Assembly: GCA_019429055.1 (NCBI GenBank)
Contig: JAHYJP010000002.1
Coordinates: 1-58,700 of the forward strand
Length of the DNA stretch: 58,700 nucleotides
Direction: 5' to 3'
From: Bacteroidales bacterium
Lineage (GTDB): Bacteria; Bacteroidota; Bacteroidia; Bacteroidales; UBA7960
Shown piece by piece: positions 1 to 58,700 of the stretch; within the stretch, counting starts at the first letter, position 1; every line of letters starts with the position of its first letter. The position numbers and the translations under genes are program-made. The notes beneath the pieces are model-generated. The model saw nothing but the letters and a program-made list of their open reading frames with translations. It had not been told where the DNA came from and ran no database searches.

Positions 1-3
1 TTT

Positions 4-81
4 GGTGGCGGGGTGACCTAAAGTCGCCCCGTCACATTCAGAGGTTCGAGCGACGGGGCCACTCCAAAGTGACCCCGCCGC
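4..81. repeat. Pair of inverted REP-like GC-rich palindromes (REPIN/BIME-like)
   Basis: GGTGGCGGGGTGACCTAAAGTCGCCCCGTCAC and GCGACGGGGCCACTCCAAAGTGACCCCGCCGC are each imperfect hairpins and near reverse complements of each other. Confidence 0.7.
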
Positions 82-153
82 AATAGCAAAACAAATCCCA
101 CCACAAAACAACAAAAACTGTGAAAATTCATACAATTATTCCCATTTTCCTGT

Positions 154-161
154 TAAATTTG
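154..161 (+). promoter_or_regulatory. Bacteroidota sigma70 -7 element
   Basis: TAAATTTG matches TAnnTTTG, about 48 bp upstream of the cysteine synthase ATG. Confidence 0.5.
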
Positions 162-208
162 GACCGGGGAAAACAAAAACATATTTATCTATAACCATTC
201 GTTATTAT

Positions 209-1312
209 ATGGAGGCAAGACTAAAATTTATCAAATCATTGCAGGGGATGGTGGGCAATACACCATTGTTGGAGATATCGTTTACTTATAAAGGGGAATC
301 CCGAAGAATTTTTGCAAAAGCAGAAAATTTAAATTTTACGGGCAGTATAAAGGACCGGATGGCTTACCATATACTATCCAATGCATTAATACGTGGTGAA
401 CTCAGGCCGGGTATGGATGTTTACGAATCTACCAGCGGCAATACGGGTATTTCCATAGCAGCCATTGGGCGGGCATTGGGTCATAAAGTTCATATTTTTA
501 TGCCCGACTGGATGAGCGATGAACGAAAAAATATTATCAGAACACTTGGATCTGAAATCCGGCTTGTAAGCAAGGATGAAGGGGGTTTTTTGGGAAGTAT
601 TGAGCTTGCCGTTAAGGCAGCTGAGGAAACCAATGGTTTTCTCCCCAGGCAGTTCAGCAATAACGATAATTGCGATGCCCATTACAAAACAACAGGCCCC
701 GAAATATGGTGGCAGTTGAAATTCCGTAACATTATTCCCGATGCATTTGTTGCCGGTGTGGGCACAGGGGGAACCATAATGGGAGTCGGGAGATTCCTGA
801 AAGAGCATAATCCTGATATTAAAGTTTTTCCGCTTGAACCTTCAAATTCGCCCACCCTTTCAACAGGATATAAAGTGGGAAGACACCGTATTCAGGGAAT
901 TTCCGATGAGTTTATTCCATCCATCTGCGAACTGAAAAAACTGGATGAGGTAATTGGGGTGGATGATGGCGATGCCATTATCATGGCCCAGAAACTTTCG
1001 GCAGAACTGGGACTGGGTGTAGGAATTTCTTCCGGGGCAAACTTTTTAGGTGCCCTGATTGCCCAGGAAAAACTGGGCAAGGATTCGGTGGTCGCTACCG
1101 TTTTTTCTGATGACAATAAAAAATACCTTTCAACCGACCTTCTCAGAAATGAACCTGTAAAGGATGGGTTCTTTTCATCCGACATTACTTTAAATAATTT
1201 CATGTCATATAAACGGGTTTGCATGACATGCTGCGATCCGGTTATGTGTGCGGAATATGGTATCCCGAAGACGGAATATAATCTGCCTGTTTGTATCCGC
1301 CGGGAGATGTAA
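209..1312 (+). CDS. cysK: PLP-dependent cysteine synthase family protein (CysK/CysM-like) with Cys-rich C-terminal tail
   Basis: VGNTPL, N-x-TGSIKDR (PLP Lys), [21 protein letters not shown] and GISSGAN motifs. Confidence 0.85.
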
Positions 1313-1373
1313 GGTCCTGGGCAAGCAGTATAAGTTGGTTATTTATCAGAGTCCGAAATTAGATCCTTTTGAA

Positions 1374-2129
1374 ATGAAAAAACTATTTAACAGTTTGATT
1401 CTTTTAACTGTAATGCCGGTTTTTGCTTTGTTTGTTTTGAGTTGCAGTAAAAACGATATGGATTTTGATTACGGTAAGATGGAAGATATCGATGGCAACA
1501 CCTATAAAACTATTCAAATAGGGCAACAGGTGTGGATGGCCGAAAATCTGAAAACTACAACCTATCGTGATGGCACTCCCATTCCATACGGGCATCTGGA
1601 TTCAGGAACAACTGAGGCTGAGAATGAAGAAGCCGGATTTTATTTCATTTATCCCCATCATAAAGTTGATGGGATCAGTTCAGAAAGTGAAATGATTTCC
1701 GCTTACGGTATACACTACAACTGGCATGCTGTTGTTAATCCCGGTGGTTTATGTCCGCAGGGCTGGCGGGTTCCTGCTACTCATGATGTTGAGCAATTGC
1801 TTGCTTACGTGCTTTCAAAAGACAATGAAAAGCCGGGCGATCAGCTGAAATCCTGCCGTTATGTAGATTCACCACTAAAAGGTTCATGCGCAACAACAAA
1901 GCATCCGCAATTTAGATATAATAATGGTTTCGGTGCTCCGCACCTTATGGGTTTTTTGGGTGCATCAAACCTACAAAGGTTGTGGGGCTCTGCCCCTGAA
2001 AAGATTTCGTTACACTGCACCTACATTGGCTTCGGTGCAATGTTTTGTAGCAGCTGCACAATTATTAAATTGATTAACCGAAGGAATATGTATACAAGGC
2101 GCTGGATAACATGGTGGGTGATTTTTTGA
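1374..2129 (+). pseudogene. FISUMP (Fibrobacter succinogenes major paralogous) domain lipoprotein, apparently truncated near 1925
   Basis: Start at 1374 (MKKLFN...LSC lipobox); D-IDGNTYKTIQIGQQVWMAENL, YG..YNW.AV and LCPQGWRVP motifs. After HPQFRYNN the frame runs into palindromic repeat DNA and lacks the usual GF.ALPGG / WSS / SVRC C-terminal motifs. Confidence 0.65.
1921..2050. repeat. REP-like palindrome cluster
   Basis: Hairpins GGTGCTCCGCACC (1932-1944) and GGGGCTCTGCCCC (1984-1996) sit in degenerate direct repeats 52 bp apart; CTACAAA (1971) and TTTGTAG (2044) are inverted. Confidence 0.55.
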
Positions 2130-2301
2130 ATCAAAGAGAGATTTTTGATCCGGAAAAAGTCAGGGAGAACTACATTCTCTTTCAAATGCACATTGGTGAC
2201 CTCTGGGGGCAAGGGAAGGCAATGAAAAGAGAGTATGAATTTGCATTGGAGCAGTAAACCCATTCGTCATAGCGAATCTGGTTGAACATACCACTAAAAC
2301 C

Positions 2302-3465
2302 CTACTTCCGCGGCGCCACAAACTGCTTCATCCCTGCCATCATAAAAGGTATGACAGGTACGCTGTTACGTATTTTGAATTCCTCCCAGAAGGTGCTTTC
2401 ATTGGTCAGAAAAGCAAGTATCCTTTCGGGATCTACTTTGCCAAACAGGCCGGAAAAGATCTGTTCGCCGGTCAATTTGCCTGAAAGAAGCACTTCCAGC
2501 AGGGTCATATCGTACCAGTAAAACATTCTTTCTCGTAATGAGGGTTTGATGACAGGAGATTGTCCGTTTTTTAACCGCTCAGCAACCTGCAAAAGATGTT
2601 TCTGCACAAACTGAAAGGTATAACCGCTGCTGGGCTTGGTAAAACCACCCGCTGTTCCAATATTGATGATCCGGTTGCCTGGACCCAGGTATCTTTTGAA
2701 GCGGGCCATGGTCATGGGTATTACGCCAAATTCGCTGTGGGTGATTTCATAATCGTCTATTTTCAATTCATCCTGAATATATTTTTTCAGTTCCCTGATA
2801 TATTCTTCTTCCTTCAGGGTTTTTTCGCTGAAGAGCGTATATTCTACCAATGCATCGTTTGGGCTGGTGGGGAGTACATACATGAATGTGGCCCCATACT
2901 GCTGGTTCAATCTGAAATCCATCAAAGTACCCACGTTACTGTCAAAAACAGGTGCTGGGGTTTTGATATACCAACCCATAAAGTGCTGAAGCAGGGTGTT
3001 TGTTTCATCCATCTTCGGATGAAATAAACCTGTGGAATTAAAGACATATTCTGATGTAAAAACGCCAGTCTCTGTCTTTACTTCTGCTGTCTGGCCATTG
3101 TCATTGATCTCCAGGATCTTTTCATTGCTGAAGACCACATTGTCAAACTGTTCAGCCAGTTCCAGCAAATGAGCATAAAAATCGCCCGACTGGATCATTT
3201 TATAACGGTAATGTTTCAACTCAAATTCCCGGGAAACATCATGGGAATAAAACTGAAGGGTTTTCCACTGATGACGGACCAGATGTTCAAAAGGCCCCTG
3301 TTCCTTTTCCCAGAAACACCAGGTGCGGTCATTGTCCTTCTTTTTTGCAGGGTCAATAATCAGGATGTTTTTGTTTTTTAAATGGTCATCCCTGAGCAAA
3401 TGGTACAACAAACTCAAACCTGCCAGTCCGGAACCTGCAATGATGTAATCAAAATCTTTTTTCAT
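2302..3465 (-). CDS. crtY: Lycopene cyclase family FAD-dependent protein
   Basis: N-terminal DYIIAGSGLAGL dinucleotide motif, NDRTWCFW, LQHFMGW, LMDFR, FMYVLP, E-x-GVIPM and GTAGG..KPSSGY, typical of Bacteroidota CrtY. Confidence 0.85.
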   Translation of the reverse strand: MKKDFDYIIAGSGLAGLSLLYHLLRDDHLKNKNILIIDPAKKKDNDRTWCFWEKEQGPFEHLVRHQWKTLQFYSHDVSREFELKHYRYKMIQSGDFYAHLLELAEQFDNVVFSNEKILEINDNGQTAEVKTETGVFTSEYVFNSTGLFHPKMDETNTLLQHFMGWYIKTPAPVFDSNVGTLMDFRLNQQYGATFMYVLPTSPNDALVEYTLFSEKTLKEEEYIRELKKYIQDELKIDDYEITHSEFGVIPMTMARFKRYLGPGNRIINIGTAGGFTKPSSGYTFQFVQKHLLQVAERLKNGQSPVIKPSLRERMFYWYDMTLLEVLLSGKLTGEQIFSGLFGKVDPERILAFLTNESTFWEEFKIRNSVPVIPFMMAGMKQFVAPRK

Positions 3466-3592
3466 CTGTTTATAATTTGATTAATTCGGTCAGATGGAGC
3501 TCGCCAACAATAAACATAATAAGTGTATTTCTTTAATGCGAATTTGAAATCATCCAAGTGTGTGTTAAAATAATTCTCATGGCTCGGTTCAT
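3458..3592 (-). repeat. Dispersed ~136-bp structured element, copy A (candidate ncRNA or mobile-element leader)
   Basis: Minus-strand blocks ATGAACCGAGCCATGA, ACACACAC, GGATGATT, TATTGTTGGCGAGCTCCATCTGACCGAATTAA and AAATTATAAACAGATGAAAAA are identical to 13331-13467; the final ATG is the crtY start. Confidence 0.9.
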
Positions 3593-3843
3593 GTATTTTC
3601 CCGGGTTTTTCAGCTGCCTGTTTCAGATAATTTCTTAACCGGTTAGAACTAAGTAATTATTATACCGGCAGATTGTAAAATAATTGCAAGTAAGAAGTTA
3701 AAAACAATGAATTTGTTCGAAGAACAGTTGATAAAAATAATAAATTGTCTATTTGATGTAAGCCGGTAAGGCCATTTTTGGCTGGATTGATTATAACATC
3801 CCGGGTAAGAGAACTGATTTCATTTCTTTCGCTGCGAAATCTT

Positions 3844-3873
3844 TCATTTCATACCCCCATTTCATCACTTCAT
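3844..3873 (+). promoter_or_regulatory. Putative LytTR binding direct repeat upstream of the RND operon
   Basis: TCATTTCAT (3844-3852) - 12 bp - TCACTTCAT (3865-3873): 9-bp repeat with 21-bp period, the geometry known for LytTR sites; a LytTR regulator is encoded downstream. Confidence 0.5.
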
Positions 3874-3951
3874 GCAGATTTCTTTAGCGAAACCTGGTGC
3901 ACACATATAATTTTATCGCTTAACATAAATTATTCTCATGAAGCGGAAGTT

Positions 3952-5022
3952 ATGAAACCAATCATTAACCTTTGTATTTTTATATTGACAGTGGCTCTCC
4001 TGGCGGGTTGTGACAACAACCGCCGCAATTCGGAGCAGATTGTAAGAAAAGTAAAAGTTGAAACCGTACAACTGGCCGATACAGTTCGTGTAAAAACCTT
4101 TTCGGGCAGGGTGCGTGAAGCTGCCGAGGTAAATATTTCGTTCAGGGTTGCAGGACCCATTGCAAACATAGCTGTTAAGGAAGGTGATTACGTGCGTGCA
4201 GGTCAGCTTGTGGCCCAGATGGATACACGTGATTATGATGTACAACTGCAGGTGGCCGAGGCCCAATATGAGCAGGTAAAGGCCGAAGCCGAACGGGTAA
4301 TTGAACTGCACAGGCGTCAGAGCGTTTCTTCCGGCGACTACGAAAAGGCTGTGGCAGGATTAAGGATGGTGGAATCGCAGCTCAAGCATGCCCGCAACCA
4401 GCTGAATGATACCCGGCTTACCGCACCTGTATCAGGTTACATCCAGAAAATCAATTTCAGACCCAAGGAACTTATTGATGCAGGAATGCCACTGGGTACA
4501 CTCCTGGATGTTAGTGAATTCCAGGTGGAAGCTAATATACCGGCTTCCCTGTTACTCAACCGTGATTATATTACTGATATCTCAGGCATTATTCCCGTTG
4601 CAGGAGAAGAAACAATTCCGCTCATACTGCTCAGTATAAGCCCAAGGGCAGGACAGAACCAACTTTACAGGATGCTGATGGGTATGGATATGAAAGCTCA
4701 GAAACGATTGGCAGCGGGCATGGATATAAAAATTCATATTACTCTCCGGCAAAACGAAGAACCGTGTGTTTGTGTTCCCCTGAGTGCACTTTTCAATCGT
4801 GACGGTAAAACGTGTGTTTGGGTTTATGATGCGGATAAACAACTGGTAAACCTGCGTGAAGTTACCACCGACCGGCTTATCGGCAATGGCAGAATTCTCA
4901 TTACCCATGGCTTGCAGCAAGGTGAACAGGTGGTGGTAGCCGGGGTGAGTCTGCTTACCGACCAGGAAAAGGTAGAACCCATGGAGCCCCTATCGGAAAC
5001 CAATGTGGGAGGACTTTTGTGA
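3952..5022 (+). CDS. RND efflux periplasmic adaptor (membrane fusion lipoprotein)
   Basis: Start re-placed at 3952 (MKPII...LLAGC lipobox); ISFRVAG.I....V.EGD.V..GQ lipoyl half-motif, LTAPVSG, VPLSAL, GL..GEQVVVAG. Confidence 0.92.
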   Translation: MKPIINLCIFILTVALLAGCDNNRRNSEQIVRKVKVETVQLADTVRVKTFSGRVREAAEVNISFRVAGPIANIAVKEGDYVRAGQLVAQMDTRDYDVQLQVAEAQYEQVKAEAERVIELHRRQSVSSGDYEKAVAGLRMVESQLKHARNQLNDTRLTAPVSGYIQKINFRPKELIDAGMPLGTLLDVSEFQVEANIPASLLLNRDYITDISGIIPVAGEETIPLILLSISPRAGQNQLYRMLMGMDMKAQKRLAAGMDIKIHITLRQNEEPCVCVPLSALFNRDGKTCVWVYDADKQLVNLREVTTDRLIGNGRILITHGLQQGEQVVVAGVSLLTDQEKVEPMEPLSETNVGGLL

Positions 5023-8000
5023 TGAACATTACTGAGCTTACCTTCCGGCGGAAGGCTTTCATGTACTTCCTTTTGTTCAGTATGGTGGTGGGAGGTATTC
5101 TGGCTTTCCGATCCATCAGTAAACTTGAAGATCCTGAACTTGTAGTTATGCAGAGCCAGATTGTAACGGTTTGGCCCGGTGCCACAGCCCATGAGGTGGA
5201 AATGCAGGTAACCAATGTTATTGAAGAGGGTTTAAGCACTCTTGCCAATGTGGAATCCATTCGCTCCAAATCGGTGGCCAATGTATCGGTGCTCATTGTA
5301 ACTCTTGAGCTTACCGTGCCGCAGGATGAAATAGAACAACGTTGGGATTTTTTACGAAGGCGTATGGGCGAAGTGGAAGAGCGCCTGCCGGCAGGTGCCA
5401 TGAAGCCCATGATTTATGACGATTTTGGTGATGTGTATGGGATGTTTTACGCCATGACTGCCGACGGGTATTCCTATCGCGAAATGAGCCATATGGCCCG
5501 CTACATAAAACGCGAAATGCTTGCTGTGCCCGGTGTAGCAAGAGTTGAGATTTTTGGTGAACAGGAACCGGTAACTGAAATCGTGTTTACTCCTTCGGGT
5601 ATGGCTGAAATGGGAGTGTTTCCGCTGCAAATAATATCAACCCTGAATGATGAAACAGCAGTCGTTTACCCGGGTGTCCTGCACACCGGTTCACAGATGC
5701 TTAACCTGAATCTTGGAGGAAAGGTCGGAAGCAGTGATGATGTTGCCAATCTGATGATTAAAGGCCTGGATGGCATCCTGTTCAAGTTATCTGACATTGC
5801 AGAAGTTCGTGAGACTTATCAGGAACCGGCACGCAACAATCTGCATGTAAATAACAAAAATGCCATAGCTATTTCTCTATCCATGGAATCGGGTGAAAAC
5901 ATCATTGAAGTGGGCAGGCGTGTGGAAAGAAGGCTGGAGGAGCTAAAGGAAAACATTCCTGCAGGCTATGAGTTTGAGAAAGTGTTTTTCCAGCCCGAGC
6001 TTGTAAAGTCAGCCATTGATGGGTTTATGTGGAACCTGACAGCTTCTGTGATTATTGTCATAATTGTGCTTATGCTTTCCATGGGATGGCGCAGCGGTTT
6101 CATTATCGGAGCAGGATTGCTTTTCACCATTCTTGCAACGTTTCCCATTTTGCTGGCTGCAGGTGGCACTTTGCAGCGTATTTCGCTGGGTGCCTTTATC
6201 GTGGCTATGGGTATGCTGGTCGACAATGCCATTGTGGTGATTGATGGTATCCTTGTAGATCATAAAAAGGGTATCAAACGACCACAGGCATTGGTTGACC
6301 CGGCACGACGCACTGCCTGGCCACTTGCCGGTGCTACTTTTATTGCCGTGGCAGCTTTTTTGCCTGTTTTCTTATCAGAAGATGCCGCCGGTACCTATGC
6401 TCGTGACCTGTTTGTGGTACTTTGTATTTCGCTGTTCATCAGCTGGGGTCTGGCCATGACGCAGGTGCCGCTGTTTGCCGGTAAGCTGCTGAAAAACATC
6501 AGGCCTGCACAATCGGAAAAGGAACTTTTTGCGAGCTGGGGTTTCAGGAAATTCAAAAAACTGCTTTGCAAACTTCTCCATTATAAAACAGCCACCCTGG
6601 TGGTGTCGGCTTTTTTGCTCCTGTTGGCAGCTCTTAATTTCACCAATATCAAAAGCACCTTCTTCCCCGATTTTAATTACAACCAGGCTTATATAGAGTA
6701 CCGCCTGCCTGCTGGAAGCAGTCCGCAGAAGGTAAACCAGGATTTACATTCCATAACCGAATATCTGCTTACGCTTAATGAAGTGGAGATGGTAGTATCG
6801 AGCCACGGGCAAACTCCGTCGCGCTATTGCCTGGTAAGGCCCATGGGTGATGCAGCCGACAGTTATGGCGAACTCATTGTAAATTTTACCGACTATGAAA
6901 CCATGATGCACATGCGGCCCATCTTGTCGCAATACCTGCACGACAACTATCCTGATGCCCGCACACGCATCCGTAAATACAATCTGTCTATAAAATCATC
7001 ACATACCGTTGAAGTGGAGTTTTCGGGTCCCGACCCGGCTTTACTGCGTGATCTGGCAGCTCAGGCAAAGGAAATCTTCAGAAGAAATCCCTATGTTGAC
7101 CAGTATACGCTTGAGGATGACTGGGAGCCCATGGGGCAGGCCCTTACGGCTCATTATATGCAGCAGGCTGCACGCAGGGCCGGTACGTCGCGGCAGGATG
7201 TCGCAAATGCATTGCTGGCAGCTACCGACGGCCTACCCATTGGTGAATATTTCGAAGGACAAACACGCGTGGGCATTTCGCTCAAGATACGCAACAGCGA
7301 CGGTTCGCGCCTGGAAAATCCTGAAAATATACCCGTTTGGAGCATGCTTCCCGATATTTCCAGCATTAATGAACGATCGCTGCAGGAATTGCTCATGGGT
7401 ATTAAGTCCATGGATGATATCACACGTGAAATTGCCAGTCCGGTGCCGTTGAGTGCTGTAACCAAAGGTATTGAACTCGACTGGCATGAGCATGTGGTAA
7501 GAAGAGTAAACGGTCGCCGGGCCATACAGGTGCAATGTGAACCCAAAGACGGTTACAGTCCGGCACAAACCCGGCGTGCCAGTCTCAGAGAAATTGAAGC
7601 CATAGAGCTACCTGCAGGATACACTGCGGTGTGGGTGGGAGAGCATGAACTTCAGAATGAAGCTTTAACCAATATTTTCAGGTACCTGCCCATTTCCATA
7701 CTTTTAATCATACTCACACTGATTTTGTTATTCAACGATTTCCGAAAACCTATCATTGTGTTGAGTTGCATTCCCATGGCATTTATTGGCATTGTGCCCG
7801 GAATGATACTGGCAGGCCAGCCATTTACCTTTATGGCCATTATCGGGTCTTTCGGTTTGATGGGTATGATTGTGAAGAATGCCATAGTACTGCTCAACGA
7901 AGCTGAAACTCTTATTTCCGGTGGTTTGGCCAAACATCTGGCGTTGGTCAATGCTACAATTTCACGTACTCGTCCGGTGCTGCTGGCATCTTTTACAACC

Positions 8001-8168
8001 ATACTGGGTATGCTGCCCCTTCTCACCGACCCCATGTATGCAAGCATGGCGGTTGCCATCATAAGCGGTTTACTTGTGGGTACGCTTATCACACTGGTGT
8101 TTGTTCCCATTTTGTATGCCGCATTTTATGGTGTGAAGCCTTCCGAAATCAATCAAATCAAATCGTAA
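5019..8168 (+). CDS. RND efflux permease, AcrB/AcrD/AcrF family
   Basis: 1049 aa, multiple TM segments, KLEDP, GMLVDNAIVV, GMIVKNAIVL, SRTRPVLLAS; overlaps the adaptor stop. Confidence 0.95.
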   Translation: MMNITELTFRRKAFMYFLLFSMVVGGILAFRSISKLEDPELVVMQSQIVTVWPGATAHEVEMQVTNVIEEGLSTLANVESIRSKSVANVSVLIVTLELTVPQDEIEQRWDFLRRRMGEVEERLPAGAMKPMIYDDFGDVYGMFYAMTADGYSYREMSHMARYIKREMLAVPGVARVEIFGEQEPVTEIVFTPSGMAEMGVFPLQIISTLNDETAVVYPGVLHTGSQMLNLNLGGKVGSSDDVANLMIKGLDGILFKLSDIAEVRETYQEPARNNLHVNNKNAIAISLSMESGENIIEVGRRVERRLEELKENIPAGYEFEKVFFQPELVKSAIDGFMWNLTASVIIVIIVLMLSMGWRSGFIIGAGLLFTILATFPILLAAGGTLQRISLGAFIVAMGMLVDNAIVVIDGILVDHKKGIKRPQALVDPARRTAWPLAGATFIAVAAFLPVFLSEDAAGTYARDLFVVLCISLFISWGLAMTQVPLFAGKLLKNIRPAQSEKELFASWGFRKFKKLLCKLLHYKTATLVVSAFLLLLAALNFTNIKSTFFPDFNYNQAYIEYRLPAGSSPQKVNQDLHSITEYLLTLNEVEMVVSSHGQTPSRYCLVRPMGDAADSYGELIVNFTDYETMMHMRPILSQYLHDNYPDARTRIRKYNLSIKSSHTVEVEFSGPDPALLRDLAAQAKEIFRRNPYVDQYTLEDDWEPMGQALTAHYMQQAARRAGTSRQDVANALLAATDGLPIGEYFEGQTRVGISLKIRNSDGSRLENPENIPVWSMLPDISSINERSLQELLMGIKSMDDITREIASPVPLSAVTKGIELDWHEHVVRRVNGRRAIQVQCEPKDGYSPAQTRRASLREIEAIELPAGYTAVWVGEHELQNEALTNIFRYLPISILLIILTLILLFNDFRKPIIVLSCIPMAFIGIVPGMILAGQPFTFMAIIGSFGLMGMIVKNAIVLLNEAETLISGGLAKHLALVNATISRTRPVLLASFTTILGMLPLLTDPMYASMAVAIISGLLVGTLITLVFVPILYAAFYGVKPSEINQIKS

Positions 8169-8175
8169 TTTCATT

Positions 8176-9588
8176 ATGAAGAAGATTATAACAACAACCT
8201 TTCTGCTTTTCGTTTTTCTTGCTTTAAAAGCTCCGGCGCAGGAAGTGTTAACCCTTGAAAGAAGCCGGCAAATGGCCCTGAATCACAACGAAGACCTGAG
8301 AATAGCCCGCATGCAGATTGACAAGGCACAGGAAGAACGCGCTGCAGCACGCACCTTTCGTCTTCCGGCATTTTCAGTATCCGGCACCGGAATATACCAG
8401 GACCAGGATTTTGACATGGAACTGATTTTGCCTACACAGGTGCCTGATCCTGCCACCGGCGAACTTGTTCCCAACTTCATGCTGCATCCTGTAACAGGCG
8501 AGCCCGTAATTGGTCCTGACGGAAATCCGGTGTTCAACATGTATGGCTGGTTACCGCTGGAAGTAAGTCTGAATGGGGCATACATTGTGGGTTTGAATAT
8601 GGAACAACCCCTTTATACCGGAGGAAAGATCAATGCAGGTAACAGGATGGCAGATATTGGTCTGAATATGGCCCATGATAATCTGAGCCTGCAGCGTATG
8701 AATACCATACTTGCTACCGATCACGCCTACTGGACCTTTATCTCAGTTACCGAACAGGTGAAACTCGCAGAACAGGCTGTGGAGATGCTTGAAGAATTTG
8801 TGCAACTGGCCCGTAACAGCTATGAAGTAGGTCTTACCAGTCGAAATGACCTGCTGAAAGCACAGGTGGAGTACAACAATGCAAAGCTCAATCTGCAGAA
8901 AGCCAGAAACGGCCTTGAGCTCAGTCGCATGCAACTTTGCAGGGTTACCGGATTGCCCTTTGATATGCAGATTATTGCTGCTGACACGCTTATTGATACG
9001 AGCCAACCTGTCACGGATGCCCTTGAAAAAATCAACCTTCACCAACGGCCCGATTACCGGTTGCTGGAGCATAATATCAGAATGAGCGAACAGAACATAA
9101 GAATGGCCAGAGCTGAATTTCTGCCTGCAGCAGGCTTTCAGGCAGGGTACACCCACATTGGTGGTGTGGAATTCAGCGGCACAGAATTTTCCAATACAAG
9201 CCTGAATGTAATAGGTTCGGTAAAAATTCCTTTATTTCATTGGGGTCAGGGGGTAAGGAAGATCAGGTCGGCGCGCATTGATATGGAAATGAGAGAGATT
9301 GAACTGGAGAAAAACAGGCAGTTAATGCAATTGGAAGCCGAACAGGCCCGTCTGAATCTGTTACTGGCCTGGGAGCGAATCCAAATGAATGAAAATGCAC
9401 TGGAACAGGCCAAAGAAAACCTTCGCATGAGCCGCGACAATTATGAAGTGGGTGCCGAAACCATAACCGACCTGCTTATGGCACAAACCCAGTGGCAACA
9501 GGCTTACAGCGAACTTATCAGTGCCAGAACTGGCTTCAGGATCACGGAATCAGAATGGCTCAAAGCCACAGGTAAACTGGTGGAATAA
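8176..9588 (+). CDS. TolC family outer membrane efflux protein
   Basis: Signal peptide, LTLE....AL..N, QPLYTGG, YEVG.....DLL repeated twice; follows the RND permease. Confidence 0.92.
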   Translation: MKKIITTTFLLFVFLALKAPAQEVLTLERSRQMALNHNEDLRIARMQIDKAQEERAAARTFRLPAFSVSGTGIYQDQDFDMELILPTQVPDPATGELVPNFMLHPVTGEPVIGPDGNPVFNMYGWLPLEVSLNGAYIVGLNMEQPLYTGGKINAGNRMADIGLNMAHDNLSLQRMNTILATDHAYWTFISVTEQVKLAEQAVEMLEEFVQLARNSYEVGLTSRNDLLKAQVEYNNAKLNLQKARNGLELSRMQLCRVTGLPFDMQIIAADTLIDTSQPVTDALEKINLHQRPDYRLLEHNIRMSEQNIRMARAEFLPAAGFQAGYTHIGGVEFSGTEFSNTSLNVIGSVKIPLFHWGQGVRKIRSARIDMEMREIELEKNRQLMQLEAEQARLNLLLAWERIQMNENALEQAKENLRMSRDNYEVGAETITDLLMAQTQWQQAYSELISARTGFRITESEWLKATGKLVE

Positions 9589-9670
9589 ACCTGTTGTTTT
9601 AATCTTCAAACGGTTTTAGTATTGTATTGAAAATCATTTAATTTTGAATCATGAATGAATTTGCGCAGAT

Positions 9671-10708
9671 ATGAAAGGCACTGAACTGCATTTTATCAGC
9701 CGGCTTTCAGATTATACGATGAAAAGCTTCTTCATCAGGGTTGCCCTGGTGAGCGGAACTGCTGTGCTGTTTCTGTTTATGGCTGTTCAGGTAGCGGGTG
9801 ATACAAGTATTGATATTTCGTTACTTGAGTATTTCCGCACAGTTCTGGTATTCAATATTATCAGTGAAGGCAATGTTTTCTTCGATCATCTGGCTGAGCG
9901 GTACCTTCCCATCCCTGAAAAGATCAGCCTACGACTAATTCTTCACATTATCATCAGCCTTATGCTTGGAACATTCGTGCTGGGTGTCTTTATTGTTACC
10001 GGAAATATGGCGCTGTTATTTCTGCACCCACTTATGCAATTGATGATACTTTTTGGGTTGATATTCATTTTCATTCTGATACTTGTATCAGTTACCATGC
10101 GTATCACCGAAAAGTGGATTTTTTCCATCAGGCAACTGGAAGAGCTCAAAAATCTTAAGCTGGTCAGCGATTACAATTCGTTACAGGCGCAGCTAAATCC
10201 GCACTTTCTATTCAACAACCTGAGTGTTCTCAAATCGATGATCACCTATGAACCAGATGCAGCGGTACAGTTTACCCAGAATTTCACGGATGTATATCGC
10301 TATGTTCTGGAAAGCAAGGATAAGGTAACGGTAAAACTGGCCGATGAACTCAGTTTTCTGGAAGCCTATACAGCTCTTCATAAAGAAAGGATGGGGGCTG
10401 CCCTGAATGTTGAAATGCAGGTGGATGATGCTTCGCTTAAAAAAGAAATTCCGCCACTGGCCCTTCAGATGCTTGTGGAAAATGCGCTGAAACATAACAA
10501 GGCATTGAAAGATGCTCCTTTGACTATTCAAATCCATACCCAAAATAATGCACTTGCAGTAACCAATAATCTGAATCCAAAAGAATCGGATTTTTCTGAG
10601 AAAACGGGATTAAAGAACCTGGTAGAGAGATATTCACATTTAACAGGAAAACCGGTAGAAATCAATCAGGATGAAAATAGTTTTCATGTGGCAATACCAT
10701 TGTTATGA
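9671..10708 (+). CDS. LytS/YehU-type sensor histidine kinase
   Basis: Four N-terminal TM helices; LQAQLNPHFLFNNL, VYRYVL, LQMLVENALKHN, TGLKNL. Confidence 0.92.
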   Translation: MKGTELHFISRLSDYTMKSFFIRVALVSGTAVLFLFMAVQVAGDTSIDISLLEYFRTVLVFNIISEGNVFFDHLAERYLPIPEKISLRLILHIIISLMLGTFVLGVFIVTGNMALLFLHPLMQLMILFGLIFIFILILVSVTMRITEKWIFSIRQLEELKNLKLVSDYNSLQAQLNPHFLFNNLSVLKSMITYEPDAAVQFTQNFTDVYRYVLESKDKVTVKLADELSFLEAYTALHKERMGAALNVEMQVDDASLKKEIPPLALQMLVENALKHNKALKDAPLTIQIHTQNNALAVTNNLNPKESDFSEKTGLKNLVERYSHLTGKPVEINQDENSFHVAIPLL

Positions 10709-11484
10709 GCAAGGAAGTAAAAATTATACTGGTTGAAGATGAAGAACACAACCTCCGTTTGCTTCAGGGCATGATCGGCAAACTGCGCCCGGGATGGCAG
10801 GTTGCAGGTACTTTCGAAAGTGTAAAAAACACTGTGGAATGGCTGCGAAATAACTCCCATCCCGACCTTATCTTTCTGGATATTCAACTGGCCGACGGTT
10901 TGTGTTTTTCCATTTTTGATCAGGTGGATGTACAAAGTATGGTGATCTTTACCACCGCTTATGATAATTACGCCATAAGAGCTTTCAAGGTAAACAGCAT
11001 AGATTATCTTCTGAAACCTTTTAAGGAAAGCGAACTTGAAACGGCTATCCGGAAATTTGAGAGTTTTACCAACCTGGCCGGCTCAACTTTAAGCAGACTG
11101 GATTACCTTGAGCTGCTGGATGCCATTCGCCGGGGTGGAAAGAAATACCGTAAACGTTTTCTCATATCAAAGGGCGATGGATTTGTGCGTCTCGATGTGG
11201 ACGATATTGCATATTTCTATAATGAAAACCGCATCACCACTGCATTTACCTTCGGCAGACAAACACACATGGTTGACTTTTCCCTTGACGGACTTGAAGA
11301 ACAACTCGACCCTGAAAACTTCCACCGGGCCAACCGGCAACTTATCGTGAACATTAAGGCTGTGGATAAAATCGAAAACTACTTTGGCGGAAAGTTAAAA
11401 TTGCGACTGAACCCACCCCTGGATGGCGATCTTACCGTTAGCCGCCTGAAGGCCATGTCGTTCCGGCAGTGGTTGGGGCAGTAG
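10705..11484 (+). CDS. LytTR family response regulator
   Basis: ILVEDE, PDLIFLDIQLADG, IFTTAYD, DYLLKP; C-terminal FHRANRQ and VSR. Confidence 0.95.
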   Translation: MSKEVKIILVEDEEHNLRLLQGMIGKLRPGWQVAGTFESVKNTVEWLRNNSHPDLIFLDIQLADGLCFSIFDQVDVQSMVIFTTAYDNYAIRAFKVNSIDYLLKPFKESELETAIRKFESFTNLAGSTLSRLDYLELLDAIRRGGKKYRKRFLISKGDGFVRLDVDDIAYFYNENRITTAFTFGRQTHMVDFSLDGLEEQLDPENFHRANRQLIVNIKAVDKIENYFGGKLKLRLNPPLDGDLTVSRLKAMSFRQWLGQ

Positions 11485-11490
11485 TTATTC

Positions 11491-13290
11491 CTACTTCTTC
11501 ATTCTCTTTCTCTCATGCTCATCCAGGATGATCTTGCGCATACGGATGTGTGCAGGTGTGAATTCAACGTATTCATCTTCAGCAATATATTCCAGTGCTT
11601 CTTCCATGGAAAACTTGATGGCAGGTGCAAATGATGCCTTGTCATCAGAACCGGCAGCTCTCACGTTGCTGAGCTTTTTGGTTTTGGTAAGATTTACAAC
11701 CAGGTCTTCCTGTTTGTTGTTTTCACCAATTACCTGGCCCGTATAGATCTCTTCGCCAGGATCCACGAAGAATTTTCCGCGGTCCTGAAGTTTGTCGATG
11801 GAGTAGGCGATGGCGGTTCCGGTTTCCATGGCTATGATGGCCCCGTTGCGGCGGCGCGTAAAATCGCCCTTGTAAGGCTCAAACCCTTTCAGTCGGTGTG
11901 CCATAACGGCTTCACCTTCTGTTGATGTGAGCATGTTGCTTCGCATTCCTATCAATCCCCTCGAAGGGATCTCAAATTCAAGGTGGGTGCGGTCATTCTT
12001 TTGTTCCATATTAACCAGGTCGCCCTTGCGCTGCGATACCATTTCAATTACTTTACCCGAAAATTGCTCAGGAACATGTACGGTAAGGTATTCAACGGGT
12101 TCATATTTCTTACCATCAATTTCTTTAAAGATCACCCGGGGCTGTCCCACCTGCAGTTCGTAACCTTCGCGGCGCATGGTTTCAATGAGGATGGAAAGGT
12201 GCAATACTCCACGTCCGAAAACCTGGTAAGAATCAGCCGAATTGGTCGGTTCTACACGCATGGCCAGGTTTTTTTCCGTTTCAAGATAGAGGCGATCGCG
12301 CAGGTGGCGTGAAGTAACGAATTTACCATCCCGGCCAAAGAAAGGGGAGTTGTTGATGGTAAACTGCATACTCATGGTGGGCTCATCAATAGAAATGGGA
12401 AGCATTCCTTCGGGAACTTCAAAATCGGCAATGGTATCGCCAATCTCAAAGTCTTCCATACCCAGCACCGCACATATTTCACCTGATTGTATTTCTGTTT
12501 TGATCTTTTCCTTACCCAGTCCTTCAAAAGTATACAGCTCCTTGATCTTTGATTTTTTAACCGTTCCGTCTCTTTTTACCAGCGAAACCTGCTGATTGGG
12601 AAAGAGTTTGCCACGTGTTAGTCTTCCCACAGCAATCCTGCCCAGATATGAGCTGTAATCGAGAGAAGTGATCTGCATTTGTGTGCTGCCTTCAAACACT
12701 GCAGGTGGCGGAACATGCTCAATTACGATATCAAGCAGATAAGAAACATCCTGGGTGGGATTGTTCCAGTCGGGGCCCATCCAGCCTCCCTTGGCCGATC
12801 CGTAAACCGTGGGAAAATCCAGTTGATCTTCTGTGGCATTGAGGGCAAACATCAGATCAAAAACTTTTTCCTGTGTGAGTTCAGGGTCGCAATTGGGTTT
12901 GTCAACTTTGTTGATCACCACGATGGGCTTTTTATGCAGATCGAGGGCTTTTTCAAGCACGAAGCGGGTCTGGGGCATGGGTCCTTCAAAGGCATCCACG
13001 ATAAGCAGAACACCGTCGGCCATATTCAATACCCTTTCTACTTCACCTCCAAAGTCGGAGTGACCCGGAGTGTCGATGATGTTGATCTTTACGTCATTAT
13101 AACGAACAGAGCAGTTTTTGGCCAGGATGGTGATACCTCGTTCACGTTCCAGGTCGTTACTGTCCATAATCAGGTCCTGTGTTTCCTGGTTGTCGCGGAA
13201 AAGCTTTCCCTGGTGCAGGATGCGGTCAACGAGGGTGGTTTTGCCATGGTCAACATGGGCTATGATGGCGATATTTCGTATATTTAGCAT
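11491..13290 (-). CDS. typA: Translational GTPase TypA/BipA
   Basis: [58 protein letters not shown]; start placed at MLNIRN (13290). Confidence 0.97.
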
Positions 13291-13318
13291 GTTATTTACT
13301 TGTGAAAAAATAAGGGTG

Positions 13319-13326
13319 CAAAGGTA
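13319..13326 (-). promoter_or_regulatory. Bacteroidota -7 promoter element of typA
   Basis: Minus-strand TACCTTTG(CA), about 29 bp upstream of the typA ATG and directly abutting repeat copy B. Confidence 0.6.
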
Positions 13327-13330
13327 CTGC

Positions 13331-13467
13331 TTTTTCATCTGTTTATAATTTTTTTTTAATTCGGTCAGATGGAGCTCGCCAACAATATCCCGATTGTATG
13401 TTTTGTTTGTTGATAAATTATAATCATCCGCGTGTGTGTCAATAGTTTTTGTCATGGCTCGGTTCAT
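13331..13467 (-). repeat. Dispersed ~136-bp structured element, copy B
   Basis: Same conserved blocks, order and spacing as 3458-3592, with different variable segments. Confidence 0.9.
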
Positions 13468-13605
13468 CAGAATAAGTGAGAAGGTTTATTATTACATTTC
13501 AATTCAATTAAGTTTTATATCTTAGGAGTTTGAAAACCTGTGAAAACACCCACAGGTATAATGACAGGAGCAGCATCCGGGATTTAAAGCTTATAAAACA
13601 ATATA

Positions 13606-13929
13606 ATGGAAAAAGCCGAAATCAAAACTCTCATTCATAAGGAGATAGAAAAAACCAGGAATATTATTCAGGAGTACGAAGAACTAACCCGTCCGGTAGC
13701 TCCGGATGTAGCTATAGGCCGGGTTTCGCGTATGGATGCCATTAACAATAAAAGTGTTGTGGAAGCATCACTCCGCCAGGCCCGTGAGAAACTCGACAAA
13801 CTCAATTATGTCCTTGACAGGGTTGATAAACCTGATTTCGGACAATGTGCCCGCTGCGGCAATACCATTCCCCTTGGTCGTATTCTTCTCAAACCGGAAA
13901 GTGTGTATTGTGTAAACTGTGCACTTTAA
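13606..13929 (+). CDS. TraR/DksA C4-type zinc finger protein
   Basis: AIGRVSRMDAINNKSV coiled coil, FGQCARCG..IP..R....PES..CVNC. Confidence 0.9.
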   Translation: MEKAEIKTLIHKEIEKTRNIIQEYEELTRPVAPDVAIGRVSRMDAINNKSVVEASLRQAREKLDKLNYVLDRVDKPDFGQCARCGNTIPLGRILLKPESVYCVNCAL

Positions 13930-14272
13930 TTCTTCTTCCAGAAAAAATGAGTTCGGGTTTATGAATTAAATATCCTGATACAATTCTCTATCAATCTTAA
14001 AATAAGGTACATATGCAATCCAGTTCCTGAAAGAAGATACCGTAGAAAAGTTAAAAGGTAGATTTAAAATGCTAATTTGATAGTAGAAGAATTTATTATT
14101 TTATTGTCTTATTTTGATTCATTATAAATTACAATATTTTTTATCCAAATAAAAATATTTAACTATTTTTGGCCGGTCGAAATATCTTATTTGAATACCT
14201 AAATATTCATTTAAGCAAGATAGGGCAAGAATCAATTTATTTATTACTATTAATTCAGTTACATTAACCTTA

Positions 14273-15772
14273 ATGATTATGAAATCAAAAAAACTGATTT
14301 TATTTGGGTTTTTCTTAGCATTTCTGTATGTTATGATTGGTTGTCAAAAAGACAATAATGGCCCTAAAGATGCAACTCTTCCAACTCTGAACGCACAGGT
14401 AAGGGTTCAGGTTGCTTATGACGACACCCATGCGGCCTTCAGGTTTGTATGGAAAAGTCAGTCTAAAACTTTGCCAGCCGGATATGCCAATACCGGAAAA
14501 AAATACCCTGGCCATTTTCATGATATGCTTGTGCATGACGGAGAGAAATTCGATCGTTTTGCATCGGATGCTCGCATGCAGGAGGATCGCGTAAGTTTTA
14601 TGATTGATAAAGTTACAGATGGAATCCAGGGTTTTGCAAAGGCATCCTGCGCCATGACCTGTCATACTGGCATGGCTTCTCATAACTTTAATACTCCTGA
14701 TATAGTTGACCACTGGCACTGGCGTGGTGGAAGGAGTGGTCCTATGGGCTACGCTGAAGATGCTGCCGTAGGTGATGAACAACGTTTAAGAGATCCAGCC
14801 GGTACACCTCCAACAAAATTTATTCGCTCAGGTGGCGACCGTTTTCGCGAAGATCAGGCTGCACTTTCAGGAACAGCTCATGGTGTCCTGAGCGATGGCC
14901 TTCCAAGGTTTGTATTTAATAAAGGAAAAACCATTGGTGAATATACTATTCCGGCTTATTTTATTGCTGATATGAATGATAATATTGTTACTGATCCATT
15001 TACTGTATTACCAGGTGTAACTGATGTTACTACCAACCGAAGTTTGCTTGTGGTATATCAGGATTTGAGTTTTGATTCAGAAGACAAGGTAAATGCATTG
15101 GACCTTGGTTACCTGGTTTATGTTGCCACCTCAGAGGTGGATCATTTGCCCGAACACCTAAAAGATACCAACTCTGCTGATTTCACTACCTGGAGCGCTT
15201 TCTGGGCAGGTGAAACCGGTATAGGCGTTGCAGATGCTGCCCAGGCACTTGCCAAACTTAATGAAGTTCATCAGGAATGGGTGGGTGCAAATAAACTGGC
15301 CATGGTTACCCGCAGTGTTGCGTTTATTTATCAGTCAGATCAGCACGACATCAGTTCCGAACACGCATATAATAGTGATAACAATGAGTGGGAAGTTGTC
15401 CTTTACAGAAGATTGAACACCAGCTCTCAATTTGATGTGAACCTGGCCGATCTGGGTTCAGGAGCTAAATATGCACTGGGTTTTGCTATGCATGATGTGG
15501 GTGGTGCTGCCATTTCACACAATATTTCAATTACTTATTTGTTAGGTAATACTGAAGATGCTGATATTGTTGCCGGAAAAGTTGAAGATGTAACCACTGC
15601 CAACTGGAATGCAGTGCCATATTTTGACACTTATTACGTAAAACCTACTCTTTTGAATAAATGGACTGCCGAGTGGTTGACCGGACCCTCGCACGGCGGT
15701 TCTGCGATGATTGGAACTTCTACCTGTCTGTCTTGTCATCAGAATAATTTGTATAGCGGCGTACTTAATTAA
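14273..15772 (+). CDS. Heme-binding lipoprotein with an ethylbenzene dehydrogenase gamma/DOMON-like domain and c-type heme motifs
   Basis: Lipobox MIGC-QKD; V.VAYD....FRFVW, EDRVSFM, CAMTCH, DHWHWR..RS.PMGYAED, WEVVLYRRLNT...D, GFAMHD; C-terminal CLSCH. Confidence 0.65.
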   Translation: MIMKSKKLILFGFFLAFLYVMIGCQKDNNGPKDATLPTLNAQVRVQVAYDDTHAAFRFVWKSQSKTLPAGYANTGKKYPGHFHDMLVHDGEKFDRFASDARMQEDRVSFMIDKVTDGIQGFAKASCAMTCHTGMASHNFNTPDIVDHWHWRGGRSGPMGYAEDAAVGDEQRLRDPAGTPPTKFIRSGGDRFREDQAALSGTAHGVLSDGLPRFVFNKGKTIGEYTIPAYFIADMNDNIVTDPFTVLPGVTDVTTNRSLLVVYQDLSFDSEDKVNALDLGYLVYVATSEVDHLPEHLKDTNSADFTTWSAFWAGETGIGVADAAQALAKLNEVHQEWVGANKLAMVTRSVAFIYQSDQHDISSEHAYNSDNNEWEVVLYRRLNTSSQFDVNLADLGSGAKYALGFAMHDVGGAAISHNISITYLLGNTEDADIVAGKVEDVTTANWNAVPYFDTYYVKPTLLNKWTAEWLTGPSHGGSAMIGTSTCLSCHQNNLYSGVLN

Positions 15773-15794
15773 TTTTTGGGTAGCACTTAATTAC

Positions 15795-15836
15795 AAACCC
15801 GGCCTTTAGCAAAATTATTTGCTAAAGGCCGGGTTT
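15795..15836. terminator. Intrinsic terminator hairpin
   Basis: AAACCCGGCCTTTAGCAAA-loop-TTTGCTAAAGGCCGGGTTT perfect stem between convergent genes. Confidence 0.85.
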
Positions 15837-15939
15837 CGTTTAAAATAACAGTGTACTGAAAGAAACTCTTTGTCGGGCCTGCCGGAAAACACCAAAGGCG
15901 GCTTTATTTACTGCCTGAAAGGATTGGCAAGCCGGCTAC

Positions 15940-16753
15940 TTACTGACATTCAATATCCACACCATTTTCATCCCAGCAGTGAAATTCGTCATCGCTGAAA
16001 GTTTACGGATCTTTGATCTGACCGGTTTTGGTTTCCTTGTTCCAGTTGATTTCCACAAGGTTATTTTCTCCTTTGTTGAAAATGTTGTAAGAAGCATCGT
16101 AAGGTGTATTACCTGTAACTTCGTAGGAGATGTATCCGCCATTTTCCGGACCACCGCGAACAATATTGGTATACATTATGCCTTTTGTGCCATCATCATT
16201 TTTAAACCACTGAATACCCACAAAAGGTATAGGCTCGGCCGGCGACTTTAATAAAGTCCATTCGCCCTGTGTACCCCCAATTTCAGATGTTCCTGAATGC
16301 CATAGGAAATCTTCGTAAGCACCGGTACCTGCTTTGCTAATATACATGTTCCACCCTACCTGGTCACCTGCGATTTCTCCAAAAAGTTTTGCAGTAAAGG
16401 TGGATTGACCCACATTTACACTAAAATTCCAAAGCCACGATCCATCATACTGTGGCTGGGGTTGCTGATTGAAAGCCTCATTAAAGGTTGCAACCGGAAC
16501 TGCCATATGAACAAAGATTACCGTATTCCATAATGCCACATGTAATACTGCAACTGTGCGGTTTATGTATGTATCGCCGTTGAGCTGTTCTTTCTGCTGA
16601 TCAGTAAAATCTGAAAAATCCATAATAAAGGAAGACTGAGGCGGAAGTACAGGAGGTGTACCATGATCTTCTTTATTACATGAAGAAAAAGGAAGTAGTA
16701 AAATGGATAAAATAATGATCCGGTTAAATTTTGTTTTTCTGAAATTTTTCCAT
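15940..16753 (-). pseudogene. Lipoprotein of unknown function with a +1 frameshift after the ATG and a premature TAA
   Basis: Removing one G from ATGGAAAAATTTC gives MKNFRKTKFNRIIILSILLLPFSSC-NKED..., in frame with ORF 16003-16623. After the TAA at 16003-16005 the same frame continues TFSDDEFHCWDENGVDIECQ to a stop at 15940. Confidence 0.75.
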
Positions 16754-16950
16754 GATTAAAGTTTTGGTTAAATTATTTCACATTGAGAACGGAATTTTTC
16801 CAGATATTATTTGGAAAAGTATTTATCCTTCAAAATCTGGTAGTTTCTAATGATATTCATCAGTAAGAATACTTAAAAAGTGCAGTTTATTCAAATGATC
16901 CCGGGCTTTCAGGTCAGGGAGTGATTCTCAATAAAAATCAATATGAAGTG

Positions 16951-16986
16951 AAAAAGGGTCGTTCTGAATTTTTCAAAACGACCCTT
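16951..16986 (-). terminator. Intrinsic terminator of the T9SS cargo gene
   Basis: AAGGGTCGTT...AACGACCCTT stem followed by a T-run on the minus strand. Confidence 0.75.
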
Positions 16987-17007
16987 AATACTTGTAATGA
17001 ACCTGCC

Positions 17008-20000
17008 CTAATTAATGATCTGCAACCTGGTATGGACTTCATTGCCGAAAACCATCTGAATGATATAGGTTCCGGGTGTTAAAGCAGGGTATATGACATT
17101 TTCACCGGCCGGTATATTCATGTCGAAAACTACTGTGCCAGTCATATTAGCAATAATGATCCGGGCGTCCTGCATGAGATTAACATTAAGTCTGTCTCTG
17201 GCCGGATTCGGGTGAACAGTAAAGCTGTTTTCTGAAACATATTCATCAATACCCACACTTCCCTGCAACTGAATCTCTGCTCTTTCGGAAACACCCGAAC
17301 TGTAAACAGCTTCTACCTCAGCCAGGTGATTTGCTTCAGTAAGTCCGCTGATTACAAAATTTGTTTCTGCAACATTTTCAGCAATCAGATTTCCATCCAG
17401 GTAAATATTGAAATGGAGAAAGTGCTTGTATTCCTTTTGATAGGAAATGTCATCGAGTAAAAGGAAGTAAGTGTTATCAGAAATGTAATTGATGGCAACG
17501 TAACGCGTTCCTTCAGGAGCATTGAAAGCGTATTCCTGCCAGTGATCCGGAGGAACGATCTGATTTCCGTTTTCAAAGGGTGTGAAATCATTGACTTCGG
17601 AACCCGATTCAGAATAAAGTACCCTGAATGTTTCCGGATCATTACCCACGAGCGATTGTGCATAGAAGGAGAATTTTCCTGCACCTGCCGGGATGATCAG
17701 CCAGTCATTGCCGGGTCCTTCGGGACCTGCCAGGGCCACAAGGTATCGCCTTCCCGAATGAGCATCCAGATTTATGGGAGGAGCTGTGGCAAACGGGTTG
17801 AACACCATAAACGACATGGGGTTTCCTGCCCCGGGCCAGGTGAAGTTCGTGTAGGTGTAGGTTGGCAGGCCATCCAGGTCTTTCAGAATGTAATCGCCGA
17901 TATTGTTTTTCTCAAAATCGGGATAGGTTTCAATATCATCAGTATATTCGGTATGAACCGTCCATGTAAGATGTGCAACCGATGCATCGTCATCCTGCTG
18001 CGCTGCAAGGTTTACCGGCATGGGCAGCAACTCTGTCAGAGGCACCTCGATGATTTGTCCGGAGGCAATGCCTACATTTTGCATAACTACTTTTTCGAAG
18101 TTTTCCAGCTGAACTGATAGTGTATAGGTTCCCAGCCATACATTGCTTAAATCGGCCTGCGTTTCAGAGGCTGAAAGTGTTTTCTCATAAAAATGATCAT
18201 CATTAAACAAACTGATATAGGTTCCTGCCGGACTACCTGCATTGGGCAGGGGTTTGATGGCGATATTGAAAAGAACATCCAGCATTACATCATTGGAAAG
18301 GGTTATTTCAGAGATCAGATCGTCGCCGTAATCAGCCTTTACTCCATACCTGTAAATACCCGGATCGGCATCAGTCAGTGCCTGATCCTCAAACTCTTCA
18401 ACTGTTACAAGTTGTGTAGTAAGTTCTGTCCATGTTTCCGGGTTGGTGTCCTTTAGCCCCCGGAAAACTTTATATCCTGCAGGATTGGCATCAACCGTAG
18501 TATTTACTATACCGTAGATATTCCAGTTTTTGTTGGTCAGGCTCATACCGGTCCATGTGCCATTTTCATAAAGCATGCTTCCCTTTCTTTGCGGTGCGTT
18601 TGGACCTTCATCAATGCCAATGGGGTATGCCCCATAGCCGGGTTCGAACCGGATTCCTATCCAGAGTTCCTTGGTTTTATCAATAAGGATAGCCCTGCTG
18701 AGTTCAAAGGTATACCAACCCTCTTCAGTTATGATTTCAGGATGTGTGTATATCAGCTCTGCTGCCTGAGCACCTTCAAATACCTCCAGGTGGATATTGG
18801 CATGATTGGCAATGTAGGCTTTTATATGTGTCAGTTTACCCCCTTCAGGAACAATACTGTTAAGATCGGATATGGTAAACCTGACGCCTGCGGTAAATTC
18901 TGCTCCGCCCCAGCCCCAGGCAGTATACTGTGTAAGCGAACCCCATTGCAGCATGGTTTCATTATCGAACCCGTAAGGCCGTTCCCAGGTAATGATACCG
19001 GCTGAATTCTCAATCTCTGCAATCACATTCATGGGTTTATGGGCCATCAGATCAAGCTCAACAGGATCAAGACTGAAATCATTATCATCACTGGTAAAAG
19101 ATTGTTGTGATGAATGATAAAGTGGGTGTGTGACATTAAGCTGATAATCTTTTTCCGCGAAAGCGTTCAAAGTAAACAGGCCTGATTCATTAGTGATGGT
19201 GTTCTGAGAAGAATATCCACTCAGTTTTACATAAGCTCCCTCGATGGCAACACCGGCATTATCCTGAACGGAACCGCTGATAATAATGGGAGAGGCTGAA
19301 GAAAGCACCACATCCAGAACGATGTGTTGATTTTCACCAACTGTAATTTCTGTGAAATGGCTGTTCAGCCCTTCTTTGGAAAATGAAACAGAATAATTTC
19401 CCGGTAGTAACGCCGGAATGGAATAAGTTCCGTCAGCGCCGGTGATGACGGTTTCATGCTGGTATTCATTTAACCCTACCGGTGTCACTTCAATAATAAC
19501 ATTTTCAATTCCTGTGCCTTCGCCTCCCAATGTAACCAAACCTGAAATACTGCCATAGTTTTGTACTTTGGTGGTAACAATACTTGGGATTGAACCTACT
19601 TCTTCGGTTGACCATGCTGCAGGCTGAGTAGTTATGGTACTCATATCTACTCCGTATCCAATAGCATAATAGGTTCGCAAATTTTCTACCGGGGTGTTCA
19701 TGAACTTAAAAGATGAACCGGAGGGCGGATTGTCGATCAGAGGTTTAATAACAGTTATGATTATATTTTCATTGGTTTCGGCATCATAATAGAAGGGCTG
19801 ATCCAGCTCAATTTCAATGGCATGGCGCCCGGCATTAAAGGTTATGGGTCCGTCAAATACCAGTTTCTGATCAGCATAATACTCCCATACGGCATTGGCA
19901 TTGTTGGGGCCGAAGACCTGGCGCTCGGTAGTGCTCATGTAAATCTTGTAATTCATGGTTCCGCCTGATGTTCCCAGGTTGCTGAAATACGATAAGCCGG

Positions 20001-21405
20001 TAATTAGTCCGGTTGATCCTATTTCATCGGCCATATAAATGCTTTGAGACAGAATGGAGTTGCGGGTGAGTTCAAACACCTGGTTCGATTCAGTAACACC
20101 AAAGGTTACCGGATGATGGTCAGCACCCATACCCGAGTAGTAATTCCTTACGGCAGGTGGTCCGTTGTGTTCGGCGGTTTGGGCTACGATCTCATACCGG
20201 TAAAGATTAAAGCCGGGAATCTCAGTTTCTATGAAAGTTGTTACGGGATGATTGGTTGCCAGGGTTTCGGACTGGTTGCCCAGTTTCCTGGTAATTGTGT
20301 AACCCGTTACCGGATCCTGTAAGATACCTCCGTTCTCACCATAGGTAACTTCATTCCAGGAAATAACCGTTTGCAGATCATCATTCATGGTGAATTCAAC
20401 CATATTGGGGGCTCCGGGTACGATTTCCGTTGCCAGATACAAAAACTCCGAAGTATAAGGCTGGCCCTGACCGGCCGCGTTATAGGGCACCAGCCGGTAG
20501 GCGTAATACTCGTTCATCTCTACGGCAAGATCCGAATATTGACTTGTTTCACCTATCTCAGCATCTGTAATATCAGCTATTTCGGTAAAGCCCATGGGAT
20601 GAGATCCCCTGTAGATCTTTACCCCCGAAAGCTCAGTAAGTGGTTGCTGGTTGCTGGTTTGGGTTGGATTACTCCAGCTAAGTTGCATGGATACTCCATC
20701 GTCCATTGATATGGTTGCAGAAAAATCATTTACTGCAGCAGGACTCTGCAGCGGTACATTTGTCACAAACTCAACATCATCGACCAGGAGAGCCACTGCA
20801 TAGGAAACACAGATAATGGCAATGTGTTTTGCTCCGGCAGGTATGGCAAACTCGTATCGTGCCCAGTTAAAAGTGGGTTCGTAAGGGATGCCGTTATTGA
20901 AAAATGTAAAATCAGCAGGATTGCTGCCGCTCATGGAATAAGCAACCTTGAAGCTTTCGTTGCCGAAAAAGCTGAATGTTCCTTTGGTATAAAAAGAAAA
21001 AGTACCGCCATTGTGCGGAGCAAGTTCTTTGGTGATCATCCAGTTTTCGCTGGGGCCACTGTTGGAGCTGATGCTCATAAAAACCTTATCGCCTGTGCGT
21101 GGTTCAAACTCCTGGAAAGTATTTACAGGGTCGGTTTCCGAAGGGTTATAAACAATAAAAGACATAGGCAGCCCCTTGTTGGGGAAGTTGTTGAATGACG
21201 GCCCGCTTGTTGCCTGCCCGTCCACATCAAGCATAATCCAGCCTTCAATGTTGTCAATGGCAAAATCATTATGCCACTGGGCATTGTCATGAAAATTATG
21301 CAGCAAATTGCCGTTTTTGTTTTGGGTTGTTGTTTTTCCGGGTTCAGTTGAATAACCCGCACCTGCCATCAGCAGGAAAAACAGAGTAAGGGTAACATTT
21401 TTCAT
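17008..21405 (-). CDS. T9SS-secreted multidomain surface protein (two cleaved-adhesin/choice-of-anchor J-like domains, FN3, carboxypeptidase-regulatory-like domains, type A CTD)
   Basis: Signal peptide; two domains with W...D.DG / SFIVYNP / NW.I / HIAI / LLVDD patterns; G.Y....L.PG.Y beta-sandwiches; C-terminal VHPNPA...G.YII. Confidence 0.8.
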   Translation of the reverse strand: MKNVTLTLFFLLMAGAGYSTEPGKTTTQNKNGNLLHNFHDNAQWHNDFAIDNIEGWIMLDVDGQATSGPSFNNFPNKGLPMSFIVYNPSETDPVNTFQEFEPRTGDKVFMSISSNSGPSENWMITKELAPHNGGTFSFYTKGTFSFFGNESFKVAYSMSGSNPADFTFFNNGIPYEPTFNWARYEFAIPAGAKHIAIICVSYAVALLVDDVEFVTNVPLQSPAAVNDFSATISMDDGVSMQLSWSNPTQTSNQQPLTELSGVKIYRGSHPMGFTEIADITDAEIGETSQYSDLAVEMNEYYAYRLVPYNAAGQGQPYTSEFLYLATEIVPGAPNMVEFTMNDDLQTVISWNEVTYGENGGILQDPVTGYTITRKLGNQSETLATNHPVTTFIETEIPGFNLYRYEIVAQTAEHNGPPAVRNYYSGMGADHHPVTFGVTESNQVFELTRNSILSQSIYMADEIGSTGLITGLSYFSNLGTSGGTMNYKIYMSTTERQVFGPNNANAVWEYYADQKLVFDGPITFNAGRHAIEIELDQPFYYDAETNENIIITVIKPLIDNPPSGSSFKFMNTPVENLRTYYAIGYGVDMSTITTQPAAWSTEEVGSIPSIVTTKVQNYGSISGLVTLGGEGTGIENVIIEVTPVGLNEYQHETVITGADGTYSIPALLPGNYSVSFSKEGLNSHFTEITVGENQHIVLDVVLSSASPIIISGSVQDNAGVAIEGAYVKLSGYSSQNTITNESGLFTLNAFAEKDYQLNVTHPLYHSSQQSFTSDDNDFSLDPVELDLMAHKPMNVIAEIENSAGIITWERPYGFDNETMLQWGSLTQYTAWGWGGAEFTAGVRFTISDLNSIVPEGGKLTHIKAYIANHANIHLEVFEGAQAAELIYTHPEIITEEGWYTFELSRAILIDKTKELWIGIRFEPGYGAYPIGIDEGPNAPQRKGSMLYENGTWTGMSLTNKNWNIYGIVNTTVDANPAGYKVFRGLKDTNPETWTELTTQLVTVEEFEDQALTDADPGIYRYGVKADYGDDLISEITLSNDVMLDVLFNIAIKPLPNAGSPAGTYISLFNDDHFYEKTLSASETQADLSNVWLGTYTLSVQLENFEKVVMQNVGIASGQIIEVPLTELLPMPVNLAAQQDDDASVAHLTWTVHTEYTDDIETYPDFEKNNIGDYILKDLDGLPTYTYTNFTWPGAGNPMSFMVFNPFATAPPINLDAHSGRRYLVALAGPEGPGNDWLIIPAGAGKFSFYAQSLVGNDPETFRVLYSESGSEVNDFTPFENGNQIVPPDHWQEYAFNAPEGTRYVAINYISDNTYFLLLDDISYQKEYKHFLHFNIYLDGNLIAENVAETNFVISGLTEANHLAEVEAVYSSGVSERAEIQLQGSVGIDEYVSENSFTVHPNPARDRLNVNLMQDARIIIANMTGTVVFDMNIPAGENVIYPALTPGTYIIQMVFGNEVHTRLQIIN

Positions 21406-21571
21406 TATGATAAATATTGTTTTAGAAATGTTAGTGGTAAGAATTGATCAGGCAAAGAAACATTTCTTTCATGTATTAAGCAAATCAAATAATTTTTATC
21501 CATAAAAGGTTATTTGTGGAAGTTTGTTCCGGATTGATTTTCCTTTTGTCAACAAAATGGAAATTAAGGAC

Positions 21572-21608
21572 AAAAAAAAAGAGCACCCGTCTTCTGGATG
21601 CTCTTTTT
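21572..21608 (-). terminator. Intrinsic terminator of ppdK
   Basis: AAAAAGAGCA..TGCTCTTTTT stem with a long T-tract on the minus strand. Confidence 0.8.
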
Positions 21609-21632
21609 CAGAAATATTGATTTGCCTATTGC

Positions 21633-24398
21633 TTATGCAGTAGTAAAGGCAGTTTGTCCGCCTTTTGCAGCTTGTCTTTCGCGGGCTACAGCCTGCGCAG
21701 CAGCAAGACGTGCAATGGGAACGCGGAATGGAGAACAGCTTACGTAATCCATGCCTACAGTGTGGCAGAATTCAACTGAGCTGGGCTCACCGCCGTGCTC
21801 ACCGCAGATACCGATCTTCAGATTGGGGCGGCCTTTGCGACCTCTTTCAATACCCATTTTTACCAGCTGGCCAACACCTTCCTGGTCAAGTACCTGGAAC
21901 GGATCGTGCTTAAGCAAGCCCTTTTCAATATAGATGGGAAGGAAAGCACCGGCGTCGTCGCGTGAGTAACCGAAGGTCATTTGTGTAAGGTCGTTGGTAC
22001 CGAATGAGAAGAACTCTGCGTTTTCAGCAATCTTATCAGCGATAAGTGTTGCTCTTGGAATTTCGATCATGGTACCTACAAGGTGTTCAATGGTATCGCC
22101 ATATTCTTCAAATACCCGGGCAATAGTATCGCGAACGATTTTCTCCTGAAGCTTCATTTCTTCATGGGTTCCGGTAAGCGGAATCATGATCTCAGGAATT
22201 GCCCTGATACCTTTTTTCTTCAGATTAAGGGCAGCTTCGATGATGGCACGTGCCTGCATTTCGGTAATTTCGGGATATGTATTACCCAATCGGCAACCAC
22301 GATGACCCAGCATGGGGTTAAATTCATGCAATGAATCAACTTTGGCTTTTACATCAGCAGCGCTAACGCCCATTTCTCTTGCCATTTCTTCCTGACTTTT
22401 TTCGTCATGGGGAAGGAATTCATGCAAAGGCGGGTCGAGCAAACGAACGGTAACCGGCAGATCATGCATGGCTTCAAAGATTCCTTCAAAGTCTTCACGC
22501 TGGATAGGCAGCAGTTTGTCAAGAGCTTTGCGACGTCCTGCTTCATCGTTGGCAAGGATCATTTCGCGCATGGCTTTGATACGATCGCCTTCAAAGAACA
22601 TGTGCTCGGTACGGCACAGACCAATACCTTTTGCGCCAAATTCGCGTGCTACTTTAGAATCTTTGGGAGTATCGGCGTTGGTGCGAACACTCATGCGGGT
22701 ATGTTTTTCTGCAAGGTTCATGAGTTTGGCAAAGTCGCCGCTTACTTCAGGATCAACAGTTTTGATCTTACCGGCATAAACAATACCTGTAGAACCATTC
22801 AGTGATATAAAATCACCCTCTTTGTAAACTTCACCGTCAGCTGTCAATGTGCGATCTTTGTAGCTTACTTTAATAGCACCTGCACCTGATACGCAGCATT
22901 TACCCATACCACGTGCCACAACCGCAGCGTGTGATGTCATACCGCCACGGGCAGTGAGAATACCTTCAGCAGCATCCATACCACTGAGGTCTTCTGGAGA
23001 AGTTTCAACTCGAACCAGGATTACCTTTTCGCCTCTTGCAGCCCACTCAGCAGCTTCGTCGGCAAAGAAAACAATCTTACCGGTAGCAGCACCCGGGGAA
23101 GCGGGAAGACCTTTGGCAATAGCCTTGGCTTTTTGTTCTTCAGCAATATCAAATACAGGGTGGAGTAATTCATCCAGTTTGTTGGCCTCAACGCGCAGCA
23201 ATGCTTCCTCTTCGGTAAGCATTCCTTCTTCAAGCATATCTACGGCAATTTTTACCATGGCAGCACCGGTGCGTTTTCCGCTGCGGGTTTGAAGCATCCA
23301 GAAACGACCTTCCTGTATGGTAAATTCGATATCCTGCATATCGCGGTAGTGAGCCTCCAGATTTTTCTGGTTGTCATAAAGCTCCTTATATAATTCGGGG
23401 AAAAGTTCTTCCAGTGAAGGATATTTTTCTTTTCTTTCTTCTTCGCTAATGCCTTGTAATTTTGCCCAGCGCAGCGAACCTTCTTTGGTGATCTGGCGGG
23501 GGGTACGGATACCTGCTACCACATCTTCACCCTGTGCATTCACAAGGTATTCACCATTAAAGAGGTTTTCACCGGTTGCAGCATCACGTGAAAAGGCAAC
23601 ACCGGTTGCAGAAGTATCGCCCATGTTTCCATAAACCATAGCCTGAACGTTAACGGCAGTACCCCACTCAGCAGGTATATTATGCATTTTGCGGTAATAA
23701 GTTGCACGGGGGTTGTTCCATGATTCAAAAACAGCAAGTACTGATCCCCAGAGTTGCTCCCATGGATCCTCGGGGAAGTCTTTTCCTGTCTGATCTTTCA
23801 CAGCTTTCTTGAAACGGACAACCAGTTCTTTTAAATCATCAACAGTAAGGTCCTGATCGGTTTCAGCTCCTTTTTCTTCTTTCATGTGTTCCATGATTTC
23901 ATCAAAAGGATCTTCATCTTCTTTGCTTTCAGGTTTCATTCCCATTACCACATCACCGTACATTTGCACAAAACGGCGGTATGAATCCCACACAAAACGC
24001 TCATTGCCTGATTTTTTGATAAGACCTTCCAGGGTTTCGCGGTTCAAACCCAGGTTAAGAACCGTATCCATCATACCCGGCATAGAAGCGCGGGCACCGG
24101 AGCGTACGGAAAGAAGAAGCGGGTTGTCCTTGTCACCGAAACCGGCATTCATTTCCTTTTCTACCTTGGCAATATTTTCTTCTACTTCAGCCTTTATTGC
24201 TTCTATGGTTTTTTCACGTCCTGCTTCATTGTACATCGTACAAACTTCGGTTGTAATGGTTATACCGGGAGGTACCGGTACACCAATATTTACCATTTCT
24301 GCAAGGTTAGCACCTTTTCCACCTAACAGGTTGCGCATTGTGCTGTCACCATCGGCTCTTTTGCCTCCAAAAAAATAAACCTTCTTGTTTTTTTCCAT
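21633..24398 (-). CDS. ppdK: Pyruvate, phosphate dikinase
   Basis: LLGGKGANLAEM, SVRSGARASMPGMMDT, GGMTSHAAVVARG (phospho-His), GIGLCRTEHMF, GICGEHGG. Confidence 0.98.
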   Translation of the reverse strand: MEKNKKVYFFGGKRADGDSTMRNLLGGKGANLAEMVNIGVPVPPGITITTEVCTMYNEAGREKTIEAIKAEVEENIAKVEKEMNAGFGDKDNPLLLSVRSGARASMPGMMDTVLNLGLNRETLEGLIKKSGNERFVWDSYRRFVQMYGDVVMGMKPESKEDEDPFDEIMEHMKEEKGAETDQDLTVDDLKELVVRFKKAVKDQTGKDFPEDPWEQLWGSVLAVFESWNNPRATYYRKMHNIPAEWGTAVNVQAMVYGNMGDTSATGVAFSRDAATGENLFNGEYLVNAQGEDVVAGIRTPRQITKEGSLRWAKLQGISEEERKEKYPSLEELFPELYKELYDNQKNLEAHYRDMQDIEFTIQEGRFWMLQTRSGKRTGAAMVKIAVDMLEEGMLTEEEALLRVEANKLDELLHPVFDIAEEQKAKAIAKGLPASPGAATGKIVFFADEAAEWAARGEKVILVRVETSPEDLSGMDAAEGILTARGGMTSHAAVVARGMGKCCVSGAGAIKVSYKDRTLTADGEVYKEGDFISLNGSTGIVYAGKIKTVDPEVSGDFAKLMNLAEKHTRMSVRTNADTPKDSKVAREFGAKGIGLCRTEHMFFEGDRIKAMREMILANDEAGRRKALDKLLPIQREDFEGIFEAMHDLPVTVRLLDPPLHEFLPHDEKSQEEMAREMGVSAADVKAKVDSLHEFNPMLGHRGCRLGNTYPEITEMQARAIIEAALNLKKKGIRAIPEIMIPLTGTHEEMKLQEKIVRDTIARVFEEYGDTIEHLVGTMIEIPRATLIADKIAENAEFFSFGTNDLTQMTFGYSRDDAGAFLPIYIEKGLLKHDPFQVLDQEGVGQLVKMGIERGRKGRPNLKIGICGEHGGEPSSVEFCHTVGMDYVSCSPFRVPIARLAAAQAVARERQAAKGGQTAFTTA

Positions 24399-24779
24399 CG
24401 TTAGTTAAAATTTTGATCTGTCATCTATTGAATTAATAATATCAATTGTATCCTTTTTTCTAAACATGTATTATGGCGCAATGTGTTAAAAATTGTTATA
24501 ATAGCCTGTAATACTGAATGTTACACAAAATGTCATTGCAAAAAGAAGTACAAATTTAAGACTTTTTTTGGCTGTAAAGGCATCTGATACTTTAATTTTA
24601 TATTTAATTCGGAAGAGTGGGCTCATTATGTTTTGTTTATGAGTGATTTATGAGATGGAATTTATTCAGCCCGCAGAATATGTTATCATCTGTTTCCGAA
24701 ACGATTTATTGATACTCATCTGTTAATTCCTAAAAAGGGTGTAATTTTGTGCCTTTGAAAATAGAAACCAACTGAATAT

Positions 24780-26153
24780 ATGGCAAAAGAGAAACCTTCT
24801 ATCCCAAAAGGTACCAGGGATTTTTCACCTGAAGAGATAGCGAAAAGGAATTACATATTTGATACGATCCGCAAAATATTTAATCTTTATGGCTTTAAGC
24901 CCATAGAGACGCCTGCCATGGAGAATCTTTCAACCCTGATGGGAAAGTATGGTGAAGAGGGTGATCGCCTGATTTTTCGTATTCTCAACTCGGGAGATTT
25001 TCTTTCCAAAGCTAATGCGAAGCATATCAATGCCGGAGATTCGCAGAAAGTAAGCGCCCAGATCTGCGAAAAGGCTCTGCGATACGATCTTACGGTACCT
25101 TTTGCCCGCTATGTGGTACAGCATCAGAATGAAATTACCTTTCCATTCAGAAGATACCAGATACAACCCGTATGGCGAGCTGACCGGCCTCAGAAGGGTC
25201 GCTACAGGGAGTTTTTTCAGTGCGATGCCGATATGATCGGAAGTGATTCGCTGTTTAATGAATTTGAACTGGTAAAGATCATTGACAAGGTTTTTGTTGA
25301 ACTGGGGATCTCCATCACAGTAAAACTCAACAACCGAAAAATCCTTGCCGGTATTTCCGAATATATTGGTTTTGCTGACAGGATCATCGAAATTACTACG
25401 GCCATTGATAAACTCGATAAAATTGGTCTGGAAAAAGTGAATGAAGAGCTGGTGGAAAGAGGCCTGACTGCCGAAGCTGTGGATGCATTACAACCTGTTC
25501 TGATGCTGCAGGGAAATGTAAAGGAGAAACTTGCTTCGCTGCGAAATACTTTACAAACATCTCCCACAGGTTTAAAAGGAATTGATGAGATGGAGGAAGT
25601 ATTTTCACTTCTTGAAAGTGCCCCCACACAATGCCATGTGGAACTTGATCTAACCCTGGCCCGTGGTTTAAACTATTATACCGGAGCCATAATTGAAGTA
25701 AAAGCAAATGACGTAGCTATGGGTAGCATTTGTGGAGGTGGCCGCTATGATGATCTTACCGGGATCTTTGGATTGCCAGGTGTATCGGGAGTAGGTATTT
25801 CATTTGGTGCTGACCGCATTTATGATGTTATGCAGGAGTTGGGATCATTTCCTGAGGATGTGCTCACTTTCAGCAAAGTACTGCTGGTTAATTTTGGCCC
25901 TGATGAGCAAAAATATGCTCAGACGGTTCTTTTTAAACTTCGTGATGCCGGAATATCCTGTGAGCTTTATCCTGAAGGTGTCAAAATGAAGAAACAAATG
26001 CAATACGCTGATAAGAACCAGATACCCTTTGTTATTATTATTGGGAAAAATGAAATGGAAACCGGTCAGCTGGCTGTCAAAAATATGAAAACCGGAGAAC
26101 AGAAATTAATGGATACTGAAGCTGTCATCAGTTATTTCAATAAAATTCAATAA
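24780..26153 (+). CDS. hisS: Histidine--tRNA ligase
   Basis: [49 protein letters not shown]. Confidence 0.98.
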
Positions 26154-26227
26154 GAAAATAAGAAATGAATTAGCGCCGGAATACAAAACTGCCCGGTTGT
26201 TCTTTATGTAAATTATCAAAACACAAT

Positions 26228-27730
26228 ATGTACTTACATACCATTCAACCTGATCATCTTGATTTTGAAGCGATCAGAAAGATTTTTGCCCAACCGTCGC
26301 AACTTCAGTTATCAGAAGCGTCAGCAGACCTGATAAAATCATGCAGAAAATACCTGGATGAAAAAATTGCAGGCCAGAAGGAACCGGTGTATGGTGTAAC
26401 CACGGGATTTGGATCGCTGTGTAACCATAGCATTTCGAAAGCTGACCTGGGTCAGTTACAGAAAAACCTGGTGATGTCGCACGCATGTGGCATGGGAGAT
26501 AGGGTTCCAGATGAAATTGTCAGAATTATGTTATTTCTGAAAATTCAATCTCTATCCTACGGAAAATCAGGAATACAATTGAAGACGGTTGAACGGCTGA
26601 TTGATTTTTTCAATCAGGATGTCTTGCCTGTGGTATATTCGCAGGGTTCGCTGGGTGCATCAGGCGACCTTTCGCCGCTGGCTCATCTTAGCTTGCCATT
26701 GCTTGGACTGGGTGAAGTGGTGTTTGAGAATAAAATAGTTTCTGCTTCAGATGTTTATAATAAATTCGGATGGGAACCCATTGAGCTGGCATCAAAAGAA
26801 GGCCTTGCCTTACTGAACGGAACCCAGTTTATGGGTGCGTACGGTGTTTATATTTTACTCAGGACATTTGAACTTGAAGAATGGGCGGATATCATCGGAG
26901 CCCTTTCCCTTGATGCCTTTGATGGCCGTATTGAGCCATTCTTTGATCCGGTGCACCAGGTGAGACATCACAAAGGACAAATTGAAACAGCTGGAAGAAT
27001 TCGAAAAATACTTGAAGGCAGCGAATTGATCAACAGGCCCAAAAAGCATGTGCAGGATCCTTATTCTTTCCGTTGTATGCCCCAGGTGCACGGTGCCAGT
27101 AAAGATGCCATCCGCTATGTGGCCGGAGTTTTTGAAAACGAAATGAATGCAGTTACTGATAATCCCACCATTTTTCCCGAAGAAGATTTGATCATTTCTG
27201 CCGGCAACTTTCATGGTCAACCCCTGGCACTGGCACTCGATTTTCTGGCTATTGCACTGGCCGAACTGGGAAATATTTCTGAGCGCCGAGTATACAGGCT
27301 CATTTCCGGAACACGTAAATTGCCATCTTTTCTTGTGGCAAACCCCGGCCTCAACTCAGGATTTATGATTCCGCAATACAGCGCAGCCTCTATTGTAAGC
27401 CAGAATAAACAATATTGCACTCCATCTTCAATTGATTCTATCGAGTCATCTCAAGGACAGGAAGATCATGTAAGTATGGGTGCCAATGGAGCAGTAAAAG
27501 CACTGAAAGTTCTTGAAAACCTTGAAAAACTTCTTGCTATTGAGTTGTTCAACGCTGCCCAGGCAATGGAATTCCGTCGACCGGAGAAAACATCACCCGT
27601 TCTGGAGAAATTAATGATGGAATTTCGAAAGAATATTGCATTTGTGGAAGATGATACTATCATGTACAAGGAAATGCACAAAGCGGTCAGTTTTATCCAA
27701 AATACTTCTGTTGGGGCATTTGAATTATGA
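26228..27730 (+). CDS. hutH: Histidine ammonia-lyase
   Basis: VYGVTTGFG, GSLGASGDL (MIO Ala-Ser-Gly), KEGLALLNGTQ, QDPYSFRC, QEDHVSMG. Confidence 0.96.
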   Translation: MYLHTIQPDHLDFEAIRKIFAQPSQLQLSEASADLIKSCRKYLDEKIAGQKEPVYGVTTGFGSLCNHSISKADLGQLQKNLVMSHACGMGDRVPDEIVRIMLFLKIQSLSYGKSGIQLKTVERLIDFFNQDVLPVVYSQGSLGASGDLSPLAHLSLPLLGLGEVVFENKIVSASDVYNKFGWEPIELASKEGLALLNGTQFMGAYGVYILLRTFELEEWADIIGALSLDAFDGRIEPFFDPVHQVRHHKGQIETAGRIRKILEGSELINRPKKHVQDPYSFRCMPQVHGASKDAIRYVAGVFENEMNAVTDNPTIFPEEDLIISAGNFHGQPLALALDFLAIALAELGNISERRVYRLISGTRKLPSFLVANPGLNSGFMIPQYSAASIVSQNKQYCTPSSIDSIESSQGQEDHVSMGANGAVKALKVLENLEKLLAIELFNAAQAMEFRRPEKTSPVLEKLMMEFRKNIAFVEDDTIMYKEMHKAVSFIQNTSVGAFEL

Positions 27731-27894
27731 TAAATTCACCTTTGTTCAAAAATAATCAAACTTAAAATAGTAAAATTTGTTTTATTAATGATATTTTATG
27801 TTAGATTTGTATAACTAAAATTGCCATGAATAAATTTTAGCTAAAAACAGCAATATCCGGCAAAGATATTTTTTTAATAAAAACAAATTTTGAA

Positions 27895-28323
27895 ATGAAT
27901 GACCCGGCCCAAGTTTCTGTTGAGAAAAGACGACCTGTCTTTTTAACAGTTTTATGTGTTATTGCCTTTGTGCATGTTGGTTTATCCATTGTAATTGGTT
28001 TATTTGGAACCCTTACTACCAGTAATCCTGCATGGTTTGAAACATCGGGTTTGCTTGATCTTTTTGTTTGGGGAGCTCAGGAATTTGGATTGTTTTTTTC
28101 CGTTATTTTACTGATACTTGCCATTATCGCGTTTTTTGGGATCATTCAGATATGGAATCTGCTAAAAATAGGTGTGTGGACTTTTTCTATACCTATGTTC
28201 CTTTTTGTTATATTACCGCTTATATCACTTCCTGCCAACATATGGTTTTTGTTAATACCCAATCTCATTATTATCCCTGCCCTGATTTTATTATTTATCC
28301 TGAATTACGGTAAACTGGATTAG
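27895..28323 (+). CDS. Hypothetical four-TM membrane protein
   Basis: KRRPVFLTVLC N-terminus and four hydrophobic segments; TAGATTTG promoter-like box upstream. Confidence 0.75.
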   Translation: MNDPAQVSVEKRRPVFLTVLCVIAFVHVGLSIVIGLFGTLTTSNPAWFETSGLLDLFVWGAQEFGLFFSVILLILAIIAFFGIIQIWNLLKIGVWTFSIPMFLFVILPLISLPANIWFLLIPNLIIIPALILLFILNYGKLD

Positions 28324-28335
28324 TTATTCCAGGCC

Positions 28336-29328
28336 TTATCGGGGTGATGGTCTTTCTTCCAATTGCTTAATCTGGTCATATTGCCGGTCTTCCTTTTCCA
28401 GTTGTCTGCGATGTGCCGCACTTAAAGATCTTCTCTCCAGTTTATACAGATCGGGTTGCCCGGCATTTACCCAGGCAGTATACCAGAAATCTCCAACTGA
28501 TTTTACAGCCCTTTGCATTTGTCTTTCCACCATACCTTTCATGGCTTCGTGCATGGCATGGGAAAAAGTTCCGGAGTAAGTTATTTGGGTACTCTGTCCG
28601 CGCATTTCATGCGCAAAGATCACATCAGAAGGAAGATGTACCATCAAACTGTCAAAAACAATATAAATGGTATCAATTTTTGCATGACTTTCCTCTATCA
28701 GTTCCCATGCCCGGTCCAGGGGAAATTCGACATAATCAGCTCTTCCCACAAAAAAGTTGTAGGTATCGGCGTAGAGTTCTACCAGTCGGCTTTCCCAGAG
28801 GGCATGTATGCCGCGCTGTTCCGGTGTTCTTCCGTTGTAGTATTTAGTGGTATGCAGGGGAGTGCATAAATCTGAAATATAATGCCCGATATGGGTTGCA
28901 TTGTATAAAATTCTGTCTGCATCTTCATCTTCAAAAGCGCGGGTCAGCCGGTGCATCATCACATTGACATGCCAGGGGAGTATTCCGTAACTCTGCAGTG
29001 TATCATCGGTGTATTTTTCAACGGCGTCATTCCATCTGCGGGGCATGGAATCAAACGGATTTTCTCCAAAATGGTCAATGTCAATGTAATGCCGTTGTGC
29101 TTCGCCCACAACAGCATGGGCCCGCCTGTCAGGATCAATGGATCGTTCGGTGATGTATTCGATGTGATGCTTGAAGAAACCAATCATTTCGGGGGGCAAA
29201 GTAAAAACTGCCATTCGGTTGATCTTACGGTGAGCTGCAAAACCAAAGGAAAATCCGTCCAGGTGCGGTAATAGCAACAAAACCAGAGTAAGCAGGAAAG
29301 GGATTATATGTTTGTTTTTCAATAGCAT
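28336..29328 (-). CDS. Zinc-dependent phospholipase C / S1-P1 nuclease family protein
   Basis: Signal peptide then FGFAAH..IN, PD.R, HYIDID, GHYISD..PLH, GIHALWE zinc-ligand pattern. Confidence 0.8.
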   Translation of the reverse strand: MLLKNKHIIPFLLTLVLLLLPHLDGFSFGFAAHRKINRMAVFTLPPEMIGFFKHHIEYITERSIDPDRRAHAVVGEAQRHYIDIDHFGENPFDSMPRRWNDAVEKYTDDTLQSYGILPWHVNVMMHRLTRAFEDEDADRILYNATHIGHYISDLCTPLHTTKYYNGRTPEQRGIHALWESRLVELYADTYNFFVGRADYVEFPLDRAWELIEESHAKIDTIYIVFDSLMVHLPSDVIFAHEMRGQSTQITYSGTFSHAMHEAMKGMVERQMQRAVKSVGDFWYTAWVNAGQPDLYKLERRSLSAAHRRQLEKEDRQYDQIKQLEERPSPR

Positions 29329-29401
29329 ATGTGTAACTATATCATTACAAACAACCTGAACTCAAAATTAGTTTAATGGAAACACAATTGGGAATTACTT
29401 T

Positions 29402-29429
29402 AAATCCGAATTTCGAATTTCGAAATCCG
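29402..29429. repeat. Heptamer tandem repeat
   Basis: AAATCCG-AATTTCG-AATTTCG-AAATCCG. Confidence 0.7.
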
Positions 29430-29470
29430 AAACAAGGCGCAGCTGATCTCAGCGAAACTAAATTCTTATC

Positions 29471-30211
29471 TTAACCCATATCCACAATTTCTTCATCCAC
29501 GAGCACAGGAATACATTGGTTGATATTGAGCTGCATGCTGTAATCCAATATGTCATCCAGTCCCATTTTCTTTAGCCGGTGCCGGTGAGCGGCTTTTTCA
29601 ATATATGCCCGGGGATTGATACGGGCCTGATGCCAAATGTCGACACTGGCAATTGCCGAGTCGCACATAGTGTGAAAATCACCTTTGCCATTTTTCAGAA
29701 TGTAATTAACAGCTGCTCCGGCAAAAAGCGTGTCTTCAAGAGAAAAGCGGTTTTTCCATCCGGCACAGAAAACAATAACCGGCCTTTTTTGCTGCATAGC
29801 CCAATTACAGATGGCATCGAGATTCAGAAATGCTCCTATCCCCACCAGGTTGTTGCCTTTCTGCACCATTTTCATGGCCTGAGTGCCGTTGGTGGTGTTC
29901 ATTACAACGGTTTTTCCCTGGAGGCGGGGCTCCATAAAATTAAACGGTGAGTTTCCGAATTCAGCACAATCCAGTTTTTTCCCATCCCGTTCTCCTGATA
30001 CGATATAGCCTTTTTCCTTGTAAGCTATGCTTTCCAAAATCTCAGCCACAGGGATAATAGATTTTACCTTATTCTGAAAAGCGGCACATATGGAAGTTGT
30101 CGCCCTGAAAATATCCGTGAGGATTATCACTGCATTCTCCTTCTCAAATAATGGCCAGGATAGGGGAGAGAAACAAACTTCTACGGTGTATTTGCCTTTT
30201 TCGGAATACAT
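29471..30211 (-). CDS. comB: 2-phosphosulfolactate phosphatase family protein
   Basis: DIFRATT, GER.G, FGNSP, TTNGT, CAGW...FSLED...AG. Confidence 0.88.
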   Translation of the reverse strand: MYSEKGKYTVEVCFSPLSWPLFEKENAVIILTDIFRATTSICAAFQNKVKSIIPVAEILESIAYKEKGYIVSGERDGKKLDCAEFGNSPFNFMEPRLQGKTVVMNTTNGTQAMKMVQKGNNLVGIGAFLNLDAICNWAMQQKRPVIVFCAGWKNRFSLEDTLFAGAAVNYILKNGKGDFHTMCDSAIASVDIWHQARINPRAYIEKAAHRHRLKKMGLDDILDYSMQLNINQCIPVLVDEEIVDMG

Positions 30212-30290
30212 AGTCGGGTTCAGGGTTGATAAGTTTATAAGTTGCTGGAGCGAAGCGGAAGTCCCTGGAGCGTGAGCGATTCGGGAACAG

Positions 30291-30400
30291 GTTGAAAAGT
30301 TAAAAAGTTGAAGGGTTGAAAAGTTGATTATTTATGATTATAGCTGGGTTTATTCAACTCTTAACCATAAATTATAAACGATAAACCATCAACAATTAAC
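30291..30400. repeat. Degenerate octamer and heptamer tandem repeats
   Basis: GTTGAAAA GTTAAAAA GTTGAAGG GTTGAAAA GTTGATTA, then ATAAATT ATAAACG ATAAACC ATCAACA next to the gcvT stop. Confidence 0.65.
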
Positions 30401-31492
30401 CTATCCCTGATAAAAAGGTCTTTTCACTACAACTGCCTTTAGTGCCTTGCCACGAATTTCCACAAAAATTTCTGTTCCTGTTTTTGCAAACTCTGATTTT
30501 ACGTAAGCCATGCCTATGGGTTTCTTCAGAGAGGGTGACATGGTTCCGGATGTAACTTCACCCATTACATTCCCTTCAGCATCCTGGATGGGGTAATGTT
30601 GTCGCGCAATGCCTTTATCCAGCAATTCGAAACCTATAAGCTTGCGGCCTACACCCTCTTGCTTTTGTTTTTCAAGGTTTTCGCGGTTAACGAAATTATT
30701 TCCATCAACAAATTTGGTAATCCATCCCAACCCGGCTTCAATAGGCGATGTTGTGTCATTAATATCATTACCGTACAAACAGAATCCCATTTCCAGGCGC
30801 AGGGTATCGCGGGCTGCCAGTCCAATGGGTTTTATGCCGTATTCTTTCCCGGCTTCCATAACTGCATCATAAATTTTTATTCCAGCTTCATTGGGAAAGT
30901 ATATCTCGCATCCACCGGCTCCGGTATATCCTGTTGTCGAAATAAGCACATCTTTCACACCTGCAAAATCAATCACTTTGAAGGTATAGAAAGGCATATC
31001 TTCGATGGGCTCAGAAGTAAGCTTTTGCATAGCTTTCAGAGCCATCGGACCCTGAACTGCCAGCTGGGCAGTATCATCAGAAGCATTTCGCAATTCTGCT
31101 CCGATGGATTTGTTTTGCTCGTTCAGCCAGTTCCAGTCTTTTTCAATATTGGAAGCATTTACAACCAGCAAGTATTTTTCTCTGGAAAAATGATAAACCA
31201 GGAAATCATCCACGATGCCTCCTTTATCATTGGGGAAACATGTATACTGAACTTTTCCTTCAGAAAGAACAGCAATATCATTGGAACTTACCCTTTGTAC
31301 CAGTTCATAAGCTTTGTGTCCTTCCACCCATATTTCACCCATATGCGAAACATCGAATACTCCAAGTGCTTCCCTTACGGTTTGATGTTCAATATTGATA
31401 CCTTCAAATTGCACAGGCATATAAAAGCCGGCAAAGGGTACCATCTTGCCACCCATTGCTTCGTGCTTTTCTTTAAATACAGTGGTTTTCAT
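30401..31492 (-). CDS. gcvT: Glycine cleavage system aminomethyltransferase T
   Basis: [56 protein letters not shown]. Confidence 0.97.
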
Positions 31493-31629
31493 TCGAGTAA
31501 ATATTTTATGAATTTGAAAAGTAAAAAATCAGGTCCACTTTAAAAGTGCTAATTTTTTAAAGTAGGTAAAATTAATATAAAGAATAAAAAGCAAGAAATT
31601 TTTATTTTACGAGAACCTAATTTTCAAAA

Positions 31630-32874
31630 TTATCTTATCTGTCCGTTCCCATAAATAATGTATTTGGTGGAAGTAAGCTCTTTTAAACCCATGGGGCCGC
31701 GGGCGTGGAGTTTCTGGGTAGATATACCAATTTCAGCCCCGAATCCAAACTCGAAACCATCGGTAAACCTCGTGGATGCGTTTACATAAACTGCTGCAGC
31801 ATCTACCTCTTGCAGGAAACGTTGGGCATTGGAATAGTTTTCCGTAACAATGCACTCGGAGTGGCTTGACCCATATGTATTGATATGATTAATGGCTTCA
31901 TTAAGAGACGATACAACCTTTACGGCCAGAATAAGGTCCAGATACTCGGTTGACCAATCTTCTTCGGTTGCAGAAATCGCAAAAGGTACTAGTTTTTGAA
32001 CTTTATCATCACCCCTGATTTCCACATTAAGGTTTTTAAGCTCATTGCAAAGAGGAGGGAGAATTTTATCTGCGACTGAACTGTGAACCAGCAAAGACTC
32101 CATGGCATTGCACACCCCGGGCCTATGTGTTTTGGCGTTTATAGCAATTTTTTGTGCTTTGTGAAGATCAGCTGATTCATCGATATAGGTATGGCAGTTT
32201 CCCACACCTGTTTCCAATACAGGCACGCTTGAGTTTTCTACTACGGTTTGTATAAGTCCGGCACCACCTCTGGGAATCAATACATCCAGGTACTTGTTCA
32301 GTTTCATCATAACTACGGCACTTTCGCGGGAAGTATCTTCCACAAGTTGGATGGCGTCAACCGTTACTTTAGTATTGTGCAGTGCATCCCGGATAACCTT
32401 AACAATGGCTTTATTGGAGTTTATGGCTTCTTTACCCCCTCTCAGAATAACTGCATTCCCGGTTTTCAGACATAATGCAAAAGCATCTGCTGTAACGTTG
32501 GGGCGTGCCTCATAAATAATCCCTATTACACCCAGTGGAACCCTAACCTGACCTATTTTCAATCCGTTGGGTCTTTTCTTCATATATAAAACTTCTCCCA
32601 CAGGATCATCGAGCCTGGCAACCTGTTCGAGCCCTTCCGCCATGGATTCTATACGGTTTATGGTTAGCCTGAGACGGTCCAGGAGTGCTCCTTTTATATT
32701 ATTAGCACTAGCTGCTTCCAGGTCTTTTTGATTCTCATTCAGAATATAATCTGCCTTTTTGATCAGTAGTTCAGCGGCATGTATTAATGCATTATTTTTT
32801 TGTTCGGTAGAGAGCTGTGACAATTGGCTGGCCGCTTTTTTGGCCATTATTCCTTTTTCAATCAATTCGTTCAT
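31630..32874 (-). CDS. proA: Gamma-glutamyl phosphate reductase
   Basis: VPLGVIGIIYEARPNVT, IPRGG, CNAME, VNASTRFTDG, GISTQKLHARGPMGL. Confidence 0.97.
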   Translation of the reverse strand: MNELIEKGIMAKKAASQLSQLSTEQKNNALIHAAELLIKKADYILNENQKDLEAASANNIKGALLDRLRLTINRIESMAEGLEQVARLDDPVGEVLYMKKRPNGLKIGQVRVPLGVIGIIYEARPNVTADAFALCLKTGNAVILRGGKEAINSNKAIVKVIRDALHNTKVTVDAIQLVEDTSRESAVVMMKLNKYLDVLIPRGGAGLIQTVVENSSVPVLETGVGNCHTYIDESADLHKAQKIAINAKTHRPGVCNAMESLLVHSSVADKILPPLCNELKNLNVEIRGDDKVQKLVPFAISATEEDWSTEYLDLILAVKVVSSLNEAINHINTYGSSHSECIVTENYSNAQRFLQEVDAAAVYVNASTRFTDGFEFGFGAEIGISTQKLHARGPMGLKELTSTKYIIYGNGQIR

Positions 32875-32985
32875 AGTTTTTTATCATTTGTAAATAATTT
32901 CTGAATGGCAATTATCTTTTTTTCATCTTCTCCGGACGGTAAAATCTGAAAGGAAATTTTGATAAAAGCATACATTATCAATTGT

Positions 32986-33816
32986 TTATTCAGTTTTTAC
33001 TTCTGTGTGTTTTGTTTTCCAGTAAAACAATGTACCAATAGGTTTTCCCGCCATAATTTCATTTAGTATTTCAGGATTTGTGCCATTTATGATGGATACA
33101 GTAATTCCTTCCTGGCTGCATAATTTTGCTGCCGAAATCTTGGTGAGCATACCTCCCGTACCAAATCCTGAACCGCTGCCGCTGGCCGTTCTTTCTATTT
33201 TCTCAGTTATTTCGGTAATCATAGGAATTATTATTGCGTCCGGATCAATGCGTGGATCAGCAGAAAATAGTCCATCGATGTCCGACATGAGGATCAGCAG
33301 ATCAGCCTTAATAAGGCAAGCCACATGGGCCGATAAGGTATCGTTGTCGCCAATTACAATTTCATCCACTGCTACCGTATCATTTTCATTAATTATGGGA
33401 ATAACGTCCATCATCATCAATGCTTCAAGAGTATTGGAAGCATTGGTTCTGCGATCAGCAACAGTTACAATATCCCTGGTAAGCAATACCTGAGCAACAA
33501 ATTGGTTACGCGATTCGAAAAGTTTCTGGTAGATTTTTATCAGATCAGCCTGTCCCACGGCGGCAAGTGCTTGCTTTTCGGGTAATTCCACCGGCTTCGA
33601 TGTCAAACCGACTTTGCCCGAACCCACAGCAATGGCACCAGAGGATACAAGTATAATCTTTCTTCCGCTTTTTTGTAATTCGGTAAGAATCTTCGCCAGC
33701 TTGTCTATTCGCTGAAAATTCAGCTTTCCATTGGGATAACTCAAGGTAGTTGTTCCGACTTTCACCACAATACGGCGACATTCATTTATTTTTTCAAATG
33801 CAGTTTTCTGTATCAT
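32986..33816 (-). CDS. proB: Glutamate 5-kinase (short form, no PUA domain)
   Basis: RIVVKVGTT, VSSGA, QALAAVGQ, INENDTV, GDNDTLSA, SDIDGL, FGTGGMLTK. Confidence 0.95.
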   Translation of the reverse strand: MIQKTAFEKINECRRIVVKVGTTTLSYPNGKLNFQRIDKLAKILTELQKSGRKIILVSSGAIAVGSGKVGLTSKPVELPEKQALAAVGQADLIKIYQKLFESRNQFVAQVLLTRDIVTVADRRTNASNTLEALMMMDVIPIINENDTVAVDEIVIGDNDTLSAHVACLIKADLLILMSDIDGLFSADPRIDPDAIIIPMITEITEKIERTASGSGSGFGTGGMLTKISAAKLCSQEGITVSIINGTNPEILNEIMAGKPIGTLFYWKTKHTEVKTE

Positions 33817-33825
33817 CCTATTCAG

Positions 33826-34566
33826 TCAGGTTAAATTGATTTCTTCAGGAAATCCGCTAATCATGTTAACAGCGCTTTGTTTTTCAATAGGTGCACCGGA
33901 GGTACGCACACTTCTTCCGGTTTTACAATCAAAGTTTATTTCTTTCACAATTCCTTTACCTGATTTGATGAGGTCTGCCAGGTGAAATAAGTTCTCATCA
34001 GAAACGTCAATGATGTCTGGGTTGTTTCTCACAAGTAGTTTAAACCGGTTTTCATGGTAAGATTTGGTAACAATGGCATGGGGCTTTACTAATTGAGCCA
34101 CGATGAGGGTAAGGGGATAATTATCGTTAAGAATAATATCATCAATAGAAACTGAATCGTTTTCATTGATTATTGGAATGATACCTTTATTTAGTAAGGT
34201 ATTGAGAGTCTTTCTGGCATTGTTGTTACGCACAGGATTGCTGACCACATCACGGGTTACAAGTACCTGTGCCACAATCTGGTCAAAGCTATCGAAAAAC
34301 ATCTGGTAGTATTTAATAAGGTCAGCCTGACCGATGGCTGCAATAGCCTGCTTGGTTATGAGTTCTGCAGGTGGTTCGGACAATCCCATCTTTTCAGTAC
34401 CCAGCATGATAGCTCCTGACGATACCATCAATACCTTAAAACCTGCGTTTTGCATACTGGTGCACAACATCACAAGATGCTCCATCTTTTCAAGGCTTAA
34501 TTTACCCCTGGTATCAAACAAAGTATCTATTTCTATTCGGAATATGATTTTATAGGTTTTATGCAT
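33826..34566 (-). CDS. Glutamate 5-kinase-like paralog with degenerate catalytic and ATP-binding motifs
   Basis: Keeps VSSGAI, KQAIAAIGQ, QVLVT and PIINENDSV, but has IIFRIEIDT in place of IVVKVGTT, NDNYPL in place of GDNDTL, and no GTGGM.TK. Confidence 0.75.
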   Translation of the reverse strand: MHKTYKIIFRIEIDTLFDTRGKLSLEKMEHLVMLCTSMQNAGFKVLMVSSGAIMLGTEKMGLSEPPAELITKQAIAAIGQADLIKYYQMFFDSFDQIVAQVLVTRDVVSNPVRNNNARKTLNTLLNKGIIPIINENDSVSIDDIILNDNYPLTLIVAQLVKPHAIVTKSYHENRFKLLVRNNPDIIDVSDENLFHLADLIKSGKGIVKEINFDCKTGRSVRTSGAPIEKQSAVNMISGFPEEINLT

Positions 34567-34580
34567 AGCAAAGTATCTAT

Positions 34581-35918
34581 CTAGTATTCTCCCAAAAGGT
34601 TTTTGATGGCCATTTCTGATTTCATGAAGTTAAACTGGAGCATTATGCAATCCAGTTTTTGCTCAATCATATCATTGCACAGATTTCCAATGCTACCTTC
34701 ATGTTTATGATTGATTTTTTTATCAGGTTTAAACGTTCCGTTTTGAATTTTTTCAGCCACCATCTTATAAGCATTGCGAAATGGAACTCCTTTTAAAACC
34801 TGTTTATTAACTTCTTCTACGCTGAAAATATCATTGTATCTTATGTCTTGCATCAATTCAGGGTTTACATCCATATGTTCCATAAGCAGCGTCATCATAT
34901 TCATACATTCGTTCATCTCGTCGAACGATGAAATATAACTCTGTTTTGTAAGCTGATAGTCGCGATGATAACCTGTAGGCAAATTGGCAGCAATCAGGCT
35001 GATCTCATAGGGCAACGCCACCAGTTTGTTGCAACGTGCCCGAATCAGTTCAAAAGCATCCGGGTTTTTTTTGTGTGGCATAATACTGGAACCTGTGGTA
35101 AACTCATCGGGTAATATGAAGAATTTGTAGTTTTGTCCACTGTAAAGACAAACATCCATCGCAAGCCTGGAGAGTGTATTTGCCAGGGAACTCAGAGCAA
35201 AAGCAACTGTTTTTTCATTTTTAATACGGCTGGTTTGTGAATATACCGAATTGACCTGCATATTGTTAAAACCAAGTAACTGTGTTGTCATGGTCCGGTT
35301 CAATGGAAAGGATGAACCATATCCTGCAGCAGTACCCAGTGGGTTCTGGTCATTAATTCGATAAGCAGCCAGCAACAACTGCATATCATCTGCCAGACTT
35401 TCTGCATAAGAACCAAACCAAAGCCCGAAAGAAGAAGGCATAGCCACCTGCATGTGAGTATATCCGGGCATTAAAAGGTTTTTATGCTCGTTGCTGAGAT
35501 TCATTAGAATTTTGAAAAGCTTCTGGGTTTTCATAACTATAGTTTTCAATGCCTGCCGGGTAAAAAGTTTTAGGTCTACTAAGATCTGGTCGTTGCGCGA
35601 ACGTCCGGTATGAATTTTTTTTCCCACCTCACCCAACTCATTTGTAAGGATAATCTCTATCTGGCTATGTATATCTTCTACCCCTGGTTCAATCTCAAAG
35701 CTTCCTTCCTGTATCTTGTTCATAATTTTACCCAAAGCCTTTTCGAGACTTTTTAATTCATCTCTTGTAATTATACCAATGCTTTCAAGCATCCTGGCAT
35801 GTGCTATGTTTCCTAATATATCATAGGCTGCAAGACGCACATCCAAAATACGGTCGTTGGATGTGGTGAAATCTTCCACCGACTTTTCCGTATGTATCCC
35901 TTTATCCCAAAGTTTCAT
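34581..35918 (-). CDS. argH: Argininosuccinate lyase
   Basis: MKLW.KG, IHTGRSRNDQ, MPGYTH.Q, TGSSIMPHKKNPD. Confidence 0.96.
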   Translation of the reverse strand: MKLWDKGIHTEKSVEDFTTSNDRILDVRLAAYDILGNIAHARMLESIGIITRDELKSLEKALGKIMNKIQEGSFEIEPGVEDIHSQIEIILTNELGEVGKKIHTGRSRNDQILVDLKLFTRQALKTIVMKTQKLFKILMNLSNEHKNLLMPGYTHMQVAMPSSFGLWFGSYAESLADDMQLLLAAYRINDQNPLGTAAGYGSSFPLNRTMTTQLLGFNNMQVNSVYSQTSRIKNEKTVAFALSSLANTLSRLAMDVCLYSGQNYKFFILPDEFTTGSSIMPHKKNPDAFELIRARCNKLVALPYEISLIAANLPTGYHRDYQLTKQSYISSFDEMNECMNMMTLLMEHMDVNPELMQDIRYNDIFSVEEVNKQVLKGVPFRNAYKMVAEKIQNGTFKPDKKINHKHEGSIGNLCNDMIEQKLDCIMLQFNFMKSEMAIKNLLGEY

Positions 35919-35952
35919 AATACTGTGTTTTTATAGTTTTAATTATTAAGTG

Positions 35953-37206
35953 TCAACCCGTTTGTCCATTCTTTTTTCGTATTTCAGTAATGGCATTATG
36001 AGCCATCAGCCTTATGGCATTGATTTTAATGAAACCTTCGCTGTCCTGCTGGTTGAAACCGCCTTCAATATCCATGCTGGAAAGATTCTGATTATAGAGC
36101 GAGCTTGGTGATTCCCTTCCGTCTATCAATACATTTCCTTTGTACAAAGTGAGAAAAACTACGCCGTCTATGAGCTCCTGGCTTTTATTAATGGCTGCCA
36201 TCAGGAATTCCATTTCAGGGCTGAACCAAAATCCATTATAGGCAAGCTCTGCAAAAATGGGCGAGAACATATTTCTTAGTTTCATAACTTCACGGTCCAT
36301 TGCAATTCCTTCGATATCCATGTGGGCAGTCAGAAGTATGGTCCCACCGGGTGTTTCGTAAACTCCCCTGGACTTGATTCCCACATAACGGTTTTCTACC
36401 ATATCCAGAAGTCCGATACCATTTTCCGACCCTAAAAAATTAAGGTACTGGAATAATTCAAGTGGGTTTGTTTTGGTAGTTCCATCATCAAGGTTTTTTA
36501 CTTTTTTGGCAACCCCATTCTTAAAGGTGATGGCAATATGAGTTTCTTTATCCGGAGCTTGCTGAGGCAATTTTATCTTACTGATAATATCAGGTTCGCA
36601 CTTGTAGGCAGGATCTTCCAGGATTCCTGCTTCATGACTGATATGAAGCAGGTTATCATCTTCACTGTATGGTTTTTTCAGGGTTGATTTAACCGGGATA
36701 CCATGTGTGGCAGCATAATTGAGCAGGTCGGTACGACCCTTGAAATCATTAAGAAAGTCCTTGTCTTTCCAGGGAGCAAAAACTTTGATCTGCGGATTCA
36801 AAGCGTAATAAGTTAATTCAAATCTTACCTGGTCGTTTCCCTTTCCGGTTGCTCCATGCGACACGATATTGGCGTTTTCAAGAGCTGCAACCTCTATTTG
36901 TCGTTTTGCAATTACCGGACGTGCAAGGGCAGTACCCAGCAGATATCGGCTCTCGTATACCGCATTGGCCTGTATGGCAGGAAATATATAATCCGTTACA
37001 AATTCTTCCTTAAGGTCTTCAATATAAACTTTAGAAGCGCCTATTTCCAGCGCTTTCTTTTCCACTTCTACATAATCGTCATCCTGTCCCACATCACCAA
37101 CGTAGGCTATTACTTCGTAACCTTTATTGATAAGCCATTTCAGGATAACTGATGTATCAAGTCCGCCACTATAGGCCAGGACGATTTTTTCTTTTTTGTG
37201 AGTCAT
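35953..37206 (-). CDS. argG: Argininosuccinate synthase
   Basis: [41 protein letters not shown]. Confidence 0.97.
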
Positions 37207-37370
37207 GATAATTTGCTATTAATTGAGTTGGATTACTATAAACTTTATTTCAATTTTAATTTTCAAAACGATTCCGGGCAGGTTTATCCCGTAAACCAAT
37301 TACTTGCTAAGCACAGGTTTTCCTGGTTAACTATAAATTCAGGATAAAACTTGATGGTTACGCAGGATTT

Positions 37371-37838
37371 CTATAAAACAGGCCTTAAGCTGCGGACCAG
37401 GGCCGGTCGCGGGATCCCTTCCCTGCCGATCACCAGGATGGTGTCGTCACCGGCTATGGTACCAATAATCTCATAAGCATTCATTCCATCAATACGGTAA
37501 GCAAGGCTGCTTGCAAAACCCGGGAGGGTTTTTATTACAGCCATTTGATTGGCAGATGTAAATTCAACTGATATAAAACCGGTGGATTGTTCCCGGGTTA
37601 TCTGTTCATTAGCAGTGTTCTGTGTTTTTTTTGAAATCGTCTCAGGCAATACATAAATCATCCCTTTTTCTTCATCGGGAATTTTACCAACTCTCAGATA
37701 TTTCAAATCACGAGACAGGGTTGCCTGGGTAAAATGAAATCCTTTGATTGTAAGTATGGCCTGCAATTCATCCTGGTTGCTGATCTTTTGCTCTTGGATG
37801 ATTTTTCGGATTTCGAGAAGTCGCTCGGCTTTATCCAT
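37371..37838 (-). CDS. argR: Arginine repressor
   Basis: Start at MDKAER (37838); I.NQDEL, TQATLSRDL, KTLPG.A, IGTIAGDDT. Confidence 0.95.
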   Translation of the reverse strand: MDKAERLLEIRKIIQEQKISNQDELQAILTIKGFHFTQATLSRDLKYLRVGKIPDEEKGMIYVLPETISKKTQNTANEQITREQSTGFISVEFTSANQMAVIKTLPGFASSLAYRIDGMNAYEIIGTIAGDDTILVIGREGIPRPALVRSLRPVL

Positions 37839-37839
37839 A

Positions 37840-37878
37840 GTTGTATAAATATGCAATATGATTGCAAAATTATACATA
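37840..37878. promoter_or_regulatory. Tandem ARG boxes (ArgR operator)
   Basis: GTTGTATAAATATGCAAT (37840-37857) and ATTGCAAAATTATACATA (37861-37878): two 18-bp TG.AT-W4-AT.CA-like boxes 3 bp apart, directly upstream of argR. Confidence 0.8.
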
Positions 37879-37945
37879 AAATAATAATAAAAAAACTTTT
37901 CTGAAAAAAAACATGACTTTTTTCAGAAAAGCTGATTAATTGAGA

Positions 37946-38000
37946 ATGAAAAGTTGAATAGTTTGAAGATTGAAAGATTTAATGGGTGAAAAGTTGAACC
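37946..38000. repeat. Degenerate octamer tandem repeat
   Basis: TGAAAAGT TGAATAGT TTGAAGAT TGAAAGAT TTAATGGG TGAAAAGT downstream of the sucC stop. Confidence 0.55.
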
Positions 38001-38042
38001 AGATTGTCACGAAACACTTCTCATTACCCGTCACTCATCACC

Positions 38043-39233
38043 CTACTGAAGCACCTCAGTAACCAGTTCTGCTGCTTCTTTGAGCAATATGGCTGATTTT
38101 ACTTTTAAACCCGACTCATCAATGATTTGTTTGGCTTCTTCTGCATTTGTACCCTGCAATCTTACAATAATCGGGATATTGATCTCACCAATGTTTTTGT
38201 AAGCAGCTACAATACCTTCAGCTACACGATCGCATCTTACAATACCACCAAAAATATTTACCAGTATTGCTTTAACATTTGGGTCTTTGAGGATGATACG
38301 GAAAGCTTCTTCAACTCTTTTTGCGTTGGCTGAACCACCTACATCAAGGAAATTGGCCGGATCGCCGCCCGAAAGTTTAATGATATCCATGGTTGCCATG
38401 GCAAGCCCGGCACCATTTACCATACAGCCCACATTACCATCAAGTTTCACATAGTTCAGATCATACTTGCCTGCCTCTACTTCCATGGGATCTTCCTCGT
38501 CGAGGTCGCGCATTTCCATGATATCGGGATGCCGGAAAAGTGCATTGCTGTCGATGGTCATTTTACAGTCGGCAACGAGAATTTTGTCATCGGCGGTTTT
38601 AAAGAGGGGGTTGATTTCCAGCAATGTTGCATCATTCTTTTCATAAGCATTGTAAAGTTTGGGAATAAACTTTACCATATTTTTAAAGGCATCACCTTTC
38701 AATCCCAGGTTAAAAGCAATGCGCCTGCACTGGTAAGGCTGAATACCGGTTTTGGGGTCAATTTCTTCGGTGAAGATCTCTTCCGGAGTTTCTTCAGCAA
38801 CTTCTTCAATATTCATACCTCCGCGGGGTGAATACATGATCATATTGCGCGAAGTAGCACGGTTAAGAAGCACACTGAAATATATTTCAGAAGGTTCTGA
38901 TGGCCCGGGATAGTAGATGTTTTGTTCGATGAGAAGTTTGCGTACGAGCTTCCCTTCGGCGCTGGTTTGTGGTGTAATCAATTGCATTCCAAGGATATTG
39001 CCTGCATGTGTTTTAACATCATCCAGGTTTTTGGCAATCTTTACTCCGCCGCCCTTACCACGGCCACCGGCGTGGATCTGAGCTTTTACAGCAATTAAGT
39101 CGTTGCTGGCGATCTCCTGGATCTTTTTTGCAGCCTTAAGGGCATCGTCAACACTTTTTACCATGATTCCCTCGGGAACGGGAACATCATATTTTTTCAG
39201 TAAGGCTTTGCCTTGATACTCGTGTACATTCAT
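38043..39233 (-). CDS. sucC: Succinyl-CoA synthetase beta subunit
   Basis: MNVHEYQGK, KAQIHAGGRGKGGG, EINPL, GCMVNGAGLAMATMD, NFLDVGG, NIFGGIVRCD. Confidence 0.97.
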   Translation of the reverse strand: MNVHEYQGKALLKKYDVPVPEGIMVKSVDDALKAAKKIQEIASNDLIAVKAQIHAGGRGKGGGVKIAKNLDDVKTHAGNILGMQLITPQTSAEGKLVRKLLIEQNIYYPGPSEPSEIYFSVLLNRATSRNMIMYSPRGGMNIEEVAEETPEEIFTEEIDPKTGIQPYQCRRIAFNLGLKGDAFKNMVKFIPKLYNAYEKNDATLLEINPLFKTADDKILVADCKMTIDSNALFRHPDIMEMRDLDEEDPMEVEAGKYDLNYVKLDGNVGCMVNGAGLAMATMDIIKLSGGDPANFLDVGGSANAKRVEEAFRIILKDPNVKAILVNIFGGIVRCDRVAEGIVAAYKNIGEINIPIIVRLQGTNAEEAKQIIDESGLKVKSAILLKEAAELVTEVLQ

Positions 39234-39362
39234 TTTATCGTTTCTGTTTTGTTTCTGACAGGAATTTAAAGGAAAGCAAAAATACAAATTTCATGATCAT
39301 TACAAGACCTATCCTTCATATAATTTCGATTTATTAAAATTTTTAGGAAACAGGTAAAATAA

Positions 39363-39671
39363 ATGAAAATGAAATGCCGTTATACTGATGAAAACAATGG
39401 TTCAATTAAACAAAAGCTAATGAAACAATTCTCTACCCTTGAAAATGATTTAACTATGATTCTTGAACTTCTTGCTGAAATGGTTGACACCAGGCATCTT
39501 ACACAAAAACAAATGATGCATATAATGGAAAACTACTTCAACCGGCCGCAGGAAGATCATAAGGCTTTGTTGCCAGATAATCAGGTAGTTAAAAACATTA
39601 TGAATTACAGCCATTCGCTGGAAGTTATGAAAACACCCGGAAAACAAGCCATTTCGGTTATTGCAAATTGA
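39363..39671 (+). CDS. Hypothetical protein
   Basis: 102-aa ORF filling the intergenic space, followed by a hairpin; start uncertain (39363 or 39420). Confidence 0.55.
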   Translation: MKMKCRYTDENNGSIKQKLMKQFSTLENDLTMILELLAEMVDTRHLTQKQMMHIMENYFNRPQEDHKALLPDNQVVKNIMNYSHSLEVMKTPGKQAISVIAN

Positions 39672-39873
39672 TCGGGTTTGTTTTAAGACTTAACAAAAAA
39701 AAACCGCAATTCAATAGTTTTCAACAAAAAAAACGACAAATTGCGGTTTTTTATGTGTAAAAACAAAAAAATAACACAGGTTATTAAAAATCTATTATTT
39801 TTGTACGCAACTGTGTAAGCCTTTTTTGATAGCTAATTTATCGAAAAAAAAATTGAAATTAATTTATAAAATC

Positions 39874-40011
39874 ATGAAGAAAAGAATCGTTTTTGCCGTT
39901 TTTGCCCTTATGCTTCTGGGAATCAGTTTAAGTGGATGCAGATCAAAAGAATTATGTCCTGCCTATACTGATGCCGATCCGATCGAACTCAGACAGGAAG
40001 AAAACGCCTGA
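39874..40011 (+). CDS. Small lipoprotein (C-x5-CPAY type)
   Basis: MKKRIVFAVFALMLLGISLSG-CRSKELCPAY; 45 aa; TATTTTTG promoter-like box upstream. Confidence 0.75.
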   Translation: MKKRIVFAVFALMLLGISLSGCRSKELCPAYTDADPIELRQEENA

Positions 40012-40083
40012 ATTGCTATAACAAATTTTTTGTCCAGCTTTGTAAGCTAACTCTTTAATTAAGAAAGAGTATGGAAGAAATTA

Positions 40084-40115
40084 CCACAGTCAATCTATTG
40101 GATGACTGTGGTTTT
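40084..40115. terminator. Intrinsic terminator hairpin
   Basis: ACCACAGTCA...TGACTGTGGT followed by TTT, between convergent genes. Confidence 0.7.
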
Positions 40116-40184
40116 ATTTTTCTTCAGTAAAAAGTTAAAAGAACAAACACTTCCGGTGAAGGGGAAATAGTAGAGTGGTTAAGC

Positions 40185-40391
40185 TTATTTTCCGATCATT
40201 ACTTCGGTAGATTTAACAATGGCAAAAACTTCGTCGCCAACCTTCAGATTCATATCCTCCACACTATCAATGGTTATCATTGAGCTTATGATGGTTCCAT
40301 CGGCAATTTTTACGGCTACTTTTGCCATTACGCTACCAATTTTTACTTCTGTAATGGTTCCCCTGATCTTGTTTCGTGCACTTAATTCCAT
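40185..40391 (-). CDS. Molybdenum-binding Mop/TOBE domain protein (molbindin)
   Basis: MELSARNKIRGTI..V..G.V.A.V, ITIDSVEDMNLKVGDEV.AIVKSTEV; 68 aa. Confidence 0.92.
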   Translation of the reverse strand: MELSARNKIRGTITEVKIGSVMAKVAVKIADGTIISSMITIDSVEDMNLKVGDEVFAIVKSTEVMIGK

Positions 40392-40494
40392 GATTTTCTT
40401 GTTTTGATTCAAAATGATTAATGAAACTTTATTCAGAAATTAAACAACTCTGATACACGAAAGTTCTTAGCCGGGCTTGTTTAGGCTCATAAAA

Positions 40495-41586
40495 TCAGGG
40501 GATCTCCCTGAAAAAGTACATTTCCATAACCGATTTTACAGAACGATCGGCGTAAAATTCTGAAGGGTGAAAAATACGGTAAAATCCCCCGTCTTCAGGA
40601 TTGTCAGGAACAGCAAATATTGGAAAAACCTGATCGGTTCTGTTAAACAATTCGCTGTAGCTGTATATGGCTCTGTAGCCGTCAACCGATGCAAAACAAA
40701 CCAGTCCGTGACGGTTCCAATCAGGATCAAAGGGTTTGAAATCTTCATGCATAACCTTGAGTAATGCCGGCCCTTGGAAATACCGGGCTTCATGATATCC
40801 CATACCCATGCCATAAAAACTGGAATGATAGCGGGTGTAATTTTGCTTTTTTTCATCAGGTAGGATAGTCTGGACATATTCTTCGTCCATCAGAACGGTA
40901 ACTTCAGGGCTATACATGGGCTCATAATCTCTGTCAATAACGTAATCTTTTTTATCGAAAGAATGAACTGTTATTTTTACCGGATTTTCCAGAACCCTGT
41001 ATGCAAAAAGATCATTGGCTGAAACAACTTTCCAGTTTTCACCTATTTCATAATCAACTTCCCTGCGGTAAGGCACAATAGGTGCAGCTTCTGTAGCAAT
41101 GAGTATCTGGTGCGGATTATTGGTGTGAAATATTTCTGACCAGCTAAAAGAAACTGTTTCGCCTTTGTCATTTTCAATTATTACATAAAGATCAATGGCA
41201 GGCCTGAAAATATCCATATTCTTTTTATCCTGGTTAAACGGGTGCAGCAAATCAAACAAAGAATAACCACGATAACGGTAAGCGCCCAAAAAATGGATTC
41301 CGGTTTCCTCATCAAAAAGTGATTCTTTAATCATCACCTCTCTCTTGTAATGGTTGCCTAAATTTACTTTTCCTGGTTTTTTAATCTCTCCGGCAACTTC
41401 AAGTTCTCCGGTATTCATACTTACTTCATCGGTTTGGTGAAAAAGACTGTTGCCATCCTGGGCCATAGGTTTGGAGGCACCACTCAATGCATCTGCAAGG
41501 GTTTCGGGTAGTAAATCGCAGCCCCAAAGAGAAAAACCAATAATAATAACAACAAAAAAACGGGCAATGGAATAGTGTTTTAGCAT
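40495..41586 (-). CDS. Lipoprotein with two tandem molybdopterin-oxidoreductase-like (sulfite oxidase fold-like) domains
   Basis: Start MLKHYS, lipobox LWGC. Repeated pattern YRGYSLFDLL...IENDKGETVSFSWSEIF / FQGPALLKVM...ASVDGYRAIYSYSELF, ending R...P....DRSVK.V. Confidence 0.6.
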   Translation of the reverse strand: MLKHYSIARFFVVIIIGFSLWGCDLLPETLADALSGASKPMAQDGNSLFHQTDEVSMNTGELEVAGEIKKPGKVNLGNHYKREVMIKESLFDEETGIHFLGAYRYRGYSLFDLLHPFNQDKKNMDIFRPAIDLYVIIENDKGETVSFSWSEIFHTNNPHQILIATEAAPIVPYRREVDYEIGENWKVVSANDLFAYRVLENPVKITVHSFDKKDYVIDRDYEPMYSPEVTVLMDEEYVQTILPDEKKQNYTRYHSSFYGMGMGYHEARYFQGPALLKVMHEDFKPFDPDWNRHGLVCFASVDGYRAIYSYSELFNRTDQVFPIFAVPDNPEDGGFYRIFHPSEFYADRSVKSVMEMYFFREIP

Positions 41587-41603
41587 ACTTAAAAAGTTAA
41601 ATC

Positions 41604-41626
41604 CGAAATGTAAAAATTGCATAACG
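41604..41626. promoter_or_regulatory. Putative ModE box 1
   Basis: CGAAATGTA-AAAAT-TGCATAACG, 17 bp upstream of the lipoprotein ATG. Confidence 0.6.
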
Positions 41627-41821
41627 CAAAAGTGCAAATATTTTTCTTCATATTTAACCAGGTATTAATAATTTGAAATGATTATAAATTAATTAAGATG
41701 ATATTCTTTAAAGTATTGTTTTGCAAGTTATTGCGAATTTGGTTCAATGGATAAATAATCCGACTTTTCAAAGTTTCAGAAATTTGTACTAATATTGCGG
41801 CCAAATCAGAATGGTGTAGCT

Positions 41822-42193
41822 ATGATTAAGCCCGAAAAATTAAAACTGAACTATAAGTTCTGGATTGAAACAGAGTCTGGTTTAAGTGTATTGGGCGAAG
41901 GAAAATGGAAATTACTTAAAGCCATTCGTGATACCGGTTCTTTGAAGGCTGCCGTTGAAAAAATGGGGTACACCTATCGTCAGACCTGGCAAAATCTTAA
42001 GAATATTGAAGATAAGCTGGGCTTTAAACTTATTGAAAAAAGCAGGGGAGGCGAAAAGGGTGGCGAAACCGTTCTTACAGCTAAAGGAGAACTTATAGTT
42101 GCTTTCTTTGATAAGCTTTACACCGATGTTGAACCGGGGATAAAAAAATCATTTGAAAGGATGGTTGAAGATTTAAATAAAATTGTTGATTGA
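41822..42193 (+). CDS. modE: ModE-family winged-helix regulator (N-terminal domain only)
   Basis: K.WIE.....VLGEGKWKLLKAI..TGSL..A...MGYTYR..W..L, SRGG.KGG.T.LT; no TOBE domains. Confidence 0.85.
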   Translation: MIKPEKLKLNYKFWIETESGLSVLGEGKWKLLKAIRDTGSLKAAVEKMGYTYRQTWQNLKNIEDKLGFKLIEKSRGGEKGGETVLTAKGELIVAFFDKLYTDVEPGIKKSFERMVEDLNKIVD

Positions 42194-42208
42194 TATTTTT
42201 TTGTTTAC

Positions 42209-42281
42209 CGATATGCAGATTCTGCATAACGAAAATTAAATCCTGTTTTTTTATAAACCGTTATGCAAATATTGCATAATC
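42209..42281. promoter_or_regulatory. Putative ModE boxes 2 and 3
   Basis: CGATATGCA-GATTC-TGCATAACG (42209-42231) and CGTTATGCA-AATAT-TGCATAATC (42259-42281), upstream of the TonB receptor ATG at 42299. Confidence 0.7.
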
Positions 42282-42298
42282 AAAAACTTTTAAAATCT

Positions 42299-44602
42299 AT
42301 GCATAAAATTTTACTGATTATTTGCTTACTGCTTGGAAGTAATTTCCTGTTTGGCCAGCAAACCATCACCGGCAAGGTTGTTTCATCTGAAACCAATGAG
42401 CCGGTATCTGGTGCCGTTGTTAAAGTAAAAGGCACTCAAACAGGAACCACGAGTGCTGTTGATGGTAGCTTTTCTCTTCGTATAGAAGAAAGGGAAAGTA
42501 CCATTCTCGAGATCAGTTTTATTGGATATGAAACCAGGGAAATTAACACAGAAGCGGGTGAAAGACCACTCTCCATTGTCCTTACCCGTGATATAAGGCA
42601 ACTGGGAACTGTAATTGTTACCGCAACGCGTAACCGGCAGAGCAGGTATGATGTACCAGTAGGGGTGGATGTTCTGGAAAAAGAAAAAGTTGAAGCCATT
42701 CCGGCATTGTCAGCAGATGATTATTTGCGTGCCATTTCCGGTATTTCTGTGAGCCGTGGAGCTTCATTTCTGGGATCAGCAACTGTTTCCATGCGGGGGA
42801 TGGGAAGTGAAGCAGGTCGAACCCTTGTAATGATTGATGGTGTGCCGGTAAATAAAACCGATGGCGGGTCGGTAAACTGGAATGCTATCAATGCAGAAAA
42901 TATTGAGCAGATTGAAGTAATGAAAGGCCCCGGATCCAGCATACACGGGGGTAATGCTATGGGTGGGGTAATTAACCTGATTTCACCCACTCCTTCACAA
43001 AATATTGAAGGTTCTTTAAGCCAGAGCTATGGTACATTTGAAACAGCCAACACCCATGCAAATATCGGGGGTCGTAATAACAATCTTTTCTGGGGAATTA
43101 ATGGCCGGTACCGTATGAGTGACGGATATATAACAACACCTGCAGATGAGATAGACGAATTTTCAGTAGCTTCTTTTCTTGAAGAATACCAGGCAGGAGG
43201 AAGGGCCGGTTATTTTTTGAATCCCGATCAGATGCTGGAAGCATCCCTGTCTTATTACCTGGGGCAAAGAGGTACCGGGGCCAGATTTACCGGTTATGGA
43301 TTTGAAAATGATGCCCTGTCTGCTCCCGATGGTGCTTACAATGAATATACGGCGTTAAACGGAAGGCTTTTATACAGGGGCTCATTCCATAATAACAGTC
43401 AGTTAAACATTACCCTTTACGGACAAAGGGAAAATTACCAGAATATTCGTGAAAGTGTGAGAAACGAAATAATTAGTCGTTACGATGTGGAATCGATTCG
43501 TGATGATCTGGGTTTTCTTTCCTCATTTACTTTTCACCCGTTGGCTTCACACAATATAACCACAGGTATAGACCTGCGTCATGGAGCGGTCGATGGTGCC
43601 GATATTTACCTTACTACCACCGATAAAGTTTTTAATCTTGGTAAAATGAACCAGCTGGGAATTTATCTGCAGGATGAAGTAAGGATAGCCCAGTCACCAT
43701 GGAGTGTATTGGCAGGTATACGGTTTGATTATGCCGGTTTTTATGATGGTGCTTTCCTGGTAGAAAATCCCACCAACGAAACAGCATTCTTGCAGGCATA
43801 TACGGGTGACCTGGGTGATGCCAACTTCACCGCATTCAGTCCCAGGTTATCTTTCCAGTATTATATACCCCAAAGTTTCAGGATTTATGCCGGATATAGC
43901 CGCGGTTTCCGTGCTCCTGTGCTTGACGATATGTGTAGAACAGGCCGCATTTCAGGTGGTATGAAGCTGGCCAACCCTGATCTGCAGCCCGAATACCTGG
44001 ATAATTTTGAATTGGGAGGAAATATCTTCCTTGGCAGCCGCATTACGATATCACCCGCAGTCTTCTATGCACTAGGTAAGGATTACCATGCTTACATTGC
44101 AACCGGGGATTCTTTAATCCTTAACAACAGGATGCGACCCATCCGCATAAAAGATAACATTGGCAAAGTAGAAATACTGGGTGCAGAATTGGCCGCACAG
44201 ATTAATATCATGCAAGGTTTCGAGTGGAATTTTTCTTACAGCTATACTGATACAAAAATTGCTGAATACCGAATTTTCGATCCCGGTGAGGATGATAACC
44301 TGGTGGGGAAGCAACTGGTTTATCAGCCTCGTGATATGTTTTATACTGCGTTAACCTGGCAAAATCCCATAGTAAATACCCTGGTTTCTTTCAATTACAA
44401 GGGCGCACAATGGCTCAACGATGTAAATACCGAAGAAATTGAAGCTTTCACATACATCGACCTGCATCTTTGGAGACCTGTGTACCGTGGGTTGTCATTA
44501 GCACTAAAAGTACACAACCTGCTCGACCAGGATTTTGTTGACTCACGCAATATGATTGCCCCGGGCAGAATGATCAATGCTGAATTAAAGTACTCCTTTT
44601 AA
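42299..44602 (+). CDS. TonB-dependent outer membrane receptor (BtuB/CirA-like) with N-terminal carboxypeptidase-regulatory-like domain
   Basis: Signal peptide; ITGKV.....EP..GA.V; VIVTATR; plug motif IEQIEVMKGPGSSIHGGNAMGGVINLI; GFRAP, NPDL.PE, C-terminal PGR....LKYSF. Confidence 0.93.
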   Translation: MHKILLIICLLLGSNFLFGQQTITGKVVSSETNEPVSGAVVKVKGTQTGTTSAVDGSFSLRIEERESTILEISFIGYETREINTEAGERPLSIVLTRDIRQLGTVIVTATRNRQSRYDVPVGVDVLEKEKVEAIPALSADDYLRAISGISVSRGASFLGSATVSMRGMGSEAGRTLVMIDGVPVNKTDGGSVNWNAINAENIEQIEVMKGPGSSIHGGNAMGGVINLISPTPSQNIEGSLSQSYGTFETANTHANIGGRNNNLFWGINGRYRMSDGYITTPADEIDEFSVASFLEEYQAGGRAGYFLNPDQMLEASLSYYLGQRGTGARFTGYGFENDALSAPDGAYNEYTALNGRLLYRGSFHNNSQLNITLYGQRENYQNIRESVRNEIISRYDVESIRDDLGFLSSFTFHPLASHNITTGIDLRHGAVDGADIYLTTTDKVFNLGKMNQLGIYLQDEVRIAQSPWSVLAGIRFDYAGFYDGAFLVENPTNETAFLQAYTGDLGDANFTAFSPRLSFQYYIPQSFRIYAGYSRGFRAPVLDDMCRTGRISGGMKLANPDLQPEYLDNFELGGNIFLGSRITISPAVFYALGKDYHAYIATGDSLILNNRMRPIRIKDNIGKVEILGAELAAQINIMQGFEWNFSYSYTDTKIAEYRIFDPGEDDNLVGKQLVYQPRDMFYTALTWQNPIVNTLVSFNYKGAQWLNDVNTEEIEAFTYIDLHLWRPVYRGLSLALKVHNLLDQDFVDSRNMIAPGRMINAELKYSF

Positions 44603-44657
44603 TACCGTCGTCGTAAATCTCTGAACCGTGCAAAATTTCAATTATTAGCGACGATTC

Positions 44658-44691
44658 AAAGACCGGGTGCTCATACAGGCCCGGTCTTTTT
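44658..44691 (+). terminator. Intrinsic terminator after the TonB receptor
   Basis: AAAGACCGGG...CCCGGTCTTTTT. Confidence 0.75.
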
Positions 44692-44756
44692 CTGTTTTTG
44701 CCATCAGATTGAACTGAGAATATTTTTTTTACTTATATCTTTGAAAGAAAAAAATT

Positions 44757-45713
44757 ATGAGGATCCGAATCATTTCCTTATTGGTAATTTTTATTACTGT
44801 AATTCTAACCGCCTGTAATTTAGGTGGAAAGCGGGATGACTCCCATACCATCCATATCATCCACGCCGGTAGTCTTACCTTGCCGGTTCATGAACTATCC
44901 CGGGCTTTCAGGGAAGAAAACCCTGATGTAAGGATTCTTACCGAAGCCTGGGGCAGTAAAGCGGGTGCCCGCAGGGTAATTGATATCAACACACCGGCCG
45001 ATTTGTTTATGTCGGCCGATTATATGGTAATTGAAAATATGCTGATTCCCGATCATGCAAGCTGGTACCTGCCTTTCGCCACAAACGAGCTTTCTATTGT
45101 ATATACCGAGCGTTCGCGTTACGCAAGTGAAATTAACCGGGATAACTGGATGGATATACTAATGCGGAATGATGTGAAGTATGGCCGCAGCAATCCTGAC
45201 ATGGACCCATGCGGGGTGCGCAGCGTTTTTACCATTAAGCTGGCAGAAAAGAAATTTAACAAACAAGGTTTTGCACAGCAGCTTCTCGAAAAGGATACAG
45301 ATAATATTCGTCCAAAGGAAACAGACCTTATTGCATTACTTGAGCAAAATCATATCGATTATATCTTTCTTTATAAAAGTGTTGCTGTTCAGCACGGACT
45401 TAAATACCTTGAACTACCCGACAGCCTGGCACTGGGAAATTTTGAACTGAATGACTGGTATCGTAAGGTAAGCATTGAAACCCTGGGTACACGCCCTGGT
45501 GAAACCATTACGGAATATGGCGAAGCCATGGTGTATGGGCTTACCATTCCGCATAAATCGGAAAACCGGGAACTGGCAGCAAGGTTTATAAATTTTGTTA
45601 TGCATCCCGACAAGGGACAAGCCATCCTGAAAAGATTAGGGCAGGAATCGGTGGGTAAATTTGACAATCCTTATAAAGATGATATTCCTGAAGAAATTAT
45701 CAGGCCAGATTAG
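44757..45713 (+). CDS. wtpA: Tungstate/molybdate ABC transporter substrate-binding lipoprotein, WtpA type
   Basis: Lipobox LTAC; IHAGSL..P, EA.GS, D...SADY.VI, FATNE, G.S.P..DPCG.RS, RPKE.DL, DY.F.Y.SVA.QH, YG.TIP. Confidence 0.85.
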   Translation: MRIRIISLLVIFITVILTACNLGGKRDDSHTIHIIHAGSLTLPVHELSRAFREENPDVRILTEAWGSKAGARRVIDINTPADLFMSADYMVIENMLIPDHASWYLPFATNELSIVYTERSRYASEINRDNWMDILMRNDVKYGRSNPDMDPCGVRSVFTIKLAEKKFNKQGFAQQLLEKDTDNIRPKETDLIALLEQNHIDYIFLYKSVAVQHGLKYLELPDSLALGNFELNDWYRKVSIETLGTRPGETITEYGEAMVYGLTIPHKSENRELAARFINFVMHPDKGQAILKRLGQESVGKFDNPYKDDIPEEIIRPD

Positions 45714-46029
45714 TTTTCTTATTAATCAGGAAGACACCGGCAAATTGATTTCGGGGAATGGTTCTTCGGGGATACATGCTGTTTACATCATGCCATGGCT
45801 GAAGCCTTGAACCTCGCGGAATTCTTACATCAAACTCAGGGTCGAGAAGCTTTTCTTCAATGGGACTTACTGTGTTTTTGATTTCAAGGGTATCAGCTGA
45901 AGTATGGGTTTCGGATTTTTCGTTTCCGGAATAGGCAGGCTGGGTCAAAAACAGCATTAAGACCATTGGTACAATAGCAAAAACCATCACTGGAAAAGCA
46001 GATATTTTATGGTAAGTCCTTACTGTCAT
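45700..46029 (-). CDS. Hypothetical secreted protein
   Basis: 109-aa ORF with a signal-like N-terminus (..PAYS); overlaps the wtpA end by 14 bp. Confidence 0.45.
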   Translation of the reverse strand: MTVRTYHKISAFPVMVFAIVPMVLMLFLTQPAYSGNEKSETHTSADTLEIKNTVSPIEEKLLDPEFDVRIPRGSRLQPWHDVNSMYPRRTIPRNQFAGVFLINKKTNLA

Positions 46030-46095
46030 CGAAGTATATGTTTCGGAAACAACATTTTTAAAACGCTTTCACAATTAAAAATGTTTTAATGATAC

Positions 46096-46138
46096 AAAAA
46101 AAGAGCCGGTTTCAAAAAAGAAGCCGGCTCTTTTTTTG
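46096..46138. terminator. Bidirectional-type terminator downstream of pullulanase
   Basis: AAAAAAAGAGCCGG...CCGGCTCTTTTTTT. Confidence 0.8.
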
Positions 46139-46153
46139 ATTTAAAAGATAGAT

Positions 46154-48193
46154 TTATACACTTGCCTTATCCACAAGAATCATTATAGATCTGTCGGGAA
46201 TAGTGGTCTTTACATTCTGTACCTGGTTGTACCCATCAACCGTTGATCCGGTTTCTTCAATGGAATATTTGGTGGCTATAATAACCCAGTCGCCTTCAGG
46301 AAGATCAACTTCAACATCATGAGCATTGGCATTGTAAAAAACCAGGATATCTTTCCATTTATCACCATTTGCGTGGTCACCAATGTGAAAACCAACGAGA
46401 AGGGGTTGATGTATATCAAAAAACCTGAGATGCTTTTGAACCATTTCCGCGGTGGGCATGCGGAAAGCAGGGTGATTTAAACGCAAACTGATCATATCTT
46501 TGTAAAAATCGAATACATCACGATAGGTATGCTTGTTGTGCCACACCAGTTGGTTGATAGAATCGGGCAGGTTGTAGCTGTTGTGTTCTCCGAATTTGGT
46601 GCGCACAATCTCTTCACCTGCATGCAGCAAAGGAACTCCCTGCGATGTGAGTACAATAGCGTTGGCAAATTTCTGCATATCCAGCATTTCTTCTTTGGTA
46701 CAATCGATGCAGGTATATTCAACCTTATCCCACAGGCACGGATTGTCATGGCAGGTCACGTAGGTAATGGTTTGCAGCGGATTGGCAGCATAAGGAGCAT
46801 CAGAATAATTTACTGCTGAATAATTAATCTGTGGATGCCGGGTTGATGCAACGACACCAAATTTTATGCTTTCTTCCAATCCGGATTGACCGGCCATAAA
46901 TCCCGGTGCATCGTTGTCCCACCAGGGTCCACGGATGGCATCGCGGATATCATCGCTGAATACTGCAACACCGTTTAAACTTTCTGCATGAACTTTAATG
47001 GCACGGTTATGCTCTGGCAGCGGAGTATCTCCGGCTGTCCAGCCTTCTCCGTAAAGGAAAATGGTGGGATCTATGTCATGGAGTTCTTTCCTGATAAGGT
47101 TCATGGTTTCGATGTCGTGCAATCCCATCAGGTCGAACCGGAAACCATCTATGCGGTATTCCTGCGCCCAGTATTTGACCGATTCTACCATAAACTTGCG
47201 CATCATGGCTTTTTCAGAAGCAGTTTCATTGCCGCAGGATGCACCATCGGAGAAGGTCCCGTCCGGGTTCATGCGGAAATAATACCCCGGAACCAGATTT
47301 TCAAATGCTGAAGTCTGGGCGTTGTACATATGGTTGTAAACCACGTCCATAATCACACGAATGCCATGATTGTGAAGTGATTGAACCATTTTTTTAAATT
47401 CCCGGATACGGACGTTTCCGTCAAAAGGATCGGTGGAGTAAGATCCCTGTGGAACATTGTAATTTTTCGGATCGTATCCCCAGTTGAACTGAGGTTCATC
47501 CAGACGGGTTTCGTCGATGGTATAAAAGTCGTAAACCGGCAGAAGGTGCACGTGGCTAATGCCCAGTTCCACAAGGTGGTCAATTCCTGTTTTATGTCCT
47601 TCGGGGCTGCTTGTACCGGTTTCGGTGAAAGCAAGATATTTCCCCCGGTTTTTAATTCCTGAACTTGGATGGATTGAAAAATCCCGCATATGAATTTCCC
47701 ATATCACCATATCAGCAAAGCTGCTCAACTCAGGTCTATCGTCTATTTCCCAGCCTTCGGGGTTGGTGGATGCCAGGTCAACGATCATGCCCCGGTTTCC
47801 GTTAACACCTACTGCGCGGGCATAGGGATCGGGGACTTCCAACTTAAGTTCACCGTCGATCTGTGCCTGATAAGTATAGTATTTATCTTTCCAGTCGCCT
47901 TCCAGTTCAAGGAGCCAGGTTCCGTTTACATCCTTTTCCATTTGCAGGGTTTCCAGTACATTGCCTTCATGTCCCTGATCATAAATTTTAACTGTAATAG
48001 CTTCGGCGGAAGGAGCCCATACCCTGAAGGTGGTTTTTTCCGGCGAATAGTATACACCCAGGTCATCTCCGTGATAAACGGGATAACCATCGGTAAGTTC
48101 TTGTTTGCCTGTAATCTGGCAACTAACTATCGTCATCGTAATAACCGCGATTAAAGTGAATAAATTGATTTTTCTTTGAAGCATTGCTGTCAT
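46154..48193 (-). CDS. pulA: Type I pullulanase (GH13), lipoprotein
   Basis: FRVWAP, FNWGYDP, VIMDVVYNH, DGFRFDLMG, YGEGW, YVTCHDN, SQGVP; lipobox IVSC. Confidence 0.93.
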   Translation of the reverse strand: MTAMLQRKINLFTLIAVITMTIVSCQITGKQELTDGYPVYHGDDLGVYYSPEKTTFRVWAPSAEAITVKIYDQGHEGNVLETLQMEKDVNGTWLLELEGDWKDKYYTYQAQIDGELKLEVPDPYARAVGVNGNRGMIVDLASTNPEGWEIDDRPELSSFADMVIWEIHMRDFSIHPSSGIKNRGKYLAFTETGTSSPEGHKTGIDHLVELGISHVHLLPVYDFYTIDETRLDEPQFNWGYDPKNYNVPQGSYSTDPFDGNVRIREFKKMVQSLHNHGIRVIMDVVYNHMYNAQTSAFENLVPGYYFRMNPDGTFSDGASCGNETASEKAMMRKFMVESVKYWAQEYRIDGFRFDLMGLHDIETMNLIRKELHDIDPTIFLYGEGWTAGDTPLPEHNRAIKVHAESLNGVAVFSDDIRDAIRGPWWDNDAPGFMAGQSGLEESIKFGVVASTRHPQINYSAVNYSDAPYAANPLQTITYVTCHDNPCLWDKVEYTCIDCTKEEMLDMQKFANAIVLTSQGVPLLHAGEEIVRTKFGEHNSYNLPDSINQLVWHNKHTYRDVFDFYKDMISLRLNHPAFRMPTAEMVQKHLRFFDIHQPLLVGFHIGDHANGDKWKDILVFYNANAHDVEVDLPEGDWVIIATKYSIEETGSTVDGYNQVQNVKTTIPDRSIMILVDKASV

Positions 48194-48301
48194 GATTAAT
48201 GATTTGAAGGCCGTAAAGATAGTTTTAAATTTTTATTTTTTGATGAAGGCATCTTTGAGGCGCTTTTAAGAGAGAAAGAGATTACCCAAAATGTGCTTTT
48301 G

Positions 48302-48369
48302 GGTCGTTGAGCCTGTCGAAACGACTGCTGATCAACAGACACATATCCGCTTCGACAGGCTCATCGTCC
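48302..48369. repeat. REP-like inverted repeat
   Basis: GGTCGTTGAGCCTGTCGAA ... TTCGACAGGCTCATCGTCC. Confidence 0.75.
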
Positions 48370-48413
48370 GGTCAACACTTTTCAGTAAATCTCTTCGTAT
48401 TATAACAAAATGT

Positions 48414-50006
48414 CTAGTTAATATATATTCCTTCACCCACTCCTATGGGCAAATTCAGTCCGTACCATACAAATAACAGAACCACCCACATAATGAACAA
48501 AATCACTGCATAGGGTATCAGCAGGGAAACAACGGTGCCAATTCCCACCCGTTTATCATATTTATTAATCCAGCCGAGCAGCAGCGGGAAATAAACATAA
48601 AGCGGTGTAACACAATTGGTAATGGAATCTCCTACACGGTACATCAGCTGAACAAAAGCCGGACTGTAGTTTAGCTGTGCCAGCATGGGAACAAATATGG
48701 GTGCAAAAATGGCCCACTTGGCCGATCCGCTTCCCAGGAATATATTGAGCAGGGCCACAATGATCATGTAAAGTGTAAATAATACCGGTCCGGTTAATCC
48801 TGTAGTACGTAAAAATTCTGCACCATTGATGGCTAGTATCTTATCAAGGTTCGACCAGGTAAAAAGCTCAATAAACTGTGCAACAATAAGCATCAGAACA
48901 ATATATCCTGATAACCCTTTCATACCAAACTCCATATGCTTCAGAAGGTCATTGGCCTGGGTAATGGTTCCGGTAGCCCTGCCATAGAAATAACCGGGGA
49001 TGGCAAAGAAAAAGAATAATATAGGCACCAATCCGCGCAGAAACGGAGACGGTACAACAAAACCTGTATCAGGATCGCGTAACGGACCCCAGGAAGGAGC
49101 AACCAGGATTACAATCAAAATGGTATAAATTAAAAGGGCAATACCCGCATGTTTGAGTCCTTTTCTTTCTTCATCAGTCATCCCTTTGTTTTGTTCAAGC
49201 TCTTTTTCATCCAGCATATCGGCACCGGCAAATGCCTGGCAGCGGGGGATGGTAAACCTTTTTACGATGAAAGCACCTCCAAAACCAAGTACAAAGGTTG
49301 AAACAATCATGAAATACCAGTTGGCAGTGGCACTCACTTCAATACCCCCGTTAATTCCGGATGCCACCTGTGTGGTGATACCTGCCAGCATAACATCAGT
49401 ACCTGCAATAAAGAAGTTGGCTGTAAAACCCGCTGTGGCACCTGCATAACCGGCAATAAGTCCCGCAATGGGGTGCAATCCCATCTTGGAAAAGATAAGT
49501 GCTGCAATGGGTGGTACAATAACAATTCCCGCATCAGAACCAATATTTCCGCAGGCACCTATGATGAATATCACAGGTAATACGATTTGTTTGGGAACAG
49601 CAAATGCCACGTTTCTTAACGCTACTGCAAGCAATCCGCTTTGTTCGGCAATGGAAACACCCATAATCATAACCAGCACCAGTCCGAAAGGGGCAAAATG
49701 CGCAAAGTTGGTTACCATTTCCTGCACAAACCAGCGCAGACCTTCACCGGAAACCAGGTTTCTTGCAAATATGCTTTCACCGCGACCCGGATCCACAGCA
49801 CTCAGGTTAAAGTAACTTGTTATGGCACTCAGTACAATGATTATTACGCATATCCACACGAACATCCAGAATGGGTGGGGGAGTTTATTTCCCATACGTT
49901 CTACCCAACCCAGGAATCCTTTTGCAGGCGCGGGCTGCTGGTCGGTTTGACCGGCTGAAGCGTCGTTCACCGGATTGTTTTTATTGTTCTCGGTATTTTT
50001 TGACAT
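48414..50006 (-). CDS. abgT: AbgT family transporter (p-aminobenzoyl-glutamate / YdaH-MtrF family)
   Basis: ER.GNKLPHPF, NFA.FAP.G.VLV, G.HP.AG, GFTAN, ANWYF, SAKWA, YRVGDS.TN; start placed at MSKNTE. Confidence 0.92.
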   Translation of the reverse strand: MSKNTENNKNNPVNDASAGQTDQQPAPAKGFLGWVERMGNKLPHPFWMFVWICVIIIVLSAITSYFNLSAVDPGRGESIFARNLVSGEGLRWFVQEMVTNFAHFAPFGLVLVMIMGVSIAEQSGLLAVALRNVAFAVPKQIVLPVIFIIGACGNIGSDAGIVIVPPIAALIFSKMGLHPIAGLIAGYAGATAGFTANFFIAGTDVMLAGITTQVASGINGGIEVSATANWYFMIVSTFVLGFGGAFIVKRFTIPRCQAFAGADMLDEKELEQNKGMTDEERKGLKHAGIALLIYTILIVILVAPSWGPLRDPDTGFVVPSPFLRGLVPILFFFFAIPGYFYGRATGTITQANDLLKHMEFGMKGLSGYIVLMLIVAQFIELFTWSNLDKILAINGAEFLRTTGLTGPVLFTLYMIIVALLNIFLGSGSAKWAIFAPIFVPMLAQLNYSPAFVQLMYRVGDSITNCVTPLYVYFPLLLGWINKYDKRVGIGTVVSLLIPYAVILFIMWVVLLFVWYGLNLPIGVGEGIYIN

Positions 50007-50314
50007 AGTAGGCTTTTTTTTGATTGGCTGCGCAAAAATGAAGTTTTTTTTTGGTATTTCCAACAACCCTGAAATAAATCGTGCGGTTTTAATGACATTA
50101 AAAAATAATTCATGTTTCATGATCCAATTTTACTCTTTCTAATGTAATATATTGTAATAGCTGAAAAAATTCTCTCATCATCATAATGTTTAATTATCAT
50201 CCCTGGGTCATATAATCATAGATGAAAATATAAATTAATGCGATTTGACTGGGATAATTCATAAATTAATCGTAAATTAGTTTTAAAAGAACGTTTAAAC
50301 CAAATTATTTTGTT

Positions 50315-53300
50315 ATGAAAACAGATTTTTACTTGTCGGGAAATATCATTAAAATCATCTTAATGATTATTATGTTTTTTCCCCTTGCTTATTTAGAAAA
50401 ACTGCAAGCCCAACCTTCGCAGGGAGCAACCAATTTTTCGGTGTCTAATGTGGAAGGAGATCGTTTCAGGGTAAATTGGGTAAGTGGTACCGGAGAGAGA
50501 CGAATTGTTTTGGCCAGTGATGTGTCAGATTTTTACGGGAGCGGTATACCTGTAGATGGTGTAGATTATAATGCTAATAATTCCTTTGGACAAGGTGATC
50601 AGATTGGTACCGGCAACTTTGTTGTTTACAAAGGCACAGGAGCGAATGTTACTGTTAACAATCTGGACAGCTCCTCCACCTACTATTTCCGTATTTATGA
50701 GTACAATGGCAATGATTTTCAAACCCTTTACAACACTGATGATGTGCTTGAAGGCAACGGTACTACCCTTTCAGCTCCGCTTACAGGGCCTGATAACCTG
50801 ATTGTTTCTGATATTTTTGGAAACAGGGCCAGTATGTCATGGGACAGGGGAGATGGTAATAGAAATCTTGTAATTCTCAGGCAAGGAGCCATTCCCGGTG
50901 AACCGGTATTATATCAAAGCTACAACGGGAGTTCAATTTTTGGTAACGGCTCTGCTGTTGGCGGCGGAAGGGCTATTATTGCCGGGACTCAGAACTCCGT
51001 GAACATTACCAGTCTTCAGCCCAATACGTGGTACTATACACGGATACTGGAATATAACGGAGTAAATTATCCGGTTTATTCCTATGGTACAGCACTGGTA
51101 GATTCTTTTATGACAGCTACAAAACCTACCATTGGAAGTACGAATGCAAGTATCAGCAATGTCCAGGGAAATCGTTTTACTCTTGGATTTACATCCGGTG
51201 ACGGAACAAGGAGATTGATCGTTGTACGACAGGATGAACCCGTAGACTGGATACCAGCAGATGGTCTGGACTATAACGACAATGCAAACTTCGGACAGGG
51301 AGATGACCTGGGCAACAATACCTTTGTTGTCGGGCGGATTACGGGTTCATCAAGAGGCATTACCAATCTGACACCTTCAACGGTTTACCATTATGCAGTA
51401 TTTGAATTTAATGGCACAGACAACAATACATGGTATCTTACTGAGCCCGATCATGTATTAACAGGCCAGGTAGAAACACTTTCAGCCCCAACTGTGCAAG
51501 GTGGCAACTTTGAGTTTTCTGATATTACCGGTAATAGTATGTCTGTTTCTTTTTCCCCGGGCAATGGTAGCGGGAGGATTTTGCTTGTAAGGGCAGGTTC
51601 ACCGGTGGAAGACATCCCCCTTAACCTCGTTAGCTATTCATCCAATTCTAATTTTAATAATGCACCTTCCATAGGAAGTTCAAAGATTGTTTACCGGGGA
51701 AGTGGTACAGGCGTAAATTTGACTGCACTTCAGCCCGATACAGAGTATCATTTTGCCCTTTTTGAATACAATGGAAGTACAGGTCCTGTTTATAATCAAA
51801 ACAATCCCGGGGTAGATTCTGTAAGTACACTCGGAGCTCCCACTGTACCTCCTTCAAATCTGACTTACTCCAACATACAGGGTAACAGAATGACGCTTGG
51901 CTACAACGAAGGTAATGGAATAGGCCGTATTGTAATTGCCCGGCAGGGAGCTCCGGTAAATGCTTTTCCGCAGAACAATGTGAGCTATAACGCGAGTACT
52001 AATTTTGGTATTGGTCATGATCTGGGCAATGGAAATTATGTGATTCAGAATAGCACGAGCGGTTCCACTTCTGTTACCGGTCTTGTTCAGGAAACAACCT
52101 ATCATTTTGCTATTATTGAATATAACGGATCAGGAGAAAACCGCCTTTATATGATACCTGATTCCGCTCTTACAGGTAGCAGAGCTACATTATTTCCGCC
52201 TGAAGTACAGGCCAGTGAACTCAGTTTTACTGATATTACGCCCAACTCCGTAAGAATCAACTGGACCAACGGGAACGGAAACGGACGTATAGTACTCATA
52301 AGGCCAGGACAGCCTGTTACAGATTTGCCCAACGATCTTACATCTTATTCATCAAACAGTAATTATTCAAACTCACCTTCAATCGGATCATCCAGAATTG
52401 TTTACCGTGGCAGTGGAAATACAGTTAATGTTACCAATATTCCACCCGGGGAATATCATGTTGCCATTCTGGAGTATAATGGGAGTACCGGACCGGTTTA
52501 CAGGAGGGTTGATCCACTCACAGGCCAGGTTCTGGTTGGAGGCCCACCGGAAATTCCGGCTTCCAATATCAGTTTTTCCAATATTCAGGGAAATCGTTTT
52601 ACCACAAGTTTTACAACCGGAGATGGAATTTCACGCATGATCATTGCACGGCAGGGCAGTCCGGTTAATGCATGGCCGGTTGATGGTAATTCCTATACTG
52701 CAAATTCTACTTTTGGCAATGGAGCTCACCTGGGTAACGGAAATTATGTAGTTTATTCGGGCACGGGGTTGTCTGCAAGTATTCTGGGCTTACAACCCCA
52801 AACCACTTATCATATTGCCATTGTTGAATTTAATGGTTCAGGAGCTACGTCATTTTATCAAAATCCTGACATTGTAGCTACAGCTAGTCGTTCTACCTTG
52901 TTTCCTCCAATAGTGCCCACCTCCAGTATATTTGCCAATAATGTTACAGGCAACCGCATGCAACTTACCTGGACACGTGGTGACGGAACCGGCCGGATTG
53001 TTATAGGCCGGATGGGTCAGGAAGTGAATCAATATCCCGAAGATCTGTTTTCACCCTCCACCCACTCAAACTTTGGTAACGGTTATCACTTTGGAAATGG
53101 AAATTATGCTTTATATGCGGGAACCGGCGATAATTTTAACCTTACCGGTCTTGAACCCGATACTACCTACCACTTTGCATTTATGGAGTACAATGGTACC
53201 AGCGGTCGGGTGTATTTGCGCGATACCATTGCCCGTGCAGCTTTTAAAACTGCCGAGCGGCCTTTTGTTCCGGCTTCTAATCTGGCTGTCAGTAACAGAA

Positions 53301-56300
53301 ACGGTGACAGGCTTACTGTTAATTTCACAACAGGTAATGGGGCACGAAGACTTATAGTTTTCAAAAAGGATGATTTTGTGGATGCACTCCCTGAAGATTT
53401 TACAACCTATGCCACCGGATTTTTTGGTGAAGGTGCAGAAATAGGTAACGGAAATTATGTTGTGGGTATAGCCACCGGAACCAGTTCGCTTATCAGGGGT
53501 CTGGAGCCTGACACACGTTATGGAGTGGCAGTATTTGAATATGATGGTTCCAATGGCAATGAAAGATACATGGTAAATGAATACCTGACGGGTTTTGTGA
53601 GAACCTCCAGTCCTCCAGATATTCCACCCACCGGTTTAATTATAAGCAGCGTGGGTAATAGCGGAGCCAACCTTAGCTGGACCAACGGATCCGGTGAAAG
53701 AAGAATGGTGATCATGAGGCCATTTCAACCGGTTACCTTTCAACCCGAAACACTTAATAGTCATGGAAGTTCGTCAACGAACTTCAATAGTACTTTTAAT
53801 CATCTGGGTGAAGGCCATCGCCATGTTTACCGTGGTGCAAATGATAATATCACGCTTTCCAATATGGAGCCCGGTGTAACCTATCACATCGCCATTTATG
53901 AATACAATGGTCCAAACCAGCCGGTATACGGGCAGGTGCCTTTAACAGGATTCTTTACCACGCTGCCTGAACAAGGCATTGTAATAGGTGGTTTTGATGC
54001 CATAACTTTCTGCCCGGGTCAGACTTTCGCGGTACCCTATTTTTATGCTGGGAATCTGAATTCAGGCAATGTAATTTCTGTGGAATTGTCAGATCAGAAT
54101 GGGGATTTTACTAACCCAACACTTTTAGGTGCGCAGAATACCACAAACTCACAGGGTTTTGTTTCGGCATCCCTGCCACTGAGTCTGCCACAAGGCTCCG
54201 GATACCGGTTGAGAGCTCTGGCCAGTGATCCTGAAGAAATCAGTCCTGACAATGGTGCTGATCTGACAGTTTCAGATCCGCCGATACCCGAAATTGTTGT
54301 TGAGGGTGAATCAACGGAAAGTTGCGGTGAACCTGTTCTACTCTCTGTTTCTCAACCCGGATATCTTATTCAGTGGTATCGAAATGGTGCAGCTTTACCC
54401 TTTGGTACAGGAAGTACATGGCTGGCTCAAGTTTCAGGAAGTTACCAGGTAGGGATTTATGGCGCTTCTGAAGGATGCGAAACACTCTCTGAAGCTGTTT
54501 TAATAAATATTTCTGAAGCACCTGAGTTTGTATTGCCGCTTGATGATGTGTATTGTATGGATCAGGGAGCAGTATCTCTTGAAAATACCGAGCCACAGGG
54601 GGGTATATTTACCGGACCCGGAATATCCGGTAATTTCTTTGATCCTTCCCTGGCAGGTGTTGGCCAGCATCTGATAAACTATACTTATGTTGATCCTGAA
54701 ACACAGTGTGAGTTCAGTACAACTCAGATTGTACTGGTAGCAGCCTTACCAGTTGTAAATCTTGTTTTACCCTTTGAAACAATAAGCCAATTGGATAACC
54801 CCATTCCGCTGGATATGGGAGAACCTGCCGGCGGAGTTTATTTCCTCGGAAATAGCCAGGAAATCATAACTGCCATAAACCCCTCACAGCTTGAACCCGG
54901 TGAATACTGGTTGTTTTATGAGTTTACTAATGATAATGGCTGTTTGGGTATTGACTCTGCGCAGTTCTTTATTACCGAGCCGGCACAAATGGTGTTTGCA
55001 CCCGAACTCGATGCAGTATGCCAGAACTTCGGACTGTTGGATCTACCCGATGGTGAACCAGAAGGTGGCACCTGGTCCGGTGAATTTGTTATTGACAACA
55101 CATTTGATACAGAAGCAGCCGGAAGTGGCGATTTCTGGTTGAGTTACACAGTAGAACTGCAGGATGGATTCTTCCAGTCTGATTCTGCTCTGCTCACTGT
55201 CCTTCCGCTCACATTTACAGAATTGTCAGTAATACTTTGCGAAGGATCGGTTTATGAGATAGGTGATGAAACTTTTACTGAAAGTGGTTTGTATACCATT
55301 ATTCTGGGAGAAGCAGCCAACGGATGCGATTCAGTGCTTTACCTTGATCTGAATATCGGCCACCCTGATCTGACAATAACACAGGATATTGTTGTTTATC
55401 TCGATGAAAATGGTGAAGTTTCCATTTCACCGGATGATGTTTACAATGGTTCGCTTTCCGGCTGGGATATTGAAAGCATGACACTGAATATCCAGGATTT
55501 CTCCTGTGAAGATATTGGAGAAAATGCTGTTTATCTTACCATTACTGATGAAAATGGTAATCAGGCCTGTGGCAGCGCCCTGGTAACAATTGAAGATAAT
55601 CTTCCCCCGGTAGTTCTTACGCAAAATATTACCGTAGAACTGGATGAAAATGGTGAAGCTTTTATTAATGCTACTGATATTGATAACGGCAGCACCGATA
55701 ATTGCGGTATAGAATCTTTGGAGTTGAATATCACCGGCTTTACTTGTGCAAATGTGGGCGAAAATACAGTAATATTGACCGTTACAGATGTAAATGGCAA
55801 TTCTGCTGAAGCCACAGCCACCGTTACTGTGCAGGATAACCTGCCACCTGTGGTGATCGTTATGGATATTACAGTTGAACTGGATGGAAATGGTGAAGCT
55901 TTAATAACAGCAGAGGATGTGGATAATGGCAGTACCGATAATTGCGGTATTGAATCCATGGAACTGGATATTACCGGTTTCAATTGCGAAAATGTGGGCA
56001 TTAATGAAGTAACCCTGACAGTAACAGATGTTAATGGGAATTCCGGTTTTGCAACGGCGCAGGTAACAGTGGTTGATAACCTTCCACCGGTTGTGATTAC
56101 ACAAAATATTGTGATTCAGCTTGATGAAACGGGAGAAGCCGCCATTTCACCTGCCGATATTGATAATGGTTCCTTTGATAACTGTGGTATTGAATCCATG
56201 GAACTGGATGTGTATCTCTTCACATCAGAGGACGCAGGTGAAAACACTGTTACCCTTAACGTTTTTGATGTAAATGGTAACAGCGCATCTGAAACTGCTG

Positions 56301-56812
56301 TTGTAACAGTGCTGGAATTCATCGCCGACACCTATATTCTTACACTCATTGCCGAACCTGTGGAAGGGGGCACTGTTGATGGTGGCGGACAATATGAAGC
56401 AGAAGAAGAGATAACTCTTTCTGCGGTGGCCTCTGAAGGTTATGTTTTCCTGAGATGGGAAGATGAAGATGGCATCGAATTAAGCACTGAAGCCCAGTTT
56501 GTTTTTACTATGCCTGACAGCGATGTAACGCTCACTGCATTCTTTGATCTTGAAAACACAGTTGGTGATGTTTTTTCATCTCATCTGAAACTGTTCCCAA
56601 ATCCTGCAACTGAACAGGTGAATATACACGCAGGATTTGTGGTAAATGCCTTAAGAGTAACGGATATTACCGGAAAAGCTGTTTATTTCAGTAATTCTGT
56701 TCATTCTGATGAATATCAATTGAATGTTTCCGGGTTTGAACCGGGGATATATCTTGTGTCTCTGCAACACGATAAAGGCGTTGTAACGGTGAGATTAATG
56801 GTTACCAGATAA
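50315..56812 (+). CDS. Giant T9SS-secreted repeat protein (10 FN3-like repeats, Cys-containing Ig-like spacers, 4 HYR-like repeats, InlB B-repeat-like domain, type A CTD)
   Basis: Ten ~118-aa units P....N......GN.....W..G.G..R...L.P...YH....EYNG; four ~78-aa units P.V...NITV.LD..G.A.I...D.DNGS.DNCGIES; C-terminal LFPNPA...PG.Y. Confidence 0.85.
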   Translation: MKTDFYLSGNIIKIILMIIMFFPLAYLEKLQAQPSQGATNFSVSNVEGDRFRVNWVSGTGERRIVLASDVSDFYGSGIPVDGVDYNANNSFGQGDQIGTGNFVVYKGTGANVTVNNLDSSSTYYFRIYEYNGNDFQTLYNTDDVLEGNGTTLSAPLTGPDNLIVSDIFGNRASMSWDRGDGNRNLVILRQGAIPGEPVLYQSYNGSSIFGNGSAVGGGRAIIAGTQNSVNITSLQPNTWYYTRILEYNGVNYPVYSYGTALVDSFMTATKPTIGSTNASISNVQGNRFTLGFTSGDGTRRLIVVRQDEPVDWIPADGLDYNDNANFGQGDDLGNNTFVVGRITGSSRGITNLTPSTVYHYAVFEFNGTDNNTWYLTEPDHVLTGQVETLSAPTVQGGNFEFSDITGNSMSVSFSPGNGSGRILLVRAGSPVEDIPLNLVSYSSNSNFNNAPSIGSSKIVYRGSGTGVNLTALQPDTEYHFALFEYNGSTGPVYNQNNPGVDSVSTLGAPTVPPSNLTYSNIQGNRMTLGYNEGNGIGRIVIARQGAPVNAFPQNNVSYNASTNFGIGHDLGNGNYVIQNSTSGSTSVTGLVQETTYHFAIIEYNGSGENRLYMIPDSALTGSRATLFPPEVQASELSFTDITPNSVRINWTNGNGNGRIVLIRPGQPVTDLPNDLTSYSSNSNYSNSPSIGSSRIVYRGSGNTVNVTNIPPGEYHVAILEYNGSTGPVYRRVDPLTGQVLVGGPPEIPASNISFSNIQGNRFTTSFTTGDGISRMIIARQGSPVNAWPVDGNSYTANSTFGNGAHLGNGNYVVYSGTGLSASILGLQPQTTYHIAIVEFNGSGATSFYQNPDIVATASRSTLFPPIVPTSSIFANNVTGNRMQLTWTRGDGTGRIVIGRMGQEVNQYPEDLFSPSTHSNFGNGYHFGNGNYALYAGTGDNFNLTGLEPDTTYHFAFMEYNGTSGRVYLRDTIARAAFKTAERPFVPASNLAVSNRNGDRLTVNFTTGNGARRLIVFKKDDFVDALPEDFTTYATGFFGEGAEIGNGNYVVGIATGTSSLIRGLEPDTRYGVAVFEYDGSNGNERYMVNEYLTGFVRTSSPPDIPPTGLIISSVGNSGANLSWTNGSGERRMVIMRPFQPVTFQPETLNSHGSSSTNFNSTFNHLGEGHRHVYRGANDNITLSNMEPGVTYHIAIYEYNGPNQPVYGQVPLTGFFTTLPEQGIVIGGFDAITFCPGQTFAVPYFYAGNLNSGNVISVELSDQNGDFTNPTLLGAQNTTNSQGFVSASLPLSLPQGSGYRLRALASDPEEISPDNGADLTVSDPPIPEIVVEGESTESCGEPVLLSVSQPGYLIQWYRNGAALPFGTGSTWLAQVSGSYQVGIYGASEGCETLSEAVLINISEAPEFVLPLDDVYCMDQGAVSLENTEPQGGIFTGPGISGNFFDPSLAGVGQHLINYTYVDPETQCEFSTTQIVLVAALPVVNLVLPFETISQLDNPIPLDMGEPAGGVYFLGNSQEIITAINPSQLEPGEYWLFYEFTNDNGCLGIDSAQFFITEPAQMVFAPELDAVCQNFGLLDLPDGEPEGGTWSGEFVIDNTFDTEAAGSGDFWLSYTVELQDGFFQSDSALLTVLPLTFTELSVILCEGSVYEIGDETFTESGLYTIILGEAANGCDSVLYLDLNIGHPDLTITQDIVVYLDENGEVSISPDDVYNGSLSGWDIESMTLNIQDFSCEDIGENAVYLTITDENGNQACGSALVTIEDNLPPVVLTQNITVELDENGEAFINATDIDNGSTDNCGIESLELNITGFTCANVGENTVILTVTDVNGNSAEATATVTVQDNLPPVVIVMDITVELDGNGEALITAEDVDNGSTDNCGIESMELDITGFNCENVGINEVTLTVTDVNGNSGFATAQVTVVDNLPPVVITQNIVIQLDETGEAAISPADIDNGSFDNCGIESMELDVYLFTSEDAGENTVTLNVFDVNGNSASETAVVTVLEFIADTYILTLIAEPVEGGTVDGGGQYEAEEEITLSAVASEGYVFLRWEDEDGIELSTEAQFVFTMPDSDVTLTAFFDLENTVGDVFSSHLKLFPNPATEQVNIHAGFVVNALRVTDITGKAVYFSNSVHSDEYQLNVSGFEPGIYLVSLQHDKGVVTVRLMVTR

Positions 56813-56863
56813 TTTTGAATGCTTCTTTATAATTCTGGTTTTATAAAAATCAGTAATTTCAAG

Positions 56864-56903
56864 CAAAGGCCGGCTCCGAAATCATATAGCCGGCCTTTGT
56901 TTT
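56864..56903 (+). terminator. Intrinsic terminator
   Basis: CAAAGGCCGGCT...AGCCGGCCTTTG followed by TTT. Confidence 0.8.
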
Positions 56904-57005
56904 ACTTTTTGAGTGGCTTTAAAAATAATCTGATCTGAACCTTCCCGATTTTTTCATGTTATGATTACTTTTGTGTAATTACAAATTGATAAAATTCAAA
57001 TAATT

Positions 57006-58661
57006 ATGAGCTCAATCAAACCTTCATCCATAAAAATATTTCACCTTCTTATTCCGGTATTGCTTTTTGCAACGCTTATTTCCTGCACTACCCGCCAGCA
57101 AGCCGATCTGATCCTAACCCACGGAAACATTTATGCCGTGGATGATGATTTCGGAGTTTTTGAAGCCATGGCAGTCAAAGACGGGAAAATACTTGAAACT
57201 GGAAGCAATGAAGCTATTCTTGGGGCTTACAGGGCGCCGCAGGTTGTTGAGCTTGACGGGAAGTTTGTGTATCCCGGGTTCATTGATCCGCACAGCCATT
57301 TCATAGGGTATTCACTTAACCTGTTGCGGGCCAGTTTGTGGATGTCGGAATCCATGGAAGAGATAGTTGACCGTTTGCAGGCCCACAGGGAGACCATGAT
57401 GGGTGAATGGCTGCAGGGCAGGGGCTGGGATCAGAATCTTTTTGAAGTAAAGGAAATGCCTGATAATCATCTGTTGAACGAAGCTTTTCCGGATATCCCG
57501 GTTTATATCGTGCGGGTTGACGGACATGCGGCTGTGGCAAACGACAAGGCCCTTGAAATGGCCGGTATTACTTCTGATACAAGAGTTGAAGGTGGAGAAG
57601 TGCGCATTCGAGATGGCAAACCCACCGGCTTACTGATTGACCGGGCCATGTACCTGGTTTCTTCACTGATACCACCACCCAACCTCGAAGAAAAGATAGC
57701 ATTGCTTCAAAGGGGACAACAGGATATGTTTGCCGTGGGCCTCACTTCTGTATGTGATGCAGGACTTCCAAAAGAAAATATTTTATTGCTGGATAGTCTT
57801 TACAAAGCCGGAGAATTGGATATCAGGGTCTACGCCATGTTGAGCCCCTCTGAAGAAAACTTTGAATATTTTTTACCCAATGGTCCTTACATGACCGACC
57901 ATCTTACCGTAAGATCAGTAAAACTTTTTGCTGATGGAGCGCTGGGCTCAAGAGGTGCTTTGATGAAAGAACCCTACAGTGATGATTCCGGTAATTTTGG
58001 AATCCTTGTGGATGATATGGAGCTCATGCGCAGAGCCTGTGAACTTGCCCTTCAGCATGGCTTCCAGGTAAATACCCATGCCATTGGTGATAAAGCCAAT
58101 CATATTATGCTCAAAATGTATGCTGATTTTCTTGAGCCCGGAAACGATCTTCGCTGGCGTATAGAGCATGCCCAGGTGGTTGACCCCGCTGATTTTGATC
58201 TTTTTGGCGAGTTTAAAATTATCCCCAGCATCCAGACCATCCATGCCGTATCCGACATGGGCTGGGCGGAAGAACGCGTGGGTCCCGACAGAATCAGAGG
58301 AGCTTACGCATACCGCGATCTGATGAACCAGTTTGGTTGGTTGCCCAATGGAAGCGACTTTCCGGTAGAGCATATCAATCCGCTTTACAGCTATCATGCA
58401 GCATTTACCCGCACCGATCAGCATGGCAATCCCCAGGGGGGTTGGTATCCTGAACAACTTCTTACACGGGAGGAAGCTCTAAAAGGCATGACCATCTGGG
58501 CTGCCAAAGCCAACTTTGAAGAAGAAACCCGCGGCAGTCTCGAACCCGGAAAATTTGCTGATTTTGTCATTCTGGATGCTGATTTGCTGACTGTAGATGA
58601 AAATCTCATTTACAATCTGCCCGTGCTGGAAACATGGATTGGGGGGGAAAGAGTGTATTAA
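57006..58661 (+). CDS. YtcJ-like metal-dependent amidohydrolase (Amidohydro_3), lipoprotein
   Basis: Lipobox LISC; PGFIDPHSH, RVDGHA, VKLFADGALGSRGA, HAIGD.AN, RIEHAQ, GSDFPVE, GSLEPGK.ADFV. Confidence 0.92.
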   Translation: MSSIKPSSIKIFHLLIPVLLFATLISCTTRQQADLILTHGNIYAVDDDFGVFEAMAVKDGKILETGSNEAILGAYRAPQVVELDGKFVYPGFIDPHSHFIGYSLNLLRASLWMSESMEEIVDRLQAHRETMMGEWLQGRGWDQNLFEVKEMPDNHLLNEAFPDIPVYIVRVDGHAAVANDKALEMAGITSDTRVEGGEVRIRDGKPTGLLIDRAMYLVSSLIPPPNLEEKIALLQRGQQDMFAVGLTSVCDAGLPKENILLLDSLYKAGELDIRVYAMLSPSEENFEYFLPNGPYMTDHLTVRSVKLFADGALGSRGALMKEPYSDDSGNFGILVDDMELMRRACELALQHGFQVNTHAIGDKANHIMLKMYADFLEPGNDLRWRIEHAQVVDPADFDLFGEFKIIPSIQTIHAVSDMGWAEERVGPDRIRGAYAYRDLMNQFGWLPNGSDFPVEHINPLYSYHAAFTRTDQHGNPQGGWYPEQLLTREEALKGMTIWAAKANFEEETRGSLEPGKFADFVILDADLLTVDENLIYNLPVLETWIGGERVY

Positions 58662-58667
58662 AGTCCA

Positions 58668-58694
58668 TTGCCGTTGGCTTTAGCCAACGGGCAA
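58668..58694. repeat. REP-like palindrome / terminator
   Basis: TTGCCGTTGGCT-TT-AGCCAACGG(G)CAA directly after the amidohydrolase stop. Confidence 0.65.
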
Positions 58695-58700
58695 GAGGCA

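Follow-up and report, generated by a model that had tools for sequence, protein, structure and literature searches.

The two stretches singled out by an initial annotation of the window (the whole 58,700-nt stretch of Bacteroidales DNA analyzed here) are very likely copies of a non-autonomous, miniature derivative of an insertion sequence (IS) of the IS110 (bridge-recombinase) family. Both lie on the minus strand of the genome that we designate G000, copy A at 3461–3592 and copy B at 13334–13467, and both are members of a dispersed repeat of about 131 nt. Their boundaries, which include a pentamer on each side, were set by family alignments, by an empty site, and by the loose ends of foreign copies found in metagenome contigs at 3457–3460 and 13467. 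The two copies read exactly as first reported: the 32-nt block occurs twice in the window with no mismatches (0.00 occurrences expected, 100 shuffles), the 16-nt 5′ block has two exact occurrences, and the copies are 79% identical over 135 nt (BLAST). A scan of the window with the full model and the filters switched off gave copies A and B as the only matches at E ≤ 0.01; a third match at 21471–21578 (E 0.078) was dismissed, as on reading it does not resemble a copy. Copy A (132 nt including both ATGAA; long subfamily “MITE-1”; 121 bits and E 2e-21 with model R1) is composed, in 5′ to 3′ order on the minus strand, of ATGAA at 3588–3592, a left-end module at 3548–3587 that is homologous to the left end of full-length IS110 elements and in which the start CCGAGCC is followed by CCATGA, ACACACAC, and GGATGATT, an internal 15-nt block at 3491–3505 (GGCGAGCTCCATCTG) that is antisense to the joined ends of the element, i.e. 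the last 3 nt, ATGAA, and the first 7 nt, and a right terminus at 3461–3468, CAG followed by ATGAA. Copy B measures 134 nt with both pentamers (111.6 bits), and its junction-antisense block at 13366–13380, also on the minus strand, is identical to that of copy A. Neither the 132-nt nor the 134-nt copy contains an ORF with DEDD_Tnp_IS110 and Transposase_20 domains. A peptide gene was rejected as well, since copies do not conserve the frame that begins at the 5′ ATG: it ends after 19 amino acids in copy A, reads into typA by chance in copy B, and within the family takes the form of MNRAMT.. peptides of 7–43 amino acids, of MKHP and a stop (in MITE-2 and IS left ends), or of indel-shifted versions. 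We propose that the element is built from the left end of a parent IS (about 50–60 nt), an expendable variable middle, the 15-nt block antisense to the right-end/left-end junction, and an A-rich tail that ends like the right end of the parent.

The initial annotation had reported just two copies, but these belong to a repeat family. G000 itself holds at least four long and six shorter relatives (10 matches to model R1), the long ones being two on contig C210 and one each at C175:4413–4543 and C174:1580–1703. All 21 genomes from the genus contain the repeat, and a first look gave as many as about 340 candidates in a single one; across the class, model R1 at E ≤ 1e-3 matched 30 of 151 sampled genomes, distributed over 25 of 101 genera (29 of 150 without G129, which is unpublished). 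At least 41 full copies of one subfamily are present in the isolate Carboxylicivirga sp. M1479, while the subfamily MITE-2 was seen in three genomes. Copy length ranges from 125 to 140 nt among 53 full copies, and the left ends of the subfamilies start with CCGAGCC, ACGAGCC, or ACGACC, as against ACATCC or ACACCC in known IS. The segments that differ between copies A and B had been called unrelated and, at 11/12 and 35/34 nt, taken for programmable guides. Both nevertheless align with the family, of which they are the least conserved stretches; the middle one is entirely missing in related short families, and no match to the flanks emerged, the longest words shared by the variable segments averaging 6.59 nt with their own flanks and 6.80 nt with the flanks of other copies (17 solo copies). 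As judged from the alignments, their swapping is best read as ordinary subfamily drift.

Insertion is site-specific, with a short core repeated at both junctions. ATGAA stands at each end of the copies, and tandem copies overlap by exactly 5 nt, sharing one ATGAA. Copy B is a recent insertion, absent from four relatives and from one metagenome population: between the same flanks, the relatives have a single pentamer (GTGAA in G020, ATTAA in G002 and G003, ATGAA in G021), whereas G000 has a pentamer, 129 nt, and a second pentamer. A contig of sequencing run X1 differs from the window at 16 positions over 12569–13339 and diverges at 13339; in the contigs of this run, 13340–13495 are replaced by 27 nt resembling the empty site of G020. 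The same run, empty at copy B, does carry copy A. The insertion is thus polymorphic at two levels of relatedness: among genomes that are about 90% alike, and inside one population at 98%. No terminal inverted repeats were found in the 53 full copies, and the start CCGAGCC and the finish AAACAG are not inverted copies of each other, so that a classical DDE-derived MITE was rejected.

Both ends of the copies are homologous to those of full-length IS110 elements and share their core: the first 50–60 nt or so, and the last 15 nt or so with the pentamer, match elements that encode a recombinase with DEDD and Transposase_20 domains. CCATGA, ACACACACG, and GGATGATTAT keep their order directly upstream of IS110 ORFs, bounded by ATGAA, in G009, in Carboxylicivirga, and in about 25 metagenome loci, which bears out the likeness to Bacteroidota IS110 leaders noted in the initial annotation. 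The family HMM matches left ends just before the ORF in about 25 of 80 metagenome IS110 loci, with E down to 2.5e-8. At G009:C524, the 3′ ATGAA of a copy is followed directly by the region of an IS110 gene encoding 415 amino acids (DEDD_Tnp_IS110, E 6.9e-25; Transposase_20, E 1e-22), with an 85-nt leader that carries the same motifs and a right end that finishes in AAACAGATGAA; about 45 nt of this leader are shared almost exactly by MITE-2. Arrays in Carboxylicivirga sp. M1479 run MITE, IS110, MITE, gene, each join being one ATGAA, and at least eight copies in this strain abut IS left ends. IS110 elements directly adjoin copies in two genomes and in metagenome contigs. The copies, then, are multi-copy, occur alone as well as beside IS, and are present or absent between close relatives, and the proposal that they are non-autonomous IS110 derivatives stood up in that ends, pentamer, and adjacency are all shared with IS110 elements.

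The parents measure about 1.9 kb and, as in the IS1111 group, combine a long right end with a short left one. A full-length IS110 with the CCGAGCC left start of the MITE-1 type was not found among 41 relatives, the genome contigs, and 80 metagenome loci. Relatives of the G009 IS110 protein were found in only 2 of 22 genus genomes (G000 and G009), whereas the repeat is in all 21 relatives, and no DEDD domain at all turned up in the high-copy genomes G004 and G013. These genomes are MAGs of 87% completeness, and IS present in many copies are frequently lost during assembly of such genomes. It might be argued that the repeat belongs to another transposon class, either an IS200/IS605 Y1 palindrome-associated element or a DDE MITE with a 5-bp target duplication, and that its nearness to IS110 would only reflect IS110 targeting the repeat. 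A fixed pentamer, ends that are not inverted, and tandem insertion are indeed also the behavior of IS200/IS605, and IS110 relatives are present in few genomes of the genus. IS110 elements are, moreover, known to target repeats such as REP, according to the sections of PMC11208160 that were consulted. We nevertheless consider this explanation improbable. The Y1_Tnp domain (PF01797) was detected in two of five tested genomes and not in the repeat-bearing G000, G004, and G013, and the consensus has no conserved end hairpins; an IS200/IS605-derived element was rejected on these grounds. Furthermore, the left end of about 45–60 nt and the last 15 nt or so with the pentamer are common to the copies and to the IS110 elements themselves, which goes beyond a target site, the right-end guides of IS110 spell xxATGAA, and terminal inverted repeats are lacking.

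These guides were examined in 33 IS copies with a parsable right-end scaffold. The first guide motif agreed with the dinucleotide to the left of the insertion site in 15 of 21 cases, but with that of the right end in only 4 of 28. For the second motif, identity with the last 2 nt of the right end was found in 22 of 28 cases (at least four of the six misses being parsing errors, as judged by eye) and with the left flank in 6 of 21. The parent IS clade is RNA-guided, as its bridge-RNA-like right-end guides track the flanking dinucleotides. It resembles IS110/IS1111 elements in its DEDD and Transposase_20 recombinase and in non-coding guides that covary with left target and left donor. The variable part of its target guide seems to be only about 2 nt long, which would make the target a very common motif and not a rare site. 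The guide scaffold of the full-length IS is absent from the miniature copies, and the right-end scaffold is also absent from the related IS110 of G000 itself (C118). Supplementary Table 5 of PMC11208160 or the database of 10.64898/2026.10.21.760802 might already hold the bridge RNA of this IS clade.

The segment of the copies that does covary is the 15-nt block rather than the variable segments originally put forward, and it does so with both ends of its own element. Pairing between the block and the 3′ end (LD3 plus ATG) was possible in 85.0% of the cells of the MAFFT alignment A1 (slid controls, 10–46%) and in 86.5% of those of a wider alignment, A3. One column pair of block and 3′ end was CG in 33, AU in 12, and GC in 8 sequences in A1, and CG in 18, GC in 12, and AU in 7 in A3, where none of the 37 cells was unpaired. 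For the 5′ end, the corresponding values were 62.1% (A1) and 68.3% (A3), with slid controls at 7–45%, and one column pair was CG in 27 and UA in 10; all these counts are of sequences and not of independent events, the signal being carried by only about 6–10 subfamilies. Judged by eye, in 17–18 of 18 loci from 18 genera the trinucleotide that follows the CCAT motif is complementary to the one that precedes the 3′ ATGAA, in four types (CAG/CTG, CAC/GTG, CAT/ATG, and CGG/CCG). In the 5′ helix, G.A or A.G occupies two positions in 29–30 of 38 rows, and 36 of 38 carry an A.C mismatch at one core position. Predicted folds were weak: solo copies had z about 0, and three tandem junctions gave −0.5 to −4.2 (significant in one of the three), so that folding was not counted in favor of the block; RNAalifold run on A1 gave only a 5-bp helix between block and 3′ end (−1.79 kcal/mol), and no stable consensus fold was obtained. 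The block was absent from the 25 full-length IS scanned, in which the best antisense match was 8–10 of 13 even with wobble, and so it was not simply inherited from the known parents. Our preferred reading of its role is that it would provide a duplex donor site for an excised, single-stranded mini-circle; it might instead be a cis-encoded donor guide or mask the upstream AUG in mRNA.

If the block served as a guide, the copies could be guide cassettes in their own right, giving a small RNA in which the block, much as the right donor guide of a bridge RNA, would bind the donor for a recombinase provided in trans. Such a reading, which we regard as rather unlikely, would refine the IS110-derivative explanation and not exclude it. 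It would account for the covariation of the block with the left-end start and right terminus of its own copy across subfamilies: since the left-end starts differ from those of known IS, parent guides would match only partly, whereas any copy whose left end had changed would itself supply the guide to fit. The GGATGAT motif, the variable hairpin region, and the block also recall the left guide, stem-loop, and right guide of IS621, as far as the consulted parts of PMC11208160 and PMC11208158 describe them. However, the covarying guide scaffold of the full-length IS is missing in the copies, a target guide was not found in them, and GGATGAT does not track the right terminus; it was rejected as a left donor guide because GG stays before ATGAT while the terminus is CAG, CAT, or CAC. 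MITE bins reached 5–10x depth in the one RNA library used, but its contigs may derive from DNA and can show neither a transcript nor its ends or level, and stretches without coverage were given no weight. Besides the weak folds, 4 + 6 loci, IS right ends among them, gave no relevant Rfam match at E ≤ 1. A resemblance to box C/D RNAs, whose consensus motifs are RUGAUGA (box C) and CUGA (box D), was rejected: GGATGAT lacks the U before GAUGA, and where copies A and B have CTGA, other families have ATGG or GTGG, in covariation with the final base preceding the 3′ ATGAA.

Returning to the copies as IS110 derivatives, we found them very often immediately upstream of start codons, in the orientation of the gene. 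The ATG at 3463–3465 in the right terminus of copy A is the start codon of a lycopene cyclase family protein of 387 amino acids (2302–3465, minus strand; PF05834, E 4.2e-59, residues 6–375 on profile positions 1–376), which is not itself part of the element. The 5′ ATGAA of copy A marks the place of the start codon before insertion, where orthologs without the element start, and now opens a short frame that stops inside the element. Pfam profiles start at residues 3–6 in the proteins after copy A and after the C175 copy. Among the array-terminal copies open to judgment, the ATG of the element starts an ORF of at least 100 amino acids in 17 of 32 from the genus and in 18 of 19 from Carboxylicivirga; one of the 17 is copy B, whose frame enters typA by chance, and 13 of the 32 have no long ORF at the site. 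By a crude count, gene starts hold 898 of the 4334 ATGAA sites outside gene bodies in G000 (21%), and the copies are thus enriched at gene starts. ATGAA preceded by A-rich sequence and followed by AA is the commonest start context in these bacteria, and the copies probably accumulate at start codons for this reason, frequently as arrays. The tail of the element, ending in ATGAA, would rebuild the A-rich leader and the start codon; since all three frames close shortly before this ATGAA, the gene could stay expressed.

The same position might suggest a conserved cis-regulatory leader RNA that was spread by duplication and acts in mRNA only, all the more so as the block could pair with the upstream AUGAA or with the start region of the gene and thereby hide the former start codon or control the one now in use. 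That the element is primarily of this kind is largely refuted and, in our estimation, very improbable. The genes downstream are unrelated (lycopene cyclase, RpiB, a response regulator, lipoproteins, LOG-like, and others), and no constant association with one gene family or pathway was found among them; together with the polymorphic site, this leaves the earlier idea of a cis-regulatory RNA, as one acting on a set of genes, unsupported. Copy B lies outside any leader. Its right flank at 13311–13333 on the minus strand (AAAGCAGTACCTTTGCACCC) is conserved in relatives and contains TACCTTTG, which we take to fit the Bacteroidetes −7 promoter consensus TAnnTTTG, and the copy lies just upstream of this putative promoter box of typA, which starts at 13290. 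The insertional polymorphism, the tandem arrays with direct fusion to IS110 genes, and the lack of an Rfam match likewise argue against a leader RNA.

For the miniature IS110 derivatives, we infer, by analogy with IS621, that the recombinase of a full-length relative and the bridge RNA from its right end would excise a copy as a small circle, and that this circle would recombine site-specifically with a genomic ATGAA, leaving one ATGAA on each side. Transcription of the copies, their mobilization in trans, the circle intermediate, an effect on gene expression, and the role of the block are all putative. More tentatively, and as something possible rather than probable, the copies may exemplify a class-wide group of recombinase-less IS110 mini-elements that combine an antisense copy of their own ends with homing to start codons by a target guide of minimal length. 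The self-antisense would fold a single-stranded circle of about 100–130 nt or serve as a self-encoded donor guide, so that subfamilies with new ends would stay mobile without matching a parent; hundreds of insertions per genome, placed between promoters and genes, may then rewire expression. On this tentative reading, neither self-junction antisense nor start-codon homing would have been described for bridge-recombinase transposons.

Classical MITEs and dispersed repeats such as Correia/NEMIS, ERIC, RUP, and REP/BIME either are palindromes or bear terminal inverted repeats, and they depend on DDE or RAYT enzymes for their movement. The present copies resemble them in length (about 100–150 nt), high copy number, intergenic location, and a putative influence on neighboring genes, and differ from them in having no inverted termini, a strict orientation to the downstream gene, and an exact insertion point. 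With IS110/IS1111 elements that use bridge (seek) RNAs, e.g. IS621, they share left-end sequence homology and, as described in the parts of PMC11208160 and PMC11208158 consulted, the lack of terminal inverted repeats and a short core on both sides after site-specific insertion. The flanking repeat is 5 nt (ATGAA), whereas the IS621 core given there is the 2-nt CT. Unlike the IS, the copies have no recombinase and no parental guide scaffold, are about 130 nt long instead of about 1.9 kb, and carry the junction-antisense block. The subterminal inverted repeats (STIRs) of IS1111 elements, in the portion of Durrant et al. 2024 (PMC11208160) consulted, flank the donor with two arms, the first at or close to the left terminus and the second some tens of nucleotides within the right end. 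The copies likewise have an inverted repeat with a terminal and an inner arm around the donor, but the complementarity of their inner arm spans the entire joined junction, core and final 3 right-end nucleotides included, and an arm of this kind was not detected in their full-length relatives.

A close precedent is MITEPpu9, which, in the consulted part of PMC12288879, is the protein-less ssr9 module of ISPpu9 from Pseudomonas putida, flanked by IS110-family end boxes. Copies of it stand beside the IS or by themselves, at times in tandem; in the presence of the transposase it forms minicircles, and its mobilization is interpreted as acting in trans (PMC12288879). Supplementary tables aside, it is the only small IS110-associated MITE described in those parts of the literature that our search covered. 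According to the same source, MITEPpu9 harbors an sRNA gene, has REP sequences as its targets, and numbers eight copies within a single strain lineage. The superfamily described here can number dozens to hundreds of copies in a genome, was found in 25 of the 101 sampled genera of the class, targets ATGAA at start codons, and has the junction-antisense block.

Bridge recombinases are under development as programmable tools for DNA insertion. Natural elements of about 90–130 nt, moved in trans and present at dozens to hundreds of copies, would show the minimal donor that is needed and the cis features of an efficient mini-donor, a candidate being the block with its constant mismatches. In microbial genomics, the element would explain frequent contig breaks and mis-called start codons in Bacteroidia, of which a spurious 658-amino acid frame over typA in the window is an example. 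Finally, a mobile element placed systematically between promoter and start codon would make its effect on translation without Shine-Dalgarno recognition directly testable.

The initial annotation had described a two-copy element with a fixed scaffold and swapped variable segments, and had proposed as candidates an orphan guide or bridge-type RNA, a non-autonomous IS110 derivative, or an undescribed cis-regulatory RNA. All the blocks that it listed are present as written on the minus strand, at positions 3458-3592 and 13331-13467 of the window, where the 32-nt block occurs twice with no mismatch (expected 0.00) and the 16-nt 5' block has two exact occurrences. A full covariance-model scan with filters off scored copy A (3461-3592, minus strand, upstream of a lycopene cyclase gene) at 121 bits and copy B (13334-13467, minus strand, near typA) at 111.6 bits, these being the sole copies in the window; a third hit (E 0.078) was rejected as a copy after reading its sequence. 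A BLAST search of the parent assembly G000 (382 contigs) with copy A revealed two further full copies, at C175:4413-4543 and C174:1580-1703, the latter truncated by the contig end, as well as a partial match on contig C87. Moreover, the repeat was matched in 29 of 41 related genomes at E≤0.01, including all 21 of those within the genus, so that the two copies proved to be members of a repeat family. Full-length matches in the related genomes showed 75-94% identity, with up to 340 first-look candidates per genome; they were often located at contig ends, and paired matches overlapped by exactly 5 nt. To assess the wider distribution, 56 copies representing five subfamilies were aligned with MAFFT (alignment A1) and turned into a covariance model, with only 22 candidates per genome scored under stricter filters. 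At E≤1e-3, matches came from 30 genomes of an even sample of 151 across the class (29 of 150 without the unpublished genome G129), representing 25 of 101 genera. The model gave 10 hits in the parent assembly, among them shorter members on C87, C79, C149, C302, and C357. At the C87 site (C87:9217-9313, locus L005), a 97-nt element has a 3' part like that of MITE-1, the window's long subfamily, but a different 5' part (left end ATGTCC, with the matching block GGGCAT), whereas a full MITE-1 copy lies at the orthologous gene (protein MKEKKK..) of genome G007 (L031); this looks like subfamily replacement or recombination at one site.

In alignments of 28 and then 53 full copies, the pentamer ATGAA was found at the start and end of every copy, the flanking sequence diverged right outside it, tandem copies had one ATGAA in common, and terminal inverted repeats were absent. 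The supposed variable segments are the least conserved stretches of one alignable family with a handful of subtypes, not unrelated swaps, and the middle one is entirely missing in related short families. They do not match the flanks as guides would, since the mean longest word shared with a copy's own flanks was 6.59 nt versus 6.80 nt with those of other copies (17 solo copies). Other sequences also abut the pentamer: a repeat of about 200 nt (AGGTGCTGGTAAAGCAGCAAGGCGAGCGGGG and variants) begins right after ATGAA behind three copies (L070, G016:C18, after 4019 and 6362; L060, G016:C103, after 3012) and could belong to a separate element that shares this pentamer, while the same ~100 nt ending in AATTAATTAGAGTAT precede five copies of the MITE-y subfamily of Carboxylicivirga, always at contig ends (L109, L116, L119, L123, and L127), and are probably the right end of another multi-copy element.

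As to the source of the family, a Y1 transposase was rejected because its distribution does not follow the repeat in the five genomes tested. A search for IS110 DEDD proteins gave a match on contig C524 of genome G009, in which the 3' ATGAA of a copy is followed at once by an 85-nt leader with CCATGA, ACACACACG, and ATGATTAT in the order seen in the 5' half of the copies, then by a 415-aa ORF with DEDD_Tnp_IS110 and Transposase_20 domains and a right end of about 175 nt finishing in AAACAGATGAA. About 45 nt of this leader recur nearly exactly in MITE-2, a mini-element subfamily of G006, G014, and G002. Named-record relatives of the G009 protein include that of Carboxylicivirga sp. M1479, an isolate of another order, where an array reads MITE-x, MITE-y, IS110, MITE-y, gene, with one ATGAA at each joint. 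In this genome, MITE-y (106 nt) is present in at least 41 full copies, and at least eight copies adjoin IS left ends, at contig ends. A contig scan of metagenomes added 80 IS110 relatives (44-84% identity); in about 25 of these 80 loci, the family HMM matched immediately upstream of the ORF, and L163, L166, L209, L214, and L228 have additional mini-families adjacent to the IS. The copies are protein-less elements with IS110-type ends and core, linked both physically and by sequence to IS110 elements. The earlier IS110 lead was right, as shared leader motifs, ATGAA joints, and direct adjacency to IS110 genes indicate, whereas the choice of programmable segments failed with the lack of a match between variable segments and flanks.

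No full-length IS110 parent with the MITE-1 left end CCGAGCC was found in 41 related genomes, in assembled genome contigs, or in the 80 metagenome loci, and IS110 relatives of this clade were seen in only two of 22 genus genomes, G000 and G009. The genus genomes are incomplete MAGs, from whose assemblies multi-copy IS are prone to drop out. The one in G000 (C118:6344-7555, L082/L087) has an intact 418-aa ORF, 58% identical to the G009 protein, and its left end is preceded by ATTATAAATGAA; the right-end guide scaffold is absent from it, and an apparent other gene lies on the opposite strand about 60 nt past its stop, so it is likely a truncated copy. Elsewhere, the IS110 of Carboxylicivirga scaffold4 (L096 1201-2809) is split into frames of 312 and 163 aa and that of L097 (80-1380) is frameshifted, with 330 aa before stops; therefore, full-length copies are not all intact. 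Bacteroidia-type IS110 also occur on short contigs in MAGs labelled Kosmotogaceae, Heimdallarchaeota, and Zixiibacteriota (L095, L097, and L098), for which a mis-binned repeat contig is more likely than real transfer.

Comparison with relatives revealed that the copy B insertion is precise and recent. Four of them have the same flanks around a single pentamer (GTGAA in G020, ATTAA in G002 and G003, ATGAA in G021), where G000 has pentamer, 129 nt, and pentamer. In metagenome run X1, a contig with 16 differences from the window over 12569-13339 diverges at 13339, and 27 nt resembling the empty site of G020 stand in place of window 13340-13495; copy A is also found in this run, with a single difference over 525 nt. 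The right flank of copy B, AAAGCAGTACCTTTGCACCC, is kept in relatives and includes TACCTTTG, which would fit the Bacteroidetes -7 promoter consensus, and typA (Pfam GTP_EFTU, from residue 3, and BipA_C) starts only 40 nt downstream, at 13290. For these reasons, copy B is not at a start codon, and the 658-aa ORF at 11491-13467 (minus strand) is an artefact of a copy that happens to be open and in frame with typA. Copy A is common to G000 and G002 only. The orthologous cyclase genes of seven other genomes start at the equivalent place with the element absent; in the protein read from the 3' ATG of copy A, the match to the Lycopene_cycl profile sets in at residue 6. In runs X13, X2, and X10, summed contig depth rose 5-10 fold on the bins holding the copies (window 3268-3651 and 13252-13635), and many loose contig ends fell exactly at their borders; therefore, many other genomes in those samples carry copies elsewhere.

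Among distinct copies in the loci examined, the next sequence is another copy or an IS end for 17 of 54 in the genus and for 29 of 48 in Carboxylicivirga. Where array-terminal copies could be judged, the element's own ATG opens an ORF of at least 100 aa in 17 of 32 genus cases (one of which, copy B, is a false positive) and 18 of 19 Carboxylicivirga cases; for loci from other genera, the figure is 13 of 18. By a crude count, G000 has 18,837 ATGAA sites, of which 14,503 lie within genes, 898 coincide with gene starts, and the other 3,436 are outside genes, and therefore gene starts make up about 21% of the sites outside gene bodies. The enrichment could result from targeting, since the preferred context resembles start regions, from selection against other sites, or from array seeding, in which element ends themselves are preferred targets. 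In the genus, the 37 upstream flanks that are not themselves element ends have A at -2 in 72% and G at -1 in 51%, and the 35 downstream flanks have A at +1 in 77% and at +2 in 62%. The family consensus has stops in all three frames within its last ~25 nt (AATTAA, TTATAA, and ATGA) and an A-rich tail, which would let the downstream ATG work.

The IS110 right ends of the parent clade contain a conserved scaffold with two sense copies of xxATGAA. In 33 IS elements whose scaffold could be parsed by script, the first-motif dinucleotide agreed with the two nucleotides bordering the insertion on its left in 15 of 21 cases and with the right-end dinucleotide in only 4 of 28; the two nucleotides following this motif always (21 of 21) agreed with those opening the left end. 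Conversely, the second-motif dinucleotide matched the two terminal nucleotides of the right end in 22 of 28 (at least four of the six misses being, as judged by eye, errors of the end-finding rule) and the left flank in 6 of 21. Bridge RNA left guides are described as top-strand sense with the core included (Durrant et al. PMC11208160; Hiraizumi et al. PMC11208158). From these sequence matches, we read the two motifs as putative left target and left donor guides of a right-end-encoded bridge RNA, an arrangement reported for the IS1111 group (PMC11208160), and the parent clade looks RNA-guided. The short variable part of the target guide fits a loose target.

Subfamily comparison further disclosed, inside the 32-nt block, a 15-nt block (window 3491-3505 and 13366-13380) antisense to the joined ends, in which the pentamer stands between the element's final 3 nt and its initial 6-7 nt. 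RNAalifold itself proposed its pairing with the 3' end on A1, where 85.0% of cells pair over 8 pairs (slid controls, 10-46%), one column pair reads CG 33, AU 12, and GC 8, and the covariation score was reached by 0 of 500 shuffles. On A3, a wider model-fitted alignment of 39 rows including 18 genera of the class and four metagenome families, pairing was 86.5% (CG 18, GC 12, AU 7, 0 of 37 cells unpaired), although A3 is biased towards this helix, and A1 is not. Pairing with the 5' end amounted to 62.1% on A1 and 68.3% on A3 (slid controls, 7-45%; one column pair, CG 27 and UA 10). These counts are over sequences, and independent events may number 6-10 subfamilies. On A3, the 5' helix keeps two kinds of non-pairs. 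One is an A.C mismatch within the pentamer, present in 36 of 38 rows; the other is a tandem G.A/A.G (columns 9-10 with 110-111; CGAG or TGAG opposite CGAG or CGAA), present in 29-30 of 38 and replaced by standard pairs in the remaining rows. Their persistence suggests a recognised shape, not mere decay. By eye, the 3 nt after CCAT complement the element's last 3 nt in 17-18 of 18 loci from 18 genera (CAG/CTG, CAC/GTG, CAT/ATG, and CGG/CCG). Predicted DNA hairpins of block and junction are weak, with z of -4.19, -1.77, and -0.54 at three tandem junctions and ~0 in solo copies.

Two features adjoin the block in some copies. A G+C-rich hairpin (stem TCCCGC..GCGGGA or CCCGAT..ATCGGG) is inserted directly after its CCAT, at the same spot in two unrelated subfamilies, in the genus (L034 1366-1505, L039 1627-1766, and L070 4146-4285, all variants in which it takes the place of the following bases) and in Carboxylicivirga (L096 911-1021, L104 223-337, L107 1603-1717, L114 315-429, and L117 1600-1715). 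The two insertions may have arisen convergently, or the hairpin may be another small mobile module. Some subfamilies also have a word resembling TAnnTTTG on the 5' side of the block, TATTGTTG in MITE-1 (window 3506-3513, minus strand) and TAATTTTG in MITE-x (e.g. L108 1705-1799). This word might serve as an outward -7 promoter box for the downstream gene, but showed no class-wide conservation in 18 loci of other genera.

By analogy with IS621, the element would be excised as a circle joined at the pentamer and would then recombine, RNA-guided, with a genomic ATGAA, recombinase and bridge RNA being supplied in trans. Tentatively, the block might supply the second strand of the donor site by pairing with the junction once the mini-circle has been excised as a single strand. 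This role would explain why the block is confined to mini-elements (it was not found in 25 full-length IS scanned), and it fits a 2026 preprint which reports that the circle excised by IS621 is mainly single-stranded and that recognition of the donor arm is all the element requires. It is rather doubtful that the block is instead a cis-encoded donor guide RNA. Unlikely, finally, is a role in host mRNA, where the block would mask the duplicated AUGAA upstream, and likewise each internal junction of an array, so that only the final AUG would stay accessible.

The nearest known systems are IS110/IS1111 elements with bridge or seek RNAs and MITEPpu9, the ssr9 module of ISPpu9, reported with eight copies, REP targets, and minicircles (PMC12288879). 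A full-text literature search, covering the main text of articles and two 2026 preprints, retrieved no description of high-copy IS110-derived mini-elements, of start-codon targeting, or of a junction-antisense block; one of these preprints presents an analysis confined to intergenic sequences flanked by a recombinase. Wherever such a copy has no stop in the frame of the downstream gene, the start of that gene may be mis-called by automatic annotation.

Follow-up and report, generated by a model that had tools for sequence, protein, structure and literature searches.

Molybdate and tungstate are assumed to pass the outer membrane passively through porins, and we know of no dedicated outer-membrane route established for Mo or W. 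For WtpABC (archaeal-type ModABC), no outer-membrane component or accessory lipoprotein has been described to our knowledge, and neither was found in the literature that we searched. Likewise, none of the main-text literature that we searched described a TonB-dependent system for Mo/W uptake. Anaerobic Bacteroidota rely on AOR and other tungsten enzymes, in habitats where free oxyanions can run short or be thiolated. Uptake pairs consisting of a TonB-dependent receptor (TBDR) and a lipoprotein are known from Bacteroidota (i.e., BtuB-BtuG, SusC-SusD, and HmuR-HmuY). In Azotobacter vinelandii, the class B targets of VnfA1 include TBDR genes that are on only without Mo and V, which was read as metal acquisition (PMC9542535).

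We analyzed a stretch of 58,700 nucleotides (referred to here as the window) from an uncultured Bacteroidales bacterium. Positions 40185 to 45713 contain, in this order, genes for Mop and a lipoprotein on the reverse strand, followed by genes for an HTH-only ModE-like protein, a TBDR, and WtpA on the forward strand; the window ORFs bore out the gene order and strands described in an earlier note. The placement of receptor, lipoprotein, WtpA, and Mop behind one Mo-type DNA switch suggests active W/Mo import across the outer membrane. Gene identities, fold, motif, conserved clustering, co-occurrence, and operator distribution are the established part of this account.

As regards WtpABC, the window WtpA matches solved proteins, and WtpB- and WtpC-like genes are found on another contig (C162), but here the gene for the binding protein is not with those for the permease and ATPase; it lies beside a TBDR gene. 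The likeness to E. coli ModE-ModABC consists of an N-terminal ModE-like HTH and AT-rich dyads over the starts of uptake genes, whereas the regulator here has no Mop/TOBE domains, the dyads have a consensus of their own, and a TBDR and lipoproteins are among the putatively regulated set. Like the Bacteroidota pairs, the receptor has an N-terminal CarboxypepD_reg domain and adjoining lipoprotein genes. In contrast to those pairs, the window lipoprotein has a flavinylation motif and no acidic export signal and is also present in receptor-less wtpABC operons, and the cargo would be inorganic Mo/W species. The A. vinelandii receptors differ in their siderophore annotation, proteobacterial host, control by an enhancer-binding protein, and lack of WtpA and of a SUOX-fold lipoprotein; their cargo is likewise putative (PMC9542535).

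Genes of the locus and the host genome

Pfam and NCBIfam scores over cut-offs upheld the identities previously given to Mop, the TonB receptor, and WtpA (see the table for all coordinates). Mop scored 75.9 bits against TIGR00638 (cut-off, 55) and 59.8 bits against PF03459 (cut-off, 22.3). WtpA scored 288.4 bits against TIGR03730 (cut-off, 242.75) and 324.5 against a second model, NF003196, under its cut-off of 355. It matched A. fulgidus AF_0094 (2onk/2onr/2ons; 1.3e-63) and P. furiosus PF0080 (3cg1; 2.4e-57). The Asp and Glu carboxylates are presumably the octahedral oxyanion ligands in the A. fulgidus structures; aligned to 2onk, WtpA keeps an Asp in the conserved NP..DPCG stretch and a Glu in the aligned second lobe.

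Features of the locus, in order of position in the window
Feature	Position	Strand	Description
Mop/molbindin	40185..40391	-	Single TOBE domain, 68 aa from ATG; downstream of the lipoprotein gene, same strand
Lipoprotein	40495..41586	-	363 aa; Sec lipoprotein signal (Cys23); two predicted SUOX/PruR-fold domains in tandem (residues about 52-216 and 217-361)
Dyad O1	41605..41625		One mismatch to G[AT]TATG-N9-CATA[AT]C; 19 bp upstream of lipoprotein ATG
ModE-like regulator	41795..42193	+	HTH domain only; 132 aa from TTG
Dyad O2	42210..42230		Perfect match; upstream of receptor
Dyad O3	42260..42280		One mismatch; 50 bp after O2; ends 18 bp before receptor ATG 42299
TBDR	42299..44602	+	767 aa; signal peptide, CarboxypepD_reg-like domain, plug, barrel
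Hairpin, 11-bp stem, then U-run	44658..44699	+	Between receptor and wtpA; terminator/attenuator-like
WtpA-type tungstate/molybdate binding lipoprotein	44757..45713	+	Only WtpA-type binding-protein gene found in the genome

The receptor was recognized by its plug (PF07715; 87.5 bits) and barrel (PF00593; 150.9 bits), each of which exceeded the cut-off of its model, and by a CarbopepD_reg_2 domain (PF13715; 60.8 bits); it likely starts at the ATG at 42299 rather than at 42263. It reached none of the NCBIfam substrate-subfamily cut-offs (B12, heme, siderophore, or SusC), with scores against cut-offs of 214.5/316.85 (TIGR01785), 148.8/223.5 (TIGR01783), 144.4/599.7 (TIGR01779), and 135/368.25 (TIGR04056). 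Solved receptors aligned to it over the plug region only (best E, 1e-20). A complex prediction for receptor residues 100 to 767 and lipoprotein residues 50 to 363, run without controls, scored 0.00 in both runs and was uninformative either way.

The hairpin between receptor and wtpA had an MFE of -18.3 kcal/mol (z, -2.78), and 1 of 200 shuffles was as stable. A consensus scan with a loop limit of 3 to 8 nt missed it; its loop was read as 10 nt. Given this hairpin, wtpA may have its own transcript, and co-transcription with the receptor is only putative.

For a ModE-type HTH at the N-terminus, the scores of the regulator were mixed, with 35.4 bits against PF00126 (over the cut-off) and 69 bits against TIGR00637 (E, 2.9e-19; under the cut-off of 98.5). 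The protein stops at 132 aa, just past the HTH region, and has no C-terminal di-Mop (TOBE) domains. The ATG at 41822 (123 aa) is a possible alternative to the TTG start. All 59 homologs in related loci had the same short form. Mop domains are what makes ModE metal-responsive. Of 80 related loci, 4 had a separate mop gene 3′ of the lipoprotein gene; that rarity and the regulator's lack of Mop domains count against a Mo/W-responsive module.

The host genome (4,177,194 bases searched) contained one copy each of the genes for the lipoprotein, TBDR, ModE-like protein, Mop, and WtpA. Genes wtpB and wtpC were on contig C162 without a binding-protein gene, divergent from a tungsten-type AOR gene. Mo/W enzymes were represented by three PF00384 and two AFOR_N matches, and Moco synthesis by MoaC, three MoCF_biosynth genes, and MoeA- and MoaA-like ORFs on contig C232.

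The lipoprotein family

The lipoprotein had no match at E ≤0.01 in Pfam or NCBIfam, PF00174 included. We found 854 homologs, and the best 120 of them were named only "hypothetical protein" and had no Pfam domain. The gene likely starts at the ATG at 41586, from which a signal peptide and Cys23 are encoded, and not at the TTG at 41637.

Searches with the AF2 model (pLDDT, 84.9) pointed to the SUOX fold. In a fold search with the whole lipoprotein, the top 10 matches were all SUOX family members (Z, 7.0 to 9.1; next match, 5.5), and the N-domain searched separately gave SUOX family Z scores of 8.4 to 11.8 (next, 6.2). The N- and C-domains matched SUOX-family structures at Z scores up to 11.8 and rmsd values of 2.6 to 2.8 over 116 to 128 residues, including PruR (7rkb), for which the Z score was 11.0 with the N-domain and 8.3 with the C-domain. 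Foldseek matched the model to YedY (E, 1.3e-4), and PF00174 clusters held 22 of its 30 ESM Atlas matches. The predicted structure is thus in line with the "molybdopterin fold" that the earlier note had proposed. A family profile searched against the sequences of solved structures gave chance-level matches (best E, 0.3). The domain duplication was recognized from two fold searches and not from hhalign, in which the similarity between the domains was weak (E, 0.0036; probability, 9%).

Both lipoprotein domains therefore share the fold of the PruR/SUOX family (MsrP/YedY and sulfite dehydrogenases). PruR (PMC11194511), judged from PDB titles, is like the lipoprotein an apparently cofactor-less, exported SUOX-fold protein. 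The lipoprotein differs from this family in having no PF00174 sequence match, tandem domains, a lipid anchor, and a flavinylation motif, and its context is Mo/W uptake, not c-di-GMP signaling or sulfite/methionine-sulfoxide redox.

The C-domain contains a single invariant Cys (C297), and the N-domain contains none. On inspection by eye, the signal peptide lacks a twin-arginine motif, and its end is a lipobox. With a Sec-type (not Tat) signal and a Cys-free N-domain, the protein is unlikely to have a Moco active site. The ApbE target motif in exported proteins is [S/T]GA[S/T] (PMC8238504). The tether of the lipoprotein carries D-A-L-S-G-A-S at residues 32 to 38, and the flavinylation motif D-x-x-[ST]-G-[AS]-[ST] was present in 116 of the best 120 homologs, the four exceptions being three with Pro for Ala and one fragment. 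The N-terminal tether probably bears covalent FMN. An ApbE gene is present on contig C379 (290 bits), unlinked to the locus; ApbE is expected anyway for Rnf/Nqr. No recurrent ApbE or electron-donor gene was found beside the lipoprotein gene in 80 related loci. Given the flavinylation motif and the lack of an acidic export signal after Cys, the lipoprotein would face the periplasm.

Conservation of the module and its operator-like dyads

Clustering of the receptor with modE, wtpA or wtpBC, and the lipoprotein gene was conserved across many genera. In a 201-genome sample of the order, the lipoprotein family was detected in 46 genomes. WtpA was present in all 46, compared with 24 of the 155 others, and in 42 of the 60 genomes with the TBDR, compared with 28 of the 141 others (neither comparison is corrected for phylogeny). 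Among 20 lipoprotein loci of the order, genes for a related TBDR (11 loci), WtpA (12), WtpBC (9), and ModE (11) were nearby, and 3 loci had none of these. Among 80 species-level lipoprotein loci, the corresponding counts were 52 (TBDR), 42 (ModE), 15 (WtpA), and 6 (WtpBC); about 20 loci, many on short contigs, had no recognized module neighbor. Counting only the 42 loci that span 15 kb or more, a related TBDR was near the lipoprotein in 32.

The window's own gene order was seen again in 7 of the 80 loci. Two loci (L164 and L167) had the one-strand order ModE, WtpA, (lipoproteins), TBDR, Lipo, WtpB, WtpC, MoeA, MoaA, MoaC, and MoaB, and a third (L166) had the same string minus the TBDR. The lipoprotein gene was also found within wtpA-lipo-wtpB-wtpC strings without a receptor (L059, L063, and L065). 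Many related loci add a T9SS-tailed protein and lipoproteins in which acidic residues follow the lipidated Cys; tblastn did not find these surface-lipoprotein families in the host genome, except for a distant T9SS-tailed relative on contig C74. A gene for an Fe-S assembly protein recurred in 6 of 80 loci. The module is carried by one cultured organism, Perlabentimonas gracilis M08_MB.

Searching from the receptor side gave 77 TBDR matches at E ≤1e-60 in 60 of the 201 genomes, with a lipoprotein gene within 5 kb in 31 matches and within 500 bp in 21. Identities were 46 to 78% for receptors of the window type and 31 to 38% for a second type that is preceded by surface lipoproteins. Of 20 homologous receptor loci without the lipoprotein on the contig, 7 were close to ModE or Moco genes, and 5 more carried perfect dyads. 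The remaining 8 showed no Mo/W link by the Mo/W query set and dyad scan, which are blind to a B12 or iron context. WtpA was absent from 18 of the 60 TBDR genomes, and the five of these that we examined also had no ModA over the cut-off.

The palindrome reported earlier before both the lipoprotein and the receptor is real and is present in three copies rather than at two positions only, with one before the lipoprotein gene and two before the receptor gene. Allowing at most one mismatch, TATGCA-N5-TGCATA matched twice in the window, for an expectation of 0.33 (a count of 2 was attained in 2 of 100 shuffles), and these two are its sole perfect matches in the 4,177,194-base genome. Because this pattern recovered few sites in related loci, it was generalized to G[AT]TATG-N9/10-CATA[AT]C; an exact 5-mer dyad enrichment was also tried and was too strict for use. 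O1 to O3 were 3 of the 13 genomic matches of the generalized motif (≤1 mismatch) outside long ORFs, and O2 was the only noncoding one among its four perfect matches. The other perfect matches (on contigs C167, C257, and C359) were all within coding frames and were judged to be due to chance.

In the 80 species-level loci (1.17 Mb), there were 43 perfect generalized dyads, compared with 0 to 2 in 10 shuffles; the pattern was derived from some loci of its first count, and at least four of the test loci came from genomes of that first set. Of the 43 dyads, 41 were just upstream of module genes, at -40 to 300 bp relative to the starts of genes for the TBDR (19), Lipo (14), ModE (9), and surface lipoproteins or WtpA. 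A ModE-type dyad thus precedes module genes in many genomes. One dyad preceded an AOR gene (locus L058). In the wtpB-AOR intergenic region of contig C162, the best match had 3 mismatches, so that wtpBC and AOR have no good dyad there.

A candidate Mo/W uptake route and its alternatives

The locus is, in our assessment, probably a Mo/W-responsive acquisition module in which a TonB-energized outer-membrane route feeds WtpABC. We infer for it repression by ModE, TonB-dependent Mo/W transport, flavinylation, a periplasmic lipoprotein, and the nature of the imported species. Under a shortage of tungstate or molybdate, the HTH-only regulator would come off its three dyad operators; its metal sensing may run through the separate Mop. 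The lipoprotein-mop unit and the receptor would then be expressed, and wtpA would follow by read-through or from its own promoter. The TBDR, powered by the proton-motive force, would carry a Mo/W species in short supply through the outer membrane, and the periplasm-facing lipoprotein, with two apparently cofactor-less SUOX-fold domains, would receive or convert it. WtpA would bind the resulting oxyanion and hand it over to WtpBC, encoded elsewhere beside the tungsten-type AOR, and Mop would buffer the anion in the cytoplasm. Several observations weigh against this reading: the TBDR genomes without WtpA (18 of 60), the 8 receptor loci in which our queries showed no Mo/W link, the absence of a good dyad at wtpBC and AOR on contig C162, the hairpin ahead of wtpA, and the lack of a recurrent ApbE or electron-donor gene beside the lipoprotein gene. 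A more specific and rather doubtful version makes the lipoprotein a new flavoprotein, in which a Moco-less tandem SUOX fold would hold ApbE-attached FMN in the pterin site and act as a periplasmic "metal-release" oxidoreductase that makes a WtpA-ready oxyanion. The imported species could then be a thiometalate (of W or Mo) or one of the chelated or reduced forms of W/Mo that are typical of sulfidic sediments.

The earlier note had read the locus as a Mo/W import system, with scavenging of the cofactor as one variant. The tie between the receptor and Mo/W acquisition was supported by the clustering and the dyads; the cofactor variant was not. In that variant, the receptor would import Moco/Wco or a pterin precursor to be bound by the pterin-fold lipoprotein in a Btu-like manner. 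The resemblance of both lipoprotein domains to the SUOX Moco fold and to pterin-binding PruR (7rkb) speaks for it, as does the existence of a receptor-lipoprotein pair for a cofactor in Bacteroidota (BtuB-BtuG). However, cofactor scavenging is disfavored by the presence of Moco synthesis genes, both in the genome (MoaC, three MoCF_biosynth, and MoeA- and MoaA-like ORFs) and in three related gene strings (L164, L166, and L167), where the lipoprotein accompanies wtpABC and moeA-moaA-moaC-moaB, with the TBDR in two. Together with the oxyanion binder WtpA in 46 of 46 lipoprotein genomes and the lack of a recurrent cofactor-type inner-membrane transporter in the loci, this makes the variant highly improbable.

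We consider it unlikely that the receptor and lipoprotein import some other cargo that Mo/W enzymes require or act on, such as iron for their Fe-S clusters or an organic substrate, with ModE doing no more than matching its supply to Mo/W status. In favor of this, non-transporter genes are also under ModE control in E. coli, the receptor comes closest in NCBIfam to heme-type receptors (214.5 bits, under the cut-off), an Fe-S assembly gene is found in 6 of 80 loci, and 8 of 20 homologous receptor loci showed no Mo/W link by our queries. But L164 and L167 each have one gene string with the receptor gene between wtpA and wtpB, the lipoprotein gene is part of the three receptor-less wtpA-lipo-wtpB-wtpC strings, the receptor is under all siderophore, heme, and B12 family cut-offs, and iron or B12 genes are absent from the recurrent neighbors. 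The SUOX fold and flavinylation motif would also suit a periplasmic redox or detoxification enzyme, either MsrP-like or reducing oxyanions, with a role in shielding the envelope or in dealing with toxic analogues, and the receptor would then be an incidental neighbor; the lipoprotein loci without a module neighbor (3 of 20 and about 20 of 80) fit such a function. The Sec rather than Tat signal, the N-domain without Cys, the strict co-occurrence with WtpA (46 of 46), and the ModE-type dyad found 14 times in 80 loci at most 300 bp upstream of the lipoprotein start argue against this enzyme, which appears very unlikely.

If the reading of the locus as a Mo/W acquisition module is true, the passive-porin picture would change for anaerobic Bacteroidota, and TonB-dependent transport would gain a new substrate class. 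The lipoprotein as a metal-release oxidoreductase, if true, would be the Mo/W counterpart of periplasmic ferric-siderophore reduction within the first energized outer-membrane pathway for Mo/W. The analysis also defines a large unannotated protein family (the 854 homologs found) with a testable cofactor prediction. Because the cultured P. gracilis M08_MB carries the module, the question is open to experiment, and the system may offer a handle on the discrimination of W from Mo and on their mobilization in sediments, digesters, and perhaps guts.

Gene content and the lipoprotein

The five-gene order that the earlier note had read at 40185-45713 was confirmed, with Mop and lipoprotein genes on one strand and ModE-like, TonB-dependent receptor, and WtpA genes on the other. 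Unrelated genes border the module: argG, argR, and sucC at one end, and those for a pullulanase and an AbgT transporter at the other. The ORFs listed for the lipoprotein and the receptor start too early; normal signal peptides begin at ATG 41586 and ATG 42299, respectively, which are the likely starts.

Features of the module and nearby sequence in the window
Feature	Position	Strand	Remarks
Mop/TOBE gene	40185-40391	-	Single domain; TIGR00638, 75.9 bits; downstream of the lipoprotein gene
Lipoprotein gene	40495-41586	-	363 aa
Dyad	41605-41625		19 bp upstream of the lipoprotein ATG
ModE-like gene	41795-42193	+	Divergent from the lipoprotein gene
Dyad	42210-42230		Upstream of the receptor
Dyad	42260-42280		End lies 18 bp upstream of the receptor ATG
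TonB-dependent receptor	42299-44602	+	CarboxypepD_reg-like, Plug, and barrel domains
Receptor residues 541-560	about 43919-43978	+	Nearly invariant among 35 family receptors; conserved Cys and several Arg/Gly/Lys
Terminator-like hairpin and U-run	44658-44699		Between the receptor and wtpA
WtpA-type binding lipoprotein	44757-45713	+	TIGR03730, 288.4 bits (cut-off, 242.75)
109-aa ORF	45700-46029	-	N-terminal hydrophobic segment; overlaps the wtpA end by 14 bases; no match in Pfam or NCBIfam
2165-aa ORF	50315-56812	+	Very long; downstream of the AbgT gene

The lipoprotein has no Pfam or NCBIfam model, and the best 120 of its 854 homologues are named "hypothetical protein" at most and lack a Pfam domain. 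Its AF2 model (pLDDT, 84.9) was matched by Foldseek to YedY/MsrP, sulfite oxidases/dehydrogenases, SoxC, nitrate reductase, and the pterin-binding PruR, and the top ten matches of a Foldseek-independent fold search were members of the sulfite-oxidase (SUOX) family (Z, 7.0 to 9.1; next, 5.5). The C-terminal half (residues 217 to 361) aligns to PruR and sulfite oxidase, and the N-terminal half (52 to 216), folded alone (pLDDT, 88.4), matches SoxC (Z, 11.8), SorA (11.5), and PruR (11.0; next unrelated match, 6.2). Given the fold matches of both halves, the modeled protein is a tandem of SUOX/PruR-fold domains; the duplication is weak by sequence. The N-terminal domain has no cysteine. The signal peptide has a lipobox of the Sec type and lacks a twin arginine, which makes it unlikely that the protein is an enzyme loaded with molybdenum cofactor (Moco). 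Residues following the lipid Cys are mostly C-N-L-L-P-D/E, unlike the acidic surface-export signal of other lipoproteins in related loci, and we thus infer a periplasmic location.

The low-confidence tether from the lipid Cys to the first domain bears D-A-x-[ST]-G-A-[ST], a motif present in 116 of the 120 best homologues. The sequence [S/T]GA[S/T] is described as an ApbE flavinylation target (PMC8238504); the main text of that paper and of a second flavinylation paper makes no mention of molybdenum, tungsten, or sulfite oxidase. ApbE is encoded in the window's genome, and neither an ApbE nor an electron-donor gene recurs in related loci.

Conservation of the module

From the order, 201 genomes were sampled; the lipoprotein family was found in 46 of them, all of which encode WtpA (versus 24 of the other 155). 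For the receptor, the co-occurrence with WtpA that the earlier note proposed testing was found as well (42 of 60 genomes with the receptor versus 28 of 141 without); these genomes are related, and hence neither comparison comprises independent observations and Fisher tests exaggerate both associations. Five receptor genomes without WtpA (G117, G182, G118, G045, and G070; receptor loci L069, L074, L075, L076, and L079) also lacked a ModA above the cut-off. In two of these five, the receptor adjoins Moco-synthesis genes, and L076 has a ModE-like gene nearby.

Among 20 lipoprotein loci surveyed over up to about 9 kb per side, the neighbors included a related receptor (11 loci), WtpA (12), WtpBC (9), a ModE-like gene (11), and AOR (2), and three loci had none of these. 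Three operons (L059, L063, and L065) have the order wtpA-lipoprotein-wtpB-wtpC and no receptor. A scan of species-representative genomes yielded 326 relatives. The best 80 loci were all labeled Bacteroidota except for one MAG labeled Atribacter, and one came from an isolate, Perlabentimonas gracilis (L138). In these 80 loci the clustering proved conserved: a receptor was nearby in 52 (32 of the 42 loci of ≥15 kb), a ModE-like gene in 42, WtpA in 15, WtpBC in 6, and Mop in 4. The window's own gene order recurs in seven loci (L088, L090, L103, L116, L119, L122, and L128). Two others (L164 and L167) read ModE-WtpA-lipoproteins-receptor-SUOX-fold lipoprotein-WtpB-WtpC-MoeA-MoaA-MoaC-MoaB, and L166 has this order minus the receptor.

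Many related loci (L051, L053, L056, L062, L068, L070, and others, as well as loci in the L088-L167 series) carry one to three extra lipoprotein genes between a perfect dyad and the receptor. Their products, of ~300 aa (25 of the 80 loci) or ~190 aa (23), have acidic residues directly after the lipid Cys and no Pfam family. Some of these loci (7 of the 80) also encode a protein of 284 aa that bears a T9SS sorting tail and belongs to no Pfam family. These are probably surface capture proteins; tblastn detected none of them in the window's genome, except for a distant T9SS-tailed relative on contig C74. Other genes that recur in the 80 loci (L138, L142, L143, L158, and others) encode a 248-aa TiaS-TCKD-like protein (weak Pfam match, 19.5 bits; 7 loci), a 192-aa membrane protein (7), an SBF-like permease (5), and an Fe-S assembly protein (6).

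The receptor itself scored below the cut-off of every substrate subfamily model, and solved receptors match it over the plug only (best E, 1e-20; PqqU and YncD). In the same 201 genomes, 77 matches (E ≤ 1e-60) were found in 60 genomes, 31 of them within 5 kb and 21 within 500 bp of a lipoprotein gene. We also inspected the 20 best-scoring matches with no lipoprotein gene on the contig. A ModE-like gene lay near six and moeA-moaA-moaC-moaB adjoined two (seven loci together), and in a further five, perfect dyads precede extra lipoprotein genes ahead of the receptor. The remaining eight showed no link to molybdenum or tungsten (Mo/W) in a Mo/W query set and dyad scan that is blind to B12 and iron contexts.

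Candidate operators and transcription signals

The palindrome reported earlier before both the lipoprotein and the receptor was borne out and occurs three times (see table). Across the 4.18-Mb genome, TATGCA-N5-TGCATA is perfect only at the two receptor copies (in the window, 2 matches versus 0.33 expected, a count attained in 2 of 100 shuffles). A generalized dyad, G[AT]TATG-N9/10-CATA[AT]C, was drawn from palindromes that precede module genes in other loci. The derivation set (40 loci; 638 kb) contained 50 dyads at ≤1 mismatch, 23 of them perfect (20 shuffles: mean, 15.9; maximum, 27). In 80 further loci (1.17 Mb), at least four of which are from genomes already in the derivation set, there were 43 perfect dyads, against a range of 0 to 2 over 10 shuffles; allowing ≤1 mismatch raised the count to 92, against 18 to 38 in the shuffles. 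Forty-one of the 43, in 36 of the 80 loci, lie -40 to 300 bp from the start of a module gene, namely, the receptor (19), SUOX-fold lipoprotein (14), ModE-like gene (9), ~190-aa lipoprotein (5), T9SS-tailed protein (4), WtpA (2), or ~300-aa lipoprotein (1), where one box may score for two divergent genes. Within the window's genome, only the window's dyad sites are both intergenic and clustered. The ModE-like proteins of related loci are HTH only (59 of 59). In the window, the genes for Mop and the lipoprotein run in the same direction, an arrangement rare in other loci.

Because a terminator-like hairpin separates the receptor from wtpA, the two may not be cotranscribed. The stretch after the hairpin, just before the wtpA start, resembles by eye the Bacteroidota -7 promoter element.

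Possible cargo and proposed route

The window's assembly (94% complete; 382 contigs) encodes one copy each of WtpA, the lipoprotein, the ModE-like protein, Mop, and the window's receptor type (tblastn). Contig C162 carries a WtpB-like permease gene (TIGR02141, 139 bits, below the cut-off) and a TOBE-bearing ATPase gene. In this region (C162:4774-11867), the wtpC-wtpB pair has no binding-protein gene and is divergent from AOR and radical-SAM genes; a 646-aa regulator-like ORF lies beside them. Thus, the only WtpA-type binding-protein gene found adjoins the receptor, not its permease. The wtpB-AOR spacer contains no good ModE-type dyad, and accordingly wtpB and wtpC may be under a different control than wtpA. 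For the window's WtpA, the matching class is the archaeal one, of which structures with tungstate or molybdate have been solved.

The earlier note had considered the pterin cofactor itself as cargo and proposed looking for missing synthesis genes in combination with Mo/W enzymes. Such enzymes are present (three molybdopterin-oxidoreductase matches and two AOR-type tungsten enzymes). The genome also encodes MoaC and three MoCF_biosynth proteins, and contig C232 carries a moeA-moaA-moaC-...-MOSC/moaB cluster (moeA and moaA labeled from ORFs and an order conserved in relatives). Cofactor synthesis therefore looks intact, and cofactor import is disfavored. Possible cargoes are trace-level free oxyanion, thiometalates, and chelates.

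Our literature search found no paper describing a TonB-dependent Mo/W uptake system of this kind; the nearest published parallel found is the induction of TonB-dependent receptors by Mo/V starvation in Azotobacter (PMC9542535). The most economical reading of the module is an uptake route induced by Mo/W starvation, in which a Mo/W species would enter through the receptor and pass to the periplasmic SUOX-fold (flavo)lipoprotein, which would hand it on to WtpA and then WtpBC, with Mop acting in the cytoplasm.
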